Source: Enterobacteria phage vB_EcoM_IME540. From it: 64,000 bases of DNA. The number at the start of each line of letters is the position of its first letter. Positions within the stretch are counted from its first letter, which is position 1. The translations under genes were made by a program, and so were the position numbers. The notes under the pieces were generated by a model. It was not told the origin of the DNA, made no database searches, and saw only the letters and a list, made by a program, of their open reading frames with translations. Positions 1-64,000 of this stretch are shown here, one piece after another. The stretch lies in the sequence record MT150133.1. One strand, given 5' to 3'.

Positions 1-609
1 TACGGCCTGGCCAGTTTCCTTAGAAACATAAACTTCGCCAACTTTAGACTCAACCTTAGTATAAAGCTCGGCATCAATTTCAGGCATACCCTTAATATCT
101 TCAATATTAGTGCCACGACGTACTAAAAGAACATAGGTATGTTTTCCGGTGAATTGGTACATGGCATCAACAACTTTAAACTTACCACCAGTACGAGCCA
201 TAGCTAAACGAGCTAATACACGCTGAACAGTAGGACCCTTACCTTTCATTTTCTTGGTAGGGAACCGGAAAAGAACTGCATCCATTTTAAGTTTGTTTAC
301 TTGTTCGTATACAGTATCAAAAATGGTATTCAGCGTACCAAGTGGGTCAGAACCTAACCCACCTTTCAACTCGGCTGGGCTACCCTTAGCAGACAAACTC
401 ATCAAAATAACATGAACATATTTGTCTCCGGGCTTAACCATTTTAATAGCGTCTCCTTGAGACGCATAAGATACCATACGAGCAACCAGGTTATCATTAC
501 CTGGCGCTTTAATAGAGAAAATCTGTGGGATACCGGAACCTGGTTTAAGATTTATTACTGGATAGTTTTTATCGGAATCACTATCAAAAACCTCGTTTAA
601 ATTTTCCAT
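1..609 (-). CDS. Alt-family ADP-ribosyltransferase paralog, N-terminal 203 codons; gene continues beyond window start
   Basis: ATG at 609 on minus strand, in frame to position 1; my translation (MENLNEVFDSD...KMKGKGP...YQFTGKHTY...) is clearly homologous to the N-terminus of the adjacent 694-aa Alt-like ORF; nucleotide similarity of 1-200 to 2100-2300. Confidence 0.7.
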   Translation of the reverse strand, partial: MENLNEVFDSDSDKNYPVINLKPGSGIPQIFSIKAPGNDNLVARMVSYASQGDAIKMVKPGDKYVHVILMSLSAKGSPAELKGGLGSDPLGTLNTIFDTVYEQVNKLKMDAVLFRFPTKKMKGKGPTVQRVLARLAMARTGGKFKVVDAMYQFTGKHTYVLLVRRGTNIEDIKGMPEIDAELYTKVESKVGEVYVSKETGQAV

Positions 610-612
610 TAT

Positions 613-2697
613 TTACCCTTGGATGAATTTTTCTGGGATGTCATAGAGGTCTATGCATGAAGCCAAAAGAGGCAGTACATCAAACCGTGTAGATTTAACA
701 AATGAATCAAAAGATACGGGGCTTTCGGAAGTATCGAAGTCATCTTGATATACGACCAACTCGCCGGTTTCCATTAGTACGTCACCATCATATACCACAG
801 ATTCTTGAAGCTCATCTGTTGTCATAACTTCAGCTTGGATGAGTTTTGTATTACTAGATGTTGTTCCATCATTATTAGAAGCATCTGTTATTTTATTAAC
901 TTTGACCATTAATCCACGCGGTAGAATAACTTCGGCTTCAGTTGCTATTCCGAGATTTCCTGGATATACGACATTAACTTTATGAGCCCCATCAATGGCC
1001 CATCCTATTTGAACCTTAACGTAATCGGGATTTTCCTTATACGCTCTTATTTCATTAGGATTAATAGTTATTCCTTCTTCATTTTTATCAACTGTCAATT
1101 CGTTGCGAACTTCCGGTTCTAAAAGACCAATACCAGCGTGCGTAACACCAAAACGTCCGAAAATTATAGGAGTTAAAGAAGTAGATACAAAATTTCTAAA
1201 ATAAAACACTTTATTTTTAACTAGTGCTTCGTATATAGGAGCAGTCATACTCTGGGCACGATAAACTGTAATGCCTTCCGGTATACGGTCACCATTTTCA
1301 AAAGCTGAATCTAAATTATTTACAGCGGATTCGATATCTTTTTCGCTCATAACCTCATAGTTCTGAGGATTATAACGTCCTAAAAGAAGATTATTTATGT
1401 CTGTATATCCTGAACCACAATATTCTCTGATGCCGCGCTTTTGTGATGGGGTATATTTAGAGCCCTCACGAGCAATAGTAATATCGACCATAATACCACC
1501 ACCTACACCAGCAAAACTATACACACGTTTTTTAATGAACTTAGTCTTGGCTGCTTTCCACTTGGACTCGGTTAATTCATTCCAGACGTCGTCAGGTTGG
1601 CCTTTACGAGTTCTGTTATGGATAGCCAGCCACTCGCCTTTATATTCTTCGAAAATGGTATTAATGGTAGAGGCATATTTTTCCAGGGCTTTAACAGATG
1701 TCAAAGGTTCATTTTTGATAGCTGTAAGAATTTTCTCTTTAATTTTCTCTTGGATTTCACCAATACCGTGAAGTGGGAACAATTTATAGTCGTAATGCAA
1801 TTCTTCAGCAGTGCCTTCAGCTACTATATTAGCAACCTTATTTTTAGCCGCAGGAGAATTGTTATTAGTGACCATTTCCTGGGCCTCAGGGATTAATGGA
1901 ACTGTTGCCGGTTTATTAAAATCTACTGCAGTAGCTTCATATTTCTTAAACAGCTCACTTTCATTACGATAAGATTCTAACGATTGACTTGCCGCAATAG
2001 CACGTCGAGAAATCTTAGTCTTGGTTATAACCATTTTATCAGTGCGACGTTCTTCAACCTTAGCAATACTACCGGCGATAGCAGTTTCTTTAGTAACCTG
2101 CACGCCTTCTTTTTTAGAAATATAAACTTCACCGACATCAGAATCTACCTTAGTATACAATTCAGCATTAATTCCAGGCATACCTTTGATATCTTCTATA
2201 TCAGCTTGTTTACGAACTACCAGGATGTAAGTATGTTTACCGGTAAATTGGTACATAGCCGGAACTACTTTAAAACGTCCACCTGTTTTCTGTGCTACCA
2301 AACGTTGGATAATCCGTTGAACGATAGGGCCTTGACCTTTCATTTTCTTAGTAGGGAAACGGAACATCACGGCATCCATACGAAGCTTTTTAACTTGGTC
2401 ATAAACCACATCAAAAATAGTATTAATCGCATCTACGGGAGTAGGGCCTAGGCCACCTTTAAGTTCGGCAGGCGAACCTTTAGCTGAAAGGCTCATAAGG
2501 ATAACGTGGGCATATTTATCACCCATCTTAACCTGTTTAATAGCATCACCTTCAGAAGCGTAGGATACCATACGCGCCACTAATTGGGATTCTGCGTCAC
2601 CAATCTTCCAAATCTGGGGTACTTTAAGTTTTGGGTTCAAGTTTACTGTAGGCAGTGTGCCTTCGGACTCAAACACTTCATTTAATTGTTCGGTCAT
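613..2697 (-). CDS. alt: Alt-like ADP-ribosyltransferase (virion-packaged ART of T4)
   Basis: 694-aa ORF; length and position next to ligase match T4 Alt (682 aa); C-terminal region has ART-like motifs (YRAQS...FVSTSL); identification from memory of T4 Alt. Confidence 0.75.
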   Translation of the reverse strand: MTEQLNEVFESEGTLPTVNLNPKLKVPQIWKIGDAESQLVARMVSYASEGDAIKQVKMGDKYAHVILMSLSAKGSPAELKGGLGPTPVDAINTIFDVVYDQVKKLRMDAVMFRFPTKKMKGQGPIVQRIIQRLVAQKTGGRFKVVPAMYQFTGKHTYILVVRKQADIEDIKGMPGINAELYTKVDSDVGEVYISKKEGVQVTKETAIAGSIAKVEERRTDKMVITKTKISRRAIAASQSLESYRNESELFKKYEATAVDFNKPATVPLIPEAQEMVTNNNSPAAKNKVANIVAEGTAEELHYDYKLFPLHGIGEIQEKIKEKILTAIKNEPLTSVKALEKYASTINTIFEEYKGEWLAIHNRTRKGQPDDVWNELTESKWKAAKTKFIKKRVYSFAGVGGGIMVDITIAREGSKYTPSQKRGIREYCGSGYTDINNLLLGRYNPQNYEVMSEKDIESAVNNLDSAFENGDRIPEGITVYRAQSMTAPIYEALVKNKVFYFRNFVSTSLTPIIFGRFGVTHAGIGLLEPEVRNELTVDKNEEGITINPNEIRAYKENPDYVKVQIGWAIDGAHKVNVVYPGNLGIATEAEVILPRGLMVKVNKITDASNNDGTTSSNTKLIQAEVMTTDELQESVVYDGDVLMETGELVVYQDDFDTSESPVSFDSFVKSTRFDVLPLLASCIDLYDIPEKFIQG

Positions 2698-2719
2698 AAT
2701 AATTCCTCTTTAATAACCT

Positions 2720-2727
2720 TATTTATG
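2720..2727 (-). promoter_or_regulatory. possible late promoter variant for alt
   Basis: CATAAATA on minus strand ~25 nt upstream of alt ATG. Confidence 0.3.
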
Positions 2728-2733
2728 CCAGAA

Positions 2734-2749
2734 AAGGCCCGAAGGCCTT
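2734..2749 (-). terminator. UUCG tetraloop hairpin
   Basis: AAGGCC-UUCG-GGCCUU on minus strand between small ORF and alt; weak U tract. Confidence 0.45.
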
Positions 2750-2751
2750 TA

Positions 2752-2934
2752 TTAAAGTACTAACAGCGTACGGTACACTTCAAATTTAGGACCCTTTTCA
2801 TAGCGGTCGAAATTATCTTTAAAATCAGCGAACGCGATTTCATTTTCAAATTCAAGGACAATTTGGGACACTGCAGTGGAGACATCCCCACCTTCTTTAT
2901 ATCCAATAACCACGGTTTCTAAATAAGCTTTCAT
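2752..2934 (-). CDS. hypothetical small protein
   Basis: ORF track 2752..2976; start trimmed to ATG at 2934, directly after the ligase stop; start uncertain. Confidence 0.3.
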   Translation of the reverse strand: MKAYLETVVIGYKEGGDVSTAVSQIVLEFENEIAFADFKDNFDRYEKGPKFEVYRTLLVL

Positions 2935-2935
2935 A

Positions 2936-4459
2936 TTATAGACCAGTTTGAGACCAATCACCGAATACATCTTCAAATGTATCAGCTTCTGTTTTATCGA
3001 AACGCCAACCTTTAATGATTGGAAGGAAAATACCTACAGTATCAGTACGTCCTTTAGAATGAACCCAACCATTACATTCACAGTCAGCAATACGTCCAAT
3101 CAACTTACCTTCACGAGCTTGTTTCATAAGAAGTTCACGGTCTAAATCAGGACGGTCTTCCAATGGAATCAATACCTTTTTACCTGATTTATCTTTCTTA
3201 TGGGTAGTATCTTTAAAGCCTGAACCACAGTCACTTGTAATTCGACGACAACGTGATACTAACTCAACACCACCTAGTTTGTTAGGGTCCTTCGAGTGTT
3301 CATAATAACCTACCACTTCTAAAGCGATATCGATTACTTCTTTGAACTTGATAAGATTCTTAGAACGGCGGTTTTCCCAGTAGGAGTCCATGTTCTTAAG
3401 GATAATGCCTTCCAGACCTTGGTCGACATATTTCTTATAAACGACTTTAGCTTCTTCAAGATTATTAACCCACTGGTTTTCGATAGCTTCAACACGCGTT
3501 GTGCCATGCAATACGACATTATGAGCCACCATAAGTTCTAAGGCTGTAAAGCGTACATCATACTTATCGCCTTTAATTTTGCCTTCAGAATACACGACAT
3601 CCAGTGGGACATAATCCCATGCCTGTAATACCATACCAGCGGCTTCAGTAGCCGAAATAGTTCCTTGAAGAGCCTTATTAGCCAATCCATTTGACGTAGA
3701 ACGATCGGCGACAGTTTGGAATTCCTTAGCCTTACTTAATTCAGGAAGTTCCTCGTCAAACATACTAAACAAATCATTAGATGCTTTAGGTTCTACCTTA
3801 GGAGTATGGTAAACTAATTCGCCATCAATCATAACGCCATTAGGATGGCGTTGTCGAGCTTCTTCGGTCATGGCCATTAATTCAGCCGCCAAAAGATTAA
3901 GCCCTTGATATTCGTTACCACCACGAGTAAGGAATGTCACACCATCGTTACGAACTTCGGCAAAACAACGAGCACCATCAGCTTTTAATTGAGCAAACGC
4001 TGGCCATTTAATATTTTTCTTAATCAAAGCTTCATCATAAGAACTCGCCAACATCTGCGGTTGTTCAGGGATTAAACCTTTCCAAACCTTGTTAGCAATA
4101 GAAATCGATGCACCACATTCAAGGTCGCGCATCATTACACGACGTAATACCTCGGCATCCGGGGCCTTAGCATCAGCAATGATTTGAGCCAGTTCTTCAA
4201 TAGCCGCATTACCCGTAATCTTACGTGTGGCTAATGTGAATTCAGCGAAATCAAGAAGGTCTTCAAGAGTAATCATACCAAAGGATTGAGATGTAAATCC
4301 AGGTTCTGGCCACTTTTTAATACCGTAGTTCAGACGACGGGTATAAGCCATACGATAAACACGTTTCAGAAGCTCATTGTCCTTTTCACGAGCAATAATG
4401 GCTTCTTTAGCTTTAGTAGAATCAATAGCAGCAATTTCGTTTAAAATATCTAAAATCAT
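2936..4459 (-). CDS. 30: ATP-dependent DNA ligase
   Basis: Strong resemblance to T4 gp30 (MILDILNEIA..., KADGARC adenylation motif); start set at MILD ATG rather than the upstream ORF-track start. Confidence 0.92.
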   Translation of the reverse strand: MILDILNEIAAIDSTKAKEAIIAREKDNELLKRVYRMAYTRRLNYGIKKWPEPGFTSQSFGMITLEDLLDFAEFTLATRKITGNAAIEELAQIIADAKAPDAEVLRRVMMRDLECGASISIANKVWKGLIPEQPQMLASSYDEALIKKNIKWPAFAQLKADGARCFAEVRNDGVTFLTRGGNEYQGLNLLAAELMAMTEEARQRHPNGVMIDGELVYHTPKVEPKASNDLFSMFDEELPELSKAKEFQTVADRSTSNGLANKALQGTISATEAAGMVLQAWDYVPLDVVYSEGKIKGDKYDVRFTALELMVAHNVVLHGTTRVEAIENQWVNNLEEAKVVYKKYVDQGLEGIILKNMDSYWENRRSKNLIKFKEVIDIALEVVGYYEHSKDPNKLGGVELVSRCRRITSDCGSGFKDTTHKKDKSGKKVLIPLEDRPDLDRELLMKQAREGKLIGRIADCECNGWVHSKGRTDTVGIFLPIIKGWRFDKTEADTFEDVFGDWSQTGL

Positions 4460-4469
4460 AATCACCTCA

Positions 4470-4748
4470 TTAGTCATGGATTCTATTATAAGCCACATCA
4501 GCCAAAAGCAAGTCTAATCGCTTATGATAAGAGAACACAAATCTCATTCGCCCATCAGATTTGAACTTGGACATAAAGTGGACATAAATGAATCCCTGTT
4601 CGACGCATTCGCGCCAAACAGGATGGTCTTTAGCCGGATTTACATCAAATGAGTAATCATGATTCACATGACGAATAAACTGGTTTACATGACCATAATC
4701 CATTGTAGTGGTAGGACCATAGTCTGAAATTGTATGAACTACAAACAT
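4470..4748 (-). CDS. hypothetical protein
   Basis: ORF track; start set to ATG at 4748, one base after the stop of the upstream HAD-like gene. Confidence 0.4.
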   Translation of the reverse strand: MFVVHTISDYGPTTTMDYGHVNQFIRHVNHDYSFDVNPAKDHPVWRECVEQGFIYVHFMSKFKSDGRMRFVFSYHKRLDLLLADVAYNRIHD

Positions 4749-4749
4749 A

Positions 4750-5388
4750 TTAACCTCGAGCAATCCATTCAACTGCGGCATTATTACGAAGGGATTCGAT
4801 TGCTGCGATATCGTCCCATGAATTAACCTTTACGGCTAAATTAGGTTTAAAGTCACGTTCACCACGAGCTAACCAATAAACTTGGATATCCATGAGAACA
4901 TTAGATGCAGCATCACAGTGGTGAGCCAAATCATCAACATAAAACTTAATACGTTTACCGTACGTATTTTTAGCTCTTATGAAGAGGTCTTCTTTTGATT
5001 CTGAATGACCACACATCAGAATCTCCTTGAATGCGCCAGGGAACAAAGCATTCAAATTGAATTGTCTATTCAGCAGGGCATCAATTGAGTCGCCTAGCGC
5101 AGTCACGGCTACAAAATCGAAGTCTTTTTTGAGCCTGTTGATATGTTTTAATGCGTCCATGTAAGGAGACAGATAACGAATAAAATCTGACTGATTATAT
5201 TTCTCGATTAAACGAGCGCCTAATTCATTATCACAATTAAACAGCTCGCCTGGAGATAAGAAACGTTCGTCCTGAATCATATTCAAAATATGTTCTAAAG
5301 GCAAATTATATTTCTGTGCGAAATAAGGCAAGCCGGACTGCCAACTTAAACATACTCCATCGATATCTGTTAAGATAACTGGTTTCAT
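4750..5388 (-). CDS. HAD-superfamily hydrolase-like protein
   Basis: N-terminal ILTDIDGV motif typical of HAD motif I (DxDG); 212 aa. Confidence 0.5.
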   Translation of the reverse strand: MKPVILTDIDGVCLSWQSGLPYFAQKYNLPLEHILNMIQDERFLSPGELFNCDNELGARLIEKYNQSDFIRYLSPYMDALKHINRLKKDFDFVAVTALGDSIDALLNRQFNLNALFPGAFKEILMCGHSESKEDLFIRAKNTYGKRIKFYVDDLAHHCDAASNVLMDIQVYWLARGERDFKPNLAVKVNSWDDIAAIESLRNNAAVEWIARG

Positions 5389-5852
5389 AATAAATCTCTC
5401 AATTTGTTTAGGATGTCGATAAACTCTTTTTCAGTTAGTATTGTATCACATTCTGTAAGGTGGCTCGCCATCGAATGCTTTAAAACTTTGCCCTTTGTAG
5501 CTTGTAATGCGTCGCGGAATCCTTTGTTTTGGAGCGCTGCTTCAAAATAAGCATTTGTATACAACTCTTTCCATGATGCAGAGTATCTTGAAAAGGGAAT
5601 TCCAAGCCAGAACAGCGTCCCACGGTCCGCAGCTCTAGCATAAGCTCTTCCAGTTTGTTGTGCGGCCAGACCGGACATCCCAAATATACGTTTTTGTTGT
5701 TCATGATTTCTCACCTTACATCCTTGGAGGAATCCTTCGAGCCCACCAAATTGGATACCATCCATAACGAAAGGCCATTTAGCAAAGTTACTTAATGCAC
5801 ACGATGGCCATGGAAAATTGCTTCTTATTTCTAACTCAGACATCTTTGACAC
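5385..5852 (-). CDS. NADAR (YbiA/DUF1768)-like protein
   Basis: LSNFAKWPFVMDG segment resembles the conserved SNFAAWP..DG core of E. coli YbiA; 155 aa, typical NADAR size. Confidence 0.55.
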   Translation of the reverse strand: MSKMSELEIRSNFPWPSCALSNFAKWPFVMDGIQFGGLEGFLQGCKVRNHEQQKRIFGMSGLAAQQTGRAYARAADRGTLFWLGIPFSRYSASWKELYTNAYFEAALQNKGFRDALQATKGKVLKHSMASHLTECDTILTEKEFIDILNKLRDLL

Positions 5853-6048
5853 TTATAATTTCGACATCAGCCCAATGACCATAACCAGGTAGACGGTCTT
5901 CAATAGATAATCCGCCATCAGATTTCAGCATTTTAATTGTTTTAGTATATGGTTCATCTTGCGGATGCACAGGAGATAAATCAGTTACACGATAAGTCAC
6001 TTCGACCATTTCCGTACCTAATAATTTCTGAATCAATTTCTTAAACAT
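5836..6048 (-). CDS. hypothetical protein
   Basis: ORF track, compact minus-strand operon context. Confidence 0.4.
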   Translation of the reverse strand: MFKKLIQKLLGTEMVEVTYRVTDLSPVHPQDEPYTKTIKMLKSDGGLSIEDRLPGYGHWADVEIISVKDV

Positions 6049-6049
6049 A

Positions 6050-6244
6050 TTATCCTCGCTTTAAACATTTGATTACAGACAGTTCACCGCCCATGCGAAC
6101 GTCTTCAGTTCCATCGACCCATAGGACGGTGTAGGCTTCTTTAATAGTAACATTACCTAATTTAAAAGCAGGTAGAACCTTTGAAATCATTCCAGGAATA
6201 CCTACGCCTTTTAACTGGACTGTTTGCGATAAAAATAGTTGCAT
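6050..6244 (-). CDS. hypothetical protein
   Basis: ORF track, abuts neighbours. Confidence 0.4.
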   Translation of the reverse strand: MQLFLSQTVQLKGVGIPGMISKVLPAFKLGNVTIKEAYTVLWVDGTEDVRMGGELSVIKCLKRG

Positions 6245-6531
6245 TAGAACCTCATCTGAAAGCCGTGTGATTTAACATTACCGCCGTAGATGTCAGAGGT
6301 GTTGACTTCACGGGCGGCACTAGGGTCGATATTGATATCACGGTTGAGCTTAGTGATTGCTAAGGTATCACGACCATTAACAGTACGGAATTCTACTGGA
6401 CATACAACATCAGCATAGGCCTTAATAGATTCACGAGTAGGTTGTTTGTCGGCAGGAACGTCTTTACCTGCTTTAGAGAAAACAACTTCACAGAAATTTT
6501 TACGAGTATCGAAATAAGTGGTCATAAACAT
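6244..6531 (-). CDS. hypothetical protein
   Basis: ORF track 6244..6564; start moved to ATG at 6531, preceded by GAGGAAA and a UUCG hairpin. Confidence 0.45.
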   Translation of the reverse strand: MFMTTYFDTRKNFCEVVFSKAGKDVPADKQPTRESIKAYADVVCPVEFRTVNGRDTLAITKLNRDINIDPSAAREVNTSDIYGGNVKSHGFQMRF

Positions 6532-6546
6532 AATATTTTCCTCAAA

Positions 6547-6562
6547 GGAGGCCGAAGCCTCC
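6547..6562 (-). promoter_or_regulatory. UUCG tetraloop hairpin in an intercistronic leader
   Basis: GGAGGC-UUCG-GCCUCC followed by GAGGAAA and ATG; identical 16-mer at 45308..45323. Confidence 0.45.
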
Positions 6563-6572
6563 ATTTTTAAGA

Positions 6573-6938
6573 TTAGATGTCGAATTCGTTCAGAACTACA
6601 TCAAAGATTGCTTCCAGGTGTTCAGGTTTAGCTCGGTTGCTCAGGATGTGACGAATCCAAGTTTTAACCAGAAGCTTACGATTAACACCGTTCCAGCAAG
6701 GATGGGTACCTAAATCACGTTGACGGAAATCATCATCTAAAGCGATTTTAAAAGTAGAACCTTCCATTGTGATTGAAACCGTAATACCATTTTCAAAGCG
6801 CATATAAACGTAGTTAGGAGTCATGCACTGTTCGATTTCGCACACCGCGCCGTTGTTGTGTTTCCACAGGCAAATAACTTCAGAAGAACCAGCGATACCG
6901 TTAGAAACATATTTACGTTCGAAGTTGATGTAGTTCAT
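6573..6938 (-). CDS. hypothetical protein
   Basis: ORF track; own early promoter and GGAGAA Shine-Dalgarno upstream. Confidence 0.5.
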   Translation of the reverse strand: MNYINFERKYVSNGIAGSSEVICLWKHNNGAVCEIEQCMTPNYVYMRFENGITVSITMEGSTFKIALDDDFRQRDLGTHPCWNGVNRKLLVKTWIRHILSNRAKPEHLEAIFDVVLNEFDI

Positions 6939-6974
6939 TTTATTCTCCAGTTTGTTTTCGTATTATTTGGTACA

Positions 6975-7010
6975 GGTCTATAATAACACAACCTGTACCA
7001 AAGTAAAACA
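6975..7010 (-). promoter_or_regulatory. early promoter (T4 early type)
   Basis: TTTTAC, 17 bp, TG-extended TATTAT on minus strand; ~35-nt leader with GGAGAA to ATG at 6938. Confidence 0.45.
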
Positions 7011-7011
7011 T

Positions 7012-7344
7012 TTATTTCACAACATTCCAATTTTTCATATCAAGTTTACCAACTTTTTTCATCTGAGCAATCAGACGTTCAGCACGTGTACGGGCATTAA
7101 CATAATAGAATTCACCATTTTTGTTTTCTTCAATACGACCAGTAATTACAGTTTTCAGTTCATAAATCCAACCTGTAAAGAAGTTGTGAAGCTCGATGGT
7201 GAATGTAAAATCAGTACCCATACCTTCAGTTGTTTCAACTTCGATGATATCACCTTCAACTGCAGTCAGGACCCACATGGTTTCTTGATATTCACCGTTG
7301 AAACATTTAGCTTTAACAGATGCATTCAGATTTACAGTTTTCAT
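7012..7344 (-). CDS. hypothetical protein
   Basis: ORF track; own early promoter; 5' leader duplicated with that of 6573..6938. Confidence 0.5.
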   Translation of the reverse strand: MKTVNLNASVKAKCFNGEYQETMWVLTAVEGDIIEVETTEGMGTDFTFTIELHNFFTGWIYELKTVITGRIEENKNGEFYYVNARTRAERLIAQMKKVGKLDMKNWNVVK

Positions 7345-7382
7345 TTTATTCTCCAGTTTGTTTTAGTATTATTTGGTACATG

Positions 7383-7416
7383 TCTATAGTATCATGCCTA
7401 CCGGAGATGTACACCC
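7383..7416 (-). promoter_or_regulatory. early promoter
   Basis: GTGTAC, 17 bp, TG-extended TACTAT; directly downstream of the 7443..7460 terminator. Confidence 0.5.
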
Positions 7417-7442
7417 TTTTTTAAAGATTTAGAAACAAAAAT

Positions 7443-7460
7443 GGGACTCCGAAGAGTCCC
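7443..7460 (-). terminator. rho-independent terminator
   Basis: GGGACUC-UUCG-GAGUCCC followed by AUUUUUGUUUC, directly after the 53-aa ORF stop. Confidence 0.7.
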
Positions 7461-7465
7461 ATAAC

Positions 7466-7627
7466 TTATGCCTGAGGCTTACCAAAGCAAGCAGCATCTG
7501 CACGCAATACTGCACGAGCACGAGCTTGAAGCTTATCAACTACCTGATTGATACGCTTGTTGGACGCACGCTTGTAACCAGCGCGTTTAGAGGTACCGTC
7601 AACTACTTTAACTTCTTTCTTAGCCAT
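7466..7627 (-). CDS. small basic protein (53 aa)
   Basis: Hand-translated MAKKEVKVVDGTSKRAGYKRASNKRINQVVDKLQARARAVLRADAACFGKPQA; below ORF-track size cut-off; followed immediately by a UUCG terminator hairpin. Confidence 0.45.
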   Translation of the reverse strand: MAKKEVKVVDGTSKRAGYKRASNKRINQVVDKLQARARAVLRADAACFGKPQA

Positions 7628-7779
7628 TTTAAATCTCTTAAATTAGGATGCAGGACTTATTGGCGTTGCCTGCGCAAGCCCTCAAGGGGAACATAGGTTT
7701 CGGATATTTAACGACAGGATAACCATAAACCTCGTCATCATACCAACCACGACTTAGACAGATAACCTTTTTCTGACGC

Positions 7780-7813
7780 GTGATAGTACAAAATACATTC
7801 AAGAGGTACACCG
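7780..7813 (-). promoter_or_regulatory. possible early promoter
   Basis: GTGTAC, 17 bp, TACTAT within the 250-bp intergenic region. Confidence 0.3.
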
Positions 7814-7889
7814 TAAAACTGTTGGGGTCTTAAAACTATAATGATTCGCAAATCATTAATCAAACAGTTCGACGGCTCCTCGATTTAAC

Positions 7890-8138
7890 TTACTTCAGGG
7901 TAATAATAAAATGACGTACTGCTTTACGAGCTGCTGAAGCCAAAGGCTTAGCAAATTTCAGTTCATCTTTAGCTTCCAGTTCAGCAGCCAGAGTAGCCTG
8001 AGCAGGATTCAGATGTTTGAAATAACGCAGGATTTCCAGTGCTTCGGCCTCAACATCAATAGATGCGCCGTAGTTTTCGTGACCGTTGTTCCAAGCGTTG
8101 CGTTGCAGTTCAAGAGCGTGATTCAATTGTTTGTTCAT
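7890..8138 (-). CDS. rIII: rIII-like lysis inhibition accessory protein (by position and size)
   Basis: 82 aa, next to gene 31 as in T4; assignment by synteny and length only. Confidence 0.5.
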   Translation of the reverse strand: MNKQLNHALELQRNAWNNGHENYGASIDVEAEALEILRYFKHLNPAQATLAAELEAKDELKFAKPLASAARKAVRHFIITLK

Positions 8139-8276
8139 TTTAGTTTCTCAATTCGAGATAAAGATTGGTGGACACGTTCTTCTGAATTTCACTTCCTTTC
8201 GGCAAGTCTCTCAGTTGTAGTCCACCGCTTAGGATTCTCCGGTTAACTAACTAGTCAGGCAGCCAATCCATATTAT

Positions 8277-8284
8277 TATTTATA
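8277..8284 (-). promoter_or_regulatory. late promoter upstream of rIII-like gene
   Basis: Exact TATAAATA on minus strand directly after gene 31 stop. Confidence 0.45.
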
Positions 8285-8608
8285 TCACTTATAAAGGCAA
8301 GGAATAGCTTTATAGTGACAGGTAACGAATTTTTGTTTAATTTCTTTAGGTTGTTTAATACCCAATGCAACCAACGGATGAGGCACGTTAGCAATCTTAC
8401 CAACAGGAAGTGGAGTCAAATCGCCTACTTCACAAAAATCTTCAGGGACATCAGGTCCTACAGAATAAATTTCACAAAGTTCAGGGATTTCACCTTGATG
8501 AAGTTTGCCAATAACGATACCAGATGCAGTAGTTTCTTCATCACCAGCTTGTTTTGGTTCGGAAACGAGAATAACATATTCTCCGACCGCTTTAATAGGA
8601 AGTTCCAT
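8285..8608 (-). CDS. 31: co-chaperonin for GroEL (GroES-like)
   Basis: Near-colinear with T4 gp31 ([12 protein letters not shown]...VGPDVPE...[16 protein letters not shown]). Confidence 0.9.
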
Positions 8609-8629
8609 ATTTAATCCATATTGTTTTGT

Positions 8630-8667
8630 TGATAGATTAATAATAACACGCTATTCTTAAAGCATAT
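8630..8667 (-). promoter_or_regulatory. possible middle promoter for gene 31
   Basis: MotA-box-like ATGCTTTAA followed ~12 bp later by TTATTA/TATTAT. Confidence 0.35.
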
Positions 8668-8966
8668 TACAGGACAAGCAGAGTTTCAGTCTGAAGGCCG
8701 TTAATAGAAATCAGCTTATCGAAACGGAATGAGCGCCAATCATTAACCTTGGTATCAAATACTCTGATATAATTAACAGGTTCTTTATTGGCTTCTGGCC
8801 CAGGGGCCTGGACTTCTTTATACGGCAGCAGGTCTAAGTCGCGAGTACAAGTCATACGACGGGCACTACCATCAGCTTTTTCAAACAGGACTTCGTGAAA
8901 ACCAACAGACAAAATAGTCTTGACTTTTTCACGGAGACGAATAGTTTCTTGTTCGGTTAAAATCAT
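8667..8966 (-). CDS. hypothetical protein
   Basis: ORF track. Confidence 0.45.
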   Translation of the reverse strand: MILTEQETIRLREKVKTILSVGFHEVLFEKADGSARRMTCTRDLDLLPYKEVQAPGPEANKEPVNYIRVFDTKVNDWRSFRFDKLISINGLQTETLLVL

Positions 8967-8968
8967 AA

Positions 8969-9202
8969 TTATTCCAGAATAGTTTTGATAGTGGTTGCAT
9001 TACGCTCTTTTAGAGCTCTTAATAGGCTATGGCAATTATCAAGAATAGGCACCGTTTTATATTTCATTTCAGCGCGAACCCACTCGGATTTATAGTACGA
9101 TTTCCAACGAGAGAAAAAGTACTTTTTATATTCTACTGAATAAGCTATCAGGTTTTCACCTTTTGAGTTCAGACCTGAAAACTTAACTAAACGAAATTTC
9201 AT
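8969..9202 (-). CDS. hypothetical protein
   Basis: ORF track. Confidence 0.4.
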   Translation of the reverse strand: MKFRLVKFSGLNSKGENLIAYSVEYKKYFFSRWKSYYKSEWVRAEMKYKTVPILDNCHSLLRALKERNATTIKTILE

Positions 9203-9225
9203 TTTGTTTCCTTCAATTAGGATGC

Positions 9226-9531
9226 TTAGCCTTCGATTTTTATATAATCAATGCGGACAATATACTTGGTTTCGCCGCCACGAGTTTCTTTACGAACTTC
9301 ACGGACTAATACCAATTCTGGGTTTACATTTACCAATTGGTCAATAACATATTCGATATCACTAGTAGAATGAGTCGAAATTTCGCCAGTAGAATTGCCT
9401 TTAAGCTGTTCAATAACATAAAGTGGACCTACTTTAATAGATTTGATACCTTTTTGGAGAAGAGCATCAATAAATGTATCTGTGTAATCAACAGTAACCA
9501 CTTGTTTAGGTTTTTCAAATAAAATATTCAT
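9226..9531 (-). CDS. hypothetical protein
   Basis: ORF track. Confidence 0.45.
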   Translation of the reverse strand: MNILFEKPKQVVTVDYTDTFIDALLQKGIKSIKVGPLYVIEQLKGNSTGEISTHSTSDIEYVIDQLVNVNPELVLVREVRKETRGGETKYIVRIDYIKIEG

Positions 9532-10076
9532 TATTCACCGCAATAGTTTTGAATTGATTCCCAGTTCAAAGAACGGAGACCTGTACGATTATACTGGATA
9601 ACTTCGATGCCTGATTCACGGAGGATATCGTCCCAACCTTCAGGATTTCGGTCATAGAGCTCAGCATAAACCAATGTTTTAATTCCGGACTGCGCAATAG
9701 ACTTAGCACAATCAGCGCACGGAGATAACGTCACGTACATCGTAGCGCCATCAATAGAACTTCCGGTACGAGCTGCAAACAAAATAGCATTCAGTTCGGC
9801 ATGGATTTCATTTTTAGATGACCATGCAGCGTGAGCCATGCGGTGTTCTTTAAGAAGAACAGATTTATGCGACATCCGCGCTGGGTCATACACAACACGG
9901 GTCCAGTCTTGTTCCACAGCGTGGTCACAACAGTTAACACCGCCGGACGGTGAACCGTTATAGCCTGTAGAGATAATGCGACCGTTCTTTTCGATAACCG
10001 CACCCACTTTCCATGAACAACATTTTGATTCTTGAGAAATCAGATATGCAATCTGAAGGTATGTGCTTGCTTTCAT
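9531..10076 (-). CDS. cd: dCMP deaminase
   Basis: Cytidine/dCMP deaminase zinc motifs HAELNAI and PCADC; position as in T4. Confidence 0.85.
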   Translation of the reverse strand: MKASTYLQIAYLISQESKCCSWKVGAVIEKNGRIISTGYNGSPSGGVNCCDHAVEQDWTRVVYDPARMSHKSVLLKEHRMAHAAWSSKNEIHAELNAILFAARTGSSIDGATMYVTLSPCADCAKSIAQSGIKTLVYAELYDRNPEGWDDILRESGIEVIQYNRTGLRSLNWESIQNYCGE

Positions 10077-10306
10077 TCTATGAACACTCGCTGCGCTTCG
10101 ACCAGACCATCAGAACCAAGTTTCAACTGGGTAATCTGGCCGCCATTTTTAGGATTAACGATAACCAATACCGCACGTGGTGATTCCTGAATTACTCGCA
10201 GAGTTGCGTCAGGAAAACGTACAGAAACCTTATTAATCAGGGCCTGAGCAAATTCTTTAACTTTAACTTGGAACTGCTCTACAGTAATAGGTTGTTCGCT
10301 CAGCAT
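10073..10306 (-). CDS. hypothetical protein
   Basis: ORF track; 4-nt overlap with cd. Confidence 0.4.
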   Translation of the reverse strand: MLSEQPITVEQFQVKVKEFAQALINKVSVRFPDATLRVIQESPRAVLVIVNPKNGGQITQLKLGSDGLVEAQRVFIE

Positions 10307-10860
10307 TAGATGGTCTCCAACTTAAGTTGTTTGGTAGTGGTAGCTTGGGTAACGTCGCCTTTAACAATATAACACACTTGTTGGAACGACTTAGTCAAAA
10401 GCTCTTCAGCCTGACGATCGGCTTGTTCCTTTGTGTTATGGCGAGAATGAACTTCAATCTTACCATTTTTAACAATAAGCACTTTCCAATCGGCCGTAGC
10501 TTTTACTGGCTTAGGTTCTGGCTTTACAGCAATACTCGTAGTAGCCAGTGGACGTACTACTTCAATAAAGTATTCGAATTCATGGGCAAAGGCGCCTACT
10601 GAATTAAAAAGAACACTAGTTGCATCATCGGGATTACCTGTGATTTTGCTCAGGTCAACAAACATCAACTCATCGTATACACGAATTCGGCTTACACGTG
10701 GCTTCCCGTTATGGTAATCAATTTCAACTTCAAACGGGTTCATACCTACATACTTGGCAAAAGCTGTATTGAGGCCGTAAGCGCCGTTATTAGTGAATTT
10801 GTTTTTAGTGTATTCACCAACGAACTTATAAAACTTACGCTCTTCAAAGAACTGGCTCAT
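10306..10860 (-). CDS. hypothetical protein
   Basis: ORF track 10306..10971; start moved to ATG at 10860 (MSQFFEE), preceded by GAGGAAA. Confidence 0.45.
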   Translation of the reverse strand: MSQFFEERKFYKFVGEYTKNKFTNNGAYGLNTAFAKYVGMNPFEVEIDYHNGKPRVSRIRVYDELMFVDLSKITGNPDDATSVLFNSVGAFAHEFEYFIEVVRPLATTSIAVKPEPKPVKATADWKVLIVKNGKIEVHSRHNTKEQADRQAEELLTKSFQQVCYIVKGDVTQATTTKQLKLETI

Positions 10861-10922
10861 TTCGATTTCCTCATTTGTTTCGGTAGGACTACTATACCAC
10901 AGTCCTACCATAGTGTAAACAC

Positions 10923-11201
10923 TTAAATTGCTTCGACAACTACCGTTTGTTTCTGGAAGTCCATTTTGCATGAAATAGCCAAAATGTGGTTATCAATTTT
11001 AAATGGAACAATTGCAAATGCTGCACCAGGCGTGAGTTGAACAGTGATTGCATCAACTGCATCTGGGAACATGATTTCCAGAATAGCAGACAAACGACCG
11101 TGCACTTTTAGTTCAGTCGACACGTCGACGCTTTCGTATAGATAATCAGATACAATCTGGCTAAAAACGGTTTTAACAATTTGAGAATAAGTAGGGAACA
11201 T
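10923..11201 (-). CDS. hypothetical protein
   Basis: ORF track. Confidence 0.4.
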   Translation of the reverse strand: MFPTYSQIVKTVFSQIVSDYLYESVDVSTELKVHGRLSAILEIMFPDAVDAITVQLTPGAAFAIVPFKIDNHILAISCKMDFQKQTVVVEAI

Positions 11202-11208
11202 AATTACC

Positions 11209-11424
11209 TCAGTGTACTGTATGGACCTTCACGTTAACAATAAACCGGTCAACGACTTCAGTCAGAGGAACGAACTCAACATAGTACTCGCCTTTGTAAC
11301 GTTCATTGAGGTCATTACGAAGGGCCGCTAGTGAGTTAATGAGGGTAGGAGACATATTCTGCCCTACCAGTTTCTGAAGCTCTTTATAAGCTTCTTCTTC
11401 AACTTCATGGTGTTTGTTATACAT
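11209..11424 (-). CDS. hypothetical protein
   Basis: ORF track 11209..11493 trimmed to internal Met to reduce overlap with upstream ORF; uncertain. Confidence 0.3.
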   Translation of the reverse strand: MYNKHHEVEEEAYKELQKLVGQNMSPTLINSLAALRNDLNERYKGEYYVEFVPLTEVVDRFIVNVKVHTVH

Positions 11425-11613
11425 AATGTTCTTCCAAGAAGGCAAGGAGTTCAGGAGCGGATTTAAAAATATCACCATCAACCTTGTCTTCATCTTTATA
11501 GTCCATCACATCCAGGCCAATACGTCCGTCAGTTAAAGGCCATACGCCGAAGAAAAAGCATTTACGTTTTTCAATTTCTTCGATTGTACGAAAAATCTTT
11601 TCGATATTATTCA

Positions 11614-11614
<1 letters not shown>
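11417..11614 (-). CDS. hypothetical protein
   Basis: ORF track. Confidence 0.35.
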
Positions 11615-12818
<1,204 letters not shown>

Positions 12819-12849
12819 AATAATTTCCTCAATTTTTATAATCCGTAGG

Positions 12850-12885
12850 AGCATTATACTCTGCTCCCAAGAGTTTGTAAACTAC
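12850..12885 (-). promoter_or_regulatory. early promoter
   Basis: GTTTAC, 18 bp, TATAAT. Confidence 0.5.
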
Positions 12886-12985
12886 TTTCCGAAAAGACCA
12901 TGCATACACATGCTGAACACAATCCCAAAACAAAAGAATGCAGCGCCAAATCTAACGGCATCCCAACCGCAAACGCATGTCTCAA

Positions 12986-13276
12986 TCATTTGCACTTCCC
13001 CTCTTTTAGTCCAGAACGATAATAACATAACATAGATTTCTGGTCTTGTACATATCTTTTTACGTCATTCAACCAAATACGATGTTCTTGGGAGTCTTCG
13101 AAAGGCATTCCAACCCAGGCCTTACCGTCGATTACCTTAACCTGCCATTTAACATTATGTTCGGCGATAGGTTGTGGCCATGAAGGATGCAGTTGTTGCT
13201 TAGGCACTACAGGGATGTCCTGGGCACATCCAACTAACAAGCCAATAGATAATACTACCGCAGATAATTTAATCAT
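12986..13276 (-). CDS. o-spanin (outer-membrane lipoprotein, Rz1-like)
   Basis: Signal peptide with lipobox LVGC, proline-rich mature region; 4-nt overlap with upstream i-spanin; position as T4 pseT.2/pseT.3. Confidence 0.7.
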   Translation of the reverse strand: MIKLSAVVLSIGLLVGCAQDIPVVPKQQLHPSWPQPIAEHNVKWQVKVIDGKAWVGMPFEDSQEHRIWLNDVKRYVQDQKSMLCYYRSGLKEGKCK

Positions 13277-13626
13277 TCTGTAATGCTCCTGAAGTCTTCT
13301 GTAAAGGAATCGAAGGACTTGTTGATTTGTTTTTCGACCAATCCTGGCTTACTTGCCACCACGTGCGCCTTCTTCGAATCTTTACGGAGCTTTTCATTTT
13401 CTACCTTAATTTTATCCATTCGGGCATTCATTTCAGTAGTACGGAATTCAATATCAGAGTATTGGCCACGTAGGTCCTCTACAGCTTCAGCGTTCTGTTT
13501 AGCCGTTTGCTGGGTAGTTTTCAGTTCTTCAGTAAGAGTATCAATACGGCTTGATTGATACGAAATAAAACCGTAAGCACCTACTGCAATGGCTCCAGCT
13601 AAAAGGTAAATACTTAATTTAGACAT
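13273..13626 (-). CDS. i-spanin (inner-membrane, Rz-like)
   Basis: N-terminal transmembrane segment (LSIYLLAGAIAVGAYGFI) followed by charged coiled-coil-like region; paired with downstream lipoprotein. Confidence 0.7.
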   Translation of the reverse strand: MSKLSIYLLAGAIAVGAYGFISYQSSRIDTLTEELKTTQQTAKQNAEAVEDLRGQYSDIEFRTTEMNARMDKIKVENEKLRKDSKKAHVVASKPGLVEKQINKSFDSFTEDFRSITE

Positions 13627-14114
13627 TTGGTAATAATCTCGATGATGTCATCACGTGACAGGGAATTAATAAGAACCGTTTTAGGATTTTCACACTGAAT
13701 TTTGTACGTTTCGAACATAAAACACAATTCTTCAGCGGTATGGTAAGGACTTGAAATGCCAAGGCGATTAAACTTGTCGCTTAATGGGTCACAAATCAAA
13801 TAGAAAGTGATGCCTGAGATTTTAACATTAGGTTGGCTAATATTAATGAATACCTCGGCATCGTACTTGGAAAGGTTATTTTGGAGAAACTCAACCATAG
13901 AGTTAACAGCTTCCGGCATGGCTTCACGCTTTTCTTCTGCATAACGGGTAGAGTATTCTTTTTGCTTGATTTTCTTTTTAGCATTTTTAGCTAAAGTAAC
14001 ACGAAGATCGGTCAGGTAACCTACTGCACGAGAACCTTTAAAAACTTGGATACCATCAGTAGAGTCACCAAAAGCTTTAACAACCATTTCGTTAGTAATC
14101 ATCTGCATATTCAT
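13614..14114 (-). CDS. hypothetical protein at the position of T4 alc
   Basis: 166 aa (T4 Alc is 167 aa) between spanins and RNA ligase 1; assignment by length and synteny only. Confidence 0.4.
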   Translation of the reverse strand: MNMQMITNEMVVKAFGDSTDGIQVFKGSRAVGYLTDLRVTLAKNAKKKIKQKEYSTRYAEEKREAMPEAVNSMVEFLQNNLSKYDAEVFINISQPNVKISGITFYLICDPLSDKFNRLGISSPYHTAEELCFMFETYKIQCENPKTVLINSLSRDDIIEIITKCLN

Positions 14115-14139
14115 TTTGTTTTCTCCTCATTAGTTGGTA

Positions 14140-14176
14140 AGTCTATACTAACACATTATGAGGAGATGTAAACTAC
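14140..14176 (-). promoter_or_regulatory. early promoter
   Basis: GTTTAC, 17 bp, TG-extended TAGTAT; -35 element overlaps rnlA stop codon. Confidence 0.5.
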
Positions 14177-15321
14177 TCTACCACAATTTCTTTCAAATAT
14201 TTTTCAGGGATTTTGGCCTTATGATTTTTCAAGAACACAGAGTTAATCTGGTCTACAACCGTATCATAATTAATACCGCCTACGTACGCCTGCATAAGAA
14301 TAGAGAACAAGCCTGGGAAGTCCTTAAGGATTAGCTGTCCAGTAACGGCGTAGTCTTTACGGTCGCGGCCCTTGAGTTGGGAATATGCTGCTTCCAACAA
14401 AGCCAATGATTGTTCTAAGTAATCTAAATGGATACGTTCGAAGGCATCGATTTTCTCAATAGCAAACGAATCTGTACTGAACAGACCACGGAGGTCATCG
14501 GTTCCACCTGCAACTACAACTTCAAATAAACGTTCGTTATTGTTAATGGAATCTTTGGTGTGATGCAGTGCACTGTACCAGGCGGTTTTGAGTTTAAAGA
14601 ACGTGCCGTCTTTCAGAACAAAGATGAAACCTTCAATACCCTCTTGTTTACGGATGTTTTCTACGAAATCGCCTTCAGTGAGGTCATAGCTTTCAACCAA
14701 ATGCTTACGCAGGGCCCCATCTTTAAACAGTTCAGCATACGGAATATACTCACCCGTTTCATTATTACGAACGTTCAACAGGATGAGGTTTGTTTCTTGG
14801 TAAGCCAGCACGATACGGTTGGTAGGTGCAACATATTCAAGGTTGCAGGTATACCCGGCTTTGGTGATTTCTTCTAGACGTGCGGCAAAAGCCTCGTTCT
14901 CAGGGCGACGAAGGAAACGTAAAGAATCATATACCATCGATGAATGGATAGAGCCTTTAGATTTAACAGAAAGATACTGTCGGTCCATAAAGGTAGAAAT
15001 CAGAGAACCATCTTCCTTAGCCATTACGAGGTCGATATTTTCTGGCGACAAATCCAGACCGATAGTCATAGGGTTTTCGTCGAGGTTAAAGAACTTTTGC
15101 ATAGGACGAGCAGCAATACGTACCGGACCGTTCTCGTCCATTTCAAACATAATGCCTCGGCACTCTAGTGCGCCGTCTTCCAACCAATCACTGTACGATG
15201 CATAGTTATAACTAAAGATGCGATAGTTGACTCCTAGCGCACTCTGAAAGTCTTTAAAGAAGAACTTAGATTTAGTCGAGTTTTTAACCAGGGCCATCAA
15301 GTTATCATATAATTCAATCAT
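14173..15321 (-). CDS. rnlA: RNA ligase 1 / tail-fibre attachment protein
   Basis: Strong resemblance to T4 gp63 (YRIFSYNYASYSDW...ECRGIMFE...KEDGSL...). Confidence 0.9.
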   Translation of the reverse strand: MIELYDNLMALVKNSTKSKFFFKDFQSALGVNYRIFSYNYASYSDWLEDGALECRGIMFEMDENGPVRIAARPMQKFFNLDENPMTIGLDLSPENIDLVMAKEDGSLISTFMDRQYLSVKSKGSIHSSMVYDSLRFLRRPENEAFAARLEEITKAGYTCNLEYVAPTNRIVLAYQETNLILLNVRNNETGEYIPYAELFKDGALRKHLVESYDLTEGDFVENIRKQEGIEGFIFVLKDGTFFKLKTAWYSALHHTKDSINNNERLFEVVVAGGTDDLRGLFSTDSFAIEKIDAFERIHLDYLEQSLALLEAAYSQLKGRDRKDYAVTGQLILKDFPGLFSILMQAYVGGINYDTVVDQINSVFLKNHKAKIPEKYLKEIVVE

Positions 15322-15968
15322 TACTTTACCTTAAAATTTTCAACCATTTGATAATAGGATACATCAGGATAATTTAAAGCTACCATCTTGCGTTTAAAGG
15401 TTCTATGACCGCATCGGCCCATTTTAACCCAATGTTCGAAAAGCTCCTTTTCGTAAAGCCAATGTTCCTTACGCTTGGAAGAAGGAACTCCTAGGGTTTT
15501 GGTATTAGAATTTGCTTTTAATCCTGAATTTTTTTCAAAGGCCGCTATAAGGCCTCCGTAATGCTCATTAGGATATCCTAATGAAACCGCCAAGCGCCCA
15601 AATCTTCCGTATCCTAATAGACCGTTATTTACCCATAATTCAAAAAGCTCATCATAAAAATACCATTGTGATAATTTATCACCAGTTTTATGACCCCTGC
15701 CTCCAAGAACAACATTTAAACAATATGGGTCCATTAAGGCCTCATAACATACCAATTCCTTTTCTTTATCATAAGCTTCCTGTTCATCTGAATGAAATGA
15801 TAAAATTTCCTTAATAAATCTAAAATTTCTTTTTATATAGGGTAGTTTTACACCACTACCACTATAAATGTCATTTTCAGGGTCCTCGTTAGACCTTTTA
15901 CCTATATAATAGTGGTCTTTAAATGGGCCTTCCATAACTGTAATTTTGTATATGTAATGTTTCTTCAT
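15321..15968 (-). CDS. GIY-YIG homing endonuclease-like protein (Seg-like)
   Basis: N-terminal YIYKIT...YYIGKRS GIY-YIG motifs; start ATG overlaps denA stop in an ATGA arrangement. Confidence 0.65.
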   Translation of the reverse strand: MKKHYIYKITVMEGPFKDHYYIGKRSNEDPENDIYSGSGVKLPYIKRNFRFIKEILSFHSDEQEAYDKEKELVCYEALMDPYCLNVVLGGRGHKTGDKLSQWYFYDELFELWVNNGLLGYGRFGRLAVSLGYPNEHYGGLIAAFEKNSGLKANSNTKTLGVPSSKRKEHWLYEKELFEHWVKMGRCGHRTFKRKMVALNYPDVSYYQMVENFKVK

Positions 15969-16375
15969 TTGGCACGGTGTTGGGTATTCCAAGGTGGATT
16001 AAATTTCTTTATGAACATTGGCTCTTCAAGAGACATGGTCTCAACTGACATAGTTCCAAGTTCGTTAGTCATCGACAGATTAAAGCACTGCCGTGCATAG
16101 AACTCTACCTTTTTACCAGCCATTAATGCTTCATGAATCAGAATGGACTTAGTCGAATCTGACGTTTGGTCCTTACGATTAATAGCGGTTCGGTAGTAGT
16201 TGATGCGCTTACGAAGATTTTTAGTCTTCCCGACGTAGACTAGTATATCATCAACCGCTATAGCATATATGACATTTTGTTTATTTGGTACTGTGAGTGG
16301 AGCTATGGTGGCGTCATCTTGGAGTTCTAGGGTGACGTACTTGATAAAGCTAAATTCGTCTGCGATTTCTTTCAT
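15965..16375 (-). CDS. denA: endonuclease II (GIY-YIG family)
   Basis: Resembles T4 DenA (VIYAIA...YVGKTKNLRKRINYYRTAINRKD...); start set at MKEIADE Met. Confidence 0.85.
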   Translation of the reverse strand: MKEIADEFSFIKYVTLELQDDATIAPLTVPNKQNVIYAIAVDDILVYVGKTKNLRKRINYYRTAINRKDQTSDSTKSILIHEALMAGKKVEFYARQCFNLSMTNELGTMSVETMSLEEPMFIKKFNPPWNTQHRAK

Positions 16376-16383
16376 AGCAATAA

Positions 16384-16397
16384 GGGGCCGAAGCCCC
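16384..16397 (-). promoter_or_regulatory. UUCG tetraloop hairpin between nrdB and denA
   Basis: GGGGC-UUCG-GCCCC; no U tract. Confidence 0.45.
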
Positions 16398-16402
16398 ATT
16401 CC

Positions 16403-17581
16403 TTAAAAATATTTCTTGTACGATGCCATTACTTTTTCATCAACATCGTTATCAATTTGTGCTACAAGGTAAGAACTGATTTCCACTTCCTGAGGAGCAG
16501 CCTGTACAGCATCAGAGTTCAGGTATTCACGAATCCAAGGATAAGGATGGCGAGTAGGGGCATCAGTAATAGGACATGGTAAGCCACATTGCTTCATACG
16601 AGAAACTGTCAGGTAATCGACAAAAGCACCCATGTTCTGAGTATTTAATCCAGGGCAAGTGCCATCTTTGAACAGGTGAGCGGCCCATTCTTTTTCTTGA
16701 CGGTTAACTTCCATGAAAATATCAACCGCTTCTTGTTCACACTCTTGAGCAATTTTAACCCATTCGTCGCCATCAGTACCAAGCTGAAGTTGACGAATAA
16801 TGTACTGGGTGCCTTTAAGGTGGAGCTGTTCATCACGTGCAATAAACTTCATAATCTTAGCATTACCTTCCATGATTTCCATATTTTTGTGGAAGTTAAA
16901 GGTACATGCAAAAGATACATAAAAACGAATAGCTTCCAATGCGTTGATTACATGGAGGCAGAGGTAAAGAGAACGCATTAGTTCACGTTTCCAATAAATC
17001 TCATGCTCTATGACATCTTCAATATCATCTTCGTCTGCGTTAATTTCTTTTTGGTACTCAATATCAGCTTTAGCATTCTGCCAATATCTAGTTTTCTTTA
17101 AAACATCGTCATAATAACGGCCAATAGATTCAGCACGTTTCATGATGGCATCATCTAACAGAATTTCATCAAATACCTTAGATGGGTCTGTATAGAGGTT
17201 ACGCATGATATGGGTATATGAACGAGAGTGAATAGTTTCACTAAAGGTCCATGTTGCCACCCAAGTATCAAGGCTAGGGTCTGAAATCAAGGCTTGGAGT
17301 GCAGCAGAAGGAGCCCGTCCTTGGATACTATCCAGAAGTGATTGATACTTCAGGTTATTGGTAAAAATATTTTGTTGGAACTGTGGAAGCTTATTAAATT
17401 GAGCAGCATCCATCATCAAGTTGACTTCTTCTGGGCGCCAGAAAAAACTCAACTGCTTTTCACAAAGCTCTTCGAATACTTTATGACGTTGGATATCGTA
17501 ACGGGCAATACCCAATCCTGAACCAAAGAACATCGGTTCGACTAAAACATCAACTGGGGTGGTATTAAAAACTGTAGACAT
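16403..17581 (-). CDS. nrdB: ribonucleotide reductase small subunit
   Basis: Near-colinear with T4 NrdB; single uninterrupted ORF; start set at MSTVFN. Confidence 0.9.
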   Translation of the reverse strand: MSTVFNTTPVDVLVEPMFFGSGLGIARYDIQRHKVFEELCEKQLSFFWRPEEVNLMMDAAQFNKLPQFQQNIFTNNLKYQSLLDSIQGRAPSAALQALISDPSLDTWVATWTFSETIHSRSYTHIMRNLYTDPSKVFDEILLDDAIMKRAESIGRYYDDVLKKTRYWQNAKADIEYQKEINADEDDIEDVIEHEIYWKRELMRSLYLCLHVINALEAIRFYVSFACTFNFHKNMEIMEGNAKIMKFIARDEQLHLKGTQYIIRQLQLGTDGDEWVKIAQECEQEAVDIFMEVNRQEKEWAAHLFKDGTCPGLNTQNMGAFVDYLTVSRMKQCGLPCPITDAPTRHPYPWIREYLNSDAVQAAPQEVEISSYLVAQIDNDVDEKVMASYKKYF

Positions 17582-17634
17582 ATTATTCTCATTTGTTAGT
17601 GACTCATCCATGAGTCAATTATAATCAGATTTTA

Positions 17635-19890
17635 TTAAAGCTTACATGCTGCACAATCGTCGGCTTTAGGAGTTTCGATTTCGTAGTCATCAGTACCAGA
17701 GCCATCTCGGGTATTATGATAGTAAAGGTTCTTACCGCCGTAGTACCAGAAATACAGCAGGTCATCAAGCATTACCGACATCGGAACTTTTCCTTTTGGG
17801 AAAATCTGTGGGTCGTAATATGTATTCGCTGATGCTGATTGACACACCCATTTCAACGCTATTGCCACTTGGGTAAGATAAGGTTTATTACCTTTCTTAG
17901 CAAGGGTCCAAGCGTAATCGTAGAGTCCTTGGTTATGTTCTACATTAGGAACTACCTGACGGAAGTTACCTTCTTTAGATTCTTTAATACTTACCGGACC
18001 ACGTGGAGGTTCGATACCGTTTGTAGAGTTGGAAACCTGGCTGCTTGATTCACACGGCATAAGTGCTGATAATGTGCTATTACGGATGCCATGTTTAGCC
18101 AAGTCTTCCCGCAACGACGCCCAGTCACAAACATAGTTAGGGGCTGCGATTTGGTCAATCTTTTTATTGTACCAGTCGATAGGTAATTCGCCTCGAGACC
18201 ATTTAGTGTCTGAATAATACTCGCAAGGTCCTTTTTCTTCGGCCAACCTGATTGATGCTCGGATAAGTCCATATTGTAATCTCTCAAACAGTTCATGAGT
18301 TAAATCGTTTGCGTCTTCATAAGAAGCAAAGTTGCTTGCTAACCAAGCGGCATAGTTCGTAACACCAACACCCAGGTTGCGACGTTTCTTGGCCTTCAGA
18401 GCTTCAGGAACAGGATAATCTTGATAGTCCAACAGGTTATCAAGTGCACGTACTTGTACTTCAGCCAGCTCGTTGATTTTGTCTTGGTCCTGCCAATCGA
18501 AGTTATCCAATACGAATGCAGACAACGTACACAAACCAATTTCAGCGTCAGGACTATTCACGTCAGTAGTCGGGATAGCAATTTCACAACACAAGTTGCT
18601 CTGACGAATAGGAGCTTTTTCACGAATAAATGGTGTGAAGTTGTTAGTGTTATCAACGAACTGAGGATAAATTCGTGCAGTGCCTGAACGTTCAGTCATG
18701 AACAATTCGAAAAGGTCGCGTGCCTTAATACGTTTCTTACGAATACTAGGGTCTTTTTCTGCGGCTTCATACAATTCACGGAAACGGTCTTGGTCTTCGA
18801 AATAAGAATAGTAAAGCTCACCACCCATTTCATGAGGACTAAACAACGTGATGTAATCATTTTTACCGAAACGTTCCATCATAAGGTCGTTCATCTGGAT
18901 TCCGTAGTCCATATGGCGAATACGGTTCTCATCGACACCTTTGTTGTTTTTCAGAACGAGCAGATTTTCAACTTCCAAATGCCAAATAGGATAATAAGCA
19001 GTAGCAGCGCCGCCACGGATTCCACCTTGTGAACATGATTTAACAGCAGTCTGGAAATGTTTCCAGAATGGAATAACACCGGTATGCTTGACTTCGCCCA
19101 TGCCAATACGAGAACCTTCAGCACGAATCATACCAACGTTGATACCAATACCGGCACGTTTAGAAATGTATTCAATTATTGAGTTAGCAGTTTTGTTAAT
19201 AGATTTCAGTGAGTCGCCTGCTTCAATAACCACACAAGAACTAAATTGACGGGTTGGTGTACGTGCTCCAGCCATAATAGGAGTTGGTAATGAAACCTGA
19301 CGGGTACTTACAGCATCATAAAAACGAATAATATGTGCTAAACGATTACCTGGCTCGTCTTGGTGTAAGGCCATACCAATACACATGATAGCGAACTGAG
19401 GGGTTTCGTAGATTTTACCGGTTGTTTTATCTTTAACCAGATATTTCTCTTTAAGCTGCATCGCACCAGCATAAGTCAATTCGAAATCGCGTTCATGCTT
19501 TATATGAGATTCTAAGAAAGTAATTTCTTCTGCAGAATATCGAGACAACAATTCAGGGTCATATTTACCTTCGTTAACACAATAGGAAATATGGTCGATA
19601 AAGCTACGTGGTTCGAACTGCCCATAAACTTCTTTACGCAGTGCAAACATCAATTCTTTTGCAGCAACATATTGGTAATCAGGCTCTTCAACCGAGATAA
19701 GGTTGGCTGCTACCTTAACAGTCAGATTTTGGATATCTTTGGTAGTCATACCGTCACGAAGATGGGATTTGATTTCTTCGTATAATTCATAGGGGTCGAT
19801 TTGGGTTCCTTCACAGCCCCAAGTCAGAACTTTAATAATTTTTTGTGCGTCAAAATCTTGGGATACACCACTACTTTTTTGTACTTGCAT
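17635..19890 (-). CDS. nrdA: ribonucleotide reductase large subunit
   Basis: 751 aa, near-colinear with T4 NrdA. Confidence 0.93.
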   Translation of the reverse strand: MQVQKSSGVSQDFDAQKIIKVLTWGCEGTQIDPYELYEEIKSHLRDGMTTKDIQNLTVKVAANLISVEEPDYQYVAAKELMFALRKEVYGQFEPRSFIDHISYCVNEGKYDPELLSRYSAEEITFLESHIKHERDFELTYAGAMQLKEKYLVKDKTTGKIYETPQFAIMCIGMALHQDEPGNRLAHIIRFYDAVSTRQVSLPTPIMAGARTPTRQFSSCVVIEAGDSLKSINKTANSIIEYISKRAGIGINVGMIRAEGSRIGMGEVKHTGVIPFWKHFQTAVKSCSQGGIRGGAATAYYPIWHLEVENLLVLKNNKGVDENRIRHMDYGIQMNDLMMERFGKNDYITLFSPHEMGGELYYSYFEDQDRFRELYEAAEKDPSIRKKRIKARDLFELFMTERSGTARIYPQFVDNTNNFTPFIREKAPIRQSNLCCEIAIPTTDVNSPDAEIGLCTLSAFVLDNFDWQDQDKINELAEVQVRALDNLLDYQDYPVPEALKAKKRRNLGVGVTNYAAWLASNFASYEDANDLTHELFERLQYGLIRASIRLAEEKGPCEYYSDTKWSRGELPIDWYNKKIDQIAAPNYVCDWASLREDLAKHGIRNSTLSALMPCESSSQVSNSTNGIEPPRGPVSIKESKEGNFRQVVPNVEHNQGLYDYAWTLAKKGNKPYLTQVAIALKWVCQSASANTYYDPQIFPKGKVPMSVMLDDLLYFWYYGGKNLYYHNTRDGSGTDDYEIETPKADDCAACKL

Positions 19891-19920
19891 AATTTCCTCA
19901 ATATGTTAGGTTCTATAATT

Positions 19921-19945
19921 ATTCTATCATAGAACCTGTTAAGCA
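19921..19945 (-). promoter_or_regulatory. MotA-dependent middle promoter for nrdA
   Basis: MotA-box-like TGCTTAA, 12 bp, TAGAAT. Confidence 0.4.
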
Positions 19946-19953
19946 TGGACTGA

Positions 19954-19961
19954 TATTTATA
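19954..19961 (-). promoter_or_regulatory. late-type promoter motif upstream of nrdA
   Basis: Exact TATAAATA on minus strand ~65 nt upstream of nrdA ATG. Confidence 0.4.
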
Positions 19962-20025
19962 GGTCTTCTAATGAGAACGTGTCTTTGAAAAGTTTGTTAA
20001 CAACCAGGGCTATCACATCCCCATG

Positions 20026-20250
20026 TCAGTCCTTAGGTTTACAGGTACACGCTATACGCATACCTCTAAGGGTTTCAAGATGTTCTCTTTTAATTTCGCC
20101 CGATTTTATTTTAGCAATAAAGTATTCTTTAAAGTTCTTGATGTTTTCCTCGCGGGTTCCATCTTTAAATGGATTACCCCACATAGTTCCACGTTGGATA
20201 TTGACATCAAAGTCTTCTTTATACTTGTTAACAACTCTGCAAACTCTCAT
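20026..20250 (-). CDS. hypothetical protein (GNPF...CxC motif)
   Basis: ORF track 20026..20376 trimmed to internal ATG to avoid 65-nt overlap with td. Confidence 0.4.
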   Translation of the reverse strand: MRVCRVVNKYKEDFDVNIQRGTMWGNPFKDGTREENIKNFKEYFIAKIKSGEIKREHLETLRGMRIACTCKPKD

Positions 20251-20311
20251 TATAGCACCAAATTCAGCCCAACCATAATAACCAAAAACAGAGTACAGAT
20301 TATTTGAATTT

Positions 20312-21997
<1,686 letters not shown>

Positions 21998-22017
21998 TTT
22001 ATTCTCCTTAGTTGATA

Positions 22018-22055
22018 AGGCTATAGTATCACTACCATAGCCTGGTGTAAACTTA
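22018..22055 (-). promoter_or_regulatory. early promoter
   Basis: GTTTAC, 18 bp, TG-extended TACTAT; -10 embedded in palindrome GGCTATAG..CATAGCC. Confidence 0.55.
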
Positions 22056-22298
22056 TTTTTGAATTAAGCCCATATAAAATTTAGCGTCTTCCGGGTGCAT
22101 ACCGTCACAATACTCGTCAGCCATAAAGCGGGTAAGGTCTTCAAGAGGACCTTGGACTTCAATTTGCATACTACAGAATTGAGTATCTTTAATATGGGTC
22201 ATAACTAAAGAAGGATAACGATTACGGATAACTTCGTAAGTGTATTCAAAATCAACGATATCAATATTAACCTTAGCCATTTTATTTTCCTCACTCAT
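22053..22298 (-). CDS. hypothetical protein
   Basis: ORF track; own early promoter. Confidence 0.45.
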
Positions 22299-22307
22299 TA
22301 GTTGATA

Positions 22308-22344
22308 GGTCTATAGTATCATGTTTAAAGGCGTTGTAAACATT
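22308..22344 (-). promoter_or_regulatory. early promoter
   Basis: GTTTAC, 17 bp, TG-extended TACTAT; ~45-bp cassette nearly identical to 23020..23056. Confidence 0.6.
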
Positions 22345-22604
22345 TATTTTTGAATTTTATCAAGCCATTTACCAAGTTTAATCATTTCTTTGGTAGCTTT
22401 TTCCATACTTCTAAATTTAACCAGTAAAGGTTGGGCATCAACACCCATAACTAAGGTGGTTACAAGACTATGTTCACCTACAAGCCATAATGAATAAGTT
22501 TGGATATCGAGCCCGTAATTTCGGTCTTTATGAACTCGTACACCCATCACTTCAAATTTCTCACTGGCTTTTTCTACTGCATCCAGGAAATCATCTTTAG
22601 TCAT
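22344..22604 (-). CDS. hypothetical protein
   Basis: ORF track trimmed to ATG at 22604, immediately after upstream stop. Confidence 0.4.
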   Translation of the reverse strand: MTKDDFLDAVEKASEKFEVMGVRVHKDRNYGLDIQTYSLWLVGEHSLVTTLVMGVDAQPLLVKFRSMEKATKEMIKLGKWLDKIQK

Positions 22605-22605
22605 A

Positions 22606-22995
22606 TTAGGCCTTAAAAGTTTTTTGCAAAAGTTCAATGATTTGGTCAACGTTCTGTTCGGTGACAATGCAATGGATTTGAGTCACACCGGCCTTAGCAA
22701 TAGGCTCATCGATTTCTTTATCTTCCACAACATATTCACGGAAGCAATAGAACTCGTCTTCATGCAACTCAAAATAATTTGGCACCAACCCAACTTCATT
22801 ATAAATCTCGCCGTTAGCGCATTCGATTTCAGTCACAAATTTGTCGCCATCCATAGTCACCATATCCTTTACTTCAAACCAACCGCCGTTGTCTTGGATA
22901 AGGCCGACCATGCTTTTATTATTTTCATATTCGTCCATTTCAATAAAGTCTTTAATGCATTCAGGACGAAGTTCATAAGTTTTACCGATTTCCAT
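22606..22995 (-). CDS. hypothetical protein
   Basis: ORF track; own early promoter. Confidence 0.45.
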   Translation of the reverse strand: MEIGKTYELRPECIKDFIEMDEYENNKSMVGLIQDNGGWFEVKDMVTMDGDKFVTEIECANGEIYNEVGLVPNYFELHEDEFYCFREYVVEDKEIDEPIAKAGVTQIHCIVTEQNVDQIIELLQKTFKA

Positions 22996-23019
22996 TTTTA
23001 TTTCCTCATGTAGTTGATA

Positions 23020-23056
23020 GGTCTATAGTATCATGTTTAAAGGCGTTGTAAACCAT
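23020..23056 (-). promoter_or_regulatory. early promoter
   Basis: GTTTAC, 17 bp, TG-extended TACTAT; repeat of the 22308 cassette. Confidence 0.6.
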
Positions 23057-23105
23057 TAAATGCCAAAAAGGGAAGACCGAAGTCTTCCCATTATAAATCA
23101 ATAAC

Positions 23106-24011
23106 TTATAGACCAGCTAACAGGTCGTCCAGACCATCGTCATCAGAAGGACTTACTGACGGCTCAGGAGTAGTGGAACGAGTCGGTGTAGATGGTTTAG
23201 AATCATATGCATCAAGGTCTGCACTGAATGCGTCCAGGTCATCACCAATCTTATCAGCGGCTGCAGAAGCTTTAGCGGCAGCACCACCAAGAGCAGCTGT
23301 ACCAACAACTTTCTTAAACTTGGCTTCGTTAGTTTCGAATGATTTGAAATCGAGCAGTTTAGAAAGGTCGTGCATTTCTTCCATCAATTTAGCTTGGTAA
23401 GCTTCATCATTGATGTTAGGAATTTCAGACTGACCCATGAATTTGGAATCGTCGTAGTTCTTGAAGTCGCCAACTTTCTTAGATTTCAGTACGAAGTTCG
23501 CACCATCAAACGGACATGTTACGTCAACCGGCACTTCACCAATATCAGTATCAACTTCAACCATCTGGTTGATTTTATCCATAATTTTCTGACCGAAACG
23601 GAATTTAAACACTTTACCTTCGTTAGCAGGTACTGCACTATCCTTAATAACAAGGATGTTAGCCCAGAAGGAAGTTTTACGTTTCATCAGTTTGTATTCG
23701 GCATTATTAGTATTAAAGGTATCATTCTGGTTCATGTATTTACATACAGGACATGAATCGAAATCACCATGAGTAGACGTACATGATTCGATATACCACT
23801 GACCATTTTTCTTAAAACCATGGTTAACAAGCTTAACGAATGGGGATGGATTAGCTTCGTTTTTCGAAGGAAGGAATCGAATAACTGCGGTTCCTACGCC
23901 ATTGTCATCTTTCAATTTCCATTCGGATTTGTCATCAGACGAGAAAGAAGAGCCACCTTTCATTGCAGACAGTTGAGCAGCAAGTTCAGCAGGATTACGG
24001 CGTTTAAACAT
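23106..24011 (-). CDS. 32: single-stranded DNA-binding protein
   Basis: Near-colinear with T4 gp32 (MFKRR...AVIRFLPSK...acidic C-terminus); start at MFKRR. Confidence 0.92.
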
Positions 24012-24060
24012 AGACATATTATTTACCTTATTTGATATATTTAATAAATTTATTAACAGT
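24012..24060 (-). promoter_or_regulatory. gene 32 5' leader, candidate autoregulatory translational operator
   Basis: A/U-rich unstructured leader (TTAATAAATTTATTAAATATATCAAATAAGGTAAATAAT before ATG) like the T4 gene 32 operator. Confidence 0.4.
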
Positions 24061-24115
24061 TGTTGTTATCACGTTTACCTTGATAACTAGGTTTTGAAGA
24101 TGAAGTAATTATATA

Positions 24116-24733
24116 TCACTTCGAATAAAGCATTTTTAACTTAATGAATTCAGGGTCATCATTAGGAACCCAACCCTCATTAAATTGTTTAATCATACTC
24201 TTTGATGTAGTTTCACTAACATTTATACCAGAGTTAATGAGACGCCTCCATCCACAAGCTCTTCCACTAGAATTAATTATACAATAATTAGTATAAGCAA
24301 TATCACTAAGCATCCAATCTAAAGGGTTTGCTCTAGAAGTTTTCCAAGGACGGTAATCGGGTTGATTCATATAGTTAGCAGCTTTCATATGGGCTCTAAC
24401 TTCAGGACGTTTGGCTGGGTGAGTGCATCCAAAGACTCCAAATCCGCCACCGGCATAAACCAAATTAAAATAATCATCATTATCTCTAGCTTGAACTTCC
24501 AATTGTTCTGAACGTTCAATATTAATAACAATATCAAATGGCGTTATAGCCAAAATTTCAACAATAGGTTTTTCTTCTTCGATGGCCTCTTTAAATCTTG
24601 ATTGCTCGCAAGAGGTCCAATACTCTTTACCTTTACAGTCAATAATCACGCCATTTTCAAAAGTACAATTAGTTTTAGAACCTATGTACGAAAACGGCTT
24701 AATATTATTAGCCTGACGATTAAGCCAAGTCAT
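24116..24733 (-). CDS. unassigned protein between genes 59 and 32
   Basis: ORF track 24116..24760 (track start is TTG); first ATG at 24733; no Shine-Dalgarno seen; no family recognised by eye. Confidence 0.5.
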   Translation of the reverse strand: MTWLNRQANNIKPFSYIGSKTNCTFENGVIIDCKGKEYWTSCEQSRFKEAIEEEKPIVEILAITPFDIVINIERSEQLEVQARDNDDYFNLVYAGGGFGVFGCTHPAKRPEVRAHMKAANYMNQPDYRPWKTSRANPLDWMLSDIAYTNYCIINSSGRACGWRRLINSGINVSETTSKSMIKQFNEGWVPNDDPEFIKLKMLYSK

Positions 24734-24747
24734 TTTATAAACTATAT

Positions 24748-25401
24748 TCAAAATTTGCAACCCTTAATTGTTTCGATGAACAATTTACGAGCTTCTAAAT
24801 TATCAATTATAAGAATTTTCTTATAAGCATTTAATTTAGTCGAATACTTAGACCACACTAAATCGTTGGTCTGTTCATCATGTTTATCAATTATATCCAT
24901 AAATGAATCAAGCAAAATAAACGTTTCGAATGAAATAACATTCGATTGAAGGAGCTTAAAAATATAGCTCGAGTTAACTTTTTTATTATAATCAAAAATT
25001 TCAGAAAGCGCTTGAACTTCCACTTTCTTACTAAAATAATAAATGTTTTTGATATCATCCTCAAAAACTTGTTTTATTCTTTTAAGTCTACCGATATATT
25101 CTCGGTAAAAGACTAAGGCGTCAGCATCACTGATGTCGCCAATCCATGCGTCTTGGTTAGCCACCAAGTTACTCATGAAGATAAGAGCAAGCTCTTTCAA
25201 AGTGTATTTATCACTCAATTTCTCAAAGAAATATTTGTCACGACGTTTTTGATAAGCCGTATCAGAGATTCGCATGACCCAGTTATATTTGATAACGTCG
25301 TATTTGGCGTTGAAGTGATGCTTAAGTTGCAAATATAAAGAATACACGCTCTTACCATTCACCATACGATTATTGTTTGGCGGCATACGAATCTTAATCA
25401 T
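24748..25401 (-). CDS. 59: helicase loader / gp59
   Basis: 217 aa, near-colinear with T4 gp59 (MIKIRMP...YDVIKYNW...ANQDAWIGDISDADALVFYREY). Confidence 0.9.
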   Translation of the reverse strand: MIKIRMPPNNNRMVNGKSVYSLYLQLKHHFNAKYDVIKYNWVMRISDTAYQKRRDKYFFEKLSDKYTLKELALIFMSNLVANQDAWIGDISDADALVFYREYIGRLKRIKQVFEDDIKNIYYFSKKVEVQALSEIFDYNKKVNSSYIFKLLQSNVISFETFILLDSFMDIIDKHDEQTNDLVWSKYSTKLNAYKKILIIDNLEARKLFIETIKGCKF

Positions 25402-26080
25402 GATATTTCCATCCAGTCCACTTATCGCTTTTTAATCTGTAACTAACCAAACTATTGGATATTCCGAATTTGGAAGCCACTTCAGAACATGAATCATAAC
25501 ATATTCCATCGATAAGCAATTTCTTTTTGTATAAGTCTTTAAAAGATTGTGGCCTAGGTCCTGTATTTGCCTTAAGAAGAGCAGCTCTTGTACTATCAGG
25601 CATTTTAGGTCCTTTCTTACCTGCTCTGGATTTACTTAGAGCTTTTCGATGTGCATCGGTAAGATTAATACCTTTATTTGGTGAAGGTATATTTCTAAGT
25701 CTTCTTGTTATAGAAACTTTTTTACAAACACTATCAGGTCGTGGAATACCTAATTTAGATTTACTTATAGCAAGTTTATGTTCTTCAGATATTTTCTTAC
25801 CAAGTCCACCTTTACCGCCAACAACCAAATTATAAGTATTCGGGTCTGAAACAAATTCTTCGTTAACGAGTTCTCGCTCTTTATCAAAGGCCTCCTCTTG
25901 GGAATCCATAACAAAGAGAATTTCTTTTTCAAAATTCTCTATACCATGTTTTAATATAGCCTTCTTAATTAACTTACCTGAACCCATATAATGGTCATGG
26001 CGTTTGGTTTCTTTATGCACACCGATATAAATTTTACCATTCAATTTATTGGTTACTTTATATACGGTGTGTTTAATCAT
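25394..26080 (-). CDS. GIY-YIG homing endonuclease (Seg/I-TevI-like)
   Basis: VYKVTN...GKIYIGV GIY-YIG core, NUMOD3-like repeats, C-terminal region resembling the I-TevI DNA-binding domain; ATGA overlap with gene 33 stop. Confidence 0.8.
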   Translation of the reverse strand: MIKHTVYKVTNKLNGKIYIGVHKETKRHDHYMGSGKLIKKAILKHGIENFEKEILFVMDSQEEAFDKERELVNEEFVSDPNTYNLVVGGKGGLGKKISEEHKLAISKSKLGIPRPDSVCKKVSITRRLRNIPSPNKGINLTDAHRKALSKSRAGKKGPKMPDSTRAALLKANTGPRPQSFKDLYKKKLLIDGICYDSCSEVASKFGISNSLVSYRLKSDKWTGWKYHD

Positions 26081-26379
26081 AACAAGAAATCCAGGGTATT
26101 AGTCTTTTGCGTTCGGGCCATTGAAGGTCGAAGCAAGTTATCATCAATGGCTTCGTTCATAATTTTATCAATAATTCCTGCAGGCAAATAACGAGCAAAG
26201 TTACCTTCAGGGATGCTGTTCTCTTCCAACCATGCGGTAGCCGCTTCGAGGTAACTACAACCTTCAGCCTCAACAAAGGCCTCAATATCAAGACCGTTCT
26301 GTTGTTTGTTTACGAGCACATGGACAGGTTCGGAAGCGGTATTAACCGCTCCATCAAAATCATTCAAAGATTGTGTCAT
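26077..26379 (-). CDS. 33: late transcription co-activator gp33
   Basis: 100 aa, resembles T4 gp33 (SYLEAATAWLEENSIPEG...LLRPS...KTNTLDFLL). Confidence 0.85.
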   Translation of the reverse strand: MTQSLNDFDGAVNTASEPVHVLVNKQQNGLDIEAFVEAEGCSYLEAATAWLEENSIPEGNFARYLPAGIIDKIMNEAIDDNLLRPSMARTQKTNTLDFLL

Positions 26380-26629
26380 ACAGTTCTACCACTTCAGTTT
26401 TTTCGTCTTCGAAACGTTCACGAGTGCCTTTATGATACAGGGAGAACAGCTGGTTAAACATTTTACCGTCTACACCAAGTTCAGTCTTAGCACGGTCTTT
26501 GATATCTTTAATTTCGTCGCCATAAGCTTCCATTTTTAATTTAGTATCGGAAGCAGACTTAATCAGTTGTGCCAATGTGTTACCGTGTTCTTCTTGATTG
26601 AATTCAACTTTCACTTTTTCTTTAGCCAT
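26360..26629 (-). CDS. dsbA: DsbA-like double-stranded DNA-binding protein
   Basis: 89 aa from MAKEK; position between 33 and rnh as in T4. Confidence 0.6.
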   Translation of the reverse strand: MAKEKVKVEFNQEEHGNTLAQLIKSASDTKLKMEAYGDEIKDIKDRAKTELGVDGKMFNQLFSLYHKGTRERFEDEKTEVVELYDTIFE

Positions 26630-26639
26630 TATATTCACC

Positions 26640-27587
26640 TTAATAAAAATCAGCTACTGTAGCGGTTAGTTTAGACAAACCAGATTTAACGAAATAAGGA
26701 TAGACTTTAGATTTCGAAGGTTTGTTATACGTATTATATCTTTCAGTAATTAAAGCAACAATATCATCTGGAATAAAGTCCATATCAATTAAGATTTGGT
26801 TTTCACAGAAACGTTCATATTGTTCTTCAGTAAGAAGTGTTTTAATTATATCATGGTCATAATAATTCAGAGCAATCGCTTCAAGTTCCTTGGCACGAGT
26901 GCTAGGAGTACGTTCGCCTTCAACCATTGTCAACCAGTAATCACCACGAACTTTAATACTCGCGACGTTATCTTTACGGTCACCTTTAACAACCTTAGTC
27001 ACGCAATCAAGCAATGCATCACCAGATTTTGTTTTGACGAATTTTTTCTGCATTGGGGACCATTGTTTTACACCAGGGAATTTATGAAGTTGGGTAAAGT
27101 CACCATCAGAAGAACCAATCATAACAGGGTGACCTAAAGCCGTAAGGATACGAGTCAATACAGCAATATGGTCATCAGCCTCGATTGTATCGATATTCAT
27201 AACAATATAAGGCATATTATGTTCCAATTCATCGACAATAATATGCATTGCTGTAAATAGGCCTTCCCAGTCAAATGGTGATTCGTCACGAGCCTTAGCA
27301 CGGTTTTTCTTATAATAAGAAGAATAACGACGACGCCAATAACCTGATTTGGAGTTATCAACACAAATAATTAATTGGTTGTAACCTTGTTTACGGAAGT
27401 CTTTAATGTTTTTCTTAATTGAATTCAACACGAGGTGTCGAAGCATTGCGGTAGTTACTTTAGGAAATCCAGCATTCTCACCAAACTCTTGGAAAGCCGC
27501 AGCCATAATGATTTGGCTGAAATCTAGGAGTAAAAATCCATCTTTTTGTTGGTCTTCTTCAGGAAGTAAAAAATCTAAATCGTTCAT
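26640..27587 (-). CDS. rnh: RNase H (5'-3' exonuclease, FEN family)
   Basis: Near-colinear with T4 RNase H. Confidence 0.88.
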   Translation of the reverse strand: MNDLDFLLPEEDQQKDGFLLLDFSQIIMAAAFQEFGENAGFPKVTTAMLRHLVLNSIKKNIKDFRKQGYNQLIICVDNSKSGYWRRRYSSYYKKNRAKARDESPFDWEGLFTAMHIIVDELEHNMPYIVMNIDTIEADDHIAVLTRILTALGHPVMIGSSDGDFTQLHKFPGVKQWSPMQKKFVKTKSGDALLDCVTKVVKGDRKDNVASIKVRGDYWLTMVEGERTPSTRAKELEAIALNYYDHDIIKTLLTEEQYERFCENQILIDMDFIPDDIVALITERYNTYNKPSKSKVYPYFVKSGLSKLTATVADFY

Positions 27588-27613
27588 ATGAACCTCTGTT
27601 CAAGTAGTTGAGA

Positions 27614-27650
27614 GGTCCATTATATCATGGGTTTTAAGGAAGTAAACATC
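27614..27650 (-). promoter_or_regulatory. early promoter for rnh
   Basis: GTTTAC, 17 bp, TG-extended TATAAT. Confidence 0.6.
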
Positions 27651-27654
27651 TTGC

Positions 27655-27662
27655 TATAAATA
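27655..27662 (+). promoter_or_regulatory. late promoter for gene 34
   Basis: Exact TATAAATA about 33 nt upstream of the gene 34 ATG. Confidence 0.7.
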
Positions 27663-27694
27663 GTTCTATACCCTGAAAACGAAAAGGAAATAAA

Positions 27695-30600
27695 ATGGCC
27701 GATATTTTAAAACCTGCCTTCCGTGCTACATCCGGACTCGATGCTGCAGGCGAGAAAGTTATCAATGTTGCCAAAGCCGATTACAATGTATTAGACGACG
27801 GCGTCAACGTTGAATTCTTTATAGATGAGAACACCATCCAGGCGTACGACGAGACGCGCGGATATAAGAAAGGGTTTGCCGTAATCCATGACCAACGTAT
27901 CTGGGTTGCTCAACGTGATATCAATGCTCCAGCAGGAACCTTTGTACCTGGTTATTGGACTGCTACCCGTACTGACCCTAAATGGATTACCGTAGCATCT
28001 CCTACACGCCAACTGGCTTCTGGTGAATATATTGCAGTGGATTCTGCTGCTAGCTTTACTACATTTACCCTGCCTCCGAACCCTACTGATGGTGATACCA
28101 TCGTAATCAAGGATATTGGTGGCCGTGTAGGTTATAATGAAATTAAGCTCCAGTCTAGTTCTGCTCCAGGTGGTGGTAATCAGAAAATTGTCCGTTTCGG
28201 TAACCAGTTCACTGAGACCTTAATTACGAAGCCTTTTTCCTATAATATGATTATCTTTGCCAACCGTTTATGGCATTTCTGGGAAGCAGCTAATGAAGAA
28301 CGTGGTATTCGTGTAGAACCGAACACCGCCCAGTTCCAATCACAAGCGGGTGATAACGTTTTACGTCGTTATACTTCGGGTGCAGTAATTAAGTTTACTC
28401 TTCCTAAGTATGCGAACCAAGGTGATATTATTAAAACCGTTGATATCGATGGTTTAGGAAGTAAATTCCACTTAATCGTTGAAACATTTGATGCGTCATC
28501 TTCATTAGGTAAGCCTGGCCAGCATAGCATGGAATTCCGTACTTCAGGTGATGGATTCTTTGTTTATAACTCTACCGAAAAATTATGGTATGTTTGGGAC
28601 GGCGACCGACAAACTCGTTTACGTGTAATTCGTGACGATGTTGAACTCTTGGCTAACGAAAGTGTTATTGTTTTTGGTCCTAATAACACGACACCCCAGA
28701 CAATTAATATCACATTACCTACCGGTGTGGCCCAGGGTGATGTCGTTAAGATTGCTCTGAACTATCTCCGTAAAGCTCAGACAGTAAATATTAAGGCTGC
28801 CGTAGGAGATAAGATTGCTTCATCCGTCCAGTTGCTTCAATTCCCTAAACGTTCAGAATATCCACCAGAAACCGAATGGGTATTGAATGACGTACTGACC
28901 TTTAATGGCAATATAAGTTATACTCCGGTTATTGAACTGAGTTATATCGAAGACACCACTACAGGTGGCAAATATTGGGTTGTTGCCCAGAACGTTCCTA
29001 CTATAGAACGTGTGGATTCTAAAGATGATTTAACTCGTGCTCGTTTAGGTGTTATTGCCCTTGCGTCCCAGACTCAAGCAAACGTTGACCATGAAAATAA
29101 TCCTGAAAAAGAACTGGCAATTACTCCGCAGACTTTAGCTAATCGTGTGGCGACTGAATCTCGTCGTGGTATTGCTCGTATTGCTACTACTGCTCAGGTG
29201 AACCAGGACACAACCTTCGCATTCCAGGACGATTTGATTATTTCTCCTAAGAAATTAAACGAACGTACTGCAACCGAAACTCGTCGTGGTGTTGCTGAAA
29301 TTGCTACGCAAGTTGAAACTGATGCTGGTATAGATGATACTACAATCATCACTCCTAAGAAGCTACAAGCGCGCCAGGGTTCGGAAAGTCTTTCAGGTAT
29401 TGTAACATATACCTCTACTGTAGGAACCACTCCTGCGACTGCTAGGGACACCGTAGGTACTAACGTTTATAATAAGAACGTAGGCAATTTGGTTATTTCT
29501 CCTAAAGCTCTTGACCAGTATAAAGCTACCCAAGTTCAACAGGGTACGGTATATCTTTCTAACCAATCTGAAGTTAACGCAGGTCAATCGGCAAGTGGAT
29601 TTGCCAACAGTGCTGTTTCTCCTGAAACATTACATGCTCGTGTGGCTCTTGATACTCGTACAGGGTTAATTGAAATTGCTACGCAAACAGAGACTGATAC
29701 TGGAACAGATTATACTCGTGCGGTAACGCCTAAGACGTTAAATGATAGGAAAGCTACGGAAGGATTGACTGGTATTGCTAGAATTGCAACACAGGTAGAA
29801 TTTGATGCAGGTGTATTAGATAATGTTATTTCAACTCCGTTGAAAATTAAAACAAGATTTAATGATACCGCTAGAACTTCTGTCTCAGCAGCCAGTGGTT
29901 TGGTTGAATCAGGAACCTTATGGAACCATTATACACTAGATATTAGAGAAGCAAATGAGACTCAACGTGGTACTGCTCGCCTGGCGACCCAGACCGAAGT
30001 CAACGTTGGTACTGATGACAAAACCATCATCACTCCTTTGAAATTACACTCTAAAAAATCTACTGAAAGTTCTGAAGGTATTATTCGTGTTGCAACCAAT
30101 ACCGAAACAACCGCAGGAACTTCTAAAGTTTTGGCTGTAAGCCCTTCTGGTTTAAAATATGTAGTACAGACCGAAACTACTTGGGAAGCTACTGCACTTC
30201 GTCGTGGATTTGTTAAATTAACCGAAGGTGCTTTAACCCATTCAGGAAATAAAGTTACTGGTTCTGGTGTTAAATTCAACTCAGGTACAGGCCTTTATGA
30301 GAACGATGATACTGTTCTGAACGCAGCGAACTATCCTAAAACGGGTTATGCGGTTTCATCTTACGAGATGAATAAAACTTTACAGAACTTTTTACCTATA
30401 AATGCTACGGCTGTGAACTCCGAGAAATTGGATGGCCTAGATTCACTCCAGTTCATTCGTAGAGACGTCGATCAAACGGTTAATGGTTCTTTAACCCTGA
30501 CCAAACAATTGAACCTGGCAGCTCCTCTAGTGTCTTCTAGTACTGCTAATATTACCGGCAATACTATTTTAGGTTCTCTGGAAGTAACAGGAAATTCTAC

Positions 30601-31747
30601 TTTTAAAAATGATGTATCTGTTAGCTCAGGTAAATCTATTAAATTTGTAGGACCCCAGTCTGGCGCAGGTTCTTGGGATTCTCAGGCAACTAATTTTGCA
30701 CCTATTTTCTCTGAGATAAATTCTACTGTTGATGCTAGTTATCACCCTATTGTTAAGCAACGATTAGGGCAGGGTACTTTCTCTTTAGGTACTTTAAATG
30801 ACGGTTCCGGCGATTTTAAAATCCATCATATTAGCAGTGCTTCTGGTGCTTTAAAATCTTCCTACTGGACCTTTAATACGACCGGTGATTTTGCTGTTAA
30901 TAGTGGTTCTATTAGTATTTCTAAGAATGCTAATATCACAGGTATAACCACTTCTAACGGTGTTTCTACAACCACACTAAATGCTTCTGCTCTGTCTTCG
31001 TTGCAAAACGTAACTACTTCAGGTACTATCGTTTCCACCGGACAGGTATCGGCAAATAATGGTTTGGTTGCTCAAAAATACGTCCGTTCTGTTGGTGTTA
31101 AACCTACATTAGCATCCCAGGCCCCTACTGCAGAAACAGTTGGCTTCTGGTCTGTTGATATCAATGATTCGGCCACATTTAACCTGTTCCCTGGTTATTG
31201 GACGATGAAAACGAAACGCCAGGTTAATATCGATACGGTCCAAACTAAACCTGCCGGTGTTTCTGATGAGATATGGAATGCTTCTGGTTGGTTGACAGAA
31301 ACAGGTGCATTTAGTTCTCCGGCTATTCGTTATCGTAACGAAGACGGTAGTTTTGGTGACGAAGTTCTCGGTACGTCAGGTCAGAAATTACGTGGTACTT
31401 GGTTTGATTATTCTGTTCGTGATAAGGAAGTTAAATATCCTGGTACGTTAACCCAGTTTGGTAATACATTGGATTCATGTTATCAGGATTGGGTGTGCTA
31501 TCCTACAGGATTGAATGGTGGTACTATTCGTTATACACGTACCTGGCAGAAAAATAAAAACGCATGGACTACGTTCTCTATGGTCTATACGGCAGATAAC
31601 CCTCCTTCTGCGGAAGAGGTTGGTGCATTGCCTGCTGATAACGCTACAATGGGTAACATTACAATCCTTGATTGGTTACGTATTGGTAACGTTCGTATTA
31701 TTCCTGACCCGGTCACTAAATCCGTTAAGTTTGAGTGGATTGAATAA
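27695..31747 (+). CDS. 34: long tail fibre proximal subunit
   Basis: 1350 aa; colinear with T4 gp34 including conserved N- and C-termini. Confidence 0.95.
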   Translation: MADILKPAFRATSGLDAAGEKVINVAKADYNVLDDGVNVEFFIDENTIQAYDETRGYKKGFAVIHDQRIWVAQRDINAPAGTFVPGYWTATRTDPKWITVASPTRQLASGEYIAVDSAASFTTFTLPPNPTDGDTIVIKDIGGRVGYNEIKLQSSSAPGGGNQKIVRFGNQFTETLITKPFSYNMIIFANRLWHFWEAANEERGIRVEPNTAQFQSQAGDNVLRRYTSGAVIKFTLPKYANQGDIIKTVDIDGLGSKFHLIVETFDASSSLGKPGQHSMEFRTSGDGFFVYNSTEKLWYVWDGDRQTRLRVIRDDVELLANESVIVFGPNNTTPQTINITLPTGVAQGDVVKIALNYLRKAQTVNIKAAVGDKIASSVQLLQFPKRSEYPPETEWVLNDVLTFNGNISYTPVIELSYIEDTTTGGKYWVVAQNVPTIERVDSKDDLTRARLGVIALASQTQANVDHENNPEKELAITPQTLANRVATESRRGIARIATTAQVNQDTTFAFQDDLIISPKKLNERTATETRRGVAEIATQVETDAGIDDTTIITPKKLQARQGSESLSGIVTYTSTVGTTPATARDTVGTNVYNKNVGNLVISPKALDQYKATQVQQGTVYLSNQSEVNAGQSASGFANSAVSPETLHARVALDTRTGLIEIATQTETDTGTDYTRAVTPKTLNDRKATEGLTGIARIATQVEFDAGVLDNVISTPLKIKTRFNDTARTSVSAASGLVESGTLWNHYTLDIREANETQRGTARLATQTEVNVGTDDKTIITPLKLHSKKSTESSEGIIRVATNTETTAGTSKVLAVSPSGLKYVVQTETTWEATALRRGFVKLTEGALTHSGNKVTGSGVKFNSGTGLYENDDTVLNAANYPKTGYAVSSYEMNKTLQNFLPINATAVNSEKLDGLDSLQFIRRDVDQTVNGSLTLTKQLNLAAPLVSSSTANITGNTILGSLEVTGNSTFKNDVSVSSGKSIKFVGPQSGAGSWDSQATNFAPIFSEINSTVDASYHPIVKQRLGQGTFSLGTLNDGSGDFKIHHISSASGALKSSYWTFNTTGDFAVNSGSISISKNANITGITTSNGVSTTTLNASALSSLQNVTTSGTIVSTGQVSANNGLVAQKYVRSVGVKPTLASQAPTAETVGFWSVDINDSATFNLFPGYWTMKTKRQVNIDTVQTKPAGVSDEIWNASGWLTETGAFSSPAIRYRNEDGSFGDEVLGTSGQKLRGTWFDYSVRDKEVKYPGTLTQFGNTLDSCYQDWVCYPTGLNGGTIRYTRTWQKNKNAWTTFSMVYTADNPPSAEEVGALPADNATMGNITILDWLRIGNVRIIPDPVTKSVKFEWIE

Positions 31748-31755
31748 GAGGTATT

Positions 31756-32877
31756 ATGGAAAGATTTATGGCAGAATTTGGACAAGGATATGTCCAGGTT
31801 CCTACATTATCTGAAAACAATGCTGTAAGGTATAAACTTAGTATAGCGGGTAGTTGTACTAAGTCTACCACAAAAGCATATGTTAAATTTCAAGATGGGA
31901 ACTTCGGTTCCCAGAATTTTCAAAATGGATTAAACCTTATAGAAATTGATGTTAGTGCTGAACCTAAAATAGTGGCTAACAAAACTTATAGTTTTACAAA
32001 AGATTTTGATGTTATTTCTGAAGCTTTTATAACGTATATAAATTCTATACCGGCCAATAGAATAGTTTGTTTAGTATCTTCTGGTAGATTAAATGCTTCA
32101 CAAAAACTTATCGATTGGTTCCGTGCAGCAGGAAGTACCGCATTCCCGACTAAATGGTTAATAGACCGGTTTGAGCCATCTTATTCTGCATTTTATGTTT
32201 CAGGAAGGAATGCTATAGTAATGGAACATGTGCTTTATAATGATGGGGTGCTTGTCGAAGATGTTTCTACTCCATTAGAAGTGGTATTTGATGATATCAG
32301 CGACGTCGGTGGTACAGGATATCCTGTCAGAATTGTTGAAGACGAAAGCACTTATCTAAGCAATGAGGGAGATGAAATTAAGCGATTTCCTACCGAATCT
32401 CCTACCACCCCATTAACAGATTATAACATGAAGCCAGGTGAATTCTTTTACCTTAAGTTTCAATTAATGTGTGACCAAGCTTTAAAAGACGTCGGGACCT
32501 CTCAGATGTCTGTTAGATTTTTTAATGCCTCAGGTGCTTTAACCGGGACAGTTAATATGGACGTTCCTTCCAACGTTCCTGCTGGTGCATGGATGACATT
32601 TGAACGGGTAGTAATGGTTCCTGAAGGTACTACAGACTTTACCCTTTATGCCAGAAAAACAGCTTCGGCCGGACAAGGTGGAGTTCGAAATGTTATGTTC
32701 GGTGAGATATCTGAATCAGAACCTCAGCCAAAACCCGCTGAATTTGGTGTTAACGGTATTCGTATGAACTTTGGTACGGAAACTAAAAATATGGGTACTA
32801 CCATAGCCCAGCTATATGATAAAACAGGCACTAAACCCGGTCAGGTTTGGGTCGCTGAATTTAGAGAAAAATATTAA
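31756..32877 (+). CDS. 35: long tail fibre hinge protein
   Basis: 373 aa, position and size of T4 gp35. Confidence 0.8.
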   Translation: MERFMAEFGQGYVQVPTLSENNAVRYKLSIAGSCTKSTTKAYVKFQDGNFGSQNFQNGLNLIEIDVSAEPKIVANKTYSFTKDFDVISEAFITYINSIPANRIVCLVSSGRLNASQKLIDWFRAAGSTAFPTKWLIDRFEPSYSAFYVSGRNAIVMEHVLYNDGVLVEDVSTPLEVVFDDISDVGGTGYPVRIVEDESTYLSNEGDEIKRFPTESPTTPLTDYNMKPGEFFYLKFQLMCDQALKDVGTSQMSVRFFNASGALTGTVNMDVPSNVPAGAWMTFERVVMVPEGTTDFTLYARKTASAGQGGVRNVMFGEISESEPQPKPAEFGVNGIRMNFGTETKNMGTTIAQLYDKTGTKPGQVWVAEFREKY

Positions 32878-32905
32878 GGAACCTTCGGGTTCCTTTTTCG
32901 TTTTT
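32878..32905 (+). terminator. rho-independent terminator after gene 35
   Basis: GGAACC-UUCG-GGUUCC followed by UUUUUCGUUUUU. Confidence 0.75.
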
Positions 32906-32910
32906 ACGGC

Positions 32911-32924
32911 CATAAATATATAAA
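32911..32924 (+). promoter_or_regulatory. possible late promoter variant for genes 36-37-38
   Basis: CATAAATATATAAA between gene 35 terminator and gene 36; not an exact TATAAATA. Confidence 0.3.
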
Positions 32925-32951
32925 AGGCTATAACTCCCAAAGGAAACTCAA

Positions 32952-33599
32952 ATGGCAGATTTAAAATTAGGTTCTACAGCAGGAGGTTCGGTATTATGGC
33001 ACCAAGGTAATTTTCCCTTAACGCCTGTATCAAACGACCTTCTTTACAAAACATATAAAGTTTACACTGAATATAATAAACCACAAGCCGCTGATAACGA
33101 CTTTGTTTCAAAAGCAAACGGCGGCAATTATAAGAATAACGTGTATTTTGAAAAAGGTTTGACCTTTAATGATACCAATGGATATGGTATTAAATTAGGA
33201 GCAAGAACTGGCGGAGCCCCGTTCACAGCTTCTTTCCGTATTAAAGGTGCTTTTGGATATGAAACGGAAGATGGTACACCGTTCGTTATATTTGACCCAA
33301 GTACAGTAGTGGGTGCTAAACGCCTCACAGTAATGGGTGATTCATTATTCCGCCAAGTATATGACGAATCAGGTCGTGTATTCAGCCCAGGCAACACCCC
33401 TACTAAAGCCCAAGTAGGATTATCGTTAGTAGATAACGCAAAACAGGTCCAAATAAATAATACTAACATGCAAACAATGACCGGAGTACTTGCTGCTCCT
33501 AACTTTATTTCGCTGAATCCGGCCTCTGACGCAGGACACGTTCCTCGTTTTGACCAGATTGTTATTAAAGATTCTATTCAAGATTTTGGTTATTATTAA
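32952..33599 (+). CDS. 36: long tail fibre distal connector
   Basis: 215 aa; conserved N-terminus and C-terminus (HVPRFDQIVIKDS.QDFGYY) as in T4 gp36. Confidence 0.9.
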   Translation: MADLKLGSTAGGSVLWHQGNFPLTPVSNDLLYKTYKVYTEYNKPQAADNDFVSKANGGNYKNNVYFEKGLTFNDTNGYGIKLGARTGGAPFTASFRIKGAFGYETEDGTPFVIFDPSTVVGAKRLTVMGDSLFRQVYDESGRVFSPGNTPTKAQVGLSLVDNAKQVQINNTNMQTMTGVLAAPNFISLNPASDAGHVPRFDQIVIKDSIQDFGYY

Positions 33600-33607
33600 G
33601 AGGCATT

Positions 33608-36600
33608 ATGGCTACTTTAAAGCAAATCCAATTTAAAAGAAGTAAAGTAGCCGGTGTACGTCCGACACCGGCCCAGTTGGCTGAAGGCGAACTGGCTATT
33701 AACTTAAAGGACCGATTACTTTTTACTAAAGACGATACCGGAGCGATTATCGACCTTGGCTTTGCTAAAGGTGGTAATATTGACGGCAATGTTATTCATA
33801 CCGGTAACTACAATCAAACCGGTGATTATACCCTAAATGGTACCTTTACCCAAACAGGTGATTTTAATTTAACCGGTATTGCTCGCGTAACTCGTGATAT
33901 TATTGCTGCAGGTCAGATAATGACTGAAGGCGGAGAACTTATTTCTAAGAGTGCTTCAACTTCTCATTTGAGATTCTTTGACGGTGCATCACGTGAACGT
34001 GGTATTATCTTTTCTCCTAATAATGCAGGGTTGACAACTCAGGTAGTTAATATCCGTGTTCAAGATTATGCCGCTGGTAGCGAAAGCACTTATGCATTTT
34101 CAGGCAATGGTCAATTTACTTCACCTGAAGTATCGGCATGGAAATCTATTTCATCCCCACAAATTCTGACCGATAAAGTTATTACAAATGGTAAGAAAGC
34201 TGGCGATTATGATATATCTTCATTAGCAAATAATAATTCTGCCACGGATAAAAACTATTTGCGCGTTGTACGTACCGACCCGGCGTCTGCAATGCTCCAT
34301 GAAATTTGTGAAAATAACGGTATCAGTTGGTATTCTGGTTCAACCCCTACTGATTATATGTTGTCTTTTGCTTATTCTGGCGGTTTTCAAGCTGGACATT
34401 CGATTGCAGTAGGTATGGAATCAGGGCCTATGACATATTCAGCCTTAGGTAAAGGTTCTATTGCTTTGGGTGATAATGATACCGGATTAAAATGGCATCA
34501 AGATGGATATTATTTCAGCGTTAATAACGGCACAAGAACTTTACTGTACGGCCCTGCAGAAACAACTAGCCTAAGAAAATTTGTGGCCGGTTATTCTGTA
34601 AACGGTACCGATTTAACCACTCCTCCGTCGGAAAACTATGCATTAGCCACTGTTGTTACTTACCATGATAATAACGCGTATGGTGATGGCCAAACTCTTT
34701 TAGGTTATTATCAAGGTGGTAATTATCACCACTATTTCCGTGGTAAGGGTACTACAAACGTTAACACTGCAGGTGGTCTGTTAGTTACTCCTGGTAATAT
34801 TGATGTTGTTGGTGGTTCGGTTAATATTGACGGCCGCAACAATGCTTCTACTCTGTTTTTCAGAGGAAATACTACAGGAAATAGTTCAGTTGATAACATG
34901 TCTATCAACGTTTGGGGTAACACCTTTAGTACAGTAGATGGCTTTCGTAAAAACGTGATGGAAATATCTGATGATATTAGTTGGATGCATTATATCCAGC
35001 GCAATAAAGATAATACCATTGAGGCTGTATTAAATGGGCAACAAACTATTAACGAAAATCTTGTTGTTAAAAAAGATATTTTGGTTGATAGAGCGGTCCA
35101 CACCGCTGGTGAAATTACTACAAATGCTGTTAACGGGCTCCGCATCTGGAACAACGATTACGGGGTCATTTTTAGACGTTCAGAAGGAAGTCTTCACATT
35201 ATTCCTACTGCATTTGGTGAAGGTAAAAATGGTGATATCGGACCACTTCGTCCATTTAGTTTGGCTTTAGATACCGGTAAGGTTGTTATTCCTGACTTGG
35301 ATTTGAGTTATGCTTCTTTTGCAGCAAACGGCTATATTAAATTCGGTGGACATGGTGCAGGTGCAGGCGGTTACGATATTCAATATGCACAAGCAGCTCC
35401 TGTTTTCCAAGAAATTGATGATGATGCTATAAACAAATATTATCCTATTGTTAAACAGAAGTTTTTAAACAGCAAAGCTGTTTGGTCTTTAGGTACTGAA
35501 ATTAATTCAGGTACATTTGTTTTACACCATATCAAAGAAGATGGTTCACAAGGCCATACATCAAGATTTAACGCTGATGGTACAGTTAACTTTCCGGATA
35601 ACGTTCTGGTCGATGGTGGTATTAACATGAAAGGCGTGATGACTTTTGACGCCGGACATTTAGGATCACAAGATTATTTTAAATTTAACCATTTGGGTGA
35701 TAGTAATAATGCTCGTGATAACATCATCCAGTTAGAAGATAGTCAAGGCGCTCATTTTTCCACTGAACGTACTTTAGCGACAGGTGCAATTAAAACTCGT
35801 TTCTTTGGCGAAACATCCACTGATGGTACATTATACCTAAATCAGATGAATAATAGCTCTGAACGATTCTCTATTAATAATTGGGGAAATTCAGAAGTTG
35901 GTCGCGCGGCAGTGATGGAAGTCAAAGATTCCAAAGGTTATCACTTCTATACTGAACGCAGGACAGATAACAGTTTGAATTTTGATGTTGGTGGCAATTT
36001 TACTGCGCATGGACCTTCCGGAATAACCATCAAAAACTCTGCTGGCGCTCGCCACATCTGGTTTAAAGATGATAGCGAATCGGAAAAGGCTGTTATCTGG
36101 GCTACAGATGAGGGTATTTTACATATACGAAATAATTATGGGGGTTCATTTAGTCATCACTTCCGGGGTGCAATGATTCTAGCGGAAGAGCGTGTTCCAT
36201 ATAATAGTGAATACGCTCTTATCCGTGGTAATATTTCCGGTGGTGCATGGGTAGACTGGCGAGATCGTCCGGCTGGATTGTTGGTAGACTGTCAGGACTC
36301 ACGAAATCAAGCATATAACATTTGGAAAGCTACTCATTGGGGCGAACAGCACATTGCGGCGATGGGTGTTCATGCCGGCGGTGGTAATCCTCATGTTGTA
36401 TTGCATGTGGGTGGGAGTGATTACGCATTTGGATTTAACGGTGATTTTACTGCTGGTGCTGCTGTATATTGTAACGACGTTTATATTCGTTCTGACCGTC
36501 GTCTGAAAATTAATGTTGAAGACTACGAAGAGAATGCGGTGGATAAGGTAAATAAACTCAAAGTTAAAACCTATGATAAAGTTAAATCTCTTTCTGACCG

Positions 36601-36844
36601 CGAAGTTATCGGCCATGAGATTGGTATTATCGCACAGGATTTGCAAGAAGTATTACCGGAAGCTGTTAGCACTTCTAGTGTCGGATCTCAGGATAACCCA
36701 GAAGAAATTTTAACAATTTCTAACTCCGCTGTGAATGCTCTTTTAATTAGGGCCATTCAGGAAATGAGTGAAGAAATTAAAGAATTGAAAACGCCTTTCT
36801 TCACTAAAATTGCTCGCAAAATTGGTAAATACTTTAAATTCTAA
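33608..36844 (+). CDS. 37: long tail fibre distal subunit with C-terminal intramolecular-chaperone-like domain
   Basis: 1078 aa; conserved gp37 N-terminus; C-terminal ~120 aa beginning SDRRLKINVEDY resembles self-cleaving chaperone domains of phage fibres. Confidence 0.9.
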   Translation: MATLKQIQFKRSKVAGVRPTPAQLAEGELAINLKDRLLFTKDDTGAIIDLGFAKGGNIDGNVIHTGNYNQTGDYTLNGTFTQTGDFNLTGIARVTRDIIAAGQIMTEGGELISKSASTSHLRFFDGASRERGIIFSPNNAGLTTQVVNIRVQDYAAGSESTYAFSGNGQFTSPEVSAWKSISSPQILTDKVITNGKKAGDYDISSLANNNSATDKNYLRVVRTDPASAMLHEICENNGISWYSGSTPTDYMLSFAYSGGFQAGHSIAVGMESGPMTYSALGKGSIALGDNDTGLKWHQDGYYFSVNNGTRTLLYGPAETTSLRKFVAGYSVNGTDLTTPPSENYALATVVTYHDNNAYGDGQTLLGYYQGGNYHHYFRGKGTTNVNTAGGLLVTPGNIDVVGGSVNIDGRNNASTLFFRGNTTGNSSVDNMSINVWGNTFSTVDGFRKNVMEISDDISWMHYIQRNKDNTIEAVLNGQQTINENLVVKKDILVDRAVHTAGEITTNAVNGLRIWNNDYGVIFRRSEGSLHIIPTAFGEGKNGDIGPLRPFSLALDTGKVVIPDLDLSYASFAANGYIKFGGHGAGAGGYDIQYAQAAPVFQEIDDDAINKYYPIVKQKFLNSKAVWSLGTEINSGTFVLHHIKEDGSQGHTSRFNADGTVNFPDNVLVDGGINMKGVMTFDAGHLGSQDYFKFNHLGDSNNARDNIIQLEDSQGAHFSTERTLATGAIKTRFFGETSTDGTLYLNQMNNSSERFSINNWGNSEVGRAAVMEVKDSKGYHFYTERRTDNSLNFDVGGNFTAHGPSGITIKNSAGARHIWFKDDSESEKAVIWATDEGILHIRNNYGGSFSHHFRGAMILAEERVPYNSEYALIRGNISGGAWVDWRDRPAGLLVDCQDSRNQAYNIWKATHWGEQHIAAMGVHAGGGNPHVVLHVGGSDYAFGFNGDFTAGAAVYCNDVYIRSDRRLKINVEDYEENAVDKVNKLKVKTYDKVKSLSDREVIGHEIGIIAQDLQEVLPEAVSTSSVGSQDNPEEILTISNSAVNALLIRAIQEMSEEIKELKTPFFTKIARKIGKYFKF

Positions 36845-36848
36845 TAAC

Positions 36849-36865
36849 AAGGGGCAATGCCCCTT
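36849..36865 (+). promoter_or_regulatory. hairpin between genes 37 and 38
   Basis: AAGGGG-CAAUG-CCCCUU followed by GGAG and gene 38 ATG. Confidence 0.4.
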
Positions 36866-36877
36866 TGGAGATAAATT

Positions 36878-37681
36878 ATGGCAGTAGTTGGTGTTCCTGG
36901 TTGGATTGGAAGTTCAGCCGTAAATGAAACGGGCCAGCGCTGGATGAGTCAAGCGGCTGGTCAATTAAGATTAGGTGTTCCTTGCTGGATGAGTCAATTT
37001 GCAGGTCGCTCAAGAGAAATTATTCATACACTTGGAGCGGACCACAACTTTAACGGACAATGGTTTAGAGACCGTTGTTTTGAAGCCGGTGCTGCACCTA
37101 TTGTGTTTAATATTGTAGGCGATATAGTATCTTACGACCGTAACGTTCCGCTGTTCTTTATGAATGGTGATACTCCTAATGAATATGTTACTTTGAATAT
37201 TCATGGTGGGGTTCATATGTGGGGACGTGGTGGTCATGGCGGTTGGACCCACTCAGGTGGAGACGGTAACGGTCAATGGGGTGGCGATTGTATAGTCAAC
37301 CATATAGGTCATAGACTACGTATTTGGAACTATGGGGTTATCTGTGGCGGTGGCGGTGGTGGTGGTGGCATTGCGTATCGTCCTCACTCAGGTGCTAACT
37401 GGCAAGATATCGGTGGTGGTGGTGGACGTCCATTTGGTCCTGGTGGCGGTGGTGGATACTCCGGTGGTGGTGCTTCTTATGAAAGCCCTGGTGGTGGATA
37501 CGATTATGGTAATGCCCACTCAGGTCGTGGCGGTGATGCTGGCGGCGCTGGCGGCAACGCATGGAATGATGGTGGTAAAGTTCTTAAAGTTGGGGCTGGG
37601 GGCGGTTCTGGAGCTGCTGTTGCCATTTCTGCTCCTGCATGGGGCGCGACAGGTACGATTTACGGTCCTTGGCTTAGTTAA
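36878..37681 (+). CDS. 38: tail-fibre adhesin gp38 (T2 type, glycine-rich motifs)
   Basis: 267 aa; conserved N-terminus [71 protein letters not shown] and several poly-Gly motifs. Confidence 0.85.
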
Positions 37682-37686
37682 GAAAT

Positions 37687-37694
37687 TATAAATA
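37687..37694 (+). promoter_or_regulatory. late promoter for holin t
   Basis: Exact TATAAATA 19 nt upstream of ATG at 37713. Confidence 0.7.
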
Positions 37695-37712
37695 TCTTTA
37701 AAGGAGAAAAGT

Positions 37713-38366
37713 ATGGAACCAAAAGTAGGAATATCATTATCAGACCTACTTTTTGGACTTCTTGATAGAATTTTTAAAGATACTTCTTCCGGGAAAGTAG
37801 TTTTTTCCCGGGTCCTAGTCGTGATATTATTGTTCTTTATGGCATTGGTTTGGTATAAAGGCGAGTATATTCTAAACTTTTATAAAGAGACAACTTATGC
37901 CTCTTATACTGAAATGATTAGACAAGACCAGGACAATAGATTTAAAATTGCGGCTATCGAGCAGCTCCGAATAGTGCATTCTTCTTCAGGCGCAGACTTC
38001 ACAGCAATATATTCTTTTAGACCAACCAACATGAATTATTTTGTGGATATGGTGGCTTACGAGGGTAAATTACCGGAAACGGTAGACGCAAAAAATACGG
38101 GAGGGTTTCCAATTGACAAAACGTCAGTAGAATATATGGTGGGAGTTAACGGGAACTATTTTGAATCAAGTACCGAAACTGTATTCCTTCCTACAAAGAA
38201 GAAAACACAATTCACGTATATGTTTTCGTGCCCGTTTTTTAATTTGGATAACGTCTACGCCGGCTCGATATCGTTGTACTGGTATGATATCAAACCGGAT
38301 TTAGGATTTCCTAGACTTTCGTCTATGTGCGGTCAGGCTGGGAGGACATTAGGTCGAACACGTTAG
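37713..38366 (+). CDS. t: holin
   Basis: 217 aa; resembles T4 holin T; single N-terminal transmembrane region. Confidence 0.9.
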   Translation: MEPKVGISLSDLLFGLLDRIFKDTSSGKVVFSRVLVVILLFFMALVWYKGEYILNFYKETTYASYTEMIRQDQDNRFKIAAIEQLRIVHSSSGADFTAIYSFRPTNMNYFVDMVAYEGKLPETVDAKNTGGFPIDKTSVEYMVGVNGNYFESSTETVFLPTKKKTQFTYMFSCPFFNLDNVYAGSISLYWYDIKPDLGFPRLSSMCGQAGRTLGRTR

Positions 38367-38638
38367 AAATTGGAGGTATACATCATTAAGTAACGGTGTA
38401 TATCTTCATACCCTTCATTAAATTGCTCAATAAGAGTGTCACGTTCATCTTCAGTTAATGACTTAAATAATTTGTTATAAGACAAACCATTAAGTTCCTT
38501 TCCATGTTCATTACGAATACCCAACTCATTCAAAAAGGCAATAAACTCATCACGACGTTGCATGATGTCTTCACAATCCGTTTTAATCAAAATGGAAACA
38601 ATAGTAGCAATTTCGGAAACAATTTCAATTTTAGTCAT
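38363..38638 (-). CDS. asiA: anti-sigma70 factor AsiA
   Basis: 91 aa; resembles T4 AsiA (IAFLNE...LIEQFNEGYEDIHRYLMMY). Confidence 0.85.
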   Translation of the reverse strand: MTKIEIVSEIATIVSILIKTDCEDIMQRRDEFIAFLNELGIRNEHGKELNGLSYNKLFKSLTEDERDTLIEQFNEGYEDIHRYLMMYTSNF

Positions 38639-38676
38639 AATATTCTCTTCAATTCAGTACGTGTCATTATCTGATA

Positions 38677-38713
38677 GGGCTATACTAACATATCCTTAGG
38701 GATTGTAAACATG
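38677..38713 (-). promoter_or_regulatory. early promoter for asiA
   Basis: GTTTAC, 17 bp, TG-extended TAGTAT. Confidence 0.55.
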
Positions 38714-38854
38714 TCCTTCGTTCTTTTTAACATATTCCTGATACATCTCTTCTATTGGTTCCTGGAACTTAAAATCAGCTCCCAGGAATTCCTCAAAGCA
38801 CTCCTGATCACGCGTACGCATGCCTGTTACGGTATTCTCTAAGTTATGACTCAT
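38696..38854 (-). CDS. small hypothetical protein (52 aa)
   Basis: Hand-translated ORF below track cut-off; overlaps the asiA promoter; weak. Confidence 0.3.
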   Translation of the reverse strand: MSHNLENTVTGMRTRDQECFEEFLGADFKFQEPIEEMYQEYVKKNEGHVYNP

Positions 38855-38943
38855 AGCCTTTACCCTTATGTTTCTGTTTACGTTTAGACTCTTTAAAGTT
38901 TTTCTTCTTATCCTTATGGACAGAAGCCTTATTGAAATCGTGC

Positions 38944-39225
38944 TTAGCTACCAGATTGTTCACGTAATTTCCTTAATTGATATTCAAGAGAGCTGATAAT
39001 TTCTTTATTAGTTGCAATATACATATCACGTAGGAACGGCTTCAACCCTTCCATATTCCCATGGATTGTCTTGGAACTAATATTCTTTATATATTCATGG
39101 TCCAATGCATCCCAAGCTGGTTGGTTGACATAAGTTCCCCAGTTGTCTTCCACCATAACATTAAGACGTTTAATATGGTTAATATGGGCTTCGATTGCAT
39201 CAATCTGGAGTTGTTTAAGATTCAT
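38944..39225 (-). CDS. hypothetical protein at the position of T4 arn
   Basis: 93 aa (T4 Arn is 92 aa) between asiA and motA; assignment by position and size only. Confidence 0.35.
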   Translation of the reverse strand: MNLKQLQIDAIEAHINHIKRLNVMVEDNWGTYVNQPAWDALDHEYIKNISSKTIHGNMEGLKPFLRDMYIATNKEIISSLEYQLRKLREQSGS

Positions 39226-39722
39226 TAGTAAAGGTCCTCAGAGTAAAGTTCTTTTTCACTACCACCACGTTCAATACGTACTTGTCCGGCGTAAGTTGCA
39301 ATAATCATTGCTTCTTCACGGGTCCAATAGTTTGAATATTGGTCAATAAAGCCTTGGTCATCACCACAAACATGGTCTGATACAAGTTTATCACTTACCT
39401 GGTCAAGAACTTCAGCCATATCTTTAGAATAATGACGAGCGCCAGGAATAACCAGAGTCCCACCATCTTTTAACTTAAAGCGGTTGGCTGCACACACAAT
39501 TCGACGTTGATATTTTTCATTATTGTTCCAATAGGCAATCTGCCAACAGATTTCAGGAACCTCTTCTAAAACATCCTCTTCCGTATATTTGGTGTAGTCG
39601 CCATAGGCCTGTAATTTAGCTGCTAGACTTTCGGGCGTCTCACGAGAAAGAGCTTTATCTAATAAGGCCATTCGGTCTTTAAAGGATAATTCTTTACCTT
39701 TTAATGGATTCATTTGAACCAA
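39225..39722 (-). CDS. hypothetical protein
   Basis: ORF track; 165 aa. Confidence 0.45.
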
Positions 39723-40039
39723 CCTTTAACACGTTGCCACAGACTTTTCTGTTGAGCTTTATTAACACCAATTGAACGAATGACAGGTTGTGATTCCTGG
39801 TATTCTTTATAGTCTGCTTTATAAACTTCGTAAGCTGCGTCAACAAAGGAAGAAATAGCTGCCATATAATTTTTACGAATACCGAGTGGTGCTTTTCCAT
39901 CGTCACGATGAATAAAGTATGAACCGGCTTTAATCTTCACAATACTTCCGAGATAAGCACCATGATACCAAATGTCCCAACCTTCTTGAGTAGGTTCTGC
40001 ACAACGACGAAGTTCATTAACAATATTCAGCTTGTTCAT
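39710..40039 (-). CDS. hypothetical protein
   Basis: ORF track. Confidence 0.4.
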
Positions 40040-40049
40040 AATAATTTCC

Positions 40050-40682
40050 TCAGATTGCGTTAGTTACGGTTTTGATAACTTCAGATGATACATTTTGGAA
40101 GTCGATATAAGTATTCTTACCACCAGTCTTAATCTTAACATCAAGATTCAAGGAAGTAAACACTTGTTTTTCTTTATCAGTCATATTATAACCGAAGATA
40201 CGCATCATTCCGTCGCGACGGACTTCGATTTGACGAATACCATTGGTGCGTTTAGCGAATCGAACTTCAAGGTTGCTACGGTTTTCAGCAATTTCACGAA
40301 TCTCGATACGGTCTTCTAATAAAGCTTTAACTTCATCAGCCAGAGTTACCATTTCAGGAGTAACACCACGTGAACTGCGTGTTTTACGTTTTTCCAACAT
40401 CTCTGGAGCATTTTCAGAAGCGAACAGGTCGGCAGCTTTTTGAACTAGGTCCATTGCTTCACCTGTAGCCACTAAACCATCACCAGATTTTTCGATGAAT
40501 CCTTTCTTAATCAATACACCGATGTTAGAGTTAACTACCGCAGCACTAAATTGCTCACTCAGGGCTTCACGGACTTCGCCTGAAGTGATGAAGTTATGCT
40601 TGATGATATGTACTAAGATCGAAGCAGTTTTTTCATTCAGGACGTCTTCAGAAGCTTTGATGATATAAGTAATTTTAGACAT
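40050..40682 (-). CDS. motA: middle-transcription activator MotA
   Basis: Resembles T4 MotA (MSKITYIIKAS.DVLNEKTA...VVNSNIGVLIKKG..EKSGDGL); start at MSKITY. Confidence 0.9.
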   Translation of the reverse strand: MSKITYIIKASEDVLNEKTASILVHIIKHNFITSGEVREALSEQFSAAVVNSNIGVLIKKGFIEKSGDGLVATGEAMDLVQKAADLFASENAPEMLEKRKTRSSRGVTPEMVTLADEVKALLEDRIEIREIAENRSNLEVRFAKRTNGIRQIEVRRDGMMRIFGYNMTDKEKQVFTSLNLDVKIKTGGKNTYIDFQNVSSEVIKTVTNAI

Positions 40683-40715
40683 TTTGTATCTCCATTTCAC
40701 TCTATTGTTTTGATA

Positions 40716-40751
40716 GGTCTATAGTATCATGTTTAAAGCAGAAGTAAACAC
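40716..40751 (-). promoter_or_regulatory. early promoter for motA
   Basis: GTTTAC, 17 bp, TG-extended TACTAT (gataggtctatagtatcatg cassette). Confidence 0.6.
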
Positions 40752-40772
40752 TTTTTTCACTAAACCCAAAAA

Positions 40773-40789
40773 AGAACCCGAAGGTTCCT
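40773..40789 (-). terminator. rho-independent terminator
   Basis: GGAACC-UUCG-GGUUC followed by UUUUUUGGGUUU on minus strand. Confidence 0.6.
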
Positions 40790-40893
40790 TACTTTTTAAA
40801 GTGGGCCGCTATTAAACCTATAGCTAAGCCTGTCGCCAGGCCTAGAATAACAGCAAAGATACAGAGTAACAAGAACTCGACTCCAAGGCTCAT
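40789..40893 (-). CDS. small hydrophobic peptide (34 aa)
   Basis: Hand-translated MSLGVEFLLLCIFAVILGLATGLAIGLIAAHFKK; ATGA overlap with gene 52 stop; followed by terminator hairpin. Confidence 0.35.
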   Translation of the reverse strand: MSLGVEFLLLCIFAVILGLATGLAIGLIAAHFKK

Positions 40894-42218
40894 AGAGCCT
40901 CCAAATCTTTAACATACTCAGTTACCACATCAGTGGTTTTCCAGTATTGATGCTCTTCTTTCTTAGCCTTGGCTTCGAGGGCCAGTTTCTTGGCTTCATC
41001 GGATGTGATATGGAAAATGTTCATGGCCACTAGTTTATCGGCATATTCGCCATAGACTTTATTACCAGCCAATTCCTCAGTTAAAACCTTACGGGTCTTA
41101 CCTTGGATAACTACAGTCCCATCAATAACATCTTTGATAAATGTAGCTTTAGCCAATGCTAGTTTAAAAGCTTCTTCGGTTTCGATGATTTTACCATCAA
41201 TACGTTTTTGTACAAAGGTCTTACGGACCTCAACGAAATCACGAATCAGTTCAACTGCATCTTCGTAAACCTTAAGCTTACCTTTTTCATTAATGACGGT
41301 CAGGTTTTGTGAACGACGTTCGATTAACCCGAAGTCCTTCATGAGTTTTTCGTGTTTCTTATCTTCATCAGTAGGCAATTCGTATTCTTTACGAATCTTA
41401 ACCTTGAAGCCAAAACCGTTCTCATCACAGTCATCATCATATGTGATATACCCTTTGTCTTCCAGAGGGTCTAATATCTTAGCCACATATGTTTCACGGT
41501 CATATTTGTACGGGATTTCCGTGATATGCATTTGGGTTCGGGATGTGAACTTATACGTTCCACGAATCTCATAACTACCAGGTTCAATCTCAACAACATC
41601 ACCGCGGAATTCAGGATAAGCCACTTTGGGTTTGGTTACTCGTTTTTCCTGAAGAATTTGCAGTACAGCTTTCTTAACAGAATCAAAACTATGAGGAAGA
41701 ATATTAGTTGCATAACCAGTTGCAATACCGGAAACGCCATTAAGAAGAACAGTAGGAATAATAGGCAGATAAAAAGCCGGTGGCTTATGTTCAACATCCG
41801 CATGAACCGGAGCATATTCTGTGTCCTTATAAACTTTTGCAAAGTTACTTCCAATACGAGCAAAAATATAACGAGAGGCTGCAGCTTTTTGAACCAATCG
41901 GGAACCAAAGTTACCTTGACCGTCTAACAATGGATAGTTGTTGTTCCATGTGTTAGCCATCAAAGCCCCTGCTTCCTGAGCAGAACCTTCACCGTGGTGA
42001 TATCCGAGGTCGGCTACACCACCAGCGATAGAAGCCAGTTTGTGGAATTTTTCTTTATTACCACGAGCCATATCAAGACAACGAGCCACTACAAAACGTT
42101 GTACAGGTTTAAAGCCATCAATCATATTTGGAATGGCTCGGTTTTCGACAGTATACATTGCATAAGCCAATGCTTCGTTGTCGATAATACTTTTTAAACC
42201 ACGAGATGTTAATTCCAT
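40890..42218 (-). CDS. 52: DNA topoisomerase II medium subunit (GyrA-like)
   Basis: 442 aa; resembles T4 gp52. Confidence 0.92.
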   Translation of the reverse strand: MELTSRGLKSIIDNEALAYAMYTVENRAIPNMIDGFKPVQRFVVARCLDMARGNKEKFHKLASIAGGVADLGYHHGEGSAQEAGALMANTWNNNYPLLDGQGNFGSRLVQKAAASRYIFARIGSNFAKVYKDTEYAPVHADVEHKPPAFYLPIIPTVLLNGVSGIATGYATNILPHSFDSVKKAVLQILQEKRVTKPKVAYPEFRGDVVEIEPGSYEIRGTYKFTSRTQMHITEIPYKYDRETYVAKILDPLEDKGYITYDDDCDENGFGFKVKIRKEYELPTDEDKKHEKLMKDFGLIERRSQNLTVINEKGKLKVYEDAVELIRDFVEVRKTFVQKRIDGKIIETEEAFKLALAKATFIKDVIDGTVVIQGKTRKVLTEELAGNKVYGEYADKLVAMNIFHITSDEAKKLALEAKAKKEEHQYWKTTDVVTEYVKDLEAL

Positions 42219-42222
42219 AATT

Positions 42223-42363
42223 TTACCATACTAGTGAATGAATAGCCATAATAACATCGGAAATAAAAAGCACAACTTGGATAAGTCCGAACATTACTCC
42301 GTAATACAGCGCTACTAATAAAGCAGCAAGGGCTAACGAGTAGCCCAGGATTTTATTAATCAT
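42223..42363 (-). CDS. small membrane peptide (46 aa)
   Basis: ORF track 42223..42411 trimmed to ATG at 42363, which lies within the last codons of the upstream small ORF. Confidence 0.35.
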   Translation of the reverse strand: MINKILGYSLALAALLVALYYGVMFGLIQVVLFISDVIMAIHSLVW

Positions 42364-42517
42364 TTTTAATCGTCTTAAGTAAACCGACAAAAGTAGAAAG
42401 AACCCAACCAATAAGCAGAAAACTTAAGAATATCGGACCAGGGGTCCACACACCTAAAAAGAAGCAAACCGAACAGACTATAGCCGTAATAAGTTCAATA
42501 AAAACTACGATAATCAT
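42356..42517 (-). CDS. small membrane peptide (53 aa)
   Basis: Hand-translated MIIVVFIELITAIVCSVCFFLGVW...; below track cut-off; GAGGAAA upstream. Confidence 0.35.
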   Translation of the reverse strand: MIIVVFIELITAIVCSVCFFLGVWTPGPIFLSFLLIGWVLSTFVGLLKTIKND

Positions 42518-42604
42518 ATTTTCCTCATTAGCGTCCGAAGACGCCTTTAGTTTTAAGATTGTTACGATAGAACTGCATCACATGTTCGTTATGGAAATTA
42601 CTCA

Positions 42605-43054
42605 TTAGTAAGCCTGAAGGATGAATTTAAAGTTATCAGCCAACATACGGTTCATTTCTTCCAGTGTCTGGAGGTCGGAACTATGATTGCGAGTGAAAGC
42701 CATTGCAATTTGACCCTTACCAAAACCAGTAGTCAGAGGTTTCATCTTAGAAGCCGGTACATAAAGAACTTCATACACAACACCGTTCACTGCCATAGTG
42801 CGAGCTGATTGAGAACGTTTCTTACGAATGTTAGCCACGATACCATCGAGACCTTGAGCAGAACGTTGATTACCGACATAAAAACGAGCAGCTACGACAC
42901 GAGAATCAGCACCACCTTTAACAAAGAAGTAGAAGCCTGGTTGAGCAGAGATTTCTTTAGAAGGTTTACCATTTTGGTATTCACCGTTCTTAACATAAGC
43001 AACAGTAGTAGCACCAGCAGACAGAACGTTACGGCGAGTCATATAAGTATTCAT
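42605..43054 (-). CDS. ndd: hypothetical protein at the position of T4 ndd
   Basis: 149 aa (T4 Ndd about 151 aa) downstream of gene 52; assignment by position and size. Confidence 0.5.
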
Positions 43055-43131
43055 ATCAATTTCCTCAGTAGATTAATGTTTTGTTATCCGGTCAACGAGA
43101 ACCATTATAACATGATTCTCGAGGTTGTAAA

Positions 43132-43476
43132 CTATTTTTGTAGCTGTTCTAAAATAAATCCGCTGGTGTAAAGGCTTGCATTATACAGGCGGTCAAGAGA
43201 TAACGAATCCAATCCATAAGCTTCACGAATTGCATTGATAGCACTCTCATAACTTGTATAATAAACATCGCGATAATCGCGGTCCATAGTCATGCGGAAC
43301 TTAATAAATTTGTAGAAACCAGTTTCAGGGTCCTGATAGAATGCAAATTCTGCAGACGCTAAATTTTTAAGGTTAACAGCTTTTGTGTCGCCTGAATAAC
43401 TTAAATCAAATGTTTCTGACATGCTAATCTGTTTAAAGAACATAATGTTGCGATTACCAAAAAATAATTTAGACAT
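43132..43476 (-). CDS. hypothetical protein
   Basis: ORF track trimmed to MSKLFFG ATG with AAGGAAA Shine-Dalgarno. Confidence 0.45.
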   Translation of the reverse strand: MSKLFFGNRNIMFFKQISMSETFDLSYSGDTKAVNLKNLASAEFAFYQDPETGFYKFIKFRMTMDRDYRDVYYTSYESAINAIREAYGLDSLSLDRLYNASLYTSGFILEQLQK

Positions 43477-43486
43477 AATATTTTCC

Positions 43487-43699
43487 TTATTCAGCGTCAA
43501 CAGAAATAGCCATCAGTTCATCAACAGTAAGGCATTGCACACTAGGGCCTACACAAAAACGCTTAGTTGAATCATAAAGGTCTGTAGCATTAACAGGTTG
43601 TAATTCAGTCCCAACTTGCAAAGGAGAAATGCGAATCAGTTGTTGGCCATTATGCAATACAAAGCTCTCGCCGACTACCACATCTTTAAAAAGTTTCAT
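43487..43699 (-). CDS. hypothetical protein
   Basis: ORF track trimmed to MKLFKD ATG with GAGGAAA Shine-Dalgarno. Confidence 0.4.
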   Translation of the reverse strand: MKLFKDVVVGESFVLHNGQQLIRISPLQVGTELQPVNATDLYDSTKRFCVGPSVQCLTVDELMAISVDAE

Positions 43700-43709
43700 A
43701 ATATTTTCC

Positions 43710-43826
43710 TCAGAAGTTAAAGAATACACGTACATGGTCAATCATAAAAACGATTGGGAAAATGCTCAATACCATTAACAACACAAACATGTTCCAAATT
43801 GCTTTAAGTAAGTTTTTCATAATCAT
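43710..43826 (-). CDS. small membrane peptide (38 aa)
   Basis: Hand-translated MIMKNLLKAIWNMFVLLMVLSIFPIVFMIDHVRVFFNF; GGAG upstream; own early promoter. Confidence 0.3.
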   Translation of the reverse strand: MIMKNLLKAIWNMFVLLMVLSIFPIVFMIDHVRVFFNF

Positions 43827-43841
43827 CTCCATTAGTTGATA

Positions 43842-43877
43842 GGTCTATAATATCATGATTAATGGAGATGTATACTG
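43842..43877 (-). promoter_or_regulatory. early promoter
   Basis: GTATAC, 17 bp, TG-extended TATTAT. Confidence 0.45.
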
Positions 43878-43965
43878 ATTTATGCCAATTTCCACAACAA
43901 TAAACTAAAACATACGCAAATCACTGGGATACAGGCCATCCAAATAAGGCACCACATTTTGCTAC

Positions 43966-44232
43966 TCAAAACACCACCTCTTTTATCTCAATTAATCCCC
44001 TGTGCAATGCAGTACGAAGGTCATAAAGAATATCTATGCCGTCAACATTATCCAGTTTTCCATCAATAAGCTTTTCTAAATCTTCCTTGGATGCGATTAA
44101 GGGGCGGAGAAATTTACATTCAGAAAGAGATAACTCTGTAGTAACATCATCACCTTCACCTGATGCATCATACATAGCGGCAACAACCATACCTGTAACT
44201 TTGTGTTTAGCGTAATATAATTTGATATCCAT
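43966..44232 (-). CDS. hypothetical protein
   Basis: ORF track trimmed to MDIKLYY ATG; GAGGAG Shine-Dalgarno; early promoter overlaps the longer ORF-track start. Confidence 0.45.
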   Translation of the reverse strand: MDIKLYYAKHKVTGMVVAAMYDASGEGDDVTTELSLSECKFLRPLIASKEDLEKLIDGKLDNVDGIDILYDLRTALHRGLIEIKEVVF

Positions 44233-44255
44233 TTTGTTCTCCTCATTAGTTGATA

Positions 44256-44292
44256 GGAAGATAGTAACACCATCCATGGCGTATGTAAACAC
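44256..44292 (-). promoter_or_regulatory. early promoter
   Basis: GTTTAC, 18 bp, TG-extended TACTAT. Confidence 0.5.
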
Positions 44293-44306
44293 CTATTTTA
44301 AAAAAA

Positions 44307-44864
44307 TTATAAGGCGAGATACCAGCCGTTGTAATTGCTCTTACGGACTAGCTTTGTGATGGCTTCTCTGTCACCAGAGAACTTAGGAGTGAACAGGACA
44401 TCGCCTGCCTCATTTACCGAAGTGTCGAATATAATTATACAATCTGCAACTTTATGATTCAAGAGCGGGCCCAGGTTAATCCCTGTTCCATAAGGGAAGT
44501 CACCGGAGTATCCTGTAGTGCAGGAAATCCACTTAGAATCCGACTGATGGGTCTTGACCTCTACGCGTAGTCCACAGTACATAGGATGAGCTAAAACATC
44601 CCATGCATAGGTATAAGGGTCGTCATGGTCTTCCAGACCACTGTTAACATATCCTTTCAACCAATCGGCAACCATGTACTCGGCGTACGTTGCAATGACA
44701 CACCGAGTCAATACTTCTTTCTTATCTTGGGACGGGTCTTGACTTAAGGAATACAATACGGTATCCTTAATCTTGACCTTCATTTCGCCTGTTAAATCAG
44801 ATGTCTTCAGGGTAAATGTCGGCATCGCTGCCAATCGGAGTAGTCCCGGGTTCGTCTTCACCAT
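44307..44864 (-). CDS. hypothetical protein at the position of T4 denB
   Basis: 185 aa from MVKTNPG (T4 DenB is 185 aa), between ndd-like gene and rIIB; by position and size only. Confidence 0.4.
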   Translation of the reverse strand: MVKTNPGLLRLAAMPTFTLKTSDLTGEMKVKIKDTVLYSLSQDPSQDKKEVLTRCVIATYAEYMVADWLKGYVNSGLEDHDDPYTYAWDVLAHPMYCGLRVEVKTHQSDSKWISCTTGYSGDFPYGTGINLGPLLNHKVADCIIIFDTSVNEAGDVLFTPKFSGDREAITKLVRKSNYNGWYLAL

Positions 44865-45105
44865 AAATGCCTCGAATATGAAGTTCACCGTAATAAATTC
44901 GGTCGTCGGGTTCTAAAGTATCAGAATCTGCTAAAGGAAATTCGCCTTCGACCACCTCATCGCATTCTAGAAAAGCGTAATGAACATCACCCGGGTGTTT
45001 AACGAGCTTAGCACAATAAACAGTACCTGCTTTATGGAATCCACGCAAATTAGAAATCTTGATATCACGTTCACCGACATTCAGGTAATTAATCATTTTA
45101 CTCAC
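44797..45105 (-). CDS. hypothetical protein
   Basis: ORF track; overlaps downstream gene start. Confidence 0.35.
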   Translation of the reverse strand: MSKMINYLNVGERDIKISNLRGFHKAGTVYCAKLVKHPGDVHYAFLECDEVVEGEFPLADSDTLEPDDRIYYGELHIRGIYGEDEPGTTPIGSDADIYPEDI

Positions 45106-45295
45106 CGAAATAAGAAATACGAACCTCTAAACAATGAGCATAAGCGCCCATCGCATCCAGTTGTGCAATCAGTAACCCTTGTTGACGGATATCAAGAGTT
45201 TCAAAAACACCACCTTCAATAAAGGTTTCTAGTGCGTTAATTTTAAGAACCAACTGGTCGTATTCTTCAACTACACGTGCTTGGTAACCTAACAT
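45098..45295 (-). CDS. hypothetical protein
   Basis: ORF track; GAGGAA Shine-Dalgarno and UUCG hairpin upstream. Confidence 0.4.
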   Translation of the reverse strand: MLGYQARVVEEYDQLVLKINALETFIEGGVFETLDIRQQGLLIAQLDAMGAYAHCLEVRISYFGE

Positions 45296-45307
45296 AATTC
45301 CTCATTA

Positions 45308-45323
45308 GGAGGCCGAAGCCTCC
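45308..45323 (-). promoter_or_regulatory. UUCG tetraloop hairpin in an intercistronic leader
   Basis: GGAGGC-UUCG-GCCUCC then UAAUGAGGAAUU AUG; identical to 6547..6562. Confidence 0.45.
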
Positions 45324-45332
45324 GTTATTGAT

Positions 45333-46301
45333 TTAGTATTTGTATTCGTTTGCGAACTGTTCGGTGACGTCTTCTAGAACTTCATAATAACATACACGCA
45401 TTTTAGCATCACCGTAATCGACCGGAATACTAACAACATCACGTGGGTTAACTTTACATGAAACCACTTTACAGCTTGAGTTACCAAAATGACCGATATA
45501 ACTACGAGAGCAAACGTGCAGACCACTTGAACAGGTTACTTCATCATCGTCATTTACACGAGAACGAGGCATTTTAACCGGTTTGCCTGGTGAGTTATCA
45601 AACGTACCGGTACGGCAGTCGGTGTAATCGGAGTTAACCACCTTCCACGTAATAAAGTGACCATCTTCAGTAATTTTGATGTCGTTTGCCACCAAGAAGT
45701 CGAACAAACGTTGTACAGCTTTTTCGCTTGGGTTTTCTAACAGGTTCTCAAGGAACGGCAGGTAGAATTCGAAGTCTTCACCGTTTTCCATTGAAGTGAT
45801 AATACGGTCAATCAACCCTGAACGCAATTCAATGCCTTGGTAAACCAGACGTCCACCTTCAATACGAACGTTGCCTTTAACAAAGGCCTTAACGGCTTCT
45901 TTAATGGAAATCAGTTTAATCGCGTCATCGAAACGAGATTCTTTAAGAGCCTGTACGATGGCATCAAAATGTTTGTTCTTATTAGTGGTGTTCCATACTG
46001 TACGACCTTCAGTGATGGATACGAATTTAGAACTCGCGTTCCAGATAATTTCAGGGCGAGAGCCGCCAATAGTAACTTCAACGGGAACTTCACGAGGCTC
46101 GTTAGGAACTGTTACTTTGATATTTCCGGTAATAACTACCTGGGCCTGTCCAGCTCCTTTAGCATTTTTCAGGACTTTACGGATTGTATCAACTGATACA
46201 CCGTACCAGTCAGCCAACTCATTCTGAGTATAATTACCAGAAATATATAACTTAACGATTTCAACTTGCTCAGCGGAGGTCAAACACTTAATATTGTACA
46301 T
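45333..46301 (-). CDS. rIIB: rIIB protein
   Basis: 322 aa, near-colinear with T4 rIIB. Confidence 0.9.
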   Translation of the reverse strand: MYNIKCLTSAEQVEIVKLYISGNYTQNELADWYGVSVDTIRKVLKNAKGAGQAQVVITGNIKVTVPNEPREVPVEVTIGGSRPEIIWNASSKFVSITEGRTVWNTTNKNKHFDAIVQALKESRFDDAIKLISIKEAVKAFVKGNVRIEGGRLVYQGIELRSGLIDRIITSMENGEDFEFYLPFLENLLENPSEKAVQRLFDFLVANDIKITEDGHFITWKVVNSDYTDCRTGTFDNSPGKPVKMPRSRVNDDDEVTCSSGLHVCSRSYIGHFGNSSCKVVSCKVNPRDVVSIPVDYGDAKMRVCYYEVLEDVTEQFANEYKY

Positions 46302-46315
46302 AATATTTCCTTAGA

Positions 46316-48526
46316 TTAAGCCGCTTCCACGGCTTTCATGAATTTAACAATTTGAGCTACAGAAGCCTCGGTAATGGATGTTCCACGACGATACATGTAG
46401 TCCGAAACTAAATGGTAATCAGATTCAAACTGTACAGTCATTTTATCATTGTTGCTTGAAGCATTATCAGTCAACTTAAAAAAAGTATTGTTACAAATTT
46501 TCTTGATAACGGAAAGCTTATCATCAGTGATATAACCATGGAAATTCATATAACGGAATATATCATAGAAATTACTCAGACGAGTATATGCTTCAGTTAC
46601 CGGCTTATCACTGAAATACTTGGTCATGAAATTAAGCTGAGGGAACTTAGCAATGATTTCAAGGTAATACCTAGCTCGAGTATTGCTACCAAGGTAGTCA
46701 TCAACATCTACCGCGTCTAAGGCTTCAGCATAAGCTTCTAATGTAGCTTCCATCAAGCATTCGCATTGGCCTAACTTTTTAATCTTTTTGGCAATCTGAG
46801 GGCGAATGATATGGAATTCGGTAGAACCAATCAAATTAGCCATACGACACATGGTAGTGGTATTGATGTCAAAGATACCATAAGCTTCATCCATTCCCAT
46901 AATATCAGAACGACTGCCAAACAGAACATAACCTGTAATTTCTTCTGCTTCGGCAGCAGTCAAATACATGGTCTCTTGTTGCCAGCGCCCGTCTTTAATG
47001 AACCAACGATAAGCACTCGGTGTTTTAGGACGCGGTTCTGATGAACGGACAGTAACCGGAATCCATGGCTTAACAATTTTATTCAGTTCAGAGACTTTAT
47101 AAAAATGAATTGTGTCACCTTTAAAAAGTTCTTTAACCTTTTCAAGTTGTTGCATTTGCAACATTGAATTTGGGTCGACAAAAATAAGGTCAGTTCCGTA
47201 TTTAGGAATATTGTTCTCTTTAACAATTTTCTTAGCCGAAGCACTGTTGTCCATTGCCAGAGCCCAAAGACCTCGAACTAATGGCACACGACCTTTTTCA
47301 TCATCATAAACAACATGGATTTCTTTCTTATTAATGCCTAATAAATTACTAAGTCCTGCTACCGAAGAAGTATTACCACTTGACTTAATTCGTTTCAAAC
47401 GTGGGTCTGAAACGACTTCGTAAACCACACCTAAATTAATAAGGTCGTTTTGAAGGGTATAACGCTGGTATAATTTCTCATATGTCAATTTTTCTGTAGT
47501 AAACAGGCTAGTTCCACCTTTTTTGGTAAGATAGTCACGAGCACTGTAACCAAGGTTAGAAAGGTCACGATAAACATGGCGTGGATTATCAGATTCAACC
47601 CATTCCTGTGTATCGTTTTTAAAGACCACTGCATCCAGTGCTTCGATACGGGTTGCAATATTTTCCATCGTACGTTTATCAAGAGACAACACTTCACGAG
47701 AAGGAGCAATATCCAGTGAACCCATAGGGAACTTAATATAAACTACATCATGGCGAGTACGCATCCACGTGCCTTTATTATAGGCGGAATCCAATGGATA
47801 AACAATACCACCATAAACTGCATAAAGTCCTGAACGTTCGAAGCTGCCATAATTTGTAGTGGTTACAGGATGGTAATCGTCAAATTCAGGGAAATAATCA
47901 ACTTCAACACCGTCTACATCACCAAGACCAATGAAAGGCCGCATGATATAACGAACTTCAGTTTCAAACTTACGGAAATCTTCTTCATCAACAGGAACCG
48001 TGATTTCGATACCTGTTTTATCACCTGGCTGCATAGGTTCTACGAAAGTAGGTTTAATCTGCGGGCCATCACCATCCATATAAGCTACATAACCACGAAC
48101 TTCACCGTTATGCCATGAGGTGATATTAAACGTTTCGGTATAACTGAACGGAGATTTTGAACCAAGGCCAAAGCCACCGATGAAATCGTTAGAAGCCGTT
48201 TTGGATGATGCGAAATAAGAGTTGTACAAACCTGTTTCGTTTTCATCACCACGAATTTGGAAATCACTCATACCCGGACCGAAATCACGACATACAAAGC
48301 GAGGGTCTAGTTTACCAGGAACCTGTACTTTCCAACGTTCTTTATTACCATTTAGAATATGGGCATCAATCATGTTGGTAATTAGTTCACGAACTACGGC
48401 ACGTACTTTATTACTATAAAGGTCTGATGACAAAATTTTAAAGACCTTAGGCGATGCCTGAATAGTAAAGCCTGTGGACTTAGCACCATTACCAATGATT
48501 TGTTCTTTTTCGGTTTCAATAATCAT
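46316..48526 (-). CDS. rIIA: rIIA protein
   Basis: 736 aa; resembles T4 rIIA N-terminal ATPase-like region. Confidence 0.92.
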   Translation of the reverse strand: MIIETEKEQIIGNGAKSTGFTIQASPKVFKILSSDLYSNKVRAVVRELITNMIDAHILNGNKERWKVQVPGKLDPRFVCRDFGPGMSDFQIRGDENETGLYNSYFASSKTASNDFIGGFGLGSKSPFSYTETFNITSWHNGEVRGYVAYMDGDGPQIKPTFVEPMQPGDKTGIEITVPVDEEDFRKFETEVRYIMRPFIGLGDVDGVEVDYFPEFDDYHPVTTTNYGSFERSGLYAVYGGIVYPLDSAYNKGTWMRTRHDVVYIKFPMGSLDIAPSREVLSLDKRTMENIATRIEALDAVVFKNDTQEWVESDNPRHVYRDLSNLGYSARDYLTKKGGTSLFTTEKLTYEKLYQRYTLQNDLINLGVVYEVVSDPRLKRIKSSGNTSSVAGLSNLLGINKKEIHVVYDDEKGRVPLVRGLWALAMDNSASAKKIVKENNIPKYGTDLIFVDPNSMLQMQQLEKVKELFKGDTIHFYKVSELNKIVKPWIPVTVRSSEPRPKTPSAYRWFIKDGRWQQETMYLTAAEAEEITGYVLFGSRSDIMGMDEAYGIFDINTTTMCRMANLIGSTEFHIIRPQIAKKIKKLGQCECLMEATLEAYAEALDAVDVDDYLGSNTRARYYLEIIAKFPQLNFMTKYFSDKPVTEAYTRLSNFYDIFRYMNFHGYITDDKLSVIKKICNNTFFKLTDNASSNNDKMTVQFESDYHLVSDYMYRRGTSITEASVAQIVKFMKAVEAA

Positions 48527-48533
48527 ATTTTTC

Positions 48534-48737
48534 TCAATTCAGGTTACGTTTAAAAATGTCTGCCACTTCAAGGAGCTCGTCCTTAGTAGCGATGTCGTTG
48601 AGTATTTTATATCTGATTTCTTTAAAGCGTTCTTTAAAATCCTCAGCCGCATTGATATCAAAAAATCGTTGGATTAACCGGAATTCTTTATGGACGGCTT
48701 TATCGAACAAATCAATATTCACTTTAAAGTTTGTCAT
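48534..48737 (-). CDS. hypothetical protein
   Basis: ORF track; immediately upstream of rIIA. Confidence 0.45.
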   Translation of the reverse strand: MTNFKVNIDLFDKAVHKEFRLIQRFFDINAAEDFKERFKEIRYKILNDIATKDELLEVADIFKRNLN

Positions 48738-49047
48738 TTTTAACTACCTCATGTTGAACATATTCTCTGGTAGAACCTAGTTCAGCCAGAATTCTTCTCA
48801 TAGAACCCATTGTACTCTTGTGATCCCGATGGCGATACATTATCTCTAAAACCTTTTCCTGGACCACAGGAGAGAGCGCCTGGTTATCTTTAATCTTTAA
48901 GGCAATAGATTTTACAGCCTTAAGGTATTCAAGTCCCTTACCGCTTGTAGTCACTATTCCTTCGTCCTTACAATTTCGTATGGCTGTTTCCATAAAGGAT
49001 AGAGCCAGGTTGTCAGTGTTCACTATACTGTTATCTTGCATAATCAT
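48724..49047 (-). CDS. hypothetical protein
   Basis: ORF track trimmed to ATG at 49047 with GGTGAGAA Shine-Dalgarno. Confidence 0.45.
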   Translation of the reverse strand: MIMQDNSIVNTDNLALSFMETAIRNCKDEGIVTTSGKGLEYLKAVKSIALKIKDNQALSPVVQEKVLEIMYRHRDHKSTMGSMRRILAELGSTREYVQHEVVKNDKL

Positions 49048-49100
49048 ATTCTCACCTCTAGATAATCCTATCATAACCACGGGTCTTTGTAAACCCCGAA

Positions 49101-49118
49101 AAGGGCCCGAAGGCCCTT
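49101..49118 (-). terminator. UUCG tetraloop hairpin / terminator
   Basis: AAGGGCC-UUCG-GGCCCUU followed by UUCGGGGUUU. Confidence 0.5.
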
Positions 49119-49124
49119 ATTAGT

Positions 49125-49325
49125 TTAGTTACTTGAATCGACCTTATAGACTTGTCCGCGGGTTTGGTAAACTTCGCCGTCCCATGTCTCGACTGTAATA
49201 GTCACGTATTCTGCAAACTGAGGTCTAGTATCAGTCCAGATATAACCGTATTCACCGGTGACGAGCGTAACCCAGTACTTTCTCATAAAGTCTCCTTTTG
49301 TATGGCACCAATTAGTACCATACAT
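49125..49325 (-). CDS. hypothetical protein
   Basis: ORF track. Confidence 0.4.
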   Translation of the reverse strand: MYGTNWCHTKGDFMRKYWVTLVTGEYGYIWTDTRPQFAEYVTITVETWDGEVYQTRGQVYKVDSSN

Positions 49326-49330
49326 ATTTA

Positions 49331-51148
49331 TTACGACATCCAGGCCTTACGGAGTTGAGGGTCATTACCAAGGAGCATTTCGAACTGTTCTTTCCAATCT
49401 TCAGGTAATTGAACAACATCAAATTTAGGGTCTTGAATCATTCGGCGGTATTCAGCTTTCTCAAGAGAACCTAGTCCTTTGATATACCGAATAGAATGTT
49501 TTGGTAGAGAGTCCTTAGCTTTGGTATAACTAGGAACATCATAGAACCATTCCTGTTCTTTACCGACCTGGGCAATAATTACCGGAGTTTTACAGAAACG
49601 TACTCGGCCTTGTTCGAACAATTCAGGCCATTGACTAAAGAAGGCTAGCAATGATGGATAAATCGAACCAGTACCATCCACATCGGCATCGGTCATAATA
49701 GCAATATTACGATAGTTGGTTTTCTCTGCGGGTTCACCAATAACCAATCCAGTGATTGCACAGATATCAAATAGTTCCTTGTTCTTCATGATATCTGTTG
49801 CTGTCATTCCCCAGGTATTCATAACCTTACCACGTAATGGATAGCCACCTTGAAGGTCTTTATTACGGACTTCAATGAAAGGACCCATAGCGGAATCACC
49901 TTCGGTTAGGAACAGGGTTGTATCAGCATCTTTGCCGTATAAGTTAGCTTTAATATGCTTATGGACCTTGGCTTTAGAAGCTTTCTTAGCGGCTTTAGTT
50001 TCAGCGGCCTTTTCAGCTGCTAATTTACGTGCTAAAGCAGCTTCAACGATAGGCATAATCAACCCATCGACCTTAAGAATAGCTGTGGCAATTTTCTTAG
50101 CATCAATTTGGATATGATTGCGAATCTCACCAAAAGGAGAGGTCAAACGTTCTTTAGTCTGTGAATCAAAACGCATGTTGCTCATATCACGAATGAACAT
50201 CACCATCGTAAGGCATTCTTTAACACGAGCTTTAGTTACTTCAATTCCACGGTATTTCTTTTTAATGCCTGGCAGAAGGTGTTCACAAATATCATCGAAT
50301 ACACATTCAACGTGGTGGCCACCATTCTTGGTGTGGATATTGTTTACATAAGTCAGTTGACGGAATCCATCCGGAGAAGGAGTGAACGCCATCGAAACAT
50401 TATCGGTTTCTTGGATTACAAAGTCTTCACCAAATTGCTTAGCATACTTTTTAAAGTTGCCATCTACTTTTTTACCATTAAAAGTAAATTGAATATCAGG
50501 ATAAACTACGGCCAGAGTTTGCAATCGGTCTAATGTAATATCCAGATAAATTTGTGACAGGCTATTTTCTTCGAAATGATTAAAGTCTGGGGTGAATATA
50601 ACCGAAGTACCCTTACCTTTAGATTTCTTAGTAGACCAACCTTTGTTTTCCATTCCGTTTGAACAGTTAACAGTAATCTCATTCTCACCATCAGAGGTGA
50701 TGCCTGTGAACAAAACAGAGAAGATATTAGTTAAACTACTACCGACACCATTCATGCCGCCTGTCTTACGCTCAGCGTCATCTCCAAAGTTACCACCTGC
50801 CTTTGGAATAGTCCATGCAGCTACAGGACCTGGAATCTGTTCACCATTTTGGTCGGTGACCATTGCTTGTGGAATACCACGACCATTATCAGAAACTGAA
50901 ACCTGGTTATTCTTAATTTGAACATCAATTTTATTTGCGAATTTAAAATTGGTACGAATAGCTTCATCGACAGAGTTATCAATGATTTCATCAATTAATT
51001 TAACCAGTCCAGGAACATAGTTTACCTGTGTAAAATTACCAAACAGGAATCGACCGTGAGCTTCATTAGCACTTGAGCCAATATACATCCCACTACGTTT
51101 TTTGATATGTTCAATGTCGGACAGTACTTTAATTTCATTCTTAATCAT
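49331..51148 (-). CDS. 39: DNA topoisomerase II large subunit (GyrB-like), single fused ORF
   Basis: 605 aa continuous ORF with GHKL ATPase and TOPRIM regions. Confidence 0.92.
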   Translation of the reverse strand: MIKNEIKVLSDIEHIKKRSGMYIGSSANEAHGRFLFGNFTQVNYVPGLVKLIDEIIDNSVDEAIRTNFKFANKIDVQIKNNQVSVSDNGRGIPQAMVTDQNGEQIPGPVAAWTIPKAGGNFGDDAERKTGGMNGVGSSLTNIFSVLFTGITSDGENEITVNCSNGMENKGWSTKKSKGKGTSVIFTPDFNHFEENSLSQIYLDITLDRLQTLAVVYPDIQFTFNGKKVDGNFKKYAKQFGEDFVIQETDNVSMAFTPSPDGFRQLTYVNNIHTKNGGHHVECVFDDICEHLLPGIKKKYRGIEVTKARVKECLTMVMFIRDMSNMRFDSQTKERLTSPFGEIRNHIQIDAKKIATAILKVDGLIMPIVEAALARKLAAEKAAETKAAKKASKAKVHKHIKANLYGKDADTTLFLTEGDSAMGPFIEVRNKDLQGGYPLRGKVMNTWGMTATDIMKNKELFDICAITGLVIGEPAEKTNYRNIAIMTDADVDGTGSIYPSLLAFFSQWPELFEQGRVRFCKTPVIIAQVGKEQEWFYDVPSYTKAKDSLPKHSIRYIKGLGSLEKAEYRRMIQDPKFDVVQLPEDWKEQFEMLLGNDPQLRKAWMS

Positions 51149-51200
51149 GTTATTTCCTCATGTAGTAGGAGAATATTATCCCATTTCACTTAAAGCATAA

Positions 51201-51216
51201 AAGGGCCGAAGCCCTT
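51201..51216 (-). terminator. UUCG tetraloop hairpin
   Basis: AAGGGC-UUCG-GCCCUU immediately after lipoprotein stop, upstream of gene 39. Confidence 0.5.
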
Positions 51217-51475
51217 AATCAAATCGAATGGTCGACTTTTTAAAGAATAAACCAGAACAAACAGTCCCTTCAACCCTTTTACCTGTCGGACCCACAGCAA
51301 TAAAGCCTGTACGTTGGAAATCATCTTCAGAACAGCCAAATAGGTTGTATCCTGTGATTTGGATTTGTTCGTAGCCATTTGCATCCAATACACGGGTAGC
51401 ATTATCGCCATCAGTACATCCAACCAACGAAACCGCTAATACGAGAGCTGCAATAGAACGATTAATATATTTCAT
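51215..51475 (-). CDS. predicted lipoprotein
   Basis: Signal peptide ending in lipobox LVGC; 86 aa. Confidence 0.5.
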   Translation of the reverse strand: MKYINRSIAALVLAVSLVGCTDGDNATRVLDANGYEQIQITGYNLFGCSEDDFQRTGFIAVGPTGKRVEGTVCSGLFFKKSTIRFD

Positions 51476-51481
51476 AATTTC

Positions 51482-51658
51482 TCACTTAGTCAGCAGGTCG
51501 TAAAAACCGCCATTAACATGTTTAGGAGCCGAGACTAACCGAACAGCCAGCCGATGGCAATCAGGACAAACATCATTATCTCTTTCAGAGATTTTCTTGA
51601 TTTTTTCGTATTCTTTTGCACAGTCTTCAGATTGGCATTTGTAATCATAAAGTGGCAT
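51482..51658 (-). CDS. small zinc-ribbon protein
   Basis: CxxC...CPxC pattern (YDYKCQSEDC...VCPDCH); ORF track 51482..51751 trimmed to MPLYDYK ATG. Confidence 0.4.
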   Translation of the reverse strand: MPLYDYKCQSEDCAKEYEKIKKISERDNDVCPDCHRLAVRLVSAPKHVNGGFYDLLTK

Positions 51659-51869
51659 TATAAGTTTCCTTCCAGAAGTCGGTGCCTTCAGCAGTGATTT
51701 CACGGAACACCGCATAGATAGGGTTTTTATCACCTTGATTTTCGTATACATAAACCGATGATAAATGAGAAAACATATCAGAATGTTCCTTTTGGACCAC
51801 GATTAAATCAGGGTTGAACAGAACATCTTCAAATTCTTCACGAGTCGAGTTCATAGTAACTTTAGCCAT
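51645..51869 (-). CDS. hypothetical protein
   Basis: ORF track; own early promoter. Confidence 0.4.
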   Translation of the reverse strand: MAKVTMNSTREEFEDVLFNPDLIVVQKEHSDMFSHLSSVYVYENQGDKNPIYAVFREITAEGTDFWKETYNATL

Positions 51870-51894
51870 TTTATTTTCCTCTCATTTGTTGATA

Positions 51895-51931
51895 GGGTAA
51901 TCTTATCACTACCCTACCATATTGTATACTG
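51895..51931 (-). promoter_or_regulatory. early promoter (variant)
   Basis: GTATAC, 18 bp, TAAGAT with palindrome GGGTA..TACCC around -10. Confidence 0.4.
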
Positions 51932-51942
51932 TTTTTTAAACT

Positions 51943-52509
51943 TTATGCAAAATGAATATCAGCATACTCAACGATAAAGCTCTCAGGAACAACCTTAAAG
52001 GTTCCAAGGAATACGATGTTATAGAGCTTAACGCCTTCTTCAACCCATTGGTCTGTGATGTAACCGGACATACTAGTGGTTTCATAAGTCGGACCATACT
52101 TGCAATTGTATTCAAACGGTTTAGGTGAAACGAAAAAGACACCTTTACCCAATTTCCATTTGAAATCAACACCAACATGAGATTGGTCAATAGTTTCAAC
52201 GTCTTGAGCTACTACGCCACGGATATCATTGCTTTCACATACATACCTATCATGGGATTCAACTTCTTCAACTACAGGAGCGATGTATCCGGTAAATTCA
52301 GTCGATTCCAAGAATTTAGCACGCACATAAGCGAATTGAGTTTCAGTCTGGCCATTTTTAGGAATGATACGCACTTTTACTTCAGAATTTTCTACACTGA
52401 CACCTTCTTTAAGTTGGATGCTAACAACTTCAACTAAACGGCCTGCAGCTTTTGAACGAGACTTTTTGGATACACGAACGATACCGCCGATATCGGAAAT
52501 AGTAATCAT
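51943..52509 (-). CDS. hypothetical protein, paralog of 52583..53338 (shared C-terminal motif)
   Basis: C-terminus ITDQWVEEGVKLYNIVFLGTFKVVPESFIVEY aligns with VTDQWVEDGVELLNVVHAGDFSVVPRSAVVNVL. Confidence 0.5.
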   Translation of the reverse strand: MITISDIGGIVRVSKKSRSKAAGRLVEVVSIQLKEGVSVENSEVKVRIIPKNGQTETQFAYVRAKFLESTEFTGYIAPVVEEVESHDRYVCESNDIRGVVAQDVETIDQSHVGVDFKWKLGKGVFFVSPKPFEYNCKYGPTYETTSMSGYITDQWVEEGVKLYNIVFLGTFKVVPESFIVEYADIHFA

Positions 52510-52582
52510 AATTTTTCTCTCTTGGTTAAAGGTTTATAATCCATGAGAGCCATTATAACATGGCTCTCGATAAAGTAAACTA

Positions 52583-53338
52583 TTAATTCAATACATTAAC
52601 CACTGCACTACGAGGTACTACACTAAAATCACCAGCATGGACAACGTTCAGGAGCTCAACACCATCTTCAACCCACTGGTCTGTTACCCAACCACAGATA
52701 GGATTATCAAAAGGACGACGGATAGACACAGCAGCACACAACAGGTCGGTAGGGTCTTGTTCTTCAACTTCTTGGAACAGGATTAACTCTGCTTCATAAA
52801 CCAGGTTTTTCTCTACTTTGTTATTATCTAACCGGCGACCGTGGATGACATAAGATTTGGCAAACCAGTCACTTTTGGCAAATTCTTCAACAATAAATTC
52901 GCCTTCGCCAAAAACAGCAGTCAGAGTTTTATAACCAGAAATCAAGGCCTTAGTTTTAATTTCAGGTTCAACCAGTTTGTAGGTTTTGCCGATTTCGATA
53001 GTCTGAGTAGTCATAGGTGATTCCTTAATTTCCAGTGGTTTAACAGGGCATACATAAGTGCTTAAAACATCAAAATCAATTAGCTGGCTTGCCATTGGGG
53101 CCAAACGAATAAATGAATCAATTTCCCGTTGTGACAAGCGAATGGTGTGGATTTCCGGGACACCGCATTCTTGAACTGTTACAGATTTAATATTATCAAA
53201 CTCATCAGGTTCAATAGAAAGAATACGGAACTCGGTACCTTTAGTCATCTTTTTAAGGATGTCATAAGCTTGGTTGTGGAGCTTAAGGGCTGAAAACGGC
53301 GTAACAATATATTTGGCATTCGGATCAAAAGTGTTCAT
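52583..53338 (-). CDS. hypothetical protein, paralog of 51943..52509
   Basis: Shared C-terminal motif with neighbour; 251 aa. Confidence 0.5.
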   Translation of the reverse strand: MNTFDPNAKYIVTPFSALKLHNQAYDILKKMTKGTEFRILSIEPDEFDNIKSVTVQECGVPEIHTIRLSQREIDSFIRLAPMASQLIDFDVLSTYVCPVKPLEIKESPMTTQTIEIGKTYKLVEPEIKTKALISGYKTLTAVFGEGEFIVEEFAKSDWFAKSYVIHGRRLDNNKVEKNLVYEAELILFQEVEEQDPTDLLCAAVSIRRPFDNPICGWVTDQWVEDGVELLNVVHAGDFSVVPRSAVVNVLN

Positions 53339-53844
53339 AATTTTCTCATTTCAATAAAATCTACAAGTTCGGCATGGGATTTGCGGAACATTACTTGGCG
53401 GCCGCCGATGACAACCTCATCTTCTGGTATTTCGTAAACAGCGAGGTAAAATCCTTTAGAAGATAATTCTTCACGCTCTTCACGAGTGAACCAGCGCATC
53501 ATATCATACTCGCTGGCAAAAGCAAAATGGTAGAGGTTAACAAACCAACCTGGAATATAATCATCAGAGCCTTCATAATCAGACCGTTTCCACTTGGTTC
53601 TAATGGCTTTATTAGAATTTTCTACCAACAACTTATCTTGACCTGGTAGCGGAATATTTTTATTAATGCTATGATGATGCCTAAAATTAGGTCTGTTGAA
53701 ACCTACTTCCAATAACCAACCTTCACTCCACGGGTCCATTGTACTTCTATATGGAGTCATTTGGATACAGAGGTCTCGACGTATTGTTACAGCATCTTCA
53801 TAATCTAGGATACTGAACGATGACTCCACTCGATAAATTTTCAT
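53335..53844 (-). CDS. hypothetical protein
   Basis: ORF track; own early promoter. Confidence 0.45.
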   Translation of the reverse strand: MKIYRVESSFSILDYEDAVTIRRDLCIQMTPYRSTMDPWSEGWLLEVGFNRPNFRHHHSINKNIPLPGQDKLLVENSNKAIRTKWKRSDYEGSDDYIPGWFVNLYHFAFASEYDMMRWFTREEREELSSKGFYLAVYEIPEDEVVIGGRQVMFRKSHAELVDFIEMRKL

Positions 53845-53866
53845 TTTGTTCTCCTCATGTTGATAG

Positions 53867-53902
53867 GGTAGATAATATCATGTCATGAGGAGAAGTAAAC
53901 AT
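53867..53902 (-). promoter_or_regulatory. early promoter
   Basis: GTTTAC, 17 bp, TG-extended TATTAT. Confidence 0.55.
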
Positions 53903-53904
53903 TT

Positions 53905-54579
53905 TTATCGATTTTTTATACTTAATGGGTCAGGATTCTCAGGGACATCTTCCAGGCCCAAAGCGTATCGTTGGGCATATTTAAGCATCAGGATATCCTT
54001 AGCACAGTCATGGATGGAGTCATGGGCAACAAAGCCATTCAATGTTCCGTTAGGCAGAGGACACATGCTCAATCCACGAGTTAGTGAATATGCTTCAATA
54101 GCCGTACGGATATCGCGTTGGTTCCAGAATTTAACCGGTTCTAATTTACTGGTATCAATTTCATTCTCGGGAACACCTTCAGAACGATAAGCATCACGAA
54201 TAAGGTCGACTAAGATAGGAAAGTCAAATGACATTCCACGGCACCACATCTGTGATTTCCATTGGTCTACTTCGTTTTTACGGCAGTATTCCAGGAAATT
54301 GCCAAGGCCGATAGAAGTGGACACATCAATTTCGGATGGCGCCAGGTTTTTACGTGCTTCAGGCCCTTGCTCTTTCCACCACTGCAACGTGCTTTTAGAA
54401 AACAGTCGTCTATCACGTTGAGAAGCGAGGTCAAATTTAATACGAAGGCCTCGTTGAGTAAGCTCTTCAAACGTTTCTACAACCTCTGGATTAGGGTCAT
54501 AAGCAATTACCGCGAGGTCAATAACCGCCGCATTTTGGGTTGTGGCAAAGGTTTCGAAGTCGATAATTATATCTTTCAT
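53905..54579 (-). CDS. dexA: exonuclease A (DnaQ-like 3'-5' exonuclease)
   Basis: IIDFET Exo I motif, 224 aa, position next to dda as in T4. Confidence 0.85.
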   Translation of the reverse strand: MKDIIIDFETFATTQNAAVIDLAVIAYDPNPEVVETFEELTQRGLRIKFDLASQRDRRLFSKSTLQWWKEQGPEARKNLAPSEIDVSTSIGLGNFLEYCRKNEVDQWKSQMWCRGMSFDFPILVDLIRDAYRSEGVPENEIDTSKLEPVKFWNQRDIRTAIEAYSLTRGLSMCPLPNGTLNGFVAHDSIHDCAKDILMLKYAQRYALGLEDVPENPDPLSIKNR

Positions 54580-54815
54580 TTAACATACCTCATAAGGTCA
54601 CGGATTTGACCGACGGTGTAGTCTTCAATATAAACCGAAGAGATATTGTCGTCCATCAGTTTTTGTACAGCAATAAAATCACTTTCAATCTCTTTAAGAG
54701 AATGCAAGACCTTATGAGCCTTGCCACGAATATTTGTATCGTCTTGGTTGACCTTAATAATATATTCGGTTTCAAATTTCAACTTATAAAATTGGTCTTT
54801 AGTTACTTTAATCAT
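54576..54815 (-). CDS. hypothetical protein
   Basis: ORF track trimmed to MIKVTKD ATG with GAGGAAA Shine-Dalgarno. Confidence 0.4.
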   Translation of the reverse strand: MIKVTKDQFYKLKFETEYIIKVNQDDTNIRGKAHKVLHSLKEIESDFIAVQKLMDDNISSVYIEDYTVGQIRDLMRYVK

Positions 54816-54822
54816 ATTTTCC

Positions 54823-56154
54823 TCAAACGTAATAAGCGTCAGTACGAGCACGAGTAATACTAACATAAGCCAGCTGTGAAGCTAAATTCACATCAGCCAT
54901 GTGCATACACGGGGTATAGATGAAACTGTTCTGGACTGTGAGGCCTTGTGATTTATGGACCGTGCTTACAGGAAGAGCTCGAACCTTAGTAAACATTCTC
55001 TTAGCTTTCCAAAAATCAGCCCACTTAGGTTTCTTACCCGTTCCACGCATGGCTTTGTACTCAGTAGCAACCTTAGCCAAGAAATAATGAAACTTCTCAA
55101 CTGAAGCCTCATCGATAACCTTTAAATGCTCTACGTAATACTCATCATCTTCATCGACGGATTCTACTTGAAGGTCCCAGTAATTAATCATTTGACGGGT
55201 GCCTACATCCTTAGCAGACAAGAACAATGAGGTGTGGTTCACATCCAGAATACGAACCATTTGTCCGTTATTAAAAATGGTTTCAGAGAATTTCTTACCG
55301 TCGTATTCAAGTTCCTTCATAAAAGGCTCTTGCATCACTAGGATTTCGCCCTTGATATAAGGCGCATCGGTTTCATAAAGCTTTTTACGAATAATACTAT
55401 TCAGCTTTTCAACCGATTTATTTGTATAAGCAAACATCCTATTTTCAAATAAGGCATCCGCGTCTTTTACGATGGAAAAATAATTCATCATAAAATCTTT
55501 TAAAGCAGTTTGAGATTTAAAGCCATGGACACCATGTCCTTCGAATACACAATCTCTAAACCATCCGCCATTACGGATTTCGGTAGCCACCTCAATGATA
55601 GGAGCATTACTACGCATTACTTCAGTCAAATGCAATTGCTTGATTTTTGGATGAGTAAAGAACGGAGACAACTGTGGACTACCATCACTTCCAGGTTCCA
55701 CTGGCTGTAGCTGAGCTCTGTCGCCAATCCCTAATACAGTACACCATGGCGGCACAGAAGATTCGATAATCTTAAACAGCTTACCGTCAATCATCGAGCC
55801 TTCATCAACGACCAGCACATTACATTTGCTCAAGTCAGGAGCTTCGCGTTGTTCAAAGATGTCCTGGTCTTCGTATGTGGTAGGGTTAATCTTTAAGATT
55901 CTATGGATTGTTGATGCTTCTTGACCTGCGAGTTTCGACAACACCTTTTTGGCCGCATGAGTAGGTGCAGTCAAAATAACTCCGAGTTCACCATTCTTGA
56001 CTAGATGGTCAAGAATAAATTTGGTAAGGGTTGTTTTACCCGTACCGGCAGGGCCATTCAATGTAATCCATTCGCCCTTACGTCGTTTAATGGCTTCAAT
56101 GATTTCTTTAAAAGCCGTCCTCTGGCCGATATTCAAGTCTTCAAATGTAATCAT
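54823..56154 (-). CDS. dda: DNA helicase Dda (SF1B)
   Basis: 443 aa; near-colinear with T4 Dda including Walker A GPAGTGKTT. Confidence 0.92.
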   Translation of the reverse strand: MITFEDLNIGQRTAFKEIIEAIKRRKGEWITLNGPAGTGKTTLTKFILDHLVKNGELGVILTAPTHAAKKVLSKLAGQEASTIHRILKINPTTYEDQDIFEQREAPDLSKCNVLVVDEGSMIDGKLFKIIESSVPPWCTVLGIGDRAQLQPVEPGSDGSPQLSPFFTHPKIKQLHLTEVMRSNAPIIEVATEIRNGGWFRDCVFEGHGVHGFKSQTALKDFMMNYFSIVKDADALFENRMFAYTNKSVEKLNSIIRKKLYETDAPYIKGEILVMQEPFMKELEYDGKKFSETIFNNGQMVRILDVNHTSLFLSAKDVGTRQMINYWDLQVESVDEDDEYYVEHLKVIDEASVEKFHYFLAKVATEYKAMRGTGKKPKWADFWKAKRMFTKVRALPVSTVHKSQGLTVQNSFIYTPCMHMADVNLASQLAYVSITRARTDAYYV

Positions 56155-56447
56155 GCCAATTTTACTCGCTTAACATATAAAGTGTCTAAAACTAATTTAA
56201 GTTCTCGGGCCCGTTCTTCAGTAGGATATACGGTTTTAGTTTCCCGCTTATCAAACCACCATTTTCTAGGTGTGTACACTGTTTCAATGCGTCCCTTACT
56301 TAAATATAGTTTTGTAGTGTATGAATACCCAGCGCATTCTAAATCAGCAGCGGCTTTTGTGGAATATAAGGTCACCTTTCCTTCATATTCCAATGGAATT
56401 TCGTACCCATCTTTGTCCTTGTGAACTAATACGTATGCATAGTACAT
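56151..56447 (-). CDS. hypothetical protein
   Basis: ORF track (track start is GTG at 56450; ATG at 56447). Confidence 0.45.
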   Translation of the reverse strand: MYYAYVLVHKDKDGYEIPLEYEGKVTLYSTKAAADLECAGYSYTTKLYLSKGRIETVYTPRKWWFDKRETKTVYPTEERARELKLVLDTLYVKRVKLA

Positions 56448-56451
56448 CACG

Positions 56452-57198
56452 TTAACCTCTAATCAGTGAAAAAATTGAAGCATTCAGCGGAAGACCTTTT
56501 TTCAACTTCATTTTGTCAATAAAAGAAAGGTGTTCTAAACGCTCCAGACCTTGAATAATTTTATCATACATATCGTAACGCGTTTCTGCTTCAGACAATT
56601 TAAACTTGACACGCCAATCAGGCCCACCAATTAAAGATTTAAGACCCTTTTCCATAGTACCTATTGAAGCGTTAGAACCGTGGATACGAGCTTTAACCGC
56701 GATAACAGAAGGGGTCTTATCAGTAGCTCCTGATTTAATAAGGTCTTTAAGACGTTTTTCACGCTTTTTAAGACCTCTTTGGGTATCTTTAATATTTTTA
56801 ACGATTTTACGAATTTTATAATAATTATCGGGGGTAACTTTAAAACTATTAGGCATTTTAGAACTACCTGAAATACGGACCGCTAAACGGGTCTGGGCTC
56901 GTTTCAATTCATCTAGAGACAAATCGGCACGTAAACTGTTGTACTTAACTTTAACTGGGATTACATTACCTTCAATATAACCAATATCGTTATTAAAACG
57001 TTCAAATGAAATCTTATCATTAACTGAATTCTCATCAAAGCACTCGCCTGAATAAGCACACACTTTTTGTTCGAGAAGTCTACGAACATACTTACTAGAT
57101 AGGTTGAAGTCCTTACCGCGTTTATAAGCAGAAGCTTTGGTGTGTTTGCGGCGGTTGTAAACCTTTAACTCAAATTCAGTAGTCATGATTTTTCTCAT
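56452..57198 (-). CDS. hypothetical protein at the position of T4 srd
   Basis: 248 aa, adjacent to dda; own early promoter; assignment by position and size only. Confidence 0.4.
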   Translation of the reverse strand: MRKIMTTEFELKVYNRRKHTKASAYKRGKDFNLSSKYVRRLLEQKVCAYSGECFDENSVNDKISFERFNNDIGYIEGNVIPVKVKYNSLRADLSLDELKRAQTRLAVRISGSSKMPNSFKVTPDNYYKIRKIVKNIKDTQRGLKKREKRLKDLIKSGATDKTPSVIAVKARIHGSNASIGTMEKGLKSLIGGPDWRVKFKLSEAETRYDMYDKIIQGLERLEHLSFIDKMKLKKGLPLNASIFSLIRG

Positions 57199-57219
57199 CT
57201 TACGGACGATTAGTTGATA

Positions 57220-57255
57220 GGTCTATAGTATCATGTTGCTAGGTAAAGTAAACAC
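57220..57255 (-). promoter_or_regulatory. early promoter
   Basis: GTTTAC, 17 bp, TG-extended TACTAT. Confidence 0.6.
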
Positions 57256-57322
57256 TTTTTTGCTTTAAATTTTCGACGGTATAATGAATCAAGGACTTTG
57301 CCTTTCAATTAAACCGGGTGGT

Positions 57323-57937
57323 TCAGTAAGAAAGAACGGAAAGATTCCAAATGGTGTAATTATTCCATTTAGGATTTCTCTCAATAGAGTCTATGCGCAG
57401 CGTAGTTCCCGCAGGGAACATCATCTCATCTTCATCATTGATTAATTGTAAGTTTGCTACACGGGTAGATTCAGGAAATGCACCTGGGAACTCTTCAGGG
57501 GGCGCGGCACATAACATTTTAAAGATTTCTTCCTGATAATTGTACACAAATGGTGCATCATTAATACAAAAGATATTAAATGTGCCGTAGAAGTTATAAG
57601 ATGCGAAGTTACGAGCTACATTGAAATCTTTTGAGAAGCTCATTACTCGGTCGAATTCAATTACGGCACCTACACACATAGTAGATTCAAGATATGCCAT
57701 AGTCTTCTTAGAAATCCCACGGTACAACTTGTCAGGCACTGCAGAAGTCAGGTTCTTACGAATAATTTTGTTCAGAGTTTCCTGGATATTATCTGGTTTA
57801 TTTTCCATGCACTGCCAGAGGGTACTCTGTTCTAAATCAGAATACACCTCATCAATTTCTATCTGAGTATTCTCACGGAAATCATCGCATTTGGCATTGT
57901 TGATAAATTCTGCTAATTTATGGCTTGGATATAACAT
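57323..57937 (-). CDS. Mod-like ADP-ribosyltransferase (ModA/ModB family)
   Basis: R-S-ExE type pattern (LYRG, SFSKD, acidic EDEMMF) and position after srd/dda as in T4 modA/modB. Confidence 0.65.
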   Translation of the reverse strand: MLYPSHKLAEFINNAKCDDFRENTQIEIDEVYSDLEQSTLWQCMENKPDNIQETLNKIIRKNLTSAVPDKLYRGISKKTMAYLESTMCVGAVIEFDRVMSFSKDFNVARNFASYNFYGTFNIFCINDAPFVYNYQEEIFKMLCAAPPEEFPGAFPESTRVANLQLINDEDEMMFPAGTTLRIDSIERNPKWNNYTIWNLSVLSY

Positions 57938-57957
57938 ATTATTCTCCTCAGTTGGTA

Positions 57958-57994
57958 GAAAGATAGTACCACAAGCTTCCTTGCCTGTAAACTA
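57958..57994 (-). promoter_or_regulatory. early promoter for Mod-like gene
   Basis: GTTTAC/TTTACA, 17-18 bp, TACTAT. Confidence 0.5.
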
Positions 57995-58561
57995 AAAATC
58001 CAACATTTTTAAATGAATTGTTTTATACTCGATTTCGTACGGGTCTCTTTTGACGGTTTCGATTGCAACAATCTCAAATCGCGATTGGCTGGAGACCATG
58101 AACTCACATTCAGTTTCAACCATATCATAGAGGTCAATACGAGTTTCATCAATTTCAAGGTCGTCTACATTCCCTGCAAGAACAAGGTCGATAGCATGGT
58201 TGTAGTAGTCGAAAATGAACGGTGCATTCCTGAGACTTAAAATGGTTTTGGTTCCGTATTCCCATGCCCCTGCAAACTGACGAGCCTGAGAGTATTGTGT
58301 ACTAAAAGAAGTAACGCGACCAGGAGACCATTGACACCCAACAGAAAGAACTTCAAGTTGCTCAAGTTCTCTGGTGGTAATCCCACGATAAAGCTCTACC
58401 GGAACCGCTGAAGTAACATGCTTACGAACTAGCTTATCAAGGTCGTAATGTAAGTTAGGGTCTTTTTTGGCATCTAGACATTTTTCTAAAAGATTCTGTT
58501 CGTGTTTTGAGAATTTGGAATTGATTCGGTCTTGATAAAGACATTTTTGTTCGATGTTCAT
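57992..58561 (-). CDS. Mod-like ADP-ribosyltransferase (ModA/ModB family)
   Basis: LYRG, TSFSTQYSQAR, ECEFMVSS motifs; paralog of adjacent gene. Confidence 0.65.
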   Translation of the reverse strand: MNIEQKCLYQDRINSKFSKHEQNLLEKCLDAKKDPNLHYDLDKLVRKHVTSAVPVELYRGITTRELEQLEVLSVGCQWSPGRVTSFSTQYSQARQFAGAWEYGTKTILSLRNAPFIFDYYNHAIDLVLAGNVDDLEIDETRIDLYDMVETECEFMVSSQSRFEIVAIETVKRDPYEIEYKTIHLKMLDF

Positions 58562-58564
58562 ATG

Positions 58565-58585
58565 ACCTCCAGTGATTTAGAGGTC
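58565..58585 (-). promoter_or_regulatory. 5' leader hairpin sequestering the Shine-Dalgarno of the Mod-like gene
   Basis: Inverted repeat GACCTC/GAGGTC with 9-nt loop; 3' arm contains GGAGGU 5 nt before AUG at 58561. Confidence 0.4.
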
Positions 58586-58616
58586 ATTATAACATGAAGG
58601 GAGGAGGTGTAAAACT
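58586..58616 (-). promoter_or_regulatory. early promoter for upstream Mod-like gene
   Basis: TTTTAC, 17 bp, TG-extended TATAAT. Confidence 0.5.
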
Positions 58617-58805
58617 TTATTTTACCCAAGGAGCCCAGGGTGGAGGGTCTAAGTAATAAGAAGCTAGGTCACTAAGAACATCTTTAGGCAACTTAAAACC
58701 ATGCTTCTGTATAATCATATCAAGTTCGTTGACGAGGTCAACAGGCGGCTCCTGAGTTGTTTCAGGCTCAGGGTCCGGAATGACAAACATATCAAATAAG
58801 TCCAT
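58617..58805 (-). CDS. hypothetical protein
   Basis: ORF track. Confidence 0.35.
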   Translation of the reverse strand: MDLFDMFVIPDPEPETTQEPPVDLVNELDMIIQKHGFKLPKDVLSDLASYYLDPPPWAPWVK

Positions 58806-59296
58806 TAGTAACCACCGATAGGACCGTAGCCATACATACGAGCTCGCGCCTTAGCATCGCAAATAGCGTCTTCAGTCATGGTAAAGCGCAATCCAATATC
58901 AAAGTGTTTCCAAATCTGACGTTCGACTTCAGTAAGGTCTTCGGTGGTGGAAATCAAATATGTATGACCTTTAAGACGCTCATTTGCCATTTTATCTCTA
59001 TCTTTATAGAAAATGTCCATTGTTCCTTCAGCATAAGGGTCTGCCGGATAACGATAACCCTTGATATGTAATGCTTCGGCCAGGCTAAAAGGACAACCTT
59101 CAGCAACATCAACATTTTTATTATGATACGCCTTCATTAGAATATTTTCTGGCGGCTTAATATCTTTTAATCGTGTTTCTAACTGGGTTATAGAATTCGT
59201 GCCATTATCGACAAGGATAAGACATGCCGTAGCATCATAAGGTCGCGTTTGTCCGGCAGAATCACGTACATGGAATTCGAGTTCATAGACTTTCAT
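58805..59296 (-). CDS. hypothetical protein
   Basis: ORF track. Confidence 0.45.
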
Positions 59297-59450
59297 TATA
59301 TTTTCCTCTTTTTAGTTTACCTACTAAAGGACCATCCGGAATTTTATTTTCTTGGATGTATTTCTCGTTTTCTTCCATCATTTTACTACCAATTTTAAGA
59401 AGCAAATCCAGTGCCTCTTTAGCTTGTTTTTCGGCCTCTTCAGTAGTCAT
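59283..59450 (-). CDS. small hypothetical protein (55 aa)
   Basis: Hand-translated [23 protein letters not shown]...; ATGA overlap with upstream stop; below track cut-off. Confidence 0.3.
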
Positions 59451-59647
59451 GATTTATCCCCATAGATGTCACGCATAATTCTAAGAGCTTCGCGTTCTAA
59501 TTTCTTTTCGCGTTCTTCACGGATACCTTTAAGAATCCATTCTTCGGACTCGCGTTTCATTTCTGCATTAGCTTGGTCCAACCACCCGTCATCAAGATAA
59601 TCACCAGGACGGTCTAGCCAATCTTTAAGCCATGATAAAGGTTTCAT
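59447..59647 (-). CDS. hypothetical protein
   Basis: ORF track (track start is TTG; ATG at 59647). Confidence 0.4.
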
Positions 59648-59964
59648 CAATCACACGAGCCGGACGATGAGCCACAGCTTCCTGAGTCAGAATAAGACGA
59701 ATCGCCGGTCCATGAACTAACAGCAGCCGCAACCATAATAGGAGTACTATCAATATGGCTTGTGCGACGAGCTTCTAAATGTTCTTTAAACTTTTTAGAA
59801 TTCAAAGGAAGGGCACCCAGGCCCACATTACCTGCTTTTTCAGGTTGCCGTATAACTTCTTCCATCATACCATCGCCCACATAAACATATTCCTTCAGAC
59901 CTGAGATAGGAACCACCCCTTCACCAGGTTTGGTCTTGAAAAAATTCTTAAGCCAACGAATCAT
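59647..59964 (-). CDS. hypothetical protein
   Basis: ORF track; ATGA overlap with upstream stop. Confidence 0.4.
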   Translation of the reverse strand: MIRWLKNFFKTKPGEGVVPISGLKEYVYVGDGMMEEVIRQPEKAGNVGLGALPLNSKKFKEHLEARRTSHIDSTPIMVAAAVSSWTGDSSYSDSGSCGSSSGSCD

Positions 59965-60206
59965 AGGAAACCTCGTTTAAATTCAACTTTATCAATATCA
60001 TCAGTCTCGTGACGGATTTCGGCATTAAATTCGATAGAACCGTCTTCATGCATCATAAATGAATGGACAATAACTTCGGTATACCAAGGCGTATAGAAGT
60101 ACTTTTTCAATACATGATTAGCGATAATTTCATCTAAAGTTTTATTTGGTTTAATCCAACGATTTAACATAGCATTCTCCTCTATAAGATAAGACCATCT
60201 TAACAT
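59961..60206 (-). CDS. hypothetical protein
   Basis: ORF track. Confidence 0.4.
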   Translation of the reverse strand: MLRWSYLIEENAMLNRWIKPNKTLDEIIANHVLKKYFYTPWYTEVIVHSFMMHEDGSIEFNAEIRHETDDIDKVEFKRGFL

Positions 60207-60240
60207 AACCTTCTTAGAAAGTAAACCCTTAAAACCAAAA

Positions 60241-60258
60241 AAGGAACCCGAAGGTTCC
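60241..60258 (-). terminator. rho-independent terminator after soc
   Basis: AGGAACC-UUCG-GGUUCCU followed by UUUUUUGGUUUU. Confidence 0.65.
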
Positions 60259-60264
60259 TTATAA

Positions 60265-60498
60265 TTAAACTACTGGGGTAGGCGTAAACATCGCCGCGTT
60301 CTTAGTTCGCCAATCGGCTGCATCAGTTACTACAGTAGTGTATGCCGCCTTTTCAGAAGGAAATGTCTGATAGTGTGCATTCGCAATACGATGCTCGTTT
60401 GAATAGATTTCAAACGGAACAGATACTTCAACACCTTTAACTTCTTTACCTTCACCAGCCGGATGCGTAAAGGTTTTGATATTAACGAAACCACCCAT
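60265..60498 (-). CDS. soc: small outer capsid protein
   Basis: 77 aa; resembles T4 Soc (VNIKTF...AHYQTFPSEKAAY); TATAAATA late promoter upstream, UUCG terminator downstream. Confidence 0.8.
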   Translation of the reverse strand: MGGFVNIKTFTHPAGEGKEVKGVEVSVPFEIYSNEHRIANAHYQTFPSEKAAYTTVVTDAADWRTKNAAMFTPTPVV

Positions 60499-60529
60499 AA
60501 TTAACTCCTTTGTTGTTTAATTACAGGTG

Positions 60530-60537
60530 TATTTATA
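60530..60537 (-). promoter_or_regulatory. late promoter for soc
   Basis: Exact TATAAATA on minus strand ~30 nt upstream of soc ATG. Confidence 0.65.
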
Positions 60538-60539
60538 AC

Positions 60540-61061
60540 TTAATAACCTCGGTCCTGGCGAGCAAAGTTCTCGGCATTTTTCAGATAATACAGTTTAAAG
60601 ATTTCTTCAGCAGTCAGACCAAGACCTTGGAACATATTCAGAACGAAATGGAGAATATCGATCATTTCAAATTTAATTTCGAGCTGGTCTTCAGGAGACA
60701 AATCGTTAATCAAGGTTTCACGACGTTCAGCATGCTGAGCTTTCCAAGGCTTCCATACTGCTGATGCATCTTTTTCACCATTGCTCATACCACCAAGAGA
60801 AGTCAGAAGTTCACGGAATTCATCATCAATATAATCTTTCTGATTACGCAGCCAATCAACAACTTCACCTGCAGTAGCCAAATCATCAGGATGACGGTTG
60901 TATTCAGGTTTATCTTTAGATAAACGGACCTGTAATGATTTCTGCATATCAAGCATAACCTGCAGAGGGTCTTTATCTTCATGAATCAGAGCATTAAAAT
61001 AAGCTTCCTCAGCTTTATCAACACCAGCAATTAGGTTTGCGCATTCGTTAAAGTGTGCCAT
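60540..61061 (-). CDS. 56: dCTPase/dUTPase (MazG-like)
   Basis: Resembles T4 gp56 (MAHFNECA...DPLQVMLDMQ...IDDEFRELLTSLG...FARQDRGY); start at MAHFNE. Confidence 0.85.
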   Translation of the reverse strand: MAHFNECANLIAGVDKAEEAYFNALIHEDKDPLQVMLDMQKSLQVRLSKDKPEYNRHPDDLATAGEVVDWLRNQKDYIDDEFRELLTSLGGMSNGEKDASAVWKPWKAQHAERRETLINDLSPEDQLEIKFEMIDILHFVLNMFQGLGLTAEEIFKLYYLKNAENFARQDRGY

Positions 61062-61151
61062 TATATTTTTCCTTTTCAATTCATTAGTAAGTTAGATAAT
61101 TATAAACTGTTAGATTAAAGCGAATAAATATTAATTTAACAGGAGGATAAC

Positions 61152-61352
61152 ATGGGCAGTATTTTTTACCAAATCTGGAAATTGGCCGAAAAGAAAGACA
61201 AGAAAATGATGTTAGGTTTTCTTGCGCTAGACGTATTCCTTTGGAATCTTTTAGTAGTCCCTGTAGCCGCTAGCCAAGGGATAATTTTACCAGCGGTTAC
61301 AATGGAACACGTATTAAGCATAATTGGATTCTTTAGCGGAATTCCTGCCTAA
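61152..61352 (+). CDS. small membrane protein on the opposite strand
   Basis: AGGAGG about 5 nt upstream of ATG; 66 aa with two hydrophobic segments; 3' end overlaps gene 61 stop convergently. Confidence 0.45.
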   Translation: MGSIFYQIWKLAEKKDKKMMLGFLALDVFLWNLLVVPVAASQGIILPAVTMEHVLSIIGFFSGIPA

Positions 61353-62377
61353 ATTTTGGAATATTTCGAAAGTCTCATTTTAGCCATTAGACCTTGGGCT
61401 ATATTAGCTTTCATATATGCCAGTACATCATTTATATCAGCTTTATCTTTCATAATCATATCATTTATATCTTTAGAAGGCCATGGAGCCTTGTCCCAGA
61501 ATAGAACCCTTTCGCCGGCATCAACTAATCGTTGCATACGCTTAATTGTGTCAGGATGGCGGGGTTCATTGTCCATTACCCAGGCACGAGTTTCTTTACA
61601 TGGAACCATAGCCAAGTCCAACGACCCGCCAGTAATTGCTATTGCATTCGGTACGAATAATGAATCGATAGGACCTTCCATTACCCACACCAACTGACGT
61701 TCGTCGACAGTATCCATTCCATATATTTTTGTAGCTTGGTCATGAGCTTTTATTGTAATATATTTTTGTGGAGCATCTTTACGTAAGGCTCGACCCTGAA
61801 AACTTTCTATTTGTTTATCCTTATTGAAAATAGGAATAACCAAACGAGGCTCAGGCATTTCTTTAGAATAGGTCCCTGGATTGACAGAGTTCACCAATGC
61901 CGGCCATTCTTTAGTAAACCATAAGCGATTCCATTTGTTTTCAGGAATGCAACGTAGTGTTACATATTTGATAATAGGATGGTCCTTCGGCATTCTATCT
62001 AATCGTTCGCAGAAATTAAGCTTTTCGATAACGGGCATCTTAGCTTTAATTTTTTCAGATATCTCCACCTTAGGTGCAGCTTGTCTCCCGAACGATTGCT
62101 CTTTATGTTTCTCAAGAATATATTCTCGATATAAATCCGGCTCGTATTCGTATAGATACTTCTTAATTCCTGCCGAATAGTCGCAGTTAAAACAGTGCAG
62201 CATTACGGAGCCATCATTAGCCGGATAGGCCCAAAAACGAGCTTTGTTCTCATCTTTTTGGGAGTCGCCACATACACGACAACGACAGTTTAATTTAAAA
62301 TCACTACCAGTTACTTGTCTGAATTTAGGTTGGTAATTCAAGGCACGTACAGCAAATTCTCTATCGACATATGACAT
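61349..62377 (-). CDS. 61: DNA primase
   Basis: 342 aa; near-colinear with T4 gp61 (zinc ribbon CRCRVCGDS...HCFNC, TOPRIM). Confidence 0.92.
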   Translation of the reverse strand: MSYVDREFAVRALNYQPKFRQVTGSDFKLNCRCRVCGDSQKDENKARFWAYPANDGSVMLHCFNCDYSAGIKKYLYEYEPDLYREYILEKHKEQSFGRQAAPKVEISEKIKAKMPVIEKLNFCERLDRMPKDHPIIKYVTLRCIPENKWNRLWFTKEWPALVNSVNPGTYSKEMPEPRLVIPIFNKDKQIESFQGRALRKDAPQKYITIKAHDQATKIYGMDTVDERQLVWVMEGPIDSLFVPNAIAITGGSLDLAMVPCKETRAWVMDNEPRHPDTIKRMQRLVDAGERVLFWDKAPWPSKDINDMIMKDKADINDVLAYMKANIAQGLMAKMRLSKYSKI

Positions 62378-62415
62378 TATTTTTCCTTGGGCTCTAAATT
62401 AATAGAGCCATTATA

Positions 62416-62577
62416 TCATTCGTTTTCGGATTTTTCTTTACGCTTTTTAGATGGGATTTGTTCAGGCCCTTTGTTGACGACCGCGCCTGAGGTAGTTCCG
62501 GAGGCAATATTAGATGGGTTACCACCTGCATCGCCTGCGACCATATCTTCGTTCATAACTTCTTTAAAAGATTTCAT
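62416..62577 (-). CDS. small hypothetical protein (53 aa)
   Basis: Hand-translated MKSFKEVMNEDMVAGDAGGNPSNIASGTTSG...; AGGAG 5 nt upstream of ATG; below track cut-off. Confidence 0.4.
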   Translation of the reverse strand: MKSFKEVMNEDMVAGDAGGNPSNIASGTTSGAVVNKGPEQIPSKKRKEKSENE

Positions 62578-62593
62578 AGGCTCCTGGCCTTAT

Positions 62594-62785
62594 TTATATT
62601 ACGAAAATAGCTTTATCACCATTCGCATCAGTGACTTCATAGGTATCTTCATGATACAGTGGGATAATCCAAGTCACACCATCACCGGCAATAATATGGA
62701 TAGCTTCTTGGTCCTTTGATACGATTTCATACTCTTCGAATAATTCGAATACAGAAATCTTAGAGCCCGTACACATTGCACTCAT
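62594..62785 (-). CDS. hypothetical protein
   Basis: ORF track. Confidence 0.35.
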   Translation of the reverse strand: MSAMCTGSKISVFELFEEYEIVSKDQEAIHIIAGDGVTWIIPLYHEDTYEVTDANGDKAIFVI

Positions 62786-62981
62786 ATTGTTCCCTTCTTT
62801 TAATCAGTTTACGATGAGCCTTTTTAAGTTTACGAAGCTGGCGTTTAGTTGGTCGCGCAACATAAGCTTGAGTAGTTACTCGTCCAAAAACACCGTACTT
62901 AGGTGAAGGAGAATCGATAAAGACTTCCCACTGACAAGAGTAACTATACACTGCTTTAGAGAATTGGGTTAAGACAAACAT
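62760..62981 (-). CDS. small basic protein, paralog of 63769..63993
   Basis: Shared PTKRQ(L/I)R..K(K/R)..RK segment. Confidence 0.4.
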   Translation of the reverse strand: MFVLTQFSKAVYSYSCQWEVFIDSPSPKYGVFGRVTTQAYVARPTKRQLRKLKKAHRKLIKRREQYECNVYGL

Positions 62982-62982
62982 A

Positions 62983-63423
62983 TTAACCTCGATTCATAAA
63001 AGCATTAAAAATTTGGTCATCAATTGAATAAACCGGGGCTTCCAGAATTTTCAACAGACTATTTTTGATATACTTGCTAGGGATATCCATGTTAATGCCG
63101 TCATTCAATTCATTGTCCGGGAGGATATCTTTAAATTCAAACCCATCAAACTCAACCCTATCAGGAATACCATCAGCGAAAAAATAAACCAATTGGTGCA
63201 TTGCATTGCACGAAAATAATTTAGACTTGACCGCAATAAGTTCTTGCCAATGGTTTAATTCTCTGTTAAGGAGTTTACGAGCAAATATAATTCTATCATC
63301 ACTATCAACAAGAAAATAACCTAGGTATTGGTGGTCGTCGCTCCAATACATCCTGTATGCTTGCGCATTTGGATTTTTACAACGAAGTTTTTTGATAACT
63401 AAATTTCTGTTAATCTTATTCAC
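62983..63423 (-). CDS. hypothetical protein
   Basis: ORF track; apparent GTG start; 146 aa. Confidence 0.4.
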   Translation of the reverse strand: MNKINRNLVIKKLRCKNPNAQAYRMYWSDDHQYLGYFLVDSDDRIIFARKLLNRELNHWQELIAVKSKLFSCNAMHQLVYFFADGIPDRVEFDGFEFKDILPDNELNDGINMDIPSKYIKNSLLKILEAPVYSIDDQIFNAFMNRG

Positions 63424-63709
63424 CTGTCACCTCTTTAACGATATTTTTGTTATCGAAATTGGCATCGCAATACAAAACATAGTTATATTGCATAACACCG
63501 CCTGAAGCTAATTGGTCTGACACTTCTTTAGCCATATCAGGGCGGTCGCGTTTAGTGATGTTCATTATATCAGCATAAATCTGATGTTCGACTGATTCTT
63601 GGTCTGCAGTCATAGACCATTCACAAAGGTCTTTATCCAATCCAGCCGTAACTGGAGCGGTGCCACATGATGCTACTGTAAGGATTGCTGCGATTAATAA
63701 CTTTTTCAT
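63416..63709 (-). CDS. sp: secreted protein at the position of T4 spackle
   Basis: 97 aa from MKKLLIAAILTVASCG with signal peptide; GAGGAG Shine-Dalgarno; T4 Sp is 97 aa; start trimmed from ORF-track 63769. Confidence 0.55.
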   Translation of the reverse strand: MKKLLIAAILTVASCGTAPVTAGLDKDLCEWSMTADQESVEHQIYADIMNITKRDRPDMAKEVSDQLASGGVMQYNYVLYCDANFDNKNIVKEVTGE

Positions 63710-63732
63710 TTTTAACTCCTCGTTAGTTGATA

Positions 63733-63770
63733 GGTCTATAGTATCACTACCATAGACCGTTGTAAACACT
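63733..63770 (-). promoter_or_regulatory. early promoter for sp-like gene
   Basis: GTTTAC, ~19 bp, TACTAT within palindrome GGTCTATAG..CATAGACC. Confidence 0.45.
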
Positions 63771-63993
63771 ATTTCAACGAATCTTCCAAATAAATTTTAC
63801 GGAATTTACGTTTTGTCTGACGAATCTGACGCTTAGTAGGTTTCACAGGAAAATCGAAGAACTCTACGTATTCTTGTTCATAATCGTTGTGACCGACTGA
63901 AAGAACCAGTTCCCAGTTGCTTACGGTACGTTGGATAAACATGTTATGCTTACCAAAAGATTTATTCCAAAAAGAACTAGGAGTTGGTTTCAT
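63769..63993 (-). CDS. small basic protein, paralog of 62760..62981
   Basis: ORF track; shared basic PTKRQ motif; real start may be the internal Met near 63942. Confidence 0.4.
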   Translation of the reverse strand: MKPTPSSFWNKSFGKHNMFIQRTVSNWELVLSVGHNDYEQEYVEFFDFPVKPTKRQIRQTKRKFRKIYLEDSLK

Positions 63994-64000
63994 TAAGGTA

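Follow-up and report, generated by a model that had tools for sequence, protein, structure and literature searches.

A free-standing GIY-YIG homing endonuclease gene at the 33/59 junction of T4-like phages, with a probable target and immunity allele in gene 59

Gene order at the locus

The stretch of DNA analyzed here (the window) comprises 64,000 nucleotides of Enterobacteria phage vB_EcoM_IME540 (MT150133.1), a T4-type coliphage that resembles JS98 and belongs to the genus Dhakavirus. Across positions 23000-27600, identity is 97.6% to Escherichia phage AnYang and 95-99% to Bp7, LHE83, MX01, JS98, and others. The genes of this region all lie on the minus strand:

26640-27587, minus strand: rnh
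26360-26638, minus strand: dsbA
26077-26379, minus strand: gene 33, late-transcription co-activator and upstream neighbor of the endonuclease gene (Pfam Trans_coact, 1e-25)
25394-26080, minus strand: free-standing GIY-YIG homing endonuclease gene of the Seg/I-TevI type, 228 aa, ATG start (ORF, Pfam, TIGR01453, PHROG 314)
24748-25401, minus strand: gene 59, helicase loader, downstream neighbor and probable target of the endonuclease (Pfam T4_Gp59_N, 2e-46; T4_Gp59_C, 1e-39)
24116-24751 (ORF to 24760), minus strand: SegG orthologue in the 59/32 gap (T4 SegG match, PHROG 7504, locus)
23106-24017, minus strand: gene 32

The original prediction placed a Seg/I-TevI-like endonuclease gene at 25394-26080, and both its coordinates and its description proved exact, with an intact ORF of 228 aa on the minus strand. 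This ORF is a free-standing GIY-YIG homing endonuclease gene (HEG) of the T4 Seg/I-TevI type, and both of the genes beside it are essential to the phage. Its protein is 100% identical to QAU03685, QJA42504, and YP_010100370, bears the RefSeq name “homing endonuclease” in phage AnYang, and has also been deposited for IME540; the identical protein is encoded on about 20 assembled contigs. A search of the literature for a paper on an endonuclease gene at the 33/59 junction found none, and the paper on Winklervirus LC53 notes of its homologue, gp244, that close relatives differ in whether they have it. The HEG sequence is already public and annotated, and what is added here is a defined lineage together with a predicted target and immunity patch.

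A second non-core insert had also been proposed in the 32-59-33 block. It was confirmed at 24116-24751 and identified as the orthologue of T4 SegG (58% identity, E = 1e-88; PHROG 7504 at 2.7e-113), situated at the same 59/32 locus as in T4. Its start is probably the TTG at 24751 rather than 24733, and its 3′ end contains, at 24132, a MotA-type middle-promoter-like site for gene 32. In Dhakavirus, the 59/32 gap is either empty or occupied by the SegG type or by a second type that is only 31% identical to the SegG type. Elsewhere in the window, there is at least one further Seg-like ORF (15321-15992).

Domains and fold of the encoded protein

The HEG protein has three parts:

25805-26080, minus strand: N-terminal GIY-YIG catalytic domain, aa 1-92 (Pfam GIY-YIG and SegE_GIY-YIG; AlphaFold model)
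25547-25795, minus strand: linker of four NUMOD3-like repeats of ~20 aa, aa 96-178, no zinc finger (NUMOD3 match)
25403-25528, minus strand: C-terminal I-TevI-type helix-turn-helix DNA-binding domain, aa 185-226 (PF20987, 1i3j, Foldseek)

The I-TevI/Seg subfamily was defined by TIGR01453 and by Pfam PF01541/PF19835, PF07460, and PF20987. Against TIGR01453 (“group I intron endonuclease”), the protein scores 85.9 bits (cut-off 56.05), with residues 3-226 aligned to positions 1-212 of the 215 in the profile, and the match to PHROG 314 (“homing endonuclease”) stands at 4.6e-58. Each of the three elements named in the original prediction (GIY-YIG core, NUMOD3-like repeats, and I-TevI-like C-terminal segment) is borne out. 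Scores for the core lie above the cut-offs of both Pfam GIY-YIG (24.0 bits vs. 22.6) and SegE_GIY-YIG (26.3 vs. 25), those for the repeats above that of NUMOD3 (22.7 vs. 20.4), and those for the C-terminus above the curated cut-off of I-TevI_DNA-bd (PF20987; 53.9 bits vs. 27; 1.6e-14). The C-terminal peptide quoted in that prediction does occur in the protein, and its alignment with the DNA-binding domain of I-TevI (PDB entry 1i3j) is far beyond chance (phmmer, E = 2e-7). A lack of homology to GIY-YIG endonucleases had been named as the outcome that would tell against the gene, and the database searches returned such homology clearly.

The AlphaFold2 model of the protein has a mean pLDDT of 82, with both terminal domains near 90 and the catalytic domain at 85-95. 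In a Foldseek search with this model, the two best PDB matches were the I-TevI DNA-binding domain (1i3j, rank 1) and the I-TevI catalytic domain, with a probability of 1.0; the modeled catalytic domain matches I-TevI entries 1mk0 and 1ln0 with a probability of 1.0 and a TM of 0.65. All positions that are invariant in an alignment of 21 homologues are kept: Y7 (the GIY Tyr), Y18 and G20 (the Tyr-x-Gly of YIG), H22, D29, Y31, GSG33-35, E68 (the catalytic Glu), and N84 (the Asn). An Arg27 is present as well, but HMMER pairs it with Arg30 of I-TevI and the position is variable in the clade alignment. An equivalent of the catalytic Arg27 of I-TevI is not clearly alignable; in its vicinity, H22, D29, and K44 are basic or polar and invariant. 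The HEG is intact and probably active.

Relation to known endonucleases of T4

When compared with the endonucleases of T4, the HEG protein matches SegD best, followed by SegB, SegC, SegE, SegA, and I-TevI, while SegG is essentially unrelated. SegD, which is encoded between genes 23 and 24, is 39% identical over 156 aa (1e-31), and SegB is 54% identical over the 89-aa catalytic domain. The motif YIGxH...D.YMGSG is common to the HEG and to SegD, SegB, SegC, SegE, and SegA, all of which are free-standing and intergenic. However, the C-terminal halves of SegB, SegC, SegE, and SegA do not align with that of the HEG, and each of these genes is found at another locus.

With I-TevI, the endonuclease of the T4 td intron, the HEG shares a modular layout (GIY-YIG at the N-terminus and helix-turn-helix at the C-terminus, joined by an extended linker), a full-length alignment (28% identity, E = 4.5e-13), and the C-terminal motif SDKW..W.Y. 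The two differ in genomic site and in presumed target. In addition, I-TevI has a zinc finger in its linker, whereas the HEG has NUMOD3-like repeats and a single Cys (C119), which makes a zinc finger of the I-TevI type impossible. Nor does the HEG lie in an intron, as its immediate borders are the stop of gene 33 and the start of gene 59. As it lacks the zinc finger and is not intron-borne, it is best described as I-TevI-like and not as I-TevI.

Two further identities were considered, of which SegG was rejected on sequence and locus and SegH on locus. SegG of T4 resides in the same neighborhood, in the 59/32 gap, and as a promoter-less cassette it may, by analogy, share the life style of the HEG. 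The HEG would then, like SegG, cut an adjacent essential replication gene, with the stretch from the cut to the HEG itself necessarily co-converted. There is no meaningful similarity between the two proteins (E = 0.023-0.35; 0.023 against T4 SegG), and the locus is 33/59 and not 59/32. As summarized in PMC2988022 and PMC535899, SegG cleaves gene 32, and co-conversion starts from a distant site (Liu et al., 2003). The second candidate is SegH, a name carried by a Mosigvirus homologue at 33/59 (Shf125875, “SegH; similar to RB3 segH”), where the label rests on similarity only. SegH as published is a seg-like gene in place of mobC (Sandegren, Nord & Sjoberg, 2005), and mobC of T4 lies between nrdG and nrdD, a locus different from 33/59. 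No RB3 record was among the matches in the search for HEG relatives.

Full-length relatives of the HEG, 49-58% identical to it, occupy the 33/59 junction, overlapping both neighbors in the same way, in Mosigvirus, in Winklervirus, and on three metagenomic T4-like contigs (53-58% identity for the metagenomic phages). A relative at 39% identity that retains the I-TevI-type C-terminus sits instead between genes 23 and 24, the position of segD. Since the closer relatives keep to 33/59 and this more distant one does not, the 33/59 HEGs form a site-specific lineage, separate from SegA-G of T4. A search of IMG/VR for close relatives gave only distant matches.

Boundaries of the insert

Alignment with insert-free relatives defines two junctions:

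26073-26080, minus strand: left junction ATGATTAA, with the HEG start codon, copy 1 of an 8-nt direct repeat
25394-25401, minus strand: right junction ATGATTAA, with the gene 59 start, copy 2 of the 8-nt direct repeat

The insertion is clean, 679 bp in length, and lies between these 8-nt direct repeats. As had been proposed, the HEG overlaps both of its neighbors, which is evident from the ORF coordinates and the alignment: upstream, its start codon ATG (26078-26080) shares bases with the stop of gene 33 in the tetranucleotide ATGA (26077-26080), and downstream, gene 59 begins with the 8 nt (25394-25401) in which the HEG ends and which include its TAA stop. Genus by genus, the opening 8-10 nt of the HEG reproduce the start of the resident gene 59; on contig L012, this sequence is ATGATTCGTC, present twice. 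In JS98, Bp7, MX01, LHE83, VR5, IME08, FB, and NC-G, gene 33 runs straight into gene 59, its stop overlapping the start of the latter. The HEG takes over the site at which gene 59 originally started and supplies a replacement start at its own 3′ end. Because the insert duplicates the initial 8 nt of gene 59 and is joined to gene 33 through ATGA, gene 33, the HEG, and gene 59 stay coupled in one operon. The junction itself, GATTTCTT(G/A)TTATGATTAA, is highly conserved, and insertion has occurred at the same nucleotide in several genera.

Expression

Three features may bear on how the HEG is expressed:

27646-27619: strong sigma-70-like site upstream of rnh
26733-26757, minus strand: MotA-box middle-promoter-like site (TGCTTTA-N12-TATAAT) at the 3′ end of rnh, candidate for dsbA-33-HEG-59 (consensus match only)
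26013-26082, minus strand: predicted RNA hairpin, HEG start codon (UUAUG) paired with CAUAA ~60 nt downstream (MFE −25.6 kcal/mol)

A pattern scan of the HEG for sigma-70-like sites, terminators, and good MotA boxes found none better than chance, and the late-promoter motif TATAAATA is absent from the region. With no internal promoter-like site, the HEG looks like a promoter-less cassette that is translationally coupled to gene 33. Several seg and mob genes of T4 are promoter-less cassettes, and T4 Seg enzymes cleave in the neighboring gene, with start-site hairpins in several cases (PMC2988022). Hairpins of this kind regulate I-TevI, I-TevII, I-TevIII, segB, and mobE (PMC2988022). The hairpin predicted for the HEG is thermodynamically unusual (z-score of −4.5) and conserved: across six diverged members of the clade, the share of paired cells is 92%, whereas slid controls reach 25-48%. 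Its support from covariation is weak, and constraint on the coding sequence confounds it. According to this folding model, the hairpin may keep HEG expression low through translational damping.

Distribution and mobility

The proposed check of the insert was a comparison of the 33/59 junction among related phages, and it showed the insert to be non-core, as it is missing from eight sampled Dhakaviruses (JS98, Bp7, MX01, LHE83, VR5, IME08, FB, and NC-G). Carriers of this genus in the phage collection amount to three records, namely AnYang (two accessions) and LQ5. The HEG is oriented like its neighbors, and its presence varies among otherwise near-identical phages. In Mosigvirus, a relative is present in 29 of about 155 records and missing from about 125, and Winklervirus is likewise divided into carriers (CHI14, CBH8, Kc304, and LC53) and non-carriers (X20, Virsaitis27, Gravdalen, and Vettismorki).

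Within Dhakavirus, the HEG is 99.7-99.9% identical among the window, AnYang, and LQ5, whereas the 1.5 kb upstream differs by ~4% among them, and the upstream flank of the window is closest to that of LHE83, a HEG-less phage. A near-identical HEG in diverged and mosaic flanks indicates recent horizontal spread by recombination. About 20 contigs encode the unchanged protein, although their genes differ at up to 13 silent nucleotides; these loci (L038-L047 among the carriers) were retrieved by exact protein identity, such that only silent differences are visible and the low diversity is in part by construction. The description of the 32-59-33 block as a recombination hotspot is accurate, as all four presence/absence combinations of the two HEGs occur among relatives and the flanks are mosaic. 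What makes the block a hotspot are the endonuclease genes themselves.

An alternative possibility is that the HEG is a decaying or domesticated relic that has lost its own homing. SegD, the closest paralogue in T4, is reportedly unable to initiate homing of its own gene. It is also listed without a demonstrated target (PMC2988022), and the rarity of the HEG in Dhakavirus, with only three phage records, would fit a relic. However, no family-invariant residue has been lost from the full-length ORF, the many contigs share one protein sequence with at most 13 silent differences, subject to the mode of retrieval given above, and the spread of a near-identical gene among differing flanks appears to be recent. 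A relic is, on this evidence, very unlikely.

A recoded patch in gene 59

The HEG was removed in silico from 11 HEG-containing Dhakaviruses, and 2 kb of flank was aligned with that of 8 HEG-less Dhakaviruses (2061 columns). Only 7 of the 2061 columns are diagnostic for the presence of the HEG, and all 7 fall within nt 15-78 of gene 59. They belong to the following feature:

25321-25387, minus strand: recoded patch, gene 59 nt 15-81, candidate recognition/cleavage site and immunity allele (HEG-containing genomes only)

In the core of this patch (nt 57-81; 25321-25345), 9-10 of 25 positions differ, including a change of Met25 to Gln. When a 51-nt probe of the Dhakavirus carrier patch was searched against the whole phage collection, it matched records with the HEG only.

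Corresponding patches are present in the other two genera. Winklervirus carriers differ from non-carriers by 23 substitutions within nt 28-78 of gene 59 and by 0-1 elsewhere in the gene, such that 45% of positions are changed over 51 nt, with four amino-acid changes, beside about 570 identical nt. In Mosigvirus, a variant allele at nt 60-92 (Gln28 to Asn, Asn31 to Gly) is found in 29 of 29 carriers and in 31 of about 127 non-carriers (about a quarter), the other ~96 having the reference allele. The association of HEG and allele is strong (Fisher p = 4e-15), a value that is not corrected for phylogeny, and simple common descent could account for patch and HEG being linked. None of the flank columns is strictly diagnostic among 9 aligned Mosigvirus genomes, and the association appears only in the larger sample, as a difference in allele frequency. 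Carriers in all three genera have a recoded patch within nt ~15-92 of gene 59 in which amino acids are changed, and this patch is newly described here. It is probable that the patch represents the recognition/cleavage site and the immunity allele.

The patch may alternatively be hitchhiking DNA of a foreign donor, co-converted when the HEG entered each genus and without any role in immunity. Homing is known to co-convert flanking markers, as for SegG (PMC2988022), and the linkage of patch and HEG is perfect in Dhakavirus. Nevertheless, the patch is not contiguous with the HEG insert, and the start of gene 59 that intervenes is of the resident type: nt 1-27 in Winklervirus carriers and nt 1-56 (except nt 15) in Dhakavirus carriers, with genus-specific bases among them. 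A search for a foreign donor of the Dhakavirus patch found no sampled genus that matches it better than the HEG-less allele does, and the density of change in Winklervirus, 45% of positions directly beside a long identical stretch, also counts against a passive origin. We therefore consider hitchhiking improbable.

It is also conceivable that the HEG is active but that its recognition site spans the 33/59 junction and is destroyed by the insertion, as for intron-encoded I-TevI, in which case the patch is not the target. The insertion at exactly the same nucleotide of a highly conserved junction in several genera would be expected from such a site, and Mosigvirus carriers have flanks identical to those of some non-carriers. 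What a junction site leaves unexplained are the dense patches that accompany the HEG in three genera, altering the amino acids of an essential protein and flanked by identical sequence. Overall, this reading is rather unlikely as it stands. If the site were bipartite and included the junction, however, both the patch and the junction may be involved, and each view would be partly right.

A last alternative concerns RNA structure. The insertion replaces the sequence upstream of the gene 59 AUG, and the patch might compensate for an altered mRNA structure at the translation start. When placed in the same context, the carrier allele gives a predicted accessibility of 0.44 at the gene 59 start vs. 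0.53 for the JS98 allele; the carrier allele does not improve accessibility, and compensation is unsupported as the cause of the patch. It would also leave the amino-acid replacements unexplained, and it is exceedingly improbable.

A model for homing

Taken together, these observations are very probably best explained by an intact and probably active free-standing HEG, of a lineage that is always found at 33/59, which would home into HEG-less phages by way of a target in gene 59. The enzymes of this lineage would recognize the conserved 5′ part of gene 59 that encodes GKSVYxLYLM. In a mixed infection, the enzyme would bind and cut the HEG-less allele within roughly nt 15-92 of gene 59, and the break would then be repaired from the carrier genome, with the patch and the HEG copied into the recipient by homing with co-conversion. 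The recoded patch would, in turn, make the carrier's own gene 59 resistant. If the cut lies within gene 59 and carrier alleles are immune, homing necessarily co-converts the patch along with the HEG. Homing with co-conversion has been described for SegF (gene 56) and for SegG (gene 32), which provide a precedent for the HEG and gene 59.

A broader proposal is that an uncharacterized Seg lineage, present in at least three named Tevenvirinae genera and in metagenomic phages, targets codons ~10-31 of gene 59 (GKSVYxLYLM) and that each invasion forces recoding, including Met25 to Gln in Dhakavirus and Met21 to Gln in Winklervirus. We regard this proposal as evenly poised between being right and being wrong.

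Implications

By itself, a HEG at the 33/59 junction is a routine selfish element of a T4-like phage. Its value is comparative, as it belongs to a Seg lineage with strict fidelity to this junction and yields a precise, testable prediction of both target and immunity allele at nt ~15-92 of gene 59. The locus also offers a clean natural example of how HEGs set up boundaries of recombination and cause essential phage genes to be recoded locally, which is relevant to mosaicism among therapeutic coliphages. Ultimately, if gene 59 is the shared target of this lineage, the HEG would be a new, naturally occurring I-TevI-like nuclease whose target is defined, and a selfish nuclease would directly drive the protein evolution of an essential replication factor.

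Predicted start-codon hairpin of the endonuclease gene

In the homing endonuclease gene at the gene 33/gene 59 junction, the stretch that codes for the GIY motif is complementary to the one for the YIG motif, and the two can form a long hairpin (window 26013-26082, minus strand) that also pairs the start codon. This hairpin is kept across the clade of 33/59 endonucleases, and it may be regulatory; alternatively, it may be a by-product of the palindromes formed by Tyr and Ile codons.

Gene 59 variation in other phages

Bp7 and FB, both Dhakaviruses that lack the endonuclease gene, have a variant patch of their own at gene 59 nt 45-107, in the same stretch that is recoded in carriers. The changes are purely synonymous, and the patch may represent another resistant allele or a trace of past homing. 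In the original GenBank record of RB69 (AY303349; nt 762-1289 of the compared locus), gene 59 is annotated from a start that lies 126 nt further downstream than the conserved ATG, which overlaps the gene 33 stop. The upstream start is the one annotated in other Mosigvirus records.

Additional Seg-like genes

Further Seg-like ORFs, and a promoter-like site within one of them, are found in the window:

15321-15992, minus strand: third Seg-like ORF, 223 aa, with the motif YIYKIT...YYIGKRS...YSGSG
24116-24751, minus strand: SegG orthologue in the 59/32 locus, as in T4
24132: MotA-box middle-promoter-like site for gene 32, in the 3' end of the SegG orthologue

The third ORF is inserted between rnlA (14173-15321) and denA (15965-16399), and 28 nt of it overlap the 3' end of denA. 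Pfam gives no match for this ORF. Its identity to the catalytic domains of the 33/59 endonucleases, the relative between genes 23 and 24, and T4 SegD is 36-39%.

The other insert that the original prediction named in the 32-59-33 block is indeed present and is the SegG orthologue, with 58% identity to T4 SegG. Its ORF has no match in Pfam or NCBIfam, and its identity was assigned solely from PHROG 7504 and direct comparison. T4 segG is likewise described with a MotA-box middle promoter for gene 32 in its 3' end.

A second, divergent SegG-like type occupies the 59/32 gap in LQ5, NC-G and a metagenomic phage:

L038/L039 (carrier loci) 3330-3950
L020 (NC-G) 2272-2901
L010 (metagenomic phage) 3846-4511

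Because this type, only 31% identical to the SegG-like protein of the window and 34% to T4 SegG, fills the same gap, at least two SegG lineages compete for it.

Follow-up and report, generated by a model that had tools for sequence, protein, structure and literature searches.

Genes 37 and 38 of the Dhakavirus-like T-even phage vB_EcoM_IME540, the source of the 64,000-nt stretch of DNA analysed here (the window), very probably form a receptor-recognition module of the T2/T6 type; we put the probability of this reading at about 90%. In the proposed mechanism, gp37 would be synthesised as a 117-kDa precursor whose C-terminal 117 residues, a Peptidase_S74 chaperone, would drive trimerisation of the fibre and then excise themselves between Arg961 and Ser962 by means of a Ser962/Lys967 dyad, laying bare a flat trimeric tip that ends in DVYIR. 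A single gp38 monomer would dock on this tip, where three equivalent hydrophobic pockets would receive Trp9, Trp22 and Trp37 from its three N-terminal helices. In gp38, the glycine-rich motifs would pack as a polyglycine-II sandwich, with the variable segments between them looping out at the distal end to bind an outer-membrane protein, most likely OmpA for this allele. Such a locus would decide the first surface protein seized by the phage. If the reading is right, the receptor prediction that follows from it can guide the selection or engineering of phages for therapy and the composition of cocktails aimed at different receptors. The architecture itself is textbook and already known: the literature from 2011 to 2026 describes self-cleaving gp37 chaperones, polyglycine gp38 adhesins and the shuffling of these modules in detail, and there is no conceptual addition here.

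The sequence-only reading had described a gp37/gp38 locus at this place, an observation that is correct, yet ordinary, and its coordinates for both reading frames are exact (table 1). The open reading frames give the gene order g34-g35-g36-g37-g38-t, where t, which starts at 37713, is identified by its match to Pfam Phage_holin_T. Both products match records of vB_EcoM_IME540 exactly: gp37 is QJA42511.1, the sole member of its own 90% protein cluster, and gp38 is QJA42512.1, labelled ‘hypothetical protein’. Both sequences are, that is, already in GenBank. Judged by their scores, the Pfam matches of the two proteins are family-level and far above chance, which excludes a compositional accident; NCBIfam has no model for either. 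Neither tRNAs nor Rfam families were found in the window.

Table 1. Features of the g37-g38 locus; positions are those of the window.
Feature	Residues	Position	Strand	Basis or remark
Gene 37, long tail fibre distal subunit	1-1078	33608..36844	+	ORF; 1078 aa, 117.4 kDa precursor
gp34-like shaft module within gp37	446-550	34943..35257	+	Pfam PF21446 Gp34_trimer
Distal tip of mature gp37	851-961	36158..36490	+	identity comparisons with relatives
DVYIR strand ending the gp37 tip, predicted gp38 dock		36476-36490	+	docking role from PMC7917993
Intramolecular chaperone/Peptidase_S74 of gp37, 13.3 kDa	962-1078	36491..36841	+	PF13884
GC-rich hairpin AAGGGGC-AAT-GCCCCTT, after g37 stop and before g38 Shine-Dalgarno		36849..36865	+	predicted -11 kcal/mol
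g38 Shine-Dalgarno GGAG		36867-36870	+	sequence
Gene 38, monomeric fibre-tip adhesin (predicted)	1-267	36878..37681	+	ORF; 267 aa, 27.1 kDa
gp38 N-terminal attachment domain (Trp9/Trp22/Trp37)	1-42	36878..37003	+	Pfam Gp38_N
gp38 specificity domain	113-267	37214..37678	+	glycine runs, 37% Gly; boundaries approximate
gp38 glycine-rich motifs	116-122, 157-164, 179-193, 218-226, 239-248		+	boundaries approximate
gp38 variable segments	123-156, 165-178, 194-217, 227-238		+	boundaries approximate

The gp38 specificity domain and its predicted receptor

Glycine makes up 27% of gp38 as a whole, and the protein has six runs of at least three glycines, among them a run of eight at residues 157-164 (151-158 in the S16 counterpart), which bears out the multiple poly-Gly stretches that had been noticed in the sequence. 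Five glycine-rich blocks are conserved over 12 adhesins, with variation concentrated between the blocks. Full-length tblastn alignments of gp38 end at residue 178 and a search with its C-terminal 88 aa gave no tblastn matches, presumably because the low-complexity filter masks glycine-rich sequence; blastn of the DNA and our own alignments were used instead. At the DNA level, positions 37302-37751 are 98-100% identical to WG01, QL01 and FB. At the protein level, residues 121-267 are 99% identical to these same three phages (one substitution), 97% to MX01, 93% to AV111, 85% to LHE83 and 80% to AV119, versus 43-45% to T2 and T6. The gp38 proteins of WG01, QL01, FB, MX01 and IME540 fall into one shared 90% protein cluster.

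It is the comparison with typed adhesins, as the sequence-only reading had suggested, that points to a receptor. AV119 carries an OmpA ‘type 1’ adhesin (Lutz et al. 2025) with contact residues R165-V-H-S-G-A to A170 (PMC12032242). The corresponding residues of IME540 are R168-P-H-S-G-A, while AV111 has RPHSGA and LHE83 has RVHSGA. HVS1 and this HVS2 contact motif, R-(P/V)-H-S-G-A, are common to IME540 and the type 1 group of AV111, LHE83 and AV119/FL08, and HVS2 as a whole is identical in IME540 and AV111; the attachment-domain types of that group, on the other hand, differ from that of IME540. By identity and contact motif, gp38 of IME540 would belong to the type 1 OmpA-binding group. OmpA is its most likely receptor because AV111 and LHE83, the nearest typed relatives of its specificity domain, are both experimentally OmpA-dependent: AV111 needs OmpA and also lipopolysaccharide (LPS) (PMC10844046), and for LHE83 the receptor was shown by a resistant mutant, a knockout and complementation (PMC10987938). 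For WG01, QL01 and MX01, whose specificity domains are the closest of all, no receptor was found in the literature searched.

The alternative that survives best, though we consider it unlikely, is that the module works as described with a receptor other than OmpA (Tsx, OmpF, OmpC, FadL, LamB, OmpW or LPS), or with OmpA and a second receptor. Similarity-based receptor prediction has its limits, since a single HVS3 substitution in RB68 switches the receptor from OmpF to OmpW (bioRxiv 2026.04.02.716166), and about 7% of the positions in the specificity domain differ between IME540 and AV111. Moreover, knocking out ompA in E. coli BL21 leaves LHE83 with about 50% of its adsorption (PMC10987938), which makes a second receptor likely for that phage, AV111 requires LPS in addition, and Bp7, a related Dhakavirus, reportedly uses LamB and OmpC (PMC10987938). 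Against this, the specificity domains of Bp7, T2 and T6 are only 40-45% identical to that of IME540, all three experimentally typed adhesins of the subtype point to OmpA, the HVS2 of IME540 is that of AV111, and closely related gp38 adhesins share a receptor in published phylogenies. The claim that the locus sets host range stands for the choice of the primary receptor and is too broad beyond it, as the short tail fibre, the LPS core and bacterial immunity also help to determine which hosts such phages can infect (PMC8594841; bioRxiv 2026.04.02.716166).

The gp37 fibre and its C-terminal chaperone

Nearly the whole of gp37 (residues 1-1072) matches PHROG 1699, ‘long tail fiber protein distal subunit’, with 1248 bits. 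Within the shaft, the match to Gp34_trimer scores 32.2 bits (cut-off 27), and the same residues align with the T4 gp34 structures 4uxe, 5nxf and 9x3r (E about 6e-14). The extreme C-terminus, the last 117 of the 1078 residues of this trimeric-fibre protein, supports a reading as a Peptidase_S74 intramolecular chaperone. Here PF13884 (‘Chaperone of endosialidase’) matches residues 962-1020 to profile positions 1-57 of 58 (54.7 bits, cut-off 22; E 1.2e-14), and the domain begins at the serine. The piece that starts at residue 962, SDRRLKINVEDY, is 117 aa long, close to the C-terminal domain of about 120 aa with a boundary near residue 960 that had been proposed from the sequence; the proposed resemblance to intramolecular chaperones is upheld by the profile match, by an alignment with gp37 of S16 (PDB 6F45, chain 6f45_A) and by the residues at the junction. 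Weaker matches were obtained to the MYRF autocleavage domain (7dc3) and to a tail fibre (8jov).

The junction motif, DVYIR^SDRRLK, carries Ser962 and Lys967, five residues apart. This is a spacing that we take to be that of the catalytic dyad of endosialidase NF (presumably Ser911/Lys916). All 11 relatives that were aligned retain the S-D-x-R-x-K pattern, as does S16. In the K1F endosialidase endoNF (PF13884/MEROPS S74), as in IME540 gp37, the domain is the very last one of a trimeric fibre protein; in IME540, however, the passenger is a fibre shaft, and its exposed end would dock a separate adhesin instead of being an enzyme or a receptor-binding tip. In the literature, the cleavage site is DLNVS^SDRRIKK for S16 and DVYIR^SDGRLKI for T2-like gp37 (PMC7917993). 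Release of the 117-aa fragment is expected in IME540 because its junction aligns with the S16 site, and we infer autoproteolytic cleavage before Ser962 from the homologues in S16, T2 and T6.

A domain that has degenerated into a non-cleaving remnant and stays in the mature fibre as part of the tip is very improbable. In its favour, residues 951-1050 share only about 30-45% identity with the corresponding domains of T2 and S16. Against it, both dyad residues and the DVYIR strand just before them are conserved; residues 951-1078 are 60-93% identical to T6 by 50-residue blocks (93-100% to Bas46), and proteolytic cleavage has been described for T6 gp37 (PMC3157838); in S16, gp38 docks on a gp37 tip surface that only cleavage lays bare (PMC7917993). 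We rejected the remnant on the conserved dyad, the DVYIR strand and the likeness to T6.

The gp38 attachment domain and adhesin class

The evidence supports gp38 as an adhesin of the T2/T6/S16 type rather than a T4-type chaperone. Its sole Pfam matches are to PF21721 Gp38_N (residues 1-42, 72.4 bits) and PF05268 GP38 (residues 47-266, 211.9 bits), each against a threshold of 25, and no tail-fibre-assembly family was found in the Pfam search. It also matches PHROG 2056, ‘tail fiber protein; host specificity’, with 355.6 bits. Residues 5-266 align with the solved S16 adhesin 6f45_D (E 1.7e-47) and residues 38-265 with the PP01 receptor-binding domain, PDB 9v85 (E 8.7e-60), and it is solely from sequence alignment to these two structures that a polyglycine-II sandwich fold is predicted; an AlphaFold2 model built on a shallow alignment (the window sequence and 14 others from its 90% cluster) had a mean pLDDT of 26 and a pTM of 0.16, too low to be of use. 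In S16, T2 and T6, gp38 is known to sit on virions as one monomer per tip and to determine the receptor, and antibody blocking supports this role for LHE83; by analogy, gp38 of IME540 would do the same (3:1 stoichiometry).

The conserved N-terminus that had been noted in gp38 is the Gp38_N domain. Its three tryptophans (table 1) are invariant in a 15-sequence alignment and match those of S16 gp38, and a role of N-terminal gp38 tryptophans in plugging the gp37 tip has been described (PMC6851490). Residues 1-60 are 100% identical to MX01, LQ5, P479 and Bas46, 93% to T6, 62% to WG01 and 60% to T2. The earlier label ‘T2-type’ accordingly holds for the adhesin class and needs refining for the attachment domain, which is of the T6 type.

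The least probable of the alternatives is that gp38 is a T4-type assembly chaperone, which would help gp37 to fold, be absent from virions and leave receptor binding to gp37. Homologous genes in the UPEC07, E33, Bp7 and T6 records are indeed labelled ‘assembly catalyst’ or ‘assembly chaperone’ (some ‘distal long tail fiber assembly catalyst’), labels inherited from T4 gene naming, and, according to a review (PMC13517834), a wider host range results when the Dhakaviruses WG01 and QL01 swap segments of their receptor-binding-protein genes; since the gp38 specificity domains of these two are nearly identical despite that effect, there is room for a contribution of gp37. We rejected a T4-type role on the adhesin-only Pfam matches and the end-to-end alignment with the S16 adhesin; in addition, gp37 terminates in a predicted self-cleaving chaperone domain, unlike the T4-type receptor-binding tip, and antiserum against the LHE83 gp38 homologue blocks adsorption (PMC10987938).

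Mosaic origin and the intergenic hairpin

By identity comparisons, the g37-g38 locus is a recombinational patchwork: several Dhakavirus alleles make up the gp37 shaft, T6/Mosigvirus-type sequence forms the gp37 tip, the chaperone domain and the attachment domain of gp38, and the gp38 specificity domain is of WG01/QL01 type (99%). The gp37 tip (residues 851-961) is 96-100% identical to Mosigvirus ChristianSchoenbein (Bas46) and only 58-76% identical to LQ5, P479 and MX01. Likewise, DNA positions 36100-36560 are 98.5% identical to Bas46 and 96-97% to the Tequatrovirus phages RB32, RB33 and EV240, and over the tip segment as a whole identity is 98-99% with Mosigvirus phages and 96-97% with those of Tequatrovirus. 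The locus is a clear case of inter-genus module swapping, in which the docking module and the receptor cassette have different nearest relatives.

The relatives differ in which part they share with IME540. The Tsx-binding phage T6, Bas46, RB32 and EV240 have the same gp37 tip, chaperone and gp38 attachment type, with gp38 residues 1-60 being 93-100% identical in the T6 group; the specificity domains of T6 and Bas46, however, are only 45-53% identical to that of IME540, and the gp38 loops of EV240 are visibly of another type, though EV240 is reported to be OmpA-specific (bioRxiv 2026.04.02.716166). Since these phages share the attachment type and differ in the specificity domain, one docking module carries differing receptor-binding cassettes. 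WG01, QL01 and FB show the converse: they share the specificity domain, yet their attachment domain is of another type (62% identity over residues 1-60) and their gp37 tip and chaperone (DVYVR^SDIRVK) are about 30% identical to IME540. MX01 agrees in the attachment type and nearly so in the specificity domain, whereas its gp37 residues 851-950 are 58-70% identical. In the three types compared, gp37 tip type and gp38 N-terminal type are always paired, which fits the lock-and-key association noted previously (PMC3157838).

Salmonella phage S16 (PDB 6F45; Dunne et al. 2018) shares the two-gene arrangement, the gp37 S74 chaperone with the cleavage motif xxxxS/R^SDRRxK, and the three tryptophans and glycine-rich motif order of gp38. 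It differs in that the gp37 sequence upstream of the last five residues is unrelated, in that the released fragment is reported as 113 aa, as opposed to the 117 aa predicted for IME540, and in the variable loops, S16 using OmpC according to a title cited in PMC7917993 and IME540 being predicted to use OmpA.

A further idea, which we regard as improbable, is that this three-way chimera is unlike any parent in function as well: the conserved g37-g38 intergenic hairpin might adjust the amount of gp38 made to suit a 3:1 gp37:gp38 ratio, and the unique gp37 mosaic might provide a second contact, independent of gp38, with an influence on host range. RNAalifold covariation on the hairpins is not meaningful, as MAFFT places the stems out of register, and single-variant folding was used instead. 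Folded singly, all seven sequence variants from 11 relatives form a hairpin of 6-8 bp at the same location.

Fibre-tip genes and their products

The classical T-even long-tail-fibre block, delineated from the open reading frames of the window, spans 27695-38366 on the + strand, and the g37/g38 coordinates of the sequence-only reading proved exact. Flanking DNA shares 93-98% identity with Dhakavirus genomes (IME281, QL01, WG01, FB, Bp7 and LHE83 among them) and with the unclassified PSD9. The gp37/gp38 system is textbook knowledge and the sequence is already deposited: gp37 exactly matches QJA42511.1 (vB_EcoM_IME540, 'long tail fiber distal subunit') and gp38 exactly matches QJA42512.1 (vB_EcoM_IME540), annotated only as 'hypothetical protein'. 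The useful additions are a prediction that the receptor is OmpA and a breakpoint map. Labels on gp38 homologues in other records vary ('assembly catalyst', 'tail protein and peptidase', 'adhesin'), making public annotation of the family inconsistent.

Genes, mosaic segments and intergenic sites of the long-tail-fibre block
Feature	Position	Strand	Description
g34	27695-31747	+	1350 aa
g35	31756-32877	+	
g36	32952-33599	+	
g37	33608-36844	+	1078 aa
g38	36878-37681	+	267 aa, 27.1 kDa
t holin	37713-38366	+	Pfam Phage_holin_T
Segment	33852-34450		99-100% LQ5-like
Segment	34902-35201		97-100% LHE83-like; second half also 99% P479-like
Segment	35650-36100		91-100% to LQ5, P479, MX01, Bas46
Segment (fibre tip)	36100-36560		98-99% to Mosigvirus ChristianSchoenbein (Bas46) and phiC120; 96-97% to Tequatrovirus RB32, RB33, EV240
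Segment	37302-37751		98-100% to WG01, QL01, FB
Late-promoter box TATAAATA	27655-27662		40 nt before g34
Late-promoter box TATAAATA	37687-37694		26 nt before t holin
Variant box CATAAATA	32910-32917		before g36
Hairpin + T-run	32876-32895		follows g35 stop
Hairpin	36849-36865		between g37 stop and g38 Shine-Dalgarno

Both the observation and the interpretation of the sequence-only reading, a self-cleaving, chaperone-like gp37 C-terminus (~120 aa) followed by a T2-type gp38 adhesin, are right, with two minor refinements needed. SDRRLKINVEDY starts at gp37 residue 962, from which 117 residues (13.3 kDa) remain to the C-terminus, and the Pfam model PF13884 (Peptidase_S74, 'Chaperone of endosialidase') aligns from its position 1 to residues 962-1020 with 54.7 bits, against a cut-off of 22 bits. 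Ser962 and Lys967 lie five residues apart, the spacing of the endosialidase NF catalytic dyad. The pattern S-D-x-R-x-K is present in all 11 aligned relatives, even where the remaining domain is only ~30% identical. The region also aligns with the gp37 chain of 6F45, the crystal structure of the Salmonella phage S16 fibre tip, and, more weakly, with a further tail fibre, which has 'SDERLK', and with the autocleavage domain of MYRF. S16 gp37 is cleaved at DLNVS^SDRRIKK, and the predicted site in T2-like fibres is DVYIR^SDGRLKI (PMC7917993); the corresponding junction in the window reads DVYIR^SDRRLKI. From the S74 match, the Ser/Lys pattern and this cleavage-site motif, we infer that gp37 is cleaved in vB_EcoM_IME540, with a predicted mature product of residues 1-961 (104.2 kDa). 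In these S16 and T2-like homologues, cleavage exposes the strand for gp38 docking (PMC7917993).

The conserved N-terminus and poly-Gly stretches previously read in gp38 are borne out. Its only Pfam families are the two adhesin models Gp38_N (residues 1-42) and GP38 (residues 47-266), and it also matches PHROG 2056. Alignment to the S16 adhesin (6f45_D, E 1.7e-47) covers residues 5-266, and that to the receptor-binding domain of PP01 (9v85, E 8.7e-60) covers residues 38-265. Trp9, Trp22 and Trp37 fall in line with those three S16 gp38 tryptophans that plug into three equivalent pockets on the S16 gp37 trimer (PMC6851490). Glycine accounts for 37% of the C-terminal domain, where runs of three or more Gly occur six times, the one at 157-164 being G8. 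Alignment of 12 sequences shows conserved glycine blocks with the variation between them, the same layout of glycine-rich motifs and hypervariable segments as described by Trojet et al. (PMC3157838) and Dunne and Leiman (PMC6851490). Since the AlphaFold2 model, built from a shallow alignment, has a pLDDT of 26, the fold is assigned by sequence alignment only. The label 'T2-type' holds for the adhesin family; the attachment module is T6-type, not T2-type.

Predicted receptor

Specificity domains were compared through identity over gp38 residues 121-267. WG01, QL01 and FB are closest (99%, one substitution), followed by MX01 (97%); reported receptors for these four were not found in the literature examined. 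Among the compared adhesins with a reported receptor, the closest is that of AV111 (93%; OmpA and LPS; PMC10844046), followed by LHE83 (85%; OmpA; PMC10987938) and AV119 (80%; OmpA 'type 1'; PMC12032242), while T2 (FadL), T6 (Tsx) and Bp7 (LamB/OmpC) share 40-45% (PMC8594841, PMC10987938). For LHE83, OmpA was established with a resistant mutant and by knockout and complementation, and adsorption is blocked by antiserum to its gp38 (PMC10987938). In hypervariable segment HVS2, the residues R165-V-H-S-G-A, with which AV119 is predicted to contact OmpA (PMC12032242), correspond to R168-P-H-S-G-A here, and AV111 has the identical P variant. Given this specificity-domain identity, the HVS2 match and published phylogenies in which closely related gp38 adhesins share a receptor, we predict that the receptor is OmpA, with a probability of roughly 70-75%. 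Two caveats apply: one substitution can switch receptor, as in RB68 (bioRxiv 2026.04.02.716166), and half of LHE83 adsorption persists without OmpA (PMC10987938). Moreover, the earlier statement that the locus sets host range holds for the primary receptor but is too broad for host range as a whole, to which short tail fibres, LPS core and host immunity also contribute (PMC8594841; bioRxiv 2026.04.02.716166).

Bp7 gp38 (AEN93874.1; 1159-1950, - strand, of Bp7 sequence L009) is Bas46-type up to about residue 226, after which it has a glycine-poor tail unlike any relative. The switch resembles a frameshift, either of the phage itself or only of its deposited record, and it matters for comparisons because Bp7 is a reference cited for LamB/OmpC binding.

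Mosaic structure of the locus

Block-wise DNA and protein comparison reveals a mosaic, which is the modular shuffling previously described for this locus. Common Dhakavirus sequence (97-99% in most blocks) makes up g36 and the opening 250 bases of g37. Further downstream, the fibre tip drops to 72-85% identity with LQ5, P479 and MX01, and the gp37 chaperone domain and first 60 residues of gp38 are of T6/Bas46/MX01 type. For the stretch 36990-37310 (gp38 residues about 38-144), mapped as 37000-37300 in the block-wise comparison, DNA matches in the phage collection searched do not exceed 87%, and the donor is absent from that collection; the encoded protein is ~90% identical to MX01, and both flanks match known phages at 97-100%.

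The gp37 tip/chaperone type co-varies with the gp38 attachment type in three distinct pairs, in agreement with the lock-and-key association noted before (PMC3157838). The same docking module also carries Tsx-type (T6), EV240-type and Bas46-type specificity cassettes. At 90% identity, gp37 is alone in its cluster and gp38 falls in a cluster of 37 sequences. In the gp37 shaft, 34943-35257 (residues 446-550) matches Pfam 'Gp34_trimer' and the solved T4 gp34 C-terminal region (E ~6e-14), so the proximal and distal half-fibres have a module in common.

Intergenic sites

Exact T4-type late-promoter boxes precede g34 and t holin, and the variant box lies just past the hairpin and T-run behind g35. 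The exact box occurs 6 times across the window, against a chance mean of 7.4, so that only the positions are suggestive. The hairpin between g37 and g38 has a GC-rich stem of 7 bp (AAGGGGC-AAT-GCCCCTT, -11 kcal/mol). The 11 relatives have seven different sequences at this site, each folding into a hairpin of 6-8 bp (-11 to -14.7 kcal/mol), with a C(UUCG)G tetraloop in T2, LHE83 and Bp7. With only three U after the stem, it is not a canonical terminator; hypothetically, it may stabilize mRNA or tune gp38 expression.

Follow-up and report, generated by a model that had tools for sequence, protein, structure and literature searches.

The gene that adjoins the topoisomerase gene 39 in the early region of Enterobacteria phage vB_EcoM_IME540 is an already annotated, ordinary ortholog of T4 gene 39.1, and belongs to a very widespread and uncharacterised phage family whose members for the most part share a lipoprotein signal and have a small conserved domain. 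The explanation that accounts best for the evidence as a whole, and to which we assign a probability of roughly 0.55, is that its product is an early accessory lipoprotein acting as a membrane-tethered binding module in the protection or conditioning of the host envelope. The stretch of DNA analysed, 64,000 nucleotides of record MT150133.1, is referred to below as the window, and coordinates are those of the window unless another record is named.

Identity of gene 39.1 and its form in the T4 reference

The open reading frame lies on the minus strand at 51215..51475, opens with an ATG, closes with a stop codon at 51215..51217 and encodes an 86-aa prolipoprotein, MKYINRSIAALVLAVSLVGCTDGDNATRVLDANGYEQIQITGYNLFGCSEDDFQRTGFIAVGPTGKRVEGTVCSGLFFKKSTIRFD. 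A first-pass annotation of this DNA had reported an 86-aa ORF next to gene 39; its coordinates, length and sequence proved exact, and its strand is minus. Gene 39 itself (49331..51148, minus), identified by Pfam and PHROG as encoding the 605-aa large subunit of topoisomerase II, is separated from it by 66 nt, 39.1 being the upstream gene. Both are part of a run of minus-strand genes that fills 49-55 kb of the window (39, 39.1, 39.2, cef, motB, motB.1, motB.2, dexA) and whose order is common to the window, IME08, ABTNLsp5 and T4; a 39.1 gene between 39 and 39.2 is also present in T4T and T6. The window DNA is 93-97.5% identical to that of Dhakavirus ABTNLsp5 (Salmonella), MX01, QL01, WG01 and IME08 (Escherichia), and the phage is a Dhakavirus, a JS98/IME08-like member of the T4 type.

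The predicted protein matches the profile of PHROG 902 along its full length (residues 1-85, E=1.8e-34), and is 98% identical to gp39.1 of JS98 and 78% identical to gp39.1 of resequenced T4. Records of IME08, ABTNLsp5 and T4 annotate the gene at this position as '39.1', hypothetical protein; PHROG 902 is a family of unknown function, to which UniRef and some Klebsiella phage records attach the label 'Lipoprotein'. Judged from its position, length and lipobox, the window gene is the syntenic ortholog of T4 gene 39.1, and we see no difference of substance between it and gp39.1 of T4 or JS98: they are the same gene. Comparison with the T4T ortholog yields a dN of 0.165 and a dS of about 2.0, a ratio of 0.08 obtained with saturated synonymous sites. 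Because of the PHROG 902 match, the matches in more than 1,000 phages, this dN/dS ratio and the conservation of the lipobox Cys, we conclude that 39.1 is a real gene under purifying selection.

One circumstance could be read otherwise. In RefSeq, gp39.1 of T4 (NP_049622) is a 65-aa protein that begins at an internal ATG and lacks both signal peptide and lipobox, as would be expected if the window ORF had arisen by chance or if its N-terminus merely resembled a lipoprotein signal. Against this stand the dN/dS ratio of 0.08, the presence of the lipobox Cys in 200 of 214 relatives, the full 86-aa prolipoprotein encoded by the resequenced T4 genomes listed and the detection of the T4 protein by proteomics as given in the supplement of PMC9697503, and we regard a non-functional ORF as extremely improbable. 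The T4 reference (NC_000866/AF158101) and the old entries M89919 and X06220 depart from the resequenced T4 genomes listed by about 11 clustered differences, which are substitutions and indels in the 3'-terminal part of 39.2 and the 5'-terminal part of 39.1. The divergent stretch extends over 5390..5860 of NC_000866 and 140..615 of T4T (HM137666), equivalent to 51205..51680 of the window, and the reference frame upstream of the annotated 39.1 reads MKYISRSIAALVLAVSLINSTDAD-stop. T4T encodes an intact 86-aa prolipoprotein with LIGC as well as a 39.2 of 58 aa, as against 45 in the reference, and MT984581 has the same CDS coordinates as T4T for both genes. The reference form of 39.1 most likely stems from early sequencing errors that were carried into the annotation, which may explain why gp39.1 of T4 has not been treated as a lipoprotein. 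A broken 39.1, or pseudogene, in T4 was considered and rejected, the gene being intact in every resequenced T4 listed. In the T2 record PV648364.1 (88..455), the 39.1 ORF is unannotated and a wrong-strand ORF is called across it.

A conserved lipoprotein signal

The signal peptide consists of residues 1-19 (51419..51475, minus), with MKYINR as its n-region and SIAALVLAVSLVG as its h-region. On reading the sequence, two basic residues, K2 and R6, are seen to precede a hydrophobic stretch of 13 residues devoid of charge (S7-G19), and the core pattern of PROSITE PS51257 is satisfied with the Cys at position 20. The lipobox L17-V18-G19-C20 (51416..51427, minus) marks Cys20 as the residue predicted to be acylated and to begin the mature protein, with T21 at +2 and D22 at +3. 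The full-length AF2 model renders the signal peptide as a helix apart from the domain.

Family conservation was assessed throughout on an alignment of 214 diverse relatives of 39.1. The lipobox Cys is aligned in 200 of them, the strict PROSITE core pattern ending exactly at this residue in 172. Position -1 is Gly, Ala or Ser in 190 relatives and position -3 is mostly Leu, while position +2 is occupied by Thr (159) or Ser (21) in 180 of the 214 and by Asp in none. The lipobox signal is thus kept across the family where the remaining signal peptide varies. The earlier assignment of a signal peptide and LVGC lipobox to the 86-aa protein is borne out by the PROSITE pattern and by the family-wide Cys, and the product is almost certainly a small lipid-anchored periplasmic protein. 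Thirteen full-length relatives without the lipobox Cys carry an N-terminal hydrophobic segment instead, and about 6% of the relatives would appear, from their sequences, to have a transmembrane anchor in place of the lipid. Since the Cys-less relatives keep a hydrophobic N-terminus, the membrane tether may be seen as the conserved feature and lipidation as its usual means.

Asp at position +2 acts as a Lol-avoidance signal under the E. coli +2 rule. The window protein has no Asp at +2, as expected of a lipoprotein sorted to the outer membrane by Lol, and because this position in the family is Thr or Ser and never Asp, the +2 rule, which is the sole basis of this localisation, predicts Lol-dependent transfer of 39.1 to the outer membrane.

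Expression context

A promoter scan located a T4-type early promoter upstream of motB (52552..52579, minus), GTTTAC ... TGTTATAAT, with a 10/12 match and a TG extension, the layout being GTTTAC, 16 nt and TG-n-TATAAT. No terminator-like sites were found by sequence scan on the minus strand between this promoter and 51216. The scan does report as terminator-like a GC-rich hairpin, AAGGGC-TTCG-GCCCTT (51201..51216, minus), which overlaps the stop codon of 39.1; the hairpin at the same place in T4 is AAGGCC-TTCG-GGCCTT, a compensatory C-G to G-C change, and in some phage records the matched 39.1 region carries a terminator annotation. We infer that the hairpin is a terminator or RNA-end element closing a motB-cef-39.2-39.1 unit and that the promoter upstream of motB is the likely source of the 39.1-containing transcript. 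Given an early promoter and the lack of a terminator ahead of the hairpin, 39.1 would be the last gene of this early unit. The gene immediately upstream, 39.2 (51482..51658, minus), encodes a 58-aa zinc-ribbon protein (Pfam Zn_ribbon_8, E=6e-11) and has a 177-nt annotation in ABTNLsp5. Between its stop and the start of 39.1 there are 6 nt, a spacing from which the two are probably co-translated.

Time-resolved omics data in the supplement of PMC9697503 class T4 39.1 as 'early RNA, late protein' and record the protein as detected; the gene is therefore transcribed early, and its protein is detected and accumulating. The placement of the gene in the early region, which had been proposed from the window alone, is sustained by the early promoter, by the absence of a terminator until the hairpin and by the early RNA that this supplement lists for the T4 ortholog.

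Other features of this part of the window were recorded in passing. Just past the 39.1 hairpin, TGCTTTA (51197..51191) is followed after 12 nt by TAATAT (51178..51173, minus), the T4 counterpart of the site being TAGCTTTA ... TATAAT; from its sequence, 51173..51200 resembles a MotA-dependent middle promoter that would serve gene 39 and partly overlaps the terminator tail. Between 39.2 and cef, goF is absent from the window (51482..51869), MX01 and ABTNLsp5 and present in IME08 (2681..3507 compared), WG01, T4, T6 and RB69, and in the window cef and the start of 39.2 share 14 nt. At the motB.1 position (52583..53338, minus) the window encodes a 251-aa protein that matches PHROG 2333 over its whole length and whose last 40 residues give a hit to the MotB Pfam family (E=1.3e-8). 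The motB.1 CDS is much shorter elsewhere (564 nt in IME08, 360 nt in T4), and by sequence this gene looks like a size-variable MotB paralog beside motB.

Fold and conservation of the mature domain

The mature periplasmic domain of 67 aa (51218..51418, minus) is predicted from AF2 modelling and conservation to comprise a helix followed by a four-stranded antiparallel sheet. A model of the mature part built on 148 sequences (pLDDT 84.9, pTM 0.72) and a full-length model built on 30 (pLDDT 79) agree on one helix and then four antiparallel strands. In the model, the linker from Cys20 to the start of the helix is only about three residues long, so that the domain would lie close against the membrane.

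Of the 214 relatives, 203 have Cys at positions 48 and 73 alike, and a C48-C73 disulfide in mature 39.1 is probable. D52, T56, F58, A60, G70, V72, K79, T82 and R84 are each kept in at least 200 of the 214. In a subfamily of 26 relatives, S74 and S81 switch jointly to Cys/Cys within the motif VCCG...KxCT[IV]R; the two residues are modelled as facing each other on neighbouring strands, a placement that the joint change fits and that lends support to the AF2 prediction, and the change implies that a second disulfide links strands 3 and 4 in these 26 proteins. Many of the invariant residues in a domain of 67 residues may be structural, and hence no proof of a conserved partner. Mature 39.1 is acidic (pI 4.9), and about 30 of its positions are variable, variable surface positions among them; these 30 or so positions could tune specificity.

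Searches for known relatives of this domain brought no match in Pfam (E<=1), NCBIfam or PADLOC (0 families at E<=1), and a PHROG scan at E<=0.01 returned no family besides 902. A profile search of PDB sequences gave noise only (E>1), a Foldseek comparison of the mature-domain model with the PDB yielded nothing below an E of about 0.9-0.97, and a fold search of BFVD recovered family members only. The modelled topology is compatible with small inhibitor-type alpha+beta rolls, a resemblance that is not diagnostic.

Distribution and genomic neighbourhood

By tblastn, matches to 39.1 were found in 1,064 of 50,697 phage records, and a profile search of 1.84 billion representative proteins collected 2,195 clusters (50% identity) at E<=0.001. 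The gene occurs in T4-type phages of Escherichia, Shigella, Klebsiella, Enterobacter, Yersinia, Serratia, Citrobacter, Cronobacter, Salmonella, Aeromonas and Vibrio. Outside the T4 type, homologs are found in the 45-kb Pseudomonas phage YA3, Sinorhizobium phage phiN3, the Ackermannviridae Serratia phage 3M, a 300-kb Klebsiella phage and a Pandoraea prophage related to Burkholderia phage Magia. The family spans unrelated phages of alpha-, beta- and gamma-proteobacteria. None of the homologs listed comes with a precomputed Pfam domain, and their length, 80-90 aa in nearly every case, is that of a single domain. A pattern scan of a 185,579-species genome collection returned 5 loci; of the two that were characterised, one is phage contamination and the other a prophage.

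The neighbours of 39.1 vary, and include small early or accessory genes, recombination or replication genes and, in one temperate element, an integrase. Neither a tail-fibre gene nor a recurrent partner nor a lysis cassette adjoins 39.1 in the loci examined, and six metagenomic contexts likewise contain no recurrent partner. The 39.2 zinc-ribbon gene was considered as a constant companion and rejected, the small upstream genes of YA3, phiN3 and 3M being unrelated to it. As the neighbours differ, fused domains are lacking among the homologs listed and the two cellular loci characterised trace to a contaminant and a prophage, we conclude that the 39.1 family is phage-specific, stand-alone and horizontally mobile. 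Bacteroidota hosts, to which assemblies of Flagellimonas and Chitinophagaceae had pointed, were rejected; the Flagellimonas contig is a contaminating enterobacterial T4-like phage genome. This 'Flagellimonas marina' contig (NZ_JBHSCL010000010.1, 178,077 bp) shares 96-97% identity with Enterobacter phages EC-F1 and EC-F2 across 12.2 kb, and the 39.1 homolog it carries is 100% identical to versions from T4-like phages of Klebsiella, Cronobacter and Enterobacter. In Serratia phage 3M (3307..3771), the homolog (3M_105) lies directly upstream of 3M_106, which is annotated as 'putative superinfection exclusion protein'; this is a single case.

RB69 (NC_004928) lacks 39.1 between 39 and 39.2, and the gene is therefore dispensable. 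Its place is taken in this phage by an unrelated 140-aa ORF, RB69ORF005c (3048..3470), and T6 (MH550421, 835..1472) possesses both 39.1 and an ORF005c-like gene. Because RB69 and T6 differ in their content of 39.1 and ORF005c, we conclude that the junction of 39 and 39.2 is a hotspot for the gain and loss of small accessory genes.

Receptor masking as an improbable rival

One role that a small early lipoprotein brings to mind is lytic conversion of the Llp or Cor type, in which 39.1 would inactivate the outer-membrane receptor used by its own phage by binding it from the periplasmic side, so blocking superinfection and preventing the loss of progeny on cell debris. Several features are shared with Llp of T5: both are small early phage lipoproteins in which a very short linker follows the acylated Cys, both have conserved cysteines in their mature parts and an expected periplasmic location, and 39.1 has variable surface positions of its own. 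Cor of T1, phi80 and N15 shares with 39.1 the class of phage-encoded outer-membrane lipoproteins.

The distribution of the protein nonetheless speaks against receptor masking, which the first-pass annotation had raised as one of two common functions of early phage lipoproteins. The receptors of T4, T2 and T6 are OmpC/LPS, FadL and Tsx, respectively. The mature 39.1 of resequenced T4 is identical to that of T2, and that of T6 differs at one residue; with receptors so different and mature proteins identical or nearly so, 39.1 is unlikely to serve as a simple mask for the receptor of its own phage. The same conclusion follows from the breadth of the family, since the distribution of Llp is narrow and linked to the receptor: Llp is confined to 34 T5-like phage records, as compared with the 1,064 phage records of 39.1, which extend over many host genera and phage types and include unrelated phages of Pseudomonas, Sinorhizobium, Serratia, Vibrio and Pandoraea. 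The receptor-matched, one-receptor distribution that characterises the Llp family is thus not that of 39.1. Alignment of the family profile with Llp by hhalign pairs 18 columns of the signal peptide only, with no similarity in the mature part, and Llp is absent from the fold-search matches of 39.1. Nor did 39.1 match any Cor-type PHROG (E<=0.01) or Pfam (E<=1) family. Genes for receptor-binding proteins are never adjacent to 39.1 in the loci examined; it sits among early genes, whereas Cor genes adjoin tail-fibre genes in small siphoviruses (PMC11990801). Llp, as it is described in PMC9586334 and 10.64898/2026.03.26.714494, is a lytic conversion lipoprotein that blocks FhuA. Taking both sides together, we consider an Llp/Cor-type function of 39.1 improbable.

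Lysis as an improbable rival

The window encodes a further lipoprotein with LVGC, the 96-aa o-spanin at 12986..13276, which overlaps its i-spanin partner, a 117-aa membrane-anchored protein at 13273..13626. That 39.1 is distinct from this spanin lipoprotein, as had been supposed, agrees with the finding of the canonical pair separately at 12986..13626. The signal peptide and lipobox of 39.1 are similar to those of o-spanins (Rz1, T4 PseT.3), and 39.1 is a lipoprotein of a phage with a Gram-negative host, which would suit a lysis-related protein, be it another o-spanin, a spanin of the unimolecular kind or one that regulates when lysis occurs. In the Pseudotevenvirus EC-F1, moreover, the endolysin gene is found about 1.1 kb downstream of the homolog; the two are four genes apart, and we regard this proximity as coincidental. 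A complete i-spanin/o-spanin pair is already in place, and 39.1 has neither an adjacent membrane-anchored partner, its neighbours being 39 and 39.2, nor a C-terminal transmembrane segment. O-spanins are typically proline-rich and largely unstructured, whereas 39.1 is predicted to form a folded globular domain. It is also part of an early unit, and no lysis genes adjoin it in the other phages examined. We hold a function in lysis to be very improbable.

A candidate envelope-protection module

Our searches of the literature on gp39.1 and on T-even phage lipoproteins found no functional study. We propose that the product would, as its signal predicts, leave the cytoplasm through Sec, acquire its lipid on Cys20 and lose its signal peptide to signal peptidase II, and that its helix, packed on the four-stranded sheet and pinned by C48-C73, would then be held against the membrane surface in the periplasm. 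So placed, 39.1 may act as a small membrane-tethered module that binds or inhibits another protein or envelope component. Its likely partner would be a periplasmic or envelope component common to proteobacterial hosts, or one common to incoming phages. The transmembrane-anchored variants, presumably of the inner membrane, sit uneasily with a partner found strictly in the outer membrane and argue against one.

The most plausible outcome of such binding would be protection or conditioning of the envelope, for instance superinfection exclusion that is independent of the receptor and resembles that of Spackle or Imm in logic, not in structure. Superinfection exclusion, the other function suggested for the protein at the outset, may apply to it in a receptor-independent form, as may envelope protection more generally. 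Imm is an inner-membrane protein. Together with Spackle (Sp) of T4 it provides the nearest functional analogy, both being early, envelope-directed and receptor-independent accessory proteins of T-even phages, although a sequence relationship of either with 39.1 was not detected by any search. Spackle is presented in PMC7677548 as a periplasmic inhibitor of the gp5 lysozyme.

A rival reading has inhibition directed at an enzyme of the periplasm. As a tethered inhibitor, 39.1 would act on a peptidoglycan hydrolase of incoming phages or of the host or on a periplasmic protease, in the manner of MliC/PliC-, PepSY- or cystatin-like proteins. Lipid-anchored and non-lipobox forms of 39.1 coexist, and the known families of lysozyme inhibitors display the same split; the broad distribution of 39.1 would suit a widely shared target, and the model bears a weak resemblance in fold to such inhibitors. 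The resemblance is, as stated above, compatible with this reading and not diagnostic of it, and we judge a dedicated enzyme inhibitor unlikely, if appreciably less so than a receptor mask. More speculatively, and with a probability well short of that of the envelope-protection module as a whole, 39.1 might found a new class of envelope effectors, tethered, disulfide-locked and early, that phages of many lineages would use against one conserved target in the proteobacterial envelope or in the penetration machinery of incoming phages, with receptor-independent exclusion or a stabilised envelope as the result and a mechanism unlike those of Imm, Spackle, Llp and Cor. Such a class may have escaped notice in T4 through the loss of the signal peptide from the reference sequence.

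Two gains follow for annotation: the entry for this family can be made firmer, as a predicted early outer-membrane lipoprotein that is unlikely to be a receptor mask, and the annotation of the T4 reference can be corrected. The gene is carried by T2, T4, T6 and more than 1,000 other phages, including many therapeutic T4-like phages of Klebsiella, Enterobacter and E. coli. Should 39.1 prove to have a defined envelope target, it would be a widespread and receptor-independent player in phage-phage competition and host takeover, and a factor of this kind could affect the behaviour of phages in cocktails.

What the first reader, a model, noticed from the sequence alone, without database searches (positions are those of the whole stretch)
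51943..53338. Paralogous gene pair sharing a C-terminal ~35-aa module upstream of gene 39
The 188-aa and 251-aa products have unrelated N-terminal parts but end in a conserved module (I/V-TDQWVE-E/D-GV-x-L-x-N-I/V-V...F-x-VVP-x-S). Shared C-terminal anchor with variable N-terminal domains is a pattern seen in modular effector or targeting proteins. I cannot assign a function.
Basis: seen in the sequence. Interest (0 to 1): 0.5.

Follow-up and report, generated by a model that had tools for sequence, protein, structure and literature searches.

The report
MotB and MotB.1 phage paralogs
The two genes are the T4-type phage genes motB (a DNA-binding host-takeover protein) and its neighbour motB.1, whose shared C-terminal domain with different N-terminal domains was published in 2021, so the finding is real but already known.

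The parts
51943..52509 (-). motB gene (188 aa)
   Evidence: Pfam PF17613 motB E=1.3e-61, 207.6 bits; PHROG 1671 E=1.7e-71. Lies between cef and motB.1, as in T4.
52300..52509 (-). MotB N-terminal domain, residues 1-70: basic KOW/SH3-like barrel with the invariant V-S-x2-S-x-S-K-x2-G motif
   Evidence: AF2 strands 10-13, 25-32, 43-48, 58-63, a 3-10 turn, then 67-69, with pLDDT 63-88. Net charge +5, pI 10.0. Invariant columns. KOW assignment published in PMC7827196.
52177..52299 (-). MotB acidic disordered linker, residues 71-111
   Evidence: pLDDT below 50 for residues 71-109. Net charge -8. Length varies among homologues of 151-197 aa.
51946..52176 (-). MotB C-terminal domain, residues 112-188: the shared module with a long beta1-beta2 hairpin insertion
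   Evidence: AF2 strands 123-135, 141-157, 160-167, 170-175, a 3-10 turn, then 179-182, with pLDDT 74-91. Aligned to the MotB.1 CTD.
51970..52071 (-).
   Evidence: BLASTP alignment.
52583..53338 (-). motB.1 gene, long form (251 aa)
   Evidence: PHROG 2333 E=1.6e-78, the same PHROG as T4 MotB.1. Lies between motB.2 and motB. Annotated 'MotB.1' in VR5, MX01 and IME341. The MX01_10 and VR5_011 orthologues are listed in Table S4 of PMC7827196.
53093..53338 (-). N-terminal extra domain of MotB.1 ('N-ext', residues 1-82)
   Evidence: Found by tblastn in only six distinct phage genomes (nine database records), all Dhakavirus and always fused to MotB.1. dN/dS 0.04-0.16 with up to 24 synonymous differences. 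AF2 gives alpha-beta-beta-beta-alpha at low confidence. Weak profile match to the X/GoF-type domain: score 21.2, reached by 1 of 300 column shuffles.
53009..53092 (-). Disordered linker, residues 83-110. It carries the conserved short motif LIDFDVLSTYVCPVKPLE (residues 86-103; about 53030-53083). A Shine-Dalgarno-like AAGGA lies 7 nt before the invariant internal Met109 (53012-53014).
   Evidence: pLDDT below 50 for residues 77-110. Nearly invariant D88 F89 D90 S93 Y95 K100 P101 L102 and invariant M109. The same motif occurs in KOW+CTD hybrids at a different position. DNA is identical across window, IME08 and VR5.
52763..53008 (-). MotB.1 'X' domain, residues 111-192: the GoF/Frd.2-type LSm-like domain
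   Evidence: AF2 beta-alpha-beta-beta-beta-alpha-beta with pLDDT 77-86. hhalign to GoF-family N-terminal domains: probability 80%, E=1.5e-5 over 73 columns. PHROG 622 (GoF family) E=4.5e-3. Published for T4 MotB.1 in PMC12152347.
52586..52762 (-). MotB.1 C-terminal domain, residues 193-251: the shared module, short form beginning DPTDLL
   Evidence: AF2 strands 203-206, 214-224, 227-234, 237-242, a 3-10 turn, then 246-250, with pLDDT 66-81. Net charge -6, pI 4.1. Alignment A3.
52598..52699 (-).
   Evidence: BLASTP alignment.
52552..52579 (-). Promoter-like site (TTTACT-16-TG-TATAAT) in the motB.1/motB intergenic gap
   Evidence: 10 of 12 matches with an extended -10. This is a consensus match only; the region as a whole is not enriched over shuffles.
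53335..53844 (-). motB.2 (169 aa), whose stop overlaps the motB.1 start (ATGA)
   Evidence: Coordinates. PHROG 1106. T4 MotB.2 orthologue by synteny and sequence. A promoter-like site lies upstream at 53872-53899.

Best explanation
The pair is motB and motB.1 of a Dhakavirus (T4-type) phage. They are ancient tandem paralogues that kept one C-terminal domain and acquired different N-terminal domains by domain shuffling. The shared CTD is a five-stranded SH3/Tudor-like small beta-barrel. MotB is a basic KOW-like barrel, an acidic flexible linker, and a CTD carrying a hairpin insertion. This MotB.1 is an extra 82-aa domain, a disordered linker with a conserved short motif, a GoF-type LSm-like domain, and the CTD. 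What is shown: homology, domain boundaries, the predicted fold, restriction of the family to T4-type phages of enterobacteria, and purifying selection on every part. What comes from the literature: MotB is an abundant early protein that binds DNA tightly and non-specifically, alters H-NS footprints, de-represses H-NS-silenced host genes, is toxic, and doubles burst size. No phenotype is known for MotB.1. What I infer (about 45% likely): non-specific DNA binding resides mainly in the basic KOW-like head of MotB. The acidic, highly conserved CTD would be a common docking or homo/hetero-oligomerisation module. This would give MotB an H-NS-like layout of nucleic-acid-binding head, flexible linker and assembly tail. 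It would also bring the LSm-like heads of MotB.1 to the same complex or partner.
Confidence: 0.6

Rival explanations
1. The shared CTD is itself the nucleic-acid-binding domain (OB-fold or cold-shock-like, as published, or an SH3-like DNA/RNA binder). Both MotB and MotB.1 would then bind nucleic acid through it, and the N-terminal domains would add specificity or partners.
Against: The CTD is acidic in MotB.1 (-6, pI 4.1) and about neutral in MotB. The residues conserved across both paralogues are D, E, W, G, N and L rather than K or R. The strand order, with a 3-10 turn between beta4 and beta5 and no helix between beta3 and beta4, fits SH3-like rather than OB. No phenotype or nucleic-acid effect was found for MotB.1 (PMC12152347).
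Confidence: 0.3
2. The similarity is a chance or compositional match between unrelated small proteins.
For: None, beyond the shortness of the stretch first noticed.
Against: BLASTP E=4e-11. Pfam hit above the curated cut-off. hhalign E=2e-16. Both subtypes are recovered together by one profile from 1.84 billion proteins.
Confidence: 0.01
3. The constant C-terminus is a targeting or anchor signal of polymorphic effectors, for example for packaging into virions, secretion or localisation, with the N-terminal domains as cargo.
For: A constant C-terminal module with swapped N-terminal modules is what such systems look like.
Against: There are no signal peptides, trafficking or toxin domains, and no immunity-like partner. 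MotB is a cytoplasmic early DNA-binding protein (PMC6070864). The N-terminal modules are nucleic-acid-binding folds (KOW, LSm-like), not enzymes. The family has few architectures and is confined to one phage subfamily.
Confidence: 0.05

Closest known systems
Bacteriophage T4 MotB (NP_049626, 162 aa; Pfam PF17613)
   Same: Full-length homologue of the 188-aa protein: same KOW-like NTD, same CTD, same genomic position. About 54% identity to the cluster that contains T4-type MotB (P0187).
   Different: The window protein has a linker about 25 aa longer and strongly acidic, which makes the whole protein acidic (pI 5.3, against 9.2 for T4 MotB).
Bacteriophage T4 MotB.1 (P39415 / NP_049627) and the 'Category 2-4' MotB.1 group of Patterson-West et al. 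2021
   Same: Same PHROG (2333). Same CTD subtype (DPTDLL...CGWVTDQWIEDGVELLNVVH; 80% identical over 30 aa). Same position between motB.2 and motB. Same LSm-like N-terminal domain type.
   Different: The window protein carries 108 extra N-terminal residues: the N-ext domain plus the motif-bearing linker. Its X domain is too diverged from the T4 NTD for BLAST to detect. The T4 reference annotation is truncated at 119 aa by a one-base difference.
GoF / Frd.2 LSm-like fold family of Tevenvirinae (Kim et al. 2025, PMC12152347; PHROG 622)
   Same: The X domain of the 251-aa protein aligns to GoF-family N-terminal domains (hhalign probability 80%, E=1.5e-5; PHROG 622 E=4.5e-3).
   Different: GoF and Frd.2 have other C-terminal domains and lack the MotB CTD. 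The CTD, not this domain, is what the finding is about.
SH3-like small beta-barrels (Tudor, chromo, PWWP, BAH core, KOW, Sm)
   Different: Only 10-23% identity and no sequence-level relationship. An aromatic-cage function is not established. The match rests on predicted models.
H-NS-type nucleoid-associated proteins and their truncated or paralogous modulators (StpA, Hha, H-NST). This is a functional analogy only.
   Same: The proposed layout is a nucleic-acid-binding head, a flexible linker and an assembly domain, with paralogues that share only the assembly domain.
   Different: No homology. The domain order is reversed (H-NS oligomerises through its N-terminus). Oligomerisation of the MotB CTD is untested.

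Membership tests
MotB (Pfam PF17613), applied to the 188-aa protein | Full-length match to the MotB profile above the curated cut-off | tested here: met
   207.6 bits against a cut-off of 25; PHROG 1671 covers residues 5-188.
MotB (Pfam PF17613), applied to the 188-aa protein | KOW-like N-terminal barrel with the conserved V-S-x2-S-R-S-K-x-A-G motif | tested here: met
   VSKKSRSKAAG at residues 13-23; invariant columns in 43 homologues; SH3-like strand pattern in AF2.
MotB (Pfam PF17613), applied to the 188-aa protein | Position between cef and motB.1 in the 39-dda early region | tested here: met
   Gene order 39, 39.1, 39.2, cef, motB, motB.1, motB.2, dexA, dexA.1, dda.
MotB (Pfam PF17613), applied to the 188-aa protein | Tight non-specific DNA binding, toxicity in E. 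coli, copurification with H-NS/StpA | not testable with these tools
   Known only for T4 MotB (PMC6070864, PMC7827196).
MotB.1 group (PHROG 2333; Categories 2-4 of PMC7827196), applied to the 251-aa protein | MotB.1-type CTD (DPTDLL...CGWVTDQW(I/V)EDGVELLNVVH...VVPRS) at the C-terminus | tested here: met
   Residues 195-244; invariant in 34 homologues; Pfam motB 35.3 bits.
MotB.1 group (PHROG 2333; Categories 2-4 of PMC7827196), applied to the 251-aa protein | Gene immediately upstream of motB and downstream of motB.2 | tested here: met
   ATGA overlap with motB.2.
MotB.1 group (PHROG 2333; Categories 2-4 of PMC7827196), applied to the 251-aa protein | Non-KOW N-terminal domain of the GoF/Frd.2 LSm-like type | tested here: met
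   PHROG 2333 covers residues 80-251, and T4 MotB.1 matches the same PHROG over its whole length. hhalign of X against the GoF family gives E=1.5e-5. The fold itself is only predicted.
MotB.1 group (PHROG 2333; Categories 2-4 of PMC7827196), applied to the 251-aa protein | Already catalogued as a member in the literature | tested here: met
   MX01_10 (YP_009323907.1) and VR5_011 (YP_009205705.1) appear in the paper's homologue table. The MX01 protein differs from the window protein at about 4 of 251 residues.
OB-fold / cold-shock DNA-binding domain (published assignment for the CTD) | Five-stranded barrel with OB topology (helix between beta3 and beta4) and structural neighbours that are OB-folds | tested here: not met
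Tudor / 'Royal family' methyl-lysine readers | Aromatic cage that binds methylated Lys/Arg; sequence-level family membership | tested here: inconclusive
Polymorphic effector/toxin systems with a shared anchor | Trafficking or anchor domain plus variable toxin domain and a cognate immunity gene | tested here: not met
   No toxin, secretion or immunity families in Pfam or PHROGs for these genes or their neighbours. The variable parts are KOW-like and LSm-like folds.

The most novel reading that the evidence does not exclude
The MotB CTD is an SH3-like homo/hetero-oligomerisation (or common partner-docking) domain. MotB would then be a phage-built, H-NS-style nucleoid protein with a basic KOW head, a flexible linker and an assembly tail. 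The acidic MotB.1 variants, with one to three LSm-like heads, would co-assemble with it as modulators or RNA-recruiting subunits, much as Hha, StpA and H-NST do for H-NS. The 82-aa N-ext of this window would be a third, highly diverged copy of the GoF-type domain.
Probability: 0.2. Interest if true: 0.5.

Novelty: already known. Interest (0 to 1): 0.18.

Why it matters
The finding itself does not change anything. It re-discovers the MotB/MotB.1 relationship in a Dhakavirus genome whose close relatives already carry those annotations.

The follow-up adds some modest points for people who work on T4 host takeover:
- The shared domain looks SH3/Tudor-like rather than OB.
- The charge distribution argues that the KOW head, not the shared CTD, is the non-specific DNA binder.
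- The family is a small combinatorial set of four or five modules with the CTD always last.
- The T4 reference motB.1, and hence the '13.8 kDa' protein used experimentally, appears truncated by a one-base error. That could explain the negative results reported for MotB.1.

Tried and rejected
- PDB sequence searches with both proteins found no meaningful hits.
- A search of the 5.8-billion-protein collection with an alignment of the N-ext returned nothing, not even the known long-form members. That null result is therefore uninformative.
- tblastn of the N-ext against 50,697 phage records found only the six long-form Dhakavirus genomes. The next hits (Citrobacter phage Lon-inhibitor genes, E=0.8) are noise.
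- N-ext against the MotB NTD, the MotB CTD and a GoF-only alignment: not significant. Only the broad X-family profile gives a weak signal.
- X domain against the MotB KOW domain: no similarity.
- Seven long proteins (601-1156 aa) in the exhaustive CTD search each match at 4-7 stretches. The two I read (P0253, P0254) match through GYATEQWV...GYLT repeats. I rejected all seven as spurious motif hits.
- The published OB-fold assignment was not reproduced.
- The promoter/terminator scan shows no overall enrichment over shuffles. Only the intergenic placement of two sites on the coding strand is suggestive.
- Chance similarity and the effector/immunity reading are both rejected; see the rival explanations.
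- I could not superpose the two CTD models or run multimer predictions.

Full report
**What is there**

The region 51943-53338 holds two minus-strand ORFs, of 188 aa (51943-52509) and 251 aa (52583-53338). The surrounding genes on the same strand are:
- gene 39 topoisomerase subunit (49331-51148)
- a 39.1-like ORF
- a zinc-ribbon 39.2
- cef
- the two ORFs of the finding
- a 169-aa ORF whose stop overlaps the start of the 251-aa ORF
- dexA
- a dexA.1-like ORF
- dda

Megablast places the segment in the genus Dhakavirus (JS98-like T4-type phages). It is 98% identical to Salmonella phage ABTNLsp5 and 95-96% identical to MX01 and IME341. The gene order matches T4: 39, 39.1, 39.2, goF, cef, motB, motB.1, motB.2, dexA, dexA.1, dexA.2, dda. 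The exception is that goF is missing here.

Yes.
- BLASTP aligns residues 147-180 of the 188-aa protein with residues 214-247 of the 251-aa protein. The match is 19/34 identical, ungapped, E=4e-11.
- Pfam's motB model hits the 188-aa protein over its full length (207.6 bits). It hits the 251-aa protein at 211-246 with 35.3 bits. The curated cut-off is 25.
- Profile-profile comparison of alignments of 34 and 43 homologues gives probability 98.7% and E=2.3e-16 over 52 columns.
It begins at L199-x3-V...PF in the 251-aa protein (about residue 119 in MotB). In MotB it is interrupted by a 17-25 residue insertion.
- The N-terminal parts show no sequence similarity.

**What the genes are**

The 188-aa protein is MotB (Pfam PF17613, PHROG 1671). 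The 251-aa protein is MotB.1:
- It matches PHROG 2333, which T4 MotB.1 also matches over its whole length.
- It sits between motB.2 and motB.
- It is annotated 'MotB.1' in VR5, MX01 and IME341.

Patterson-West et al. [quoted passage not shown] They sort 102 homologues into categories by NTD and suggest a gene duplication. Their supplementary table lists MX01_10 and VR5_011, the orthologues of this very protein. Kim et al. 2025 (PMC12152347) describe the MotB.1 NTD as an LSm-like fold related to GoF and Frd.2.

**Anatomy from structure prediction**

The AF2 model of MotB has mean pLDDT 72. It shows:
- an N-terminal five-stranded barrel (residues 10-69)
- a disordered stretch (71-109)
- a C-terminal five-stranded unit: 123-135, 141-157, 160-167, 170-175, a 3-10 turn, then 179-182

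The AF2 model of the 251-aa protein has mean pLDDT 64. It shows:
- a low-confidence alpha-beta-beta-beta-alpha unit (15-79)
- a disordered stretch (77-110)
- a confident beta-alpha-beta-beta-beta-alpha-beta domain (119-190, pLDDT 77-86)
- the CTD: 203-206, 214-224, 227-234, 237-242, a 3-10 turn, then 246-250

The two CTDs thus have the same strand order. MotB differs only in a much longer beta1-beta2 hairpin, which is the insertion seen in the alignment. A 3-10 turn between beta4 and beta5, with no helix between beta3 and beta4, is the SH3-like small-barrel signature, not the OB signature.

**The middle domain**

Residues 111-192 (the 'X' domain) belong to the GoF/Frd.2/MotB.1-NTD family.
- hhalign against a small GoF-family alignment gives probability 80% and E=1.5e-5 over 73 columns.
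- PHROG 622, the family T4 GoF belongs to, is hit at E=4.5e-3.
- An HMM built from X-type domains picks out two GoF-family paralogues elsewhere in the window, at 22609-23022 and 10309-10989.

**The extra N-terminal domain**

Residues 1-82 ('N-ext') are absent from most MotB.1 proteins, which are about 180 aa or about 141 aa long.
- tblastn finds N-ext in only six distinct phage genomes, all Dhakavirus and always at the start of MotB.1.
- It is a real coding domain. dN/dS is 0.04-0.16, with up to 24 synonymous differences, as low as in the X domain and the CTD.
- Its predicted secondary-structure order mirrors that of X.
- A broad X-family profile aligns to it in the matching register with hhalign score 21.2, which 1 of 300 column shuffles reaches. 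A GoF-only profile does not align.
- I rate 'diverged third copy of the GoF-type domain' at about 40%.
- The short forms keep the first 13-14 residues (MKFNYNPEYTPNP against MNTFDPNAKYIVTP). At the DNA level they look like an internal deletion of about 200 nt.

**Family census**

I searched a profile of 16 CTDs of both subtypes against 1.84 billion cluster representatives. It returned 34 proteins at E<=1e-3.
- Seven are long proteins (601-1156 aa) that each match at 4-7 stretches. The two I read, P0253 and P0254, match through a GYATEQWV repeat. I treat all seven as spurious.
- The remaining roughly 27 are 43-251 aa. The CTD is at the extreme C-terminus in every complete one I inspected.

Motif mapping gives these architectures:
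- KOW+CTD (MotB)
- X+CTD (T4 MotB.1)
- motif+X+CTD (180-aa forms)
- motif+X+X+CTD (UPEC01 type)
- N-ext+motif+X+CTD (this window)
- KOW(+motif)+MotB.1-type CTD hybrids; a Klebsiella phage gene annotated 'transcription modifier protein' is the closest phage match (61% identity, full length) to one of these

In the phage collection the family is in about 765 of 50,697 records. The listed hits are T4-type phages, and the hosts are almost all Enterobacterales. The CTD subtype and the NTD type are therefore not strictly linked. The family is a small combinatorial set with a constant C-terminal domain.

**How it most likely works**

Established for T4 MotB (PMC6070864, PMC7827196):
- It is abundant and expressed early.
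- It binds modified and unmodified DNA tightly and non-specifically.
- It copurifies with H-NS and StpA only when DNA is present, and it changes the H-NS footprint.
- It up-regulates 75 host genes, a third of them H-NS-repressed.
- It is toxic and doubles burst size.

No domain-level experiment exists. For MotB.1, no phenotype is known (PMC12152347).

My inference rests on charge and conservation.
- The KOW-like head is basic (+5, pI 10).
- The CTD is acidic in MotB.1 (-6, pI 4.1) and about neutral in MotB (-2 here, +1 in T4).
- Whole MotB.1 has pI 4.9.
- The columns invariant across both paralogues are G, D, W, E, G, L, N and V.

That pattern fits a protein-protein surface better than a non-specific DNA-binding surface. 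I therefore favour a model in which the head binds nucleic acid and the CTD is a shared docking or oligomerisation module. MotB would have a head-linker-assembly layout analogous to H-NS-type proteins. MotB.1 would carry LSm-like heads to the same assembly or partner.

I put this mechanism at about 45%. The published alternative, that the CTD binds nucleic acid, I put at about 30%. The identity of the genes is near certain.

**Verdict**

The finding re-discovers a published relationship in genes that are already annotated as such in near-identical genomes. Novelty: already known. Interest: low.

The side results are listed under 'noticed in passing':
- the extra N-terminal domain
- the SH3-like rather than OB fold
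- the hybrid architectures
- the linker motif
- the probable one-base error in the T4 reference motB.1

Noticed in passing
L004 (NC_000866.4) 3292-3651, minus strand; compare L003 (KJ477685.1): The T4 reference motB.1 (119 aa, '13.8 kDa', ends ...WVTDQWIGRWR) carries one extra G relative to T4 strain 147. Without that G the ORF is 142 aa and ends with the complete conserved CTD (...WVTDQWIEDGVELLNVVHAGEYSVVPRSAVVAILN). Only AF158101.6 and NC_000866.4 have the extra base. Eleven other T4 records, plus RB55 and RB59, lack it. This is probably an error in the reference. The 2025 study of MotB.1 quotes the 13.8 kDa size, so it may have worked with, or modelled, a protein lacking half of the CTD.
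   Followed up: partly
window 53093-53338 (-): An extra 82-aa N-terminal domain on MotB.1 is found in only six distinct Dhakavirus genomes (nine records). It is under purifying selection (dN/dS about 0.1). It may be a very diverged third copy of the GoF-type LSm-like domain (hhalign score 21.2, reached by 1 of 300 shuffles). The short (about 180-aa) forms look like internal-deletion derivatives.
   Followed up: yes
window 53009-53092 (-): The disordered linker carries a conserved short motif, (L/I/V)(I/V)D-x-D-V-x-S-(T/M)-Y...P-x-K-P-L. The motif recurs in distant KOW+CTD hybrids at a different position relative to the domains, which suggests a short linear interaction motif. In Dhakaviruses the DNA here is almost invariant (low dS). 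It contains AAGGA 7 nt before the invariant Met109, so a shorter 143-aa product (X+CTD, like T4 MotB.1) might also be made by internal initiation.
   Followed up: partly
window 51482-51869 (-); 22609-23022 (-); 10309-10989 (-): goF is absent from its usual place between 39.2 and cef; IME08, VR5 and IME341 have it there. The window nevertheless encodes two GoF-family (LSm-like) paralogues elsewhere: a PHROG 622 member at 22609-23022 (E=4.9e-40) and a PHROG 5804/goF-like protein at 10309-10989.
   Followed up: partly
P0257 (43 aa, metagenomic); P0108/P0109/P0119 (about 250 aa): P0257 is the first 16 residues of MotB.2 fused in frame to the last 27 residues of the MotB.1 CTD. It is a deletion remnant, like the 29-aa RB69 peptide mentioned in the 2021 paper. 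The UPEC01-type MotB.1 proteins carry a tandem duplication of the X domain (hhalign between the two copies E=5e-11).
   Followed up: partly
P0238, P0240, P0244, P0246, P0248, P0249, P0251, P0252; PP582757.1 8687-9130: Hybrid proteins combine a MotB-type KOW head with a MotB.1-type (DPTDLL) CTD. A Klebsiella phage gene is the closest phage match (61% identity, full length) to one of them, P0244. They show that head type and CTD subtype were shuffled independently. They may resemble the ancestor of both paralogues.
   Followed up: partly
window 53335-53338; 52552-52579 (-); 53872-53899 (-): The motB.2 stop and the motB.1 start overlap (ATGA), which suggests translational coupling. Promoter-like sites (TTTACT-16-TG-TATAAT/TATTAT) sit in the intergenic gaps just upstream of motB and of motB.2. 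This suggests two early transcription units, motB.2-motB.1 and motB.
   Followed up: no
L005 (OM386655.1, phage ESCO10): This record's annotation of the region is clearly wrong. MotB is labelled 'spackle periplasmic protein', DexA.1 is labelled 'major capsid domain-containing protein', Dda is labelled 'DNA primase' and MotB.2 is labelled 'nucleotidyltransferase'.
   Followed up: no
window 52177-52299 (-): The MotB linker in this clade is about 25 aa longer than in T4 and strongly acidic (net -8). This turns the whole protein from basic (T4, pI 9.2) to acidic (pI 5.3). I do not know whether this changes DNA binding.
   Followed up: no
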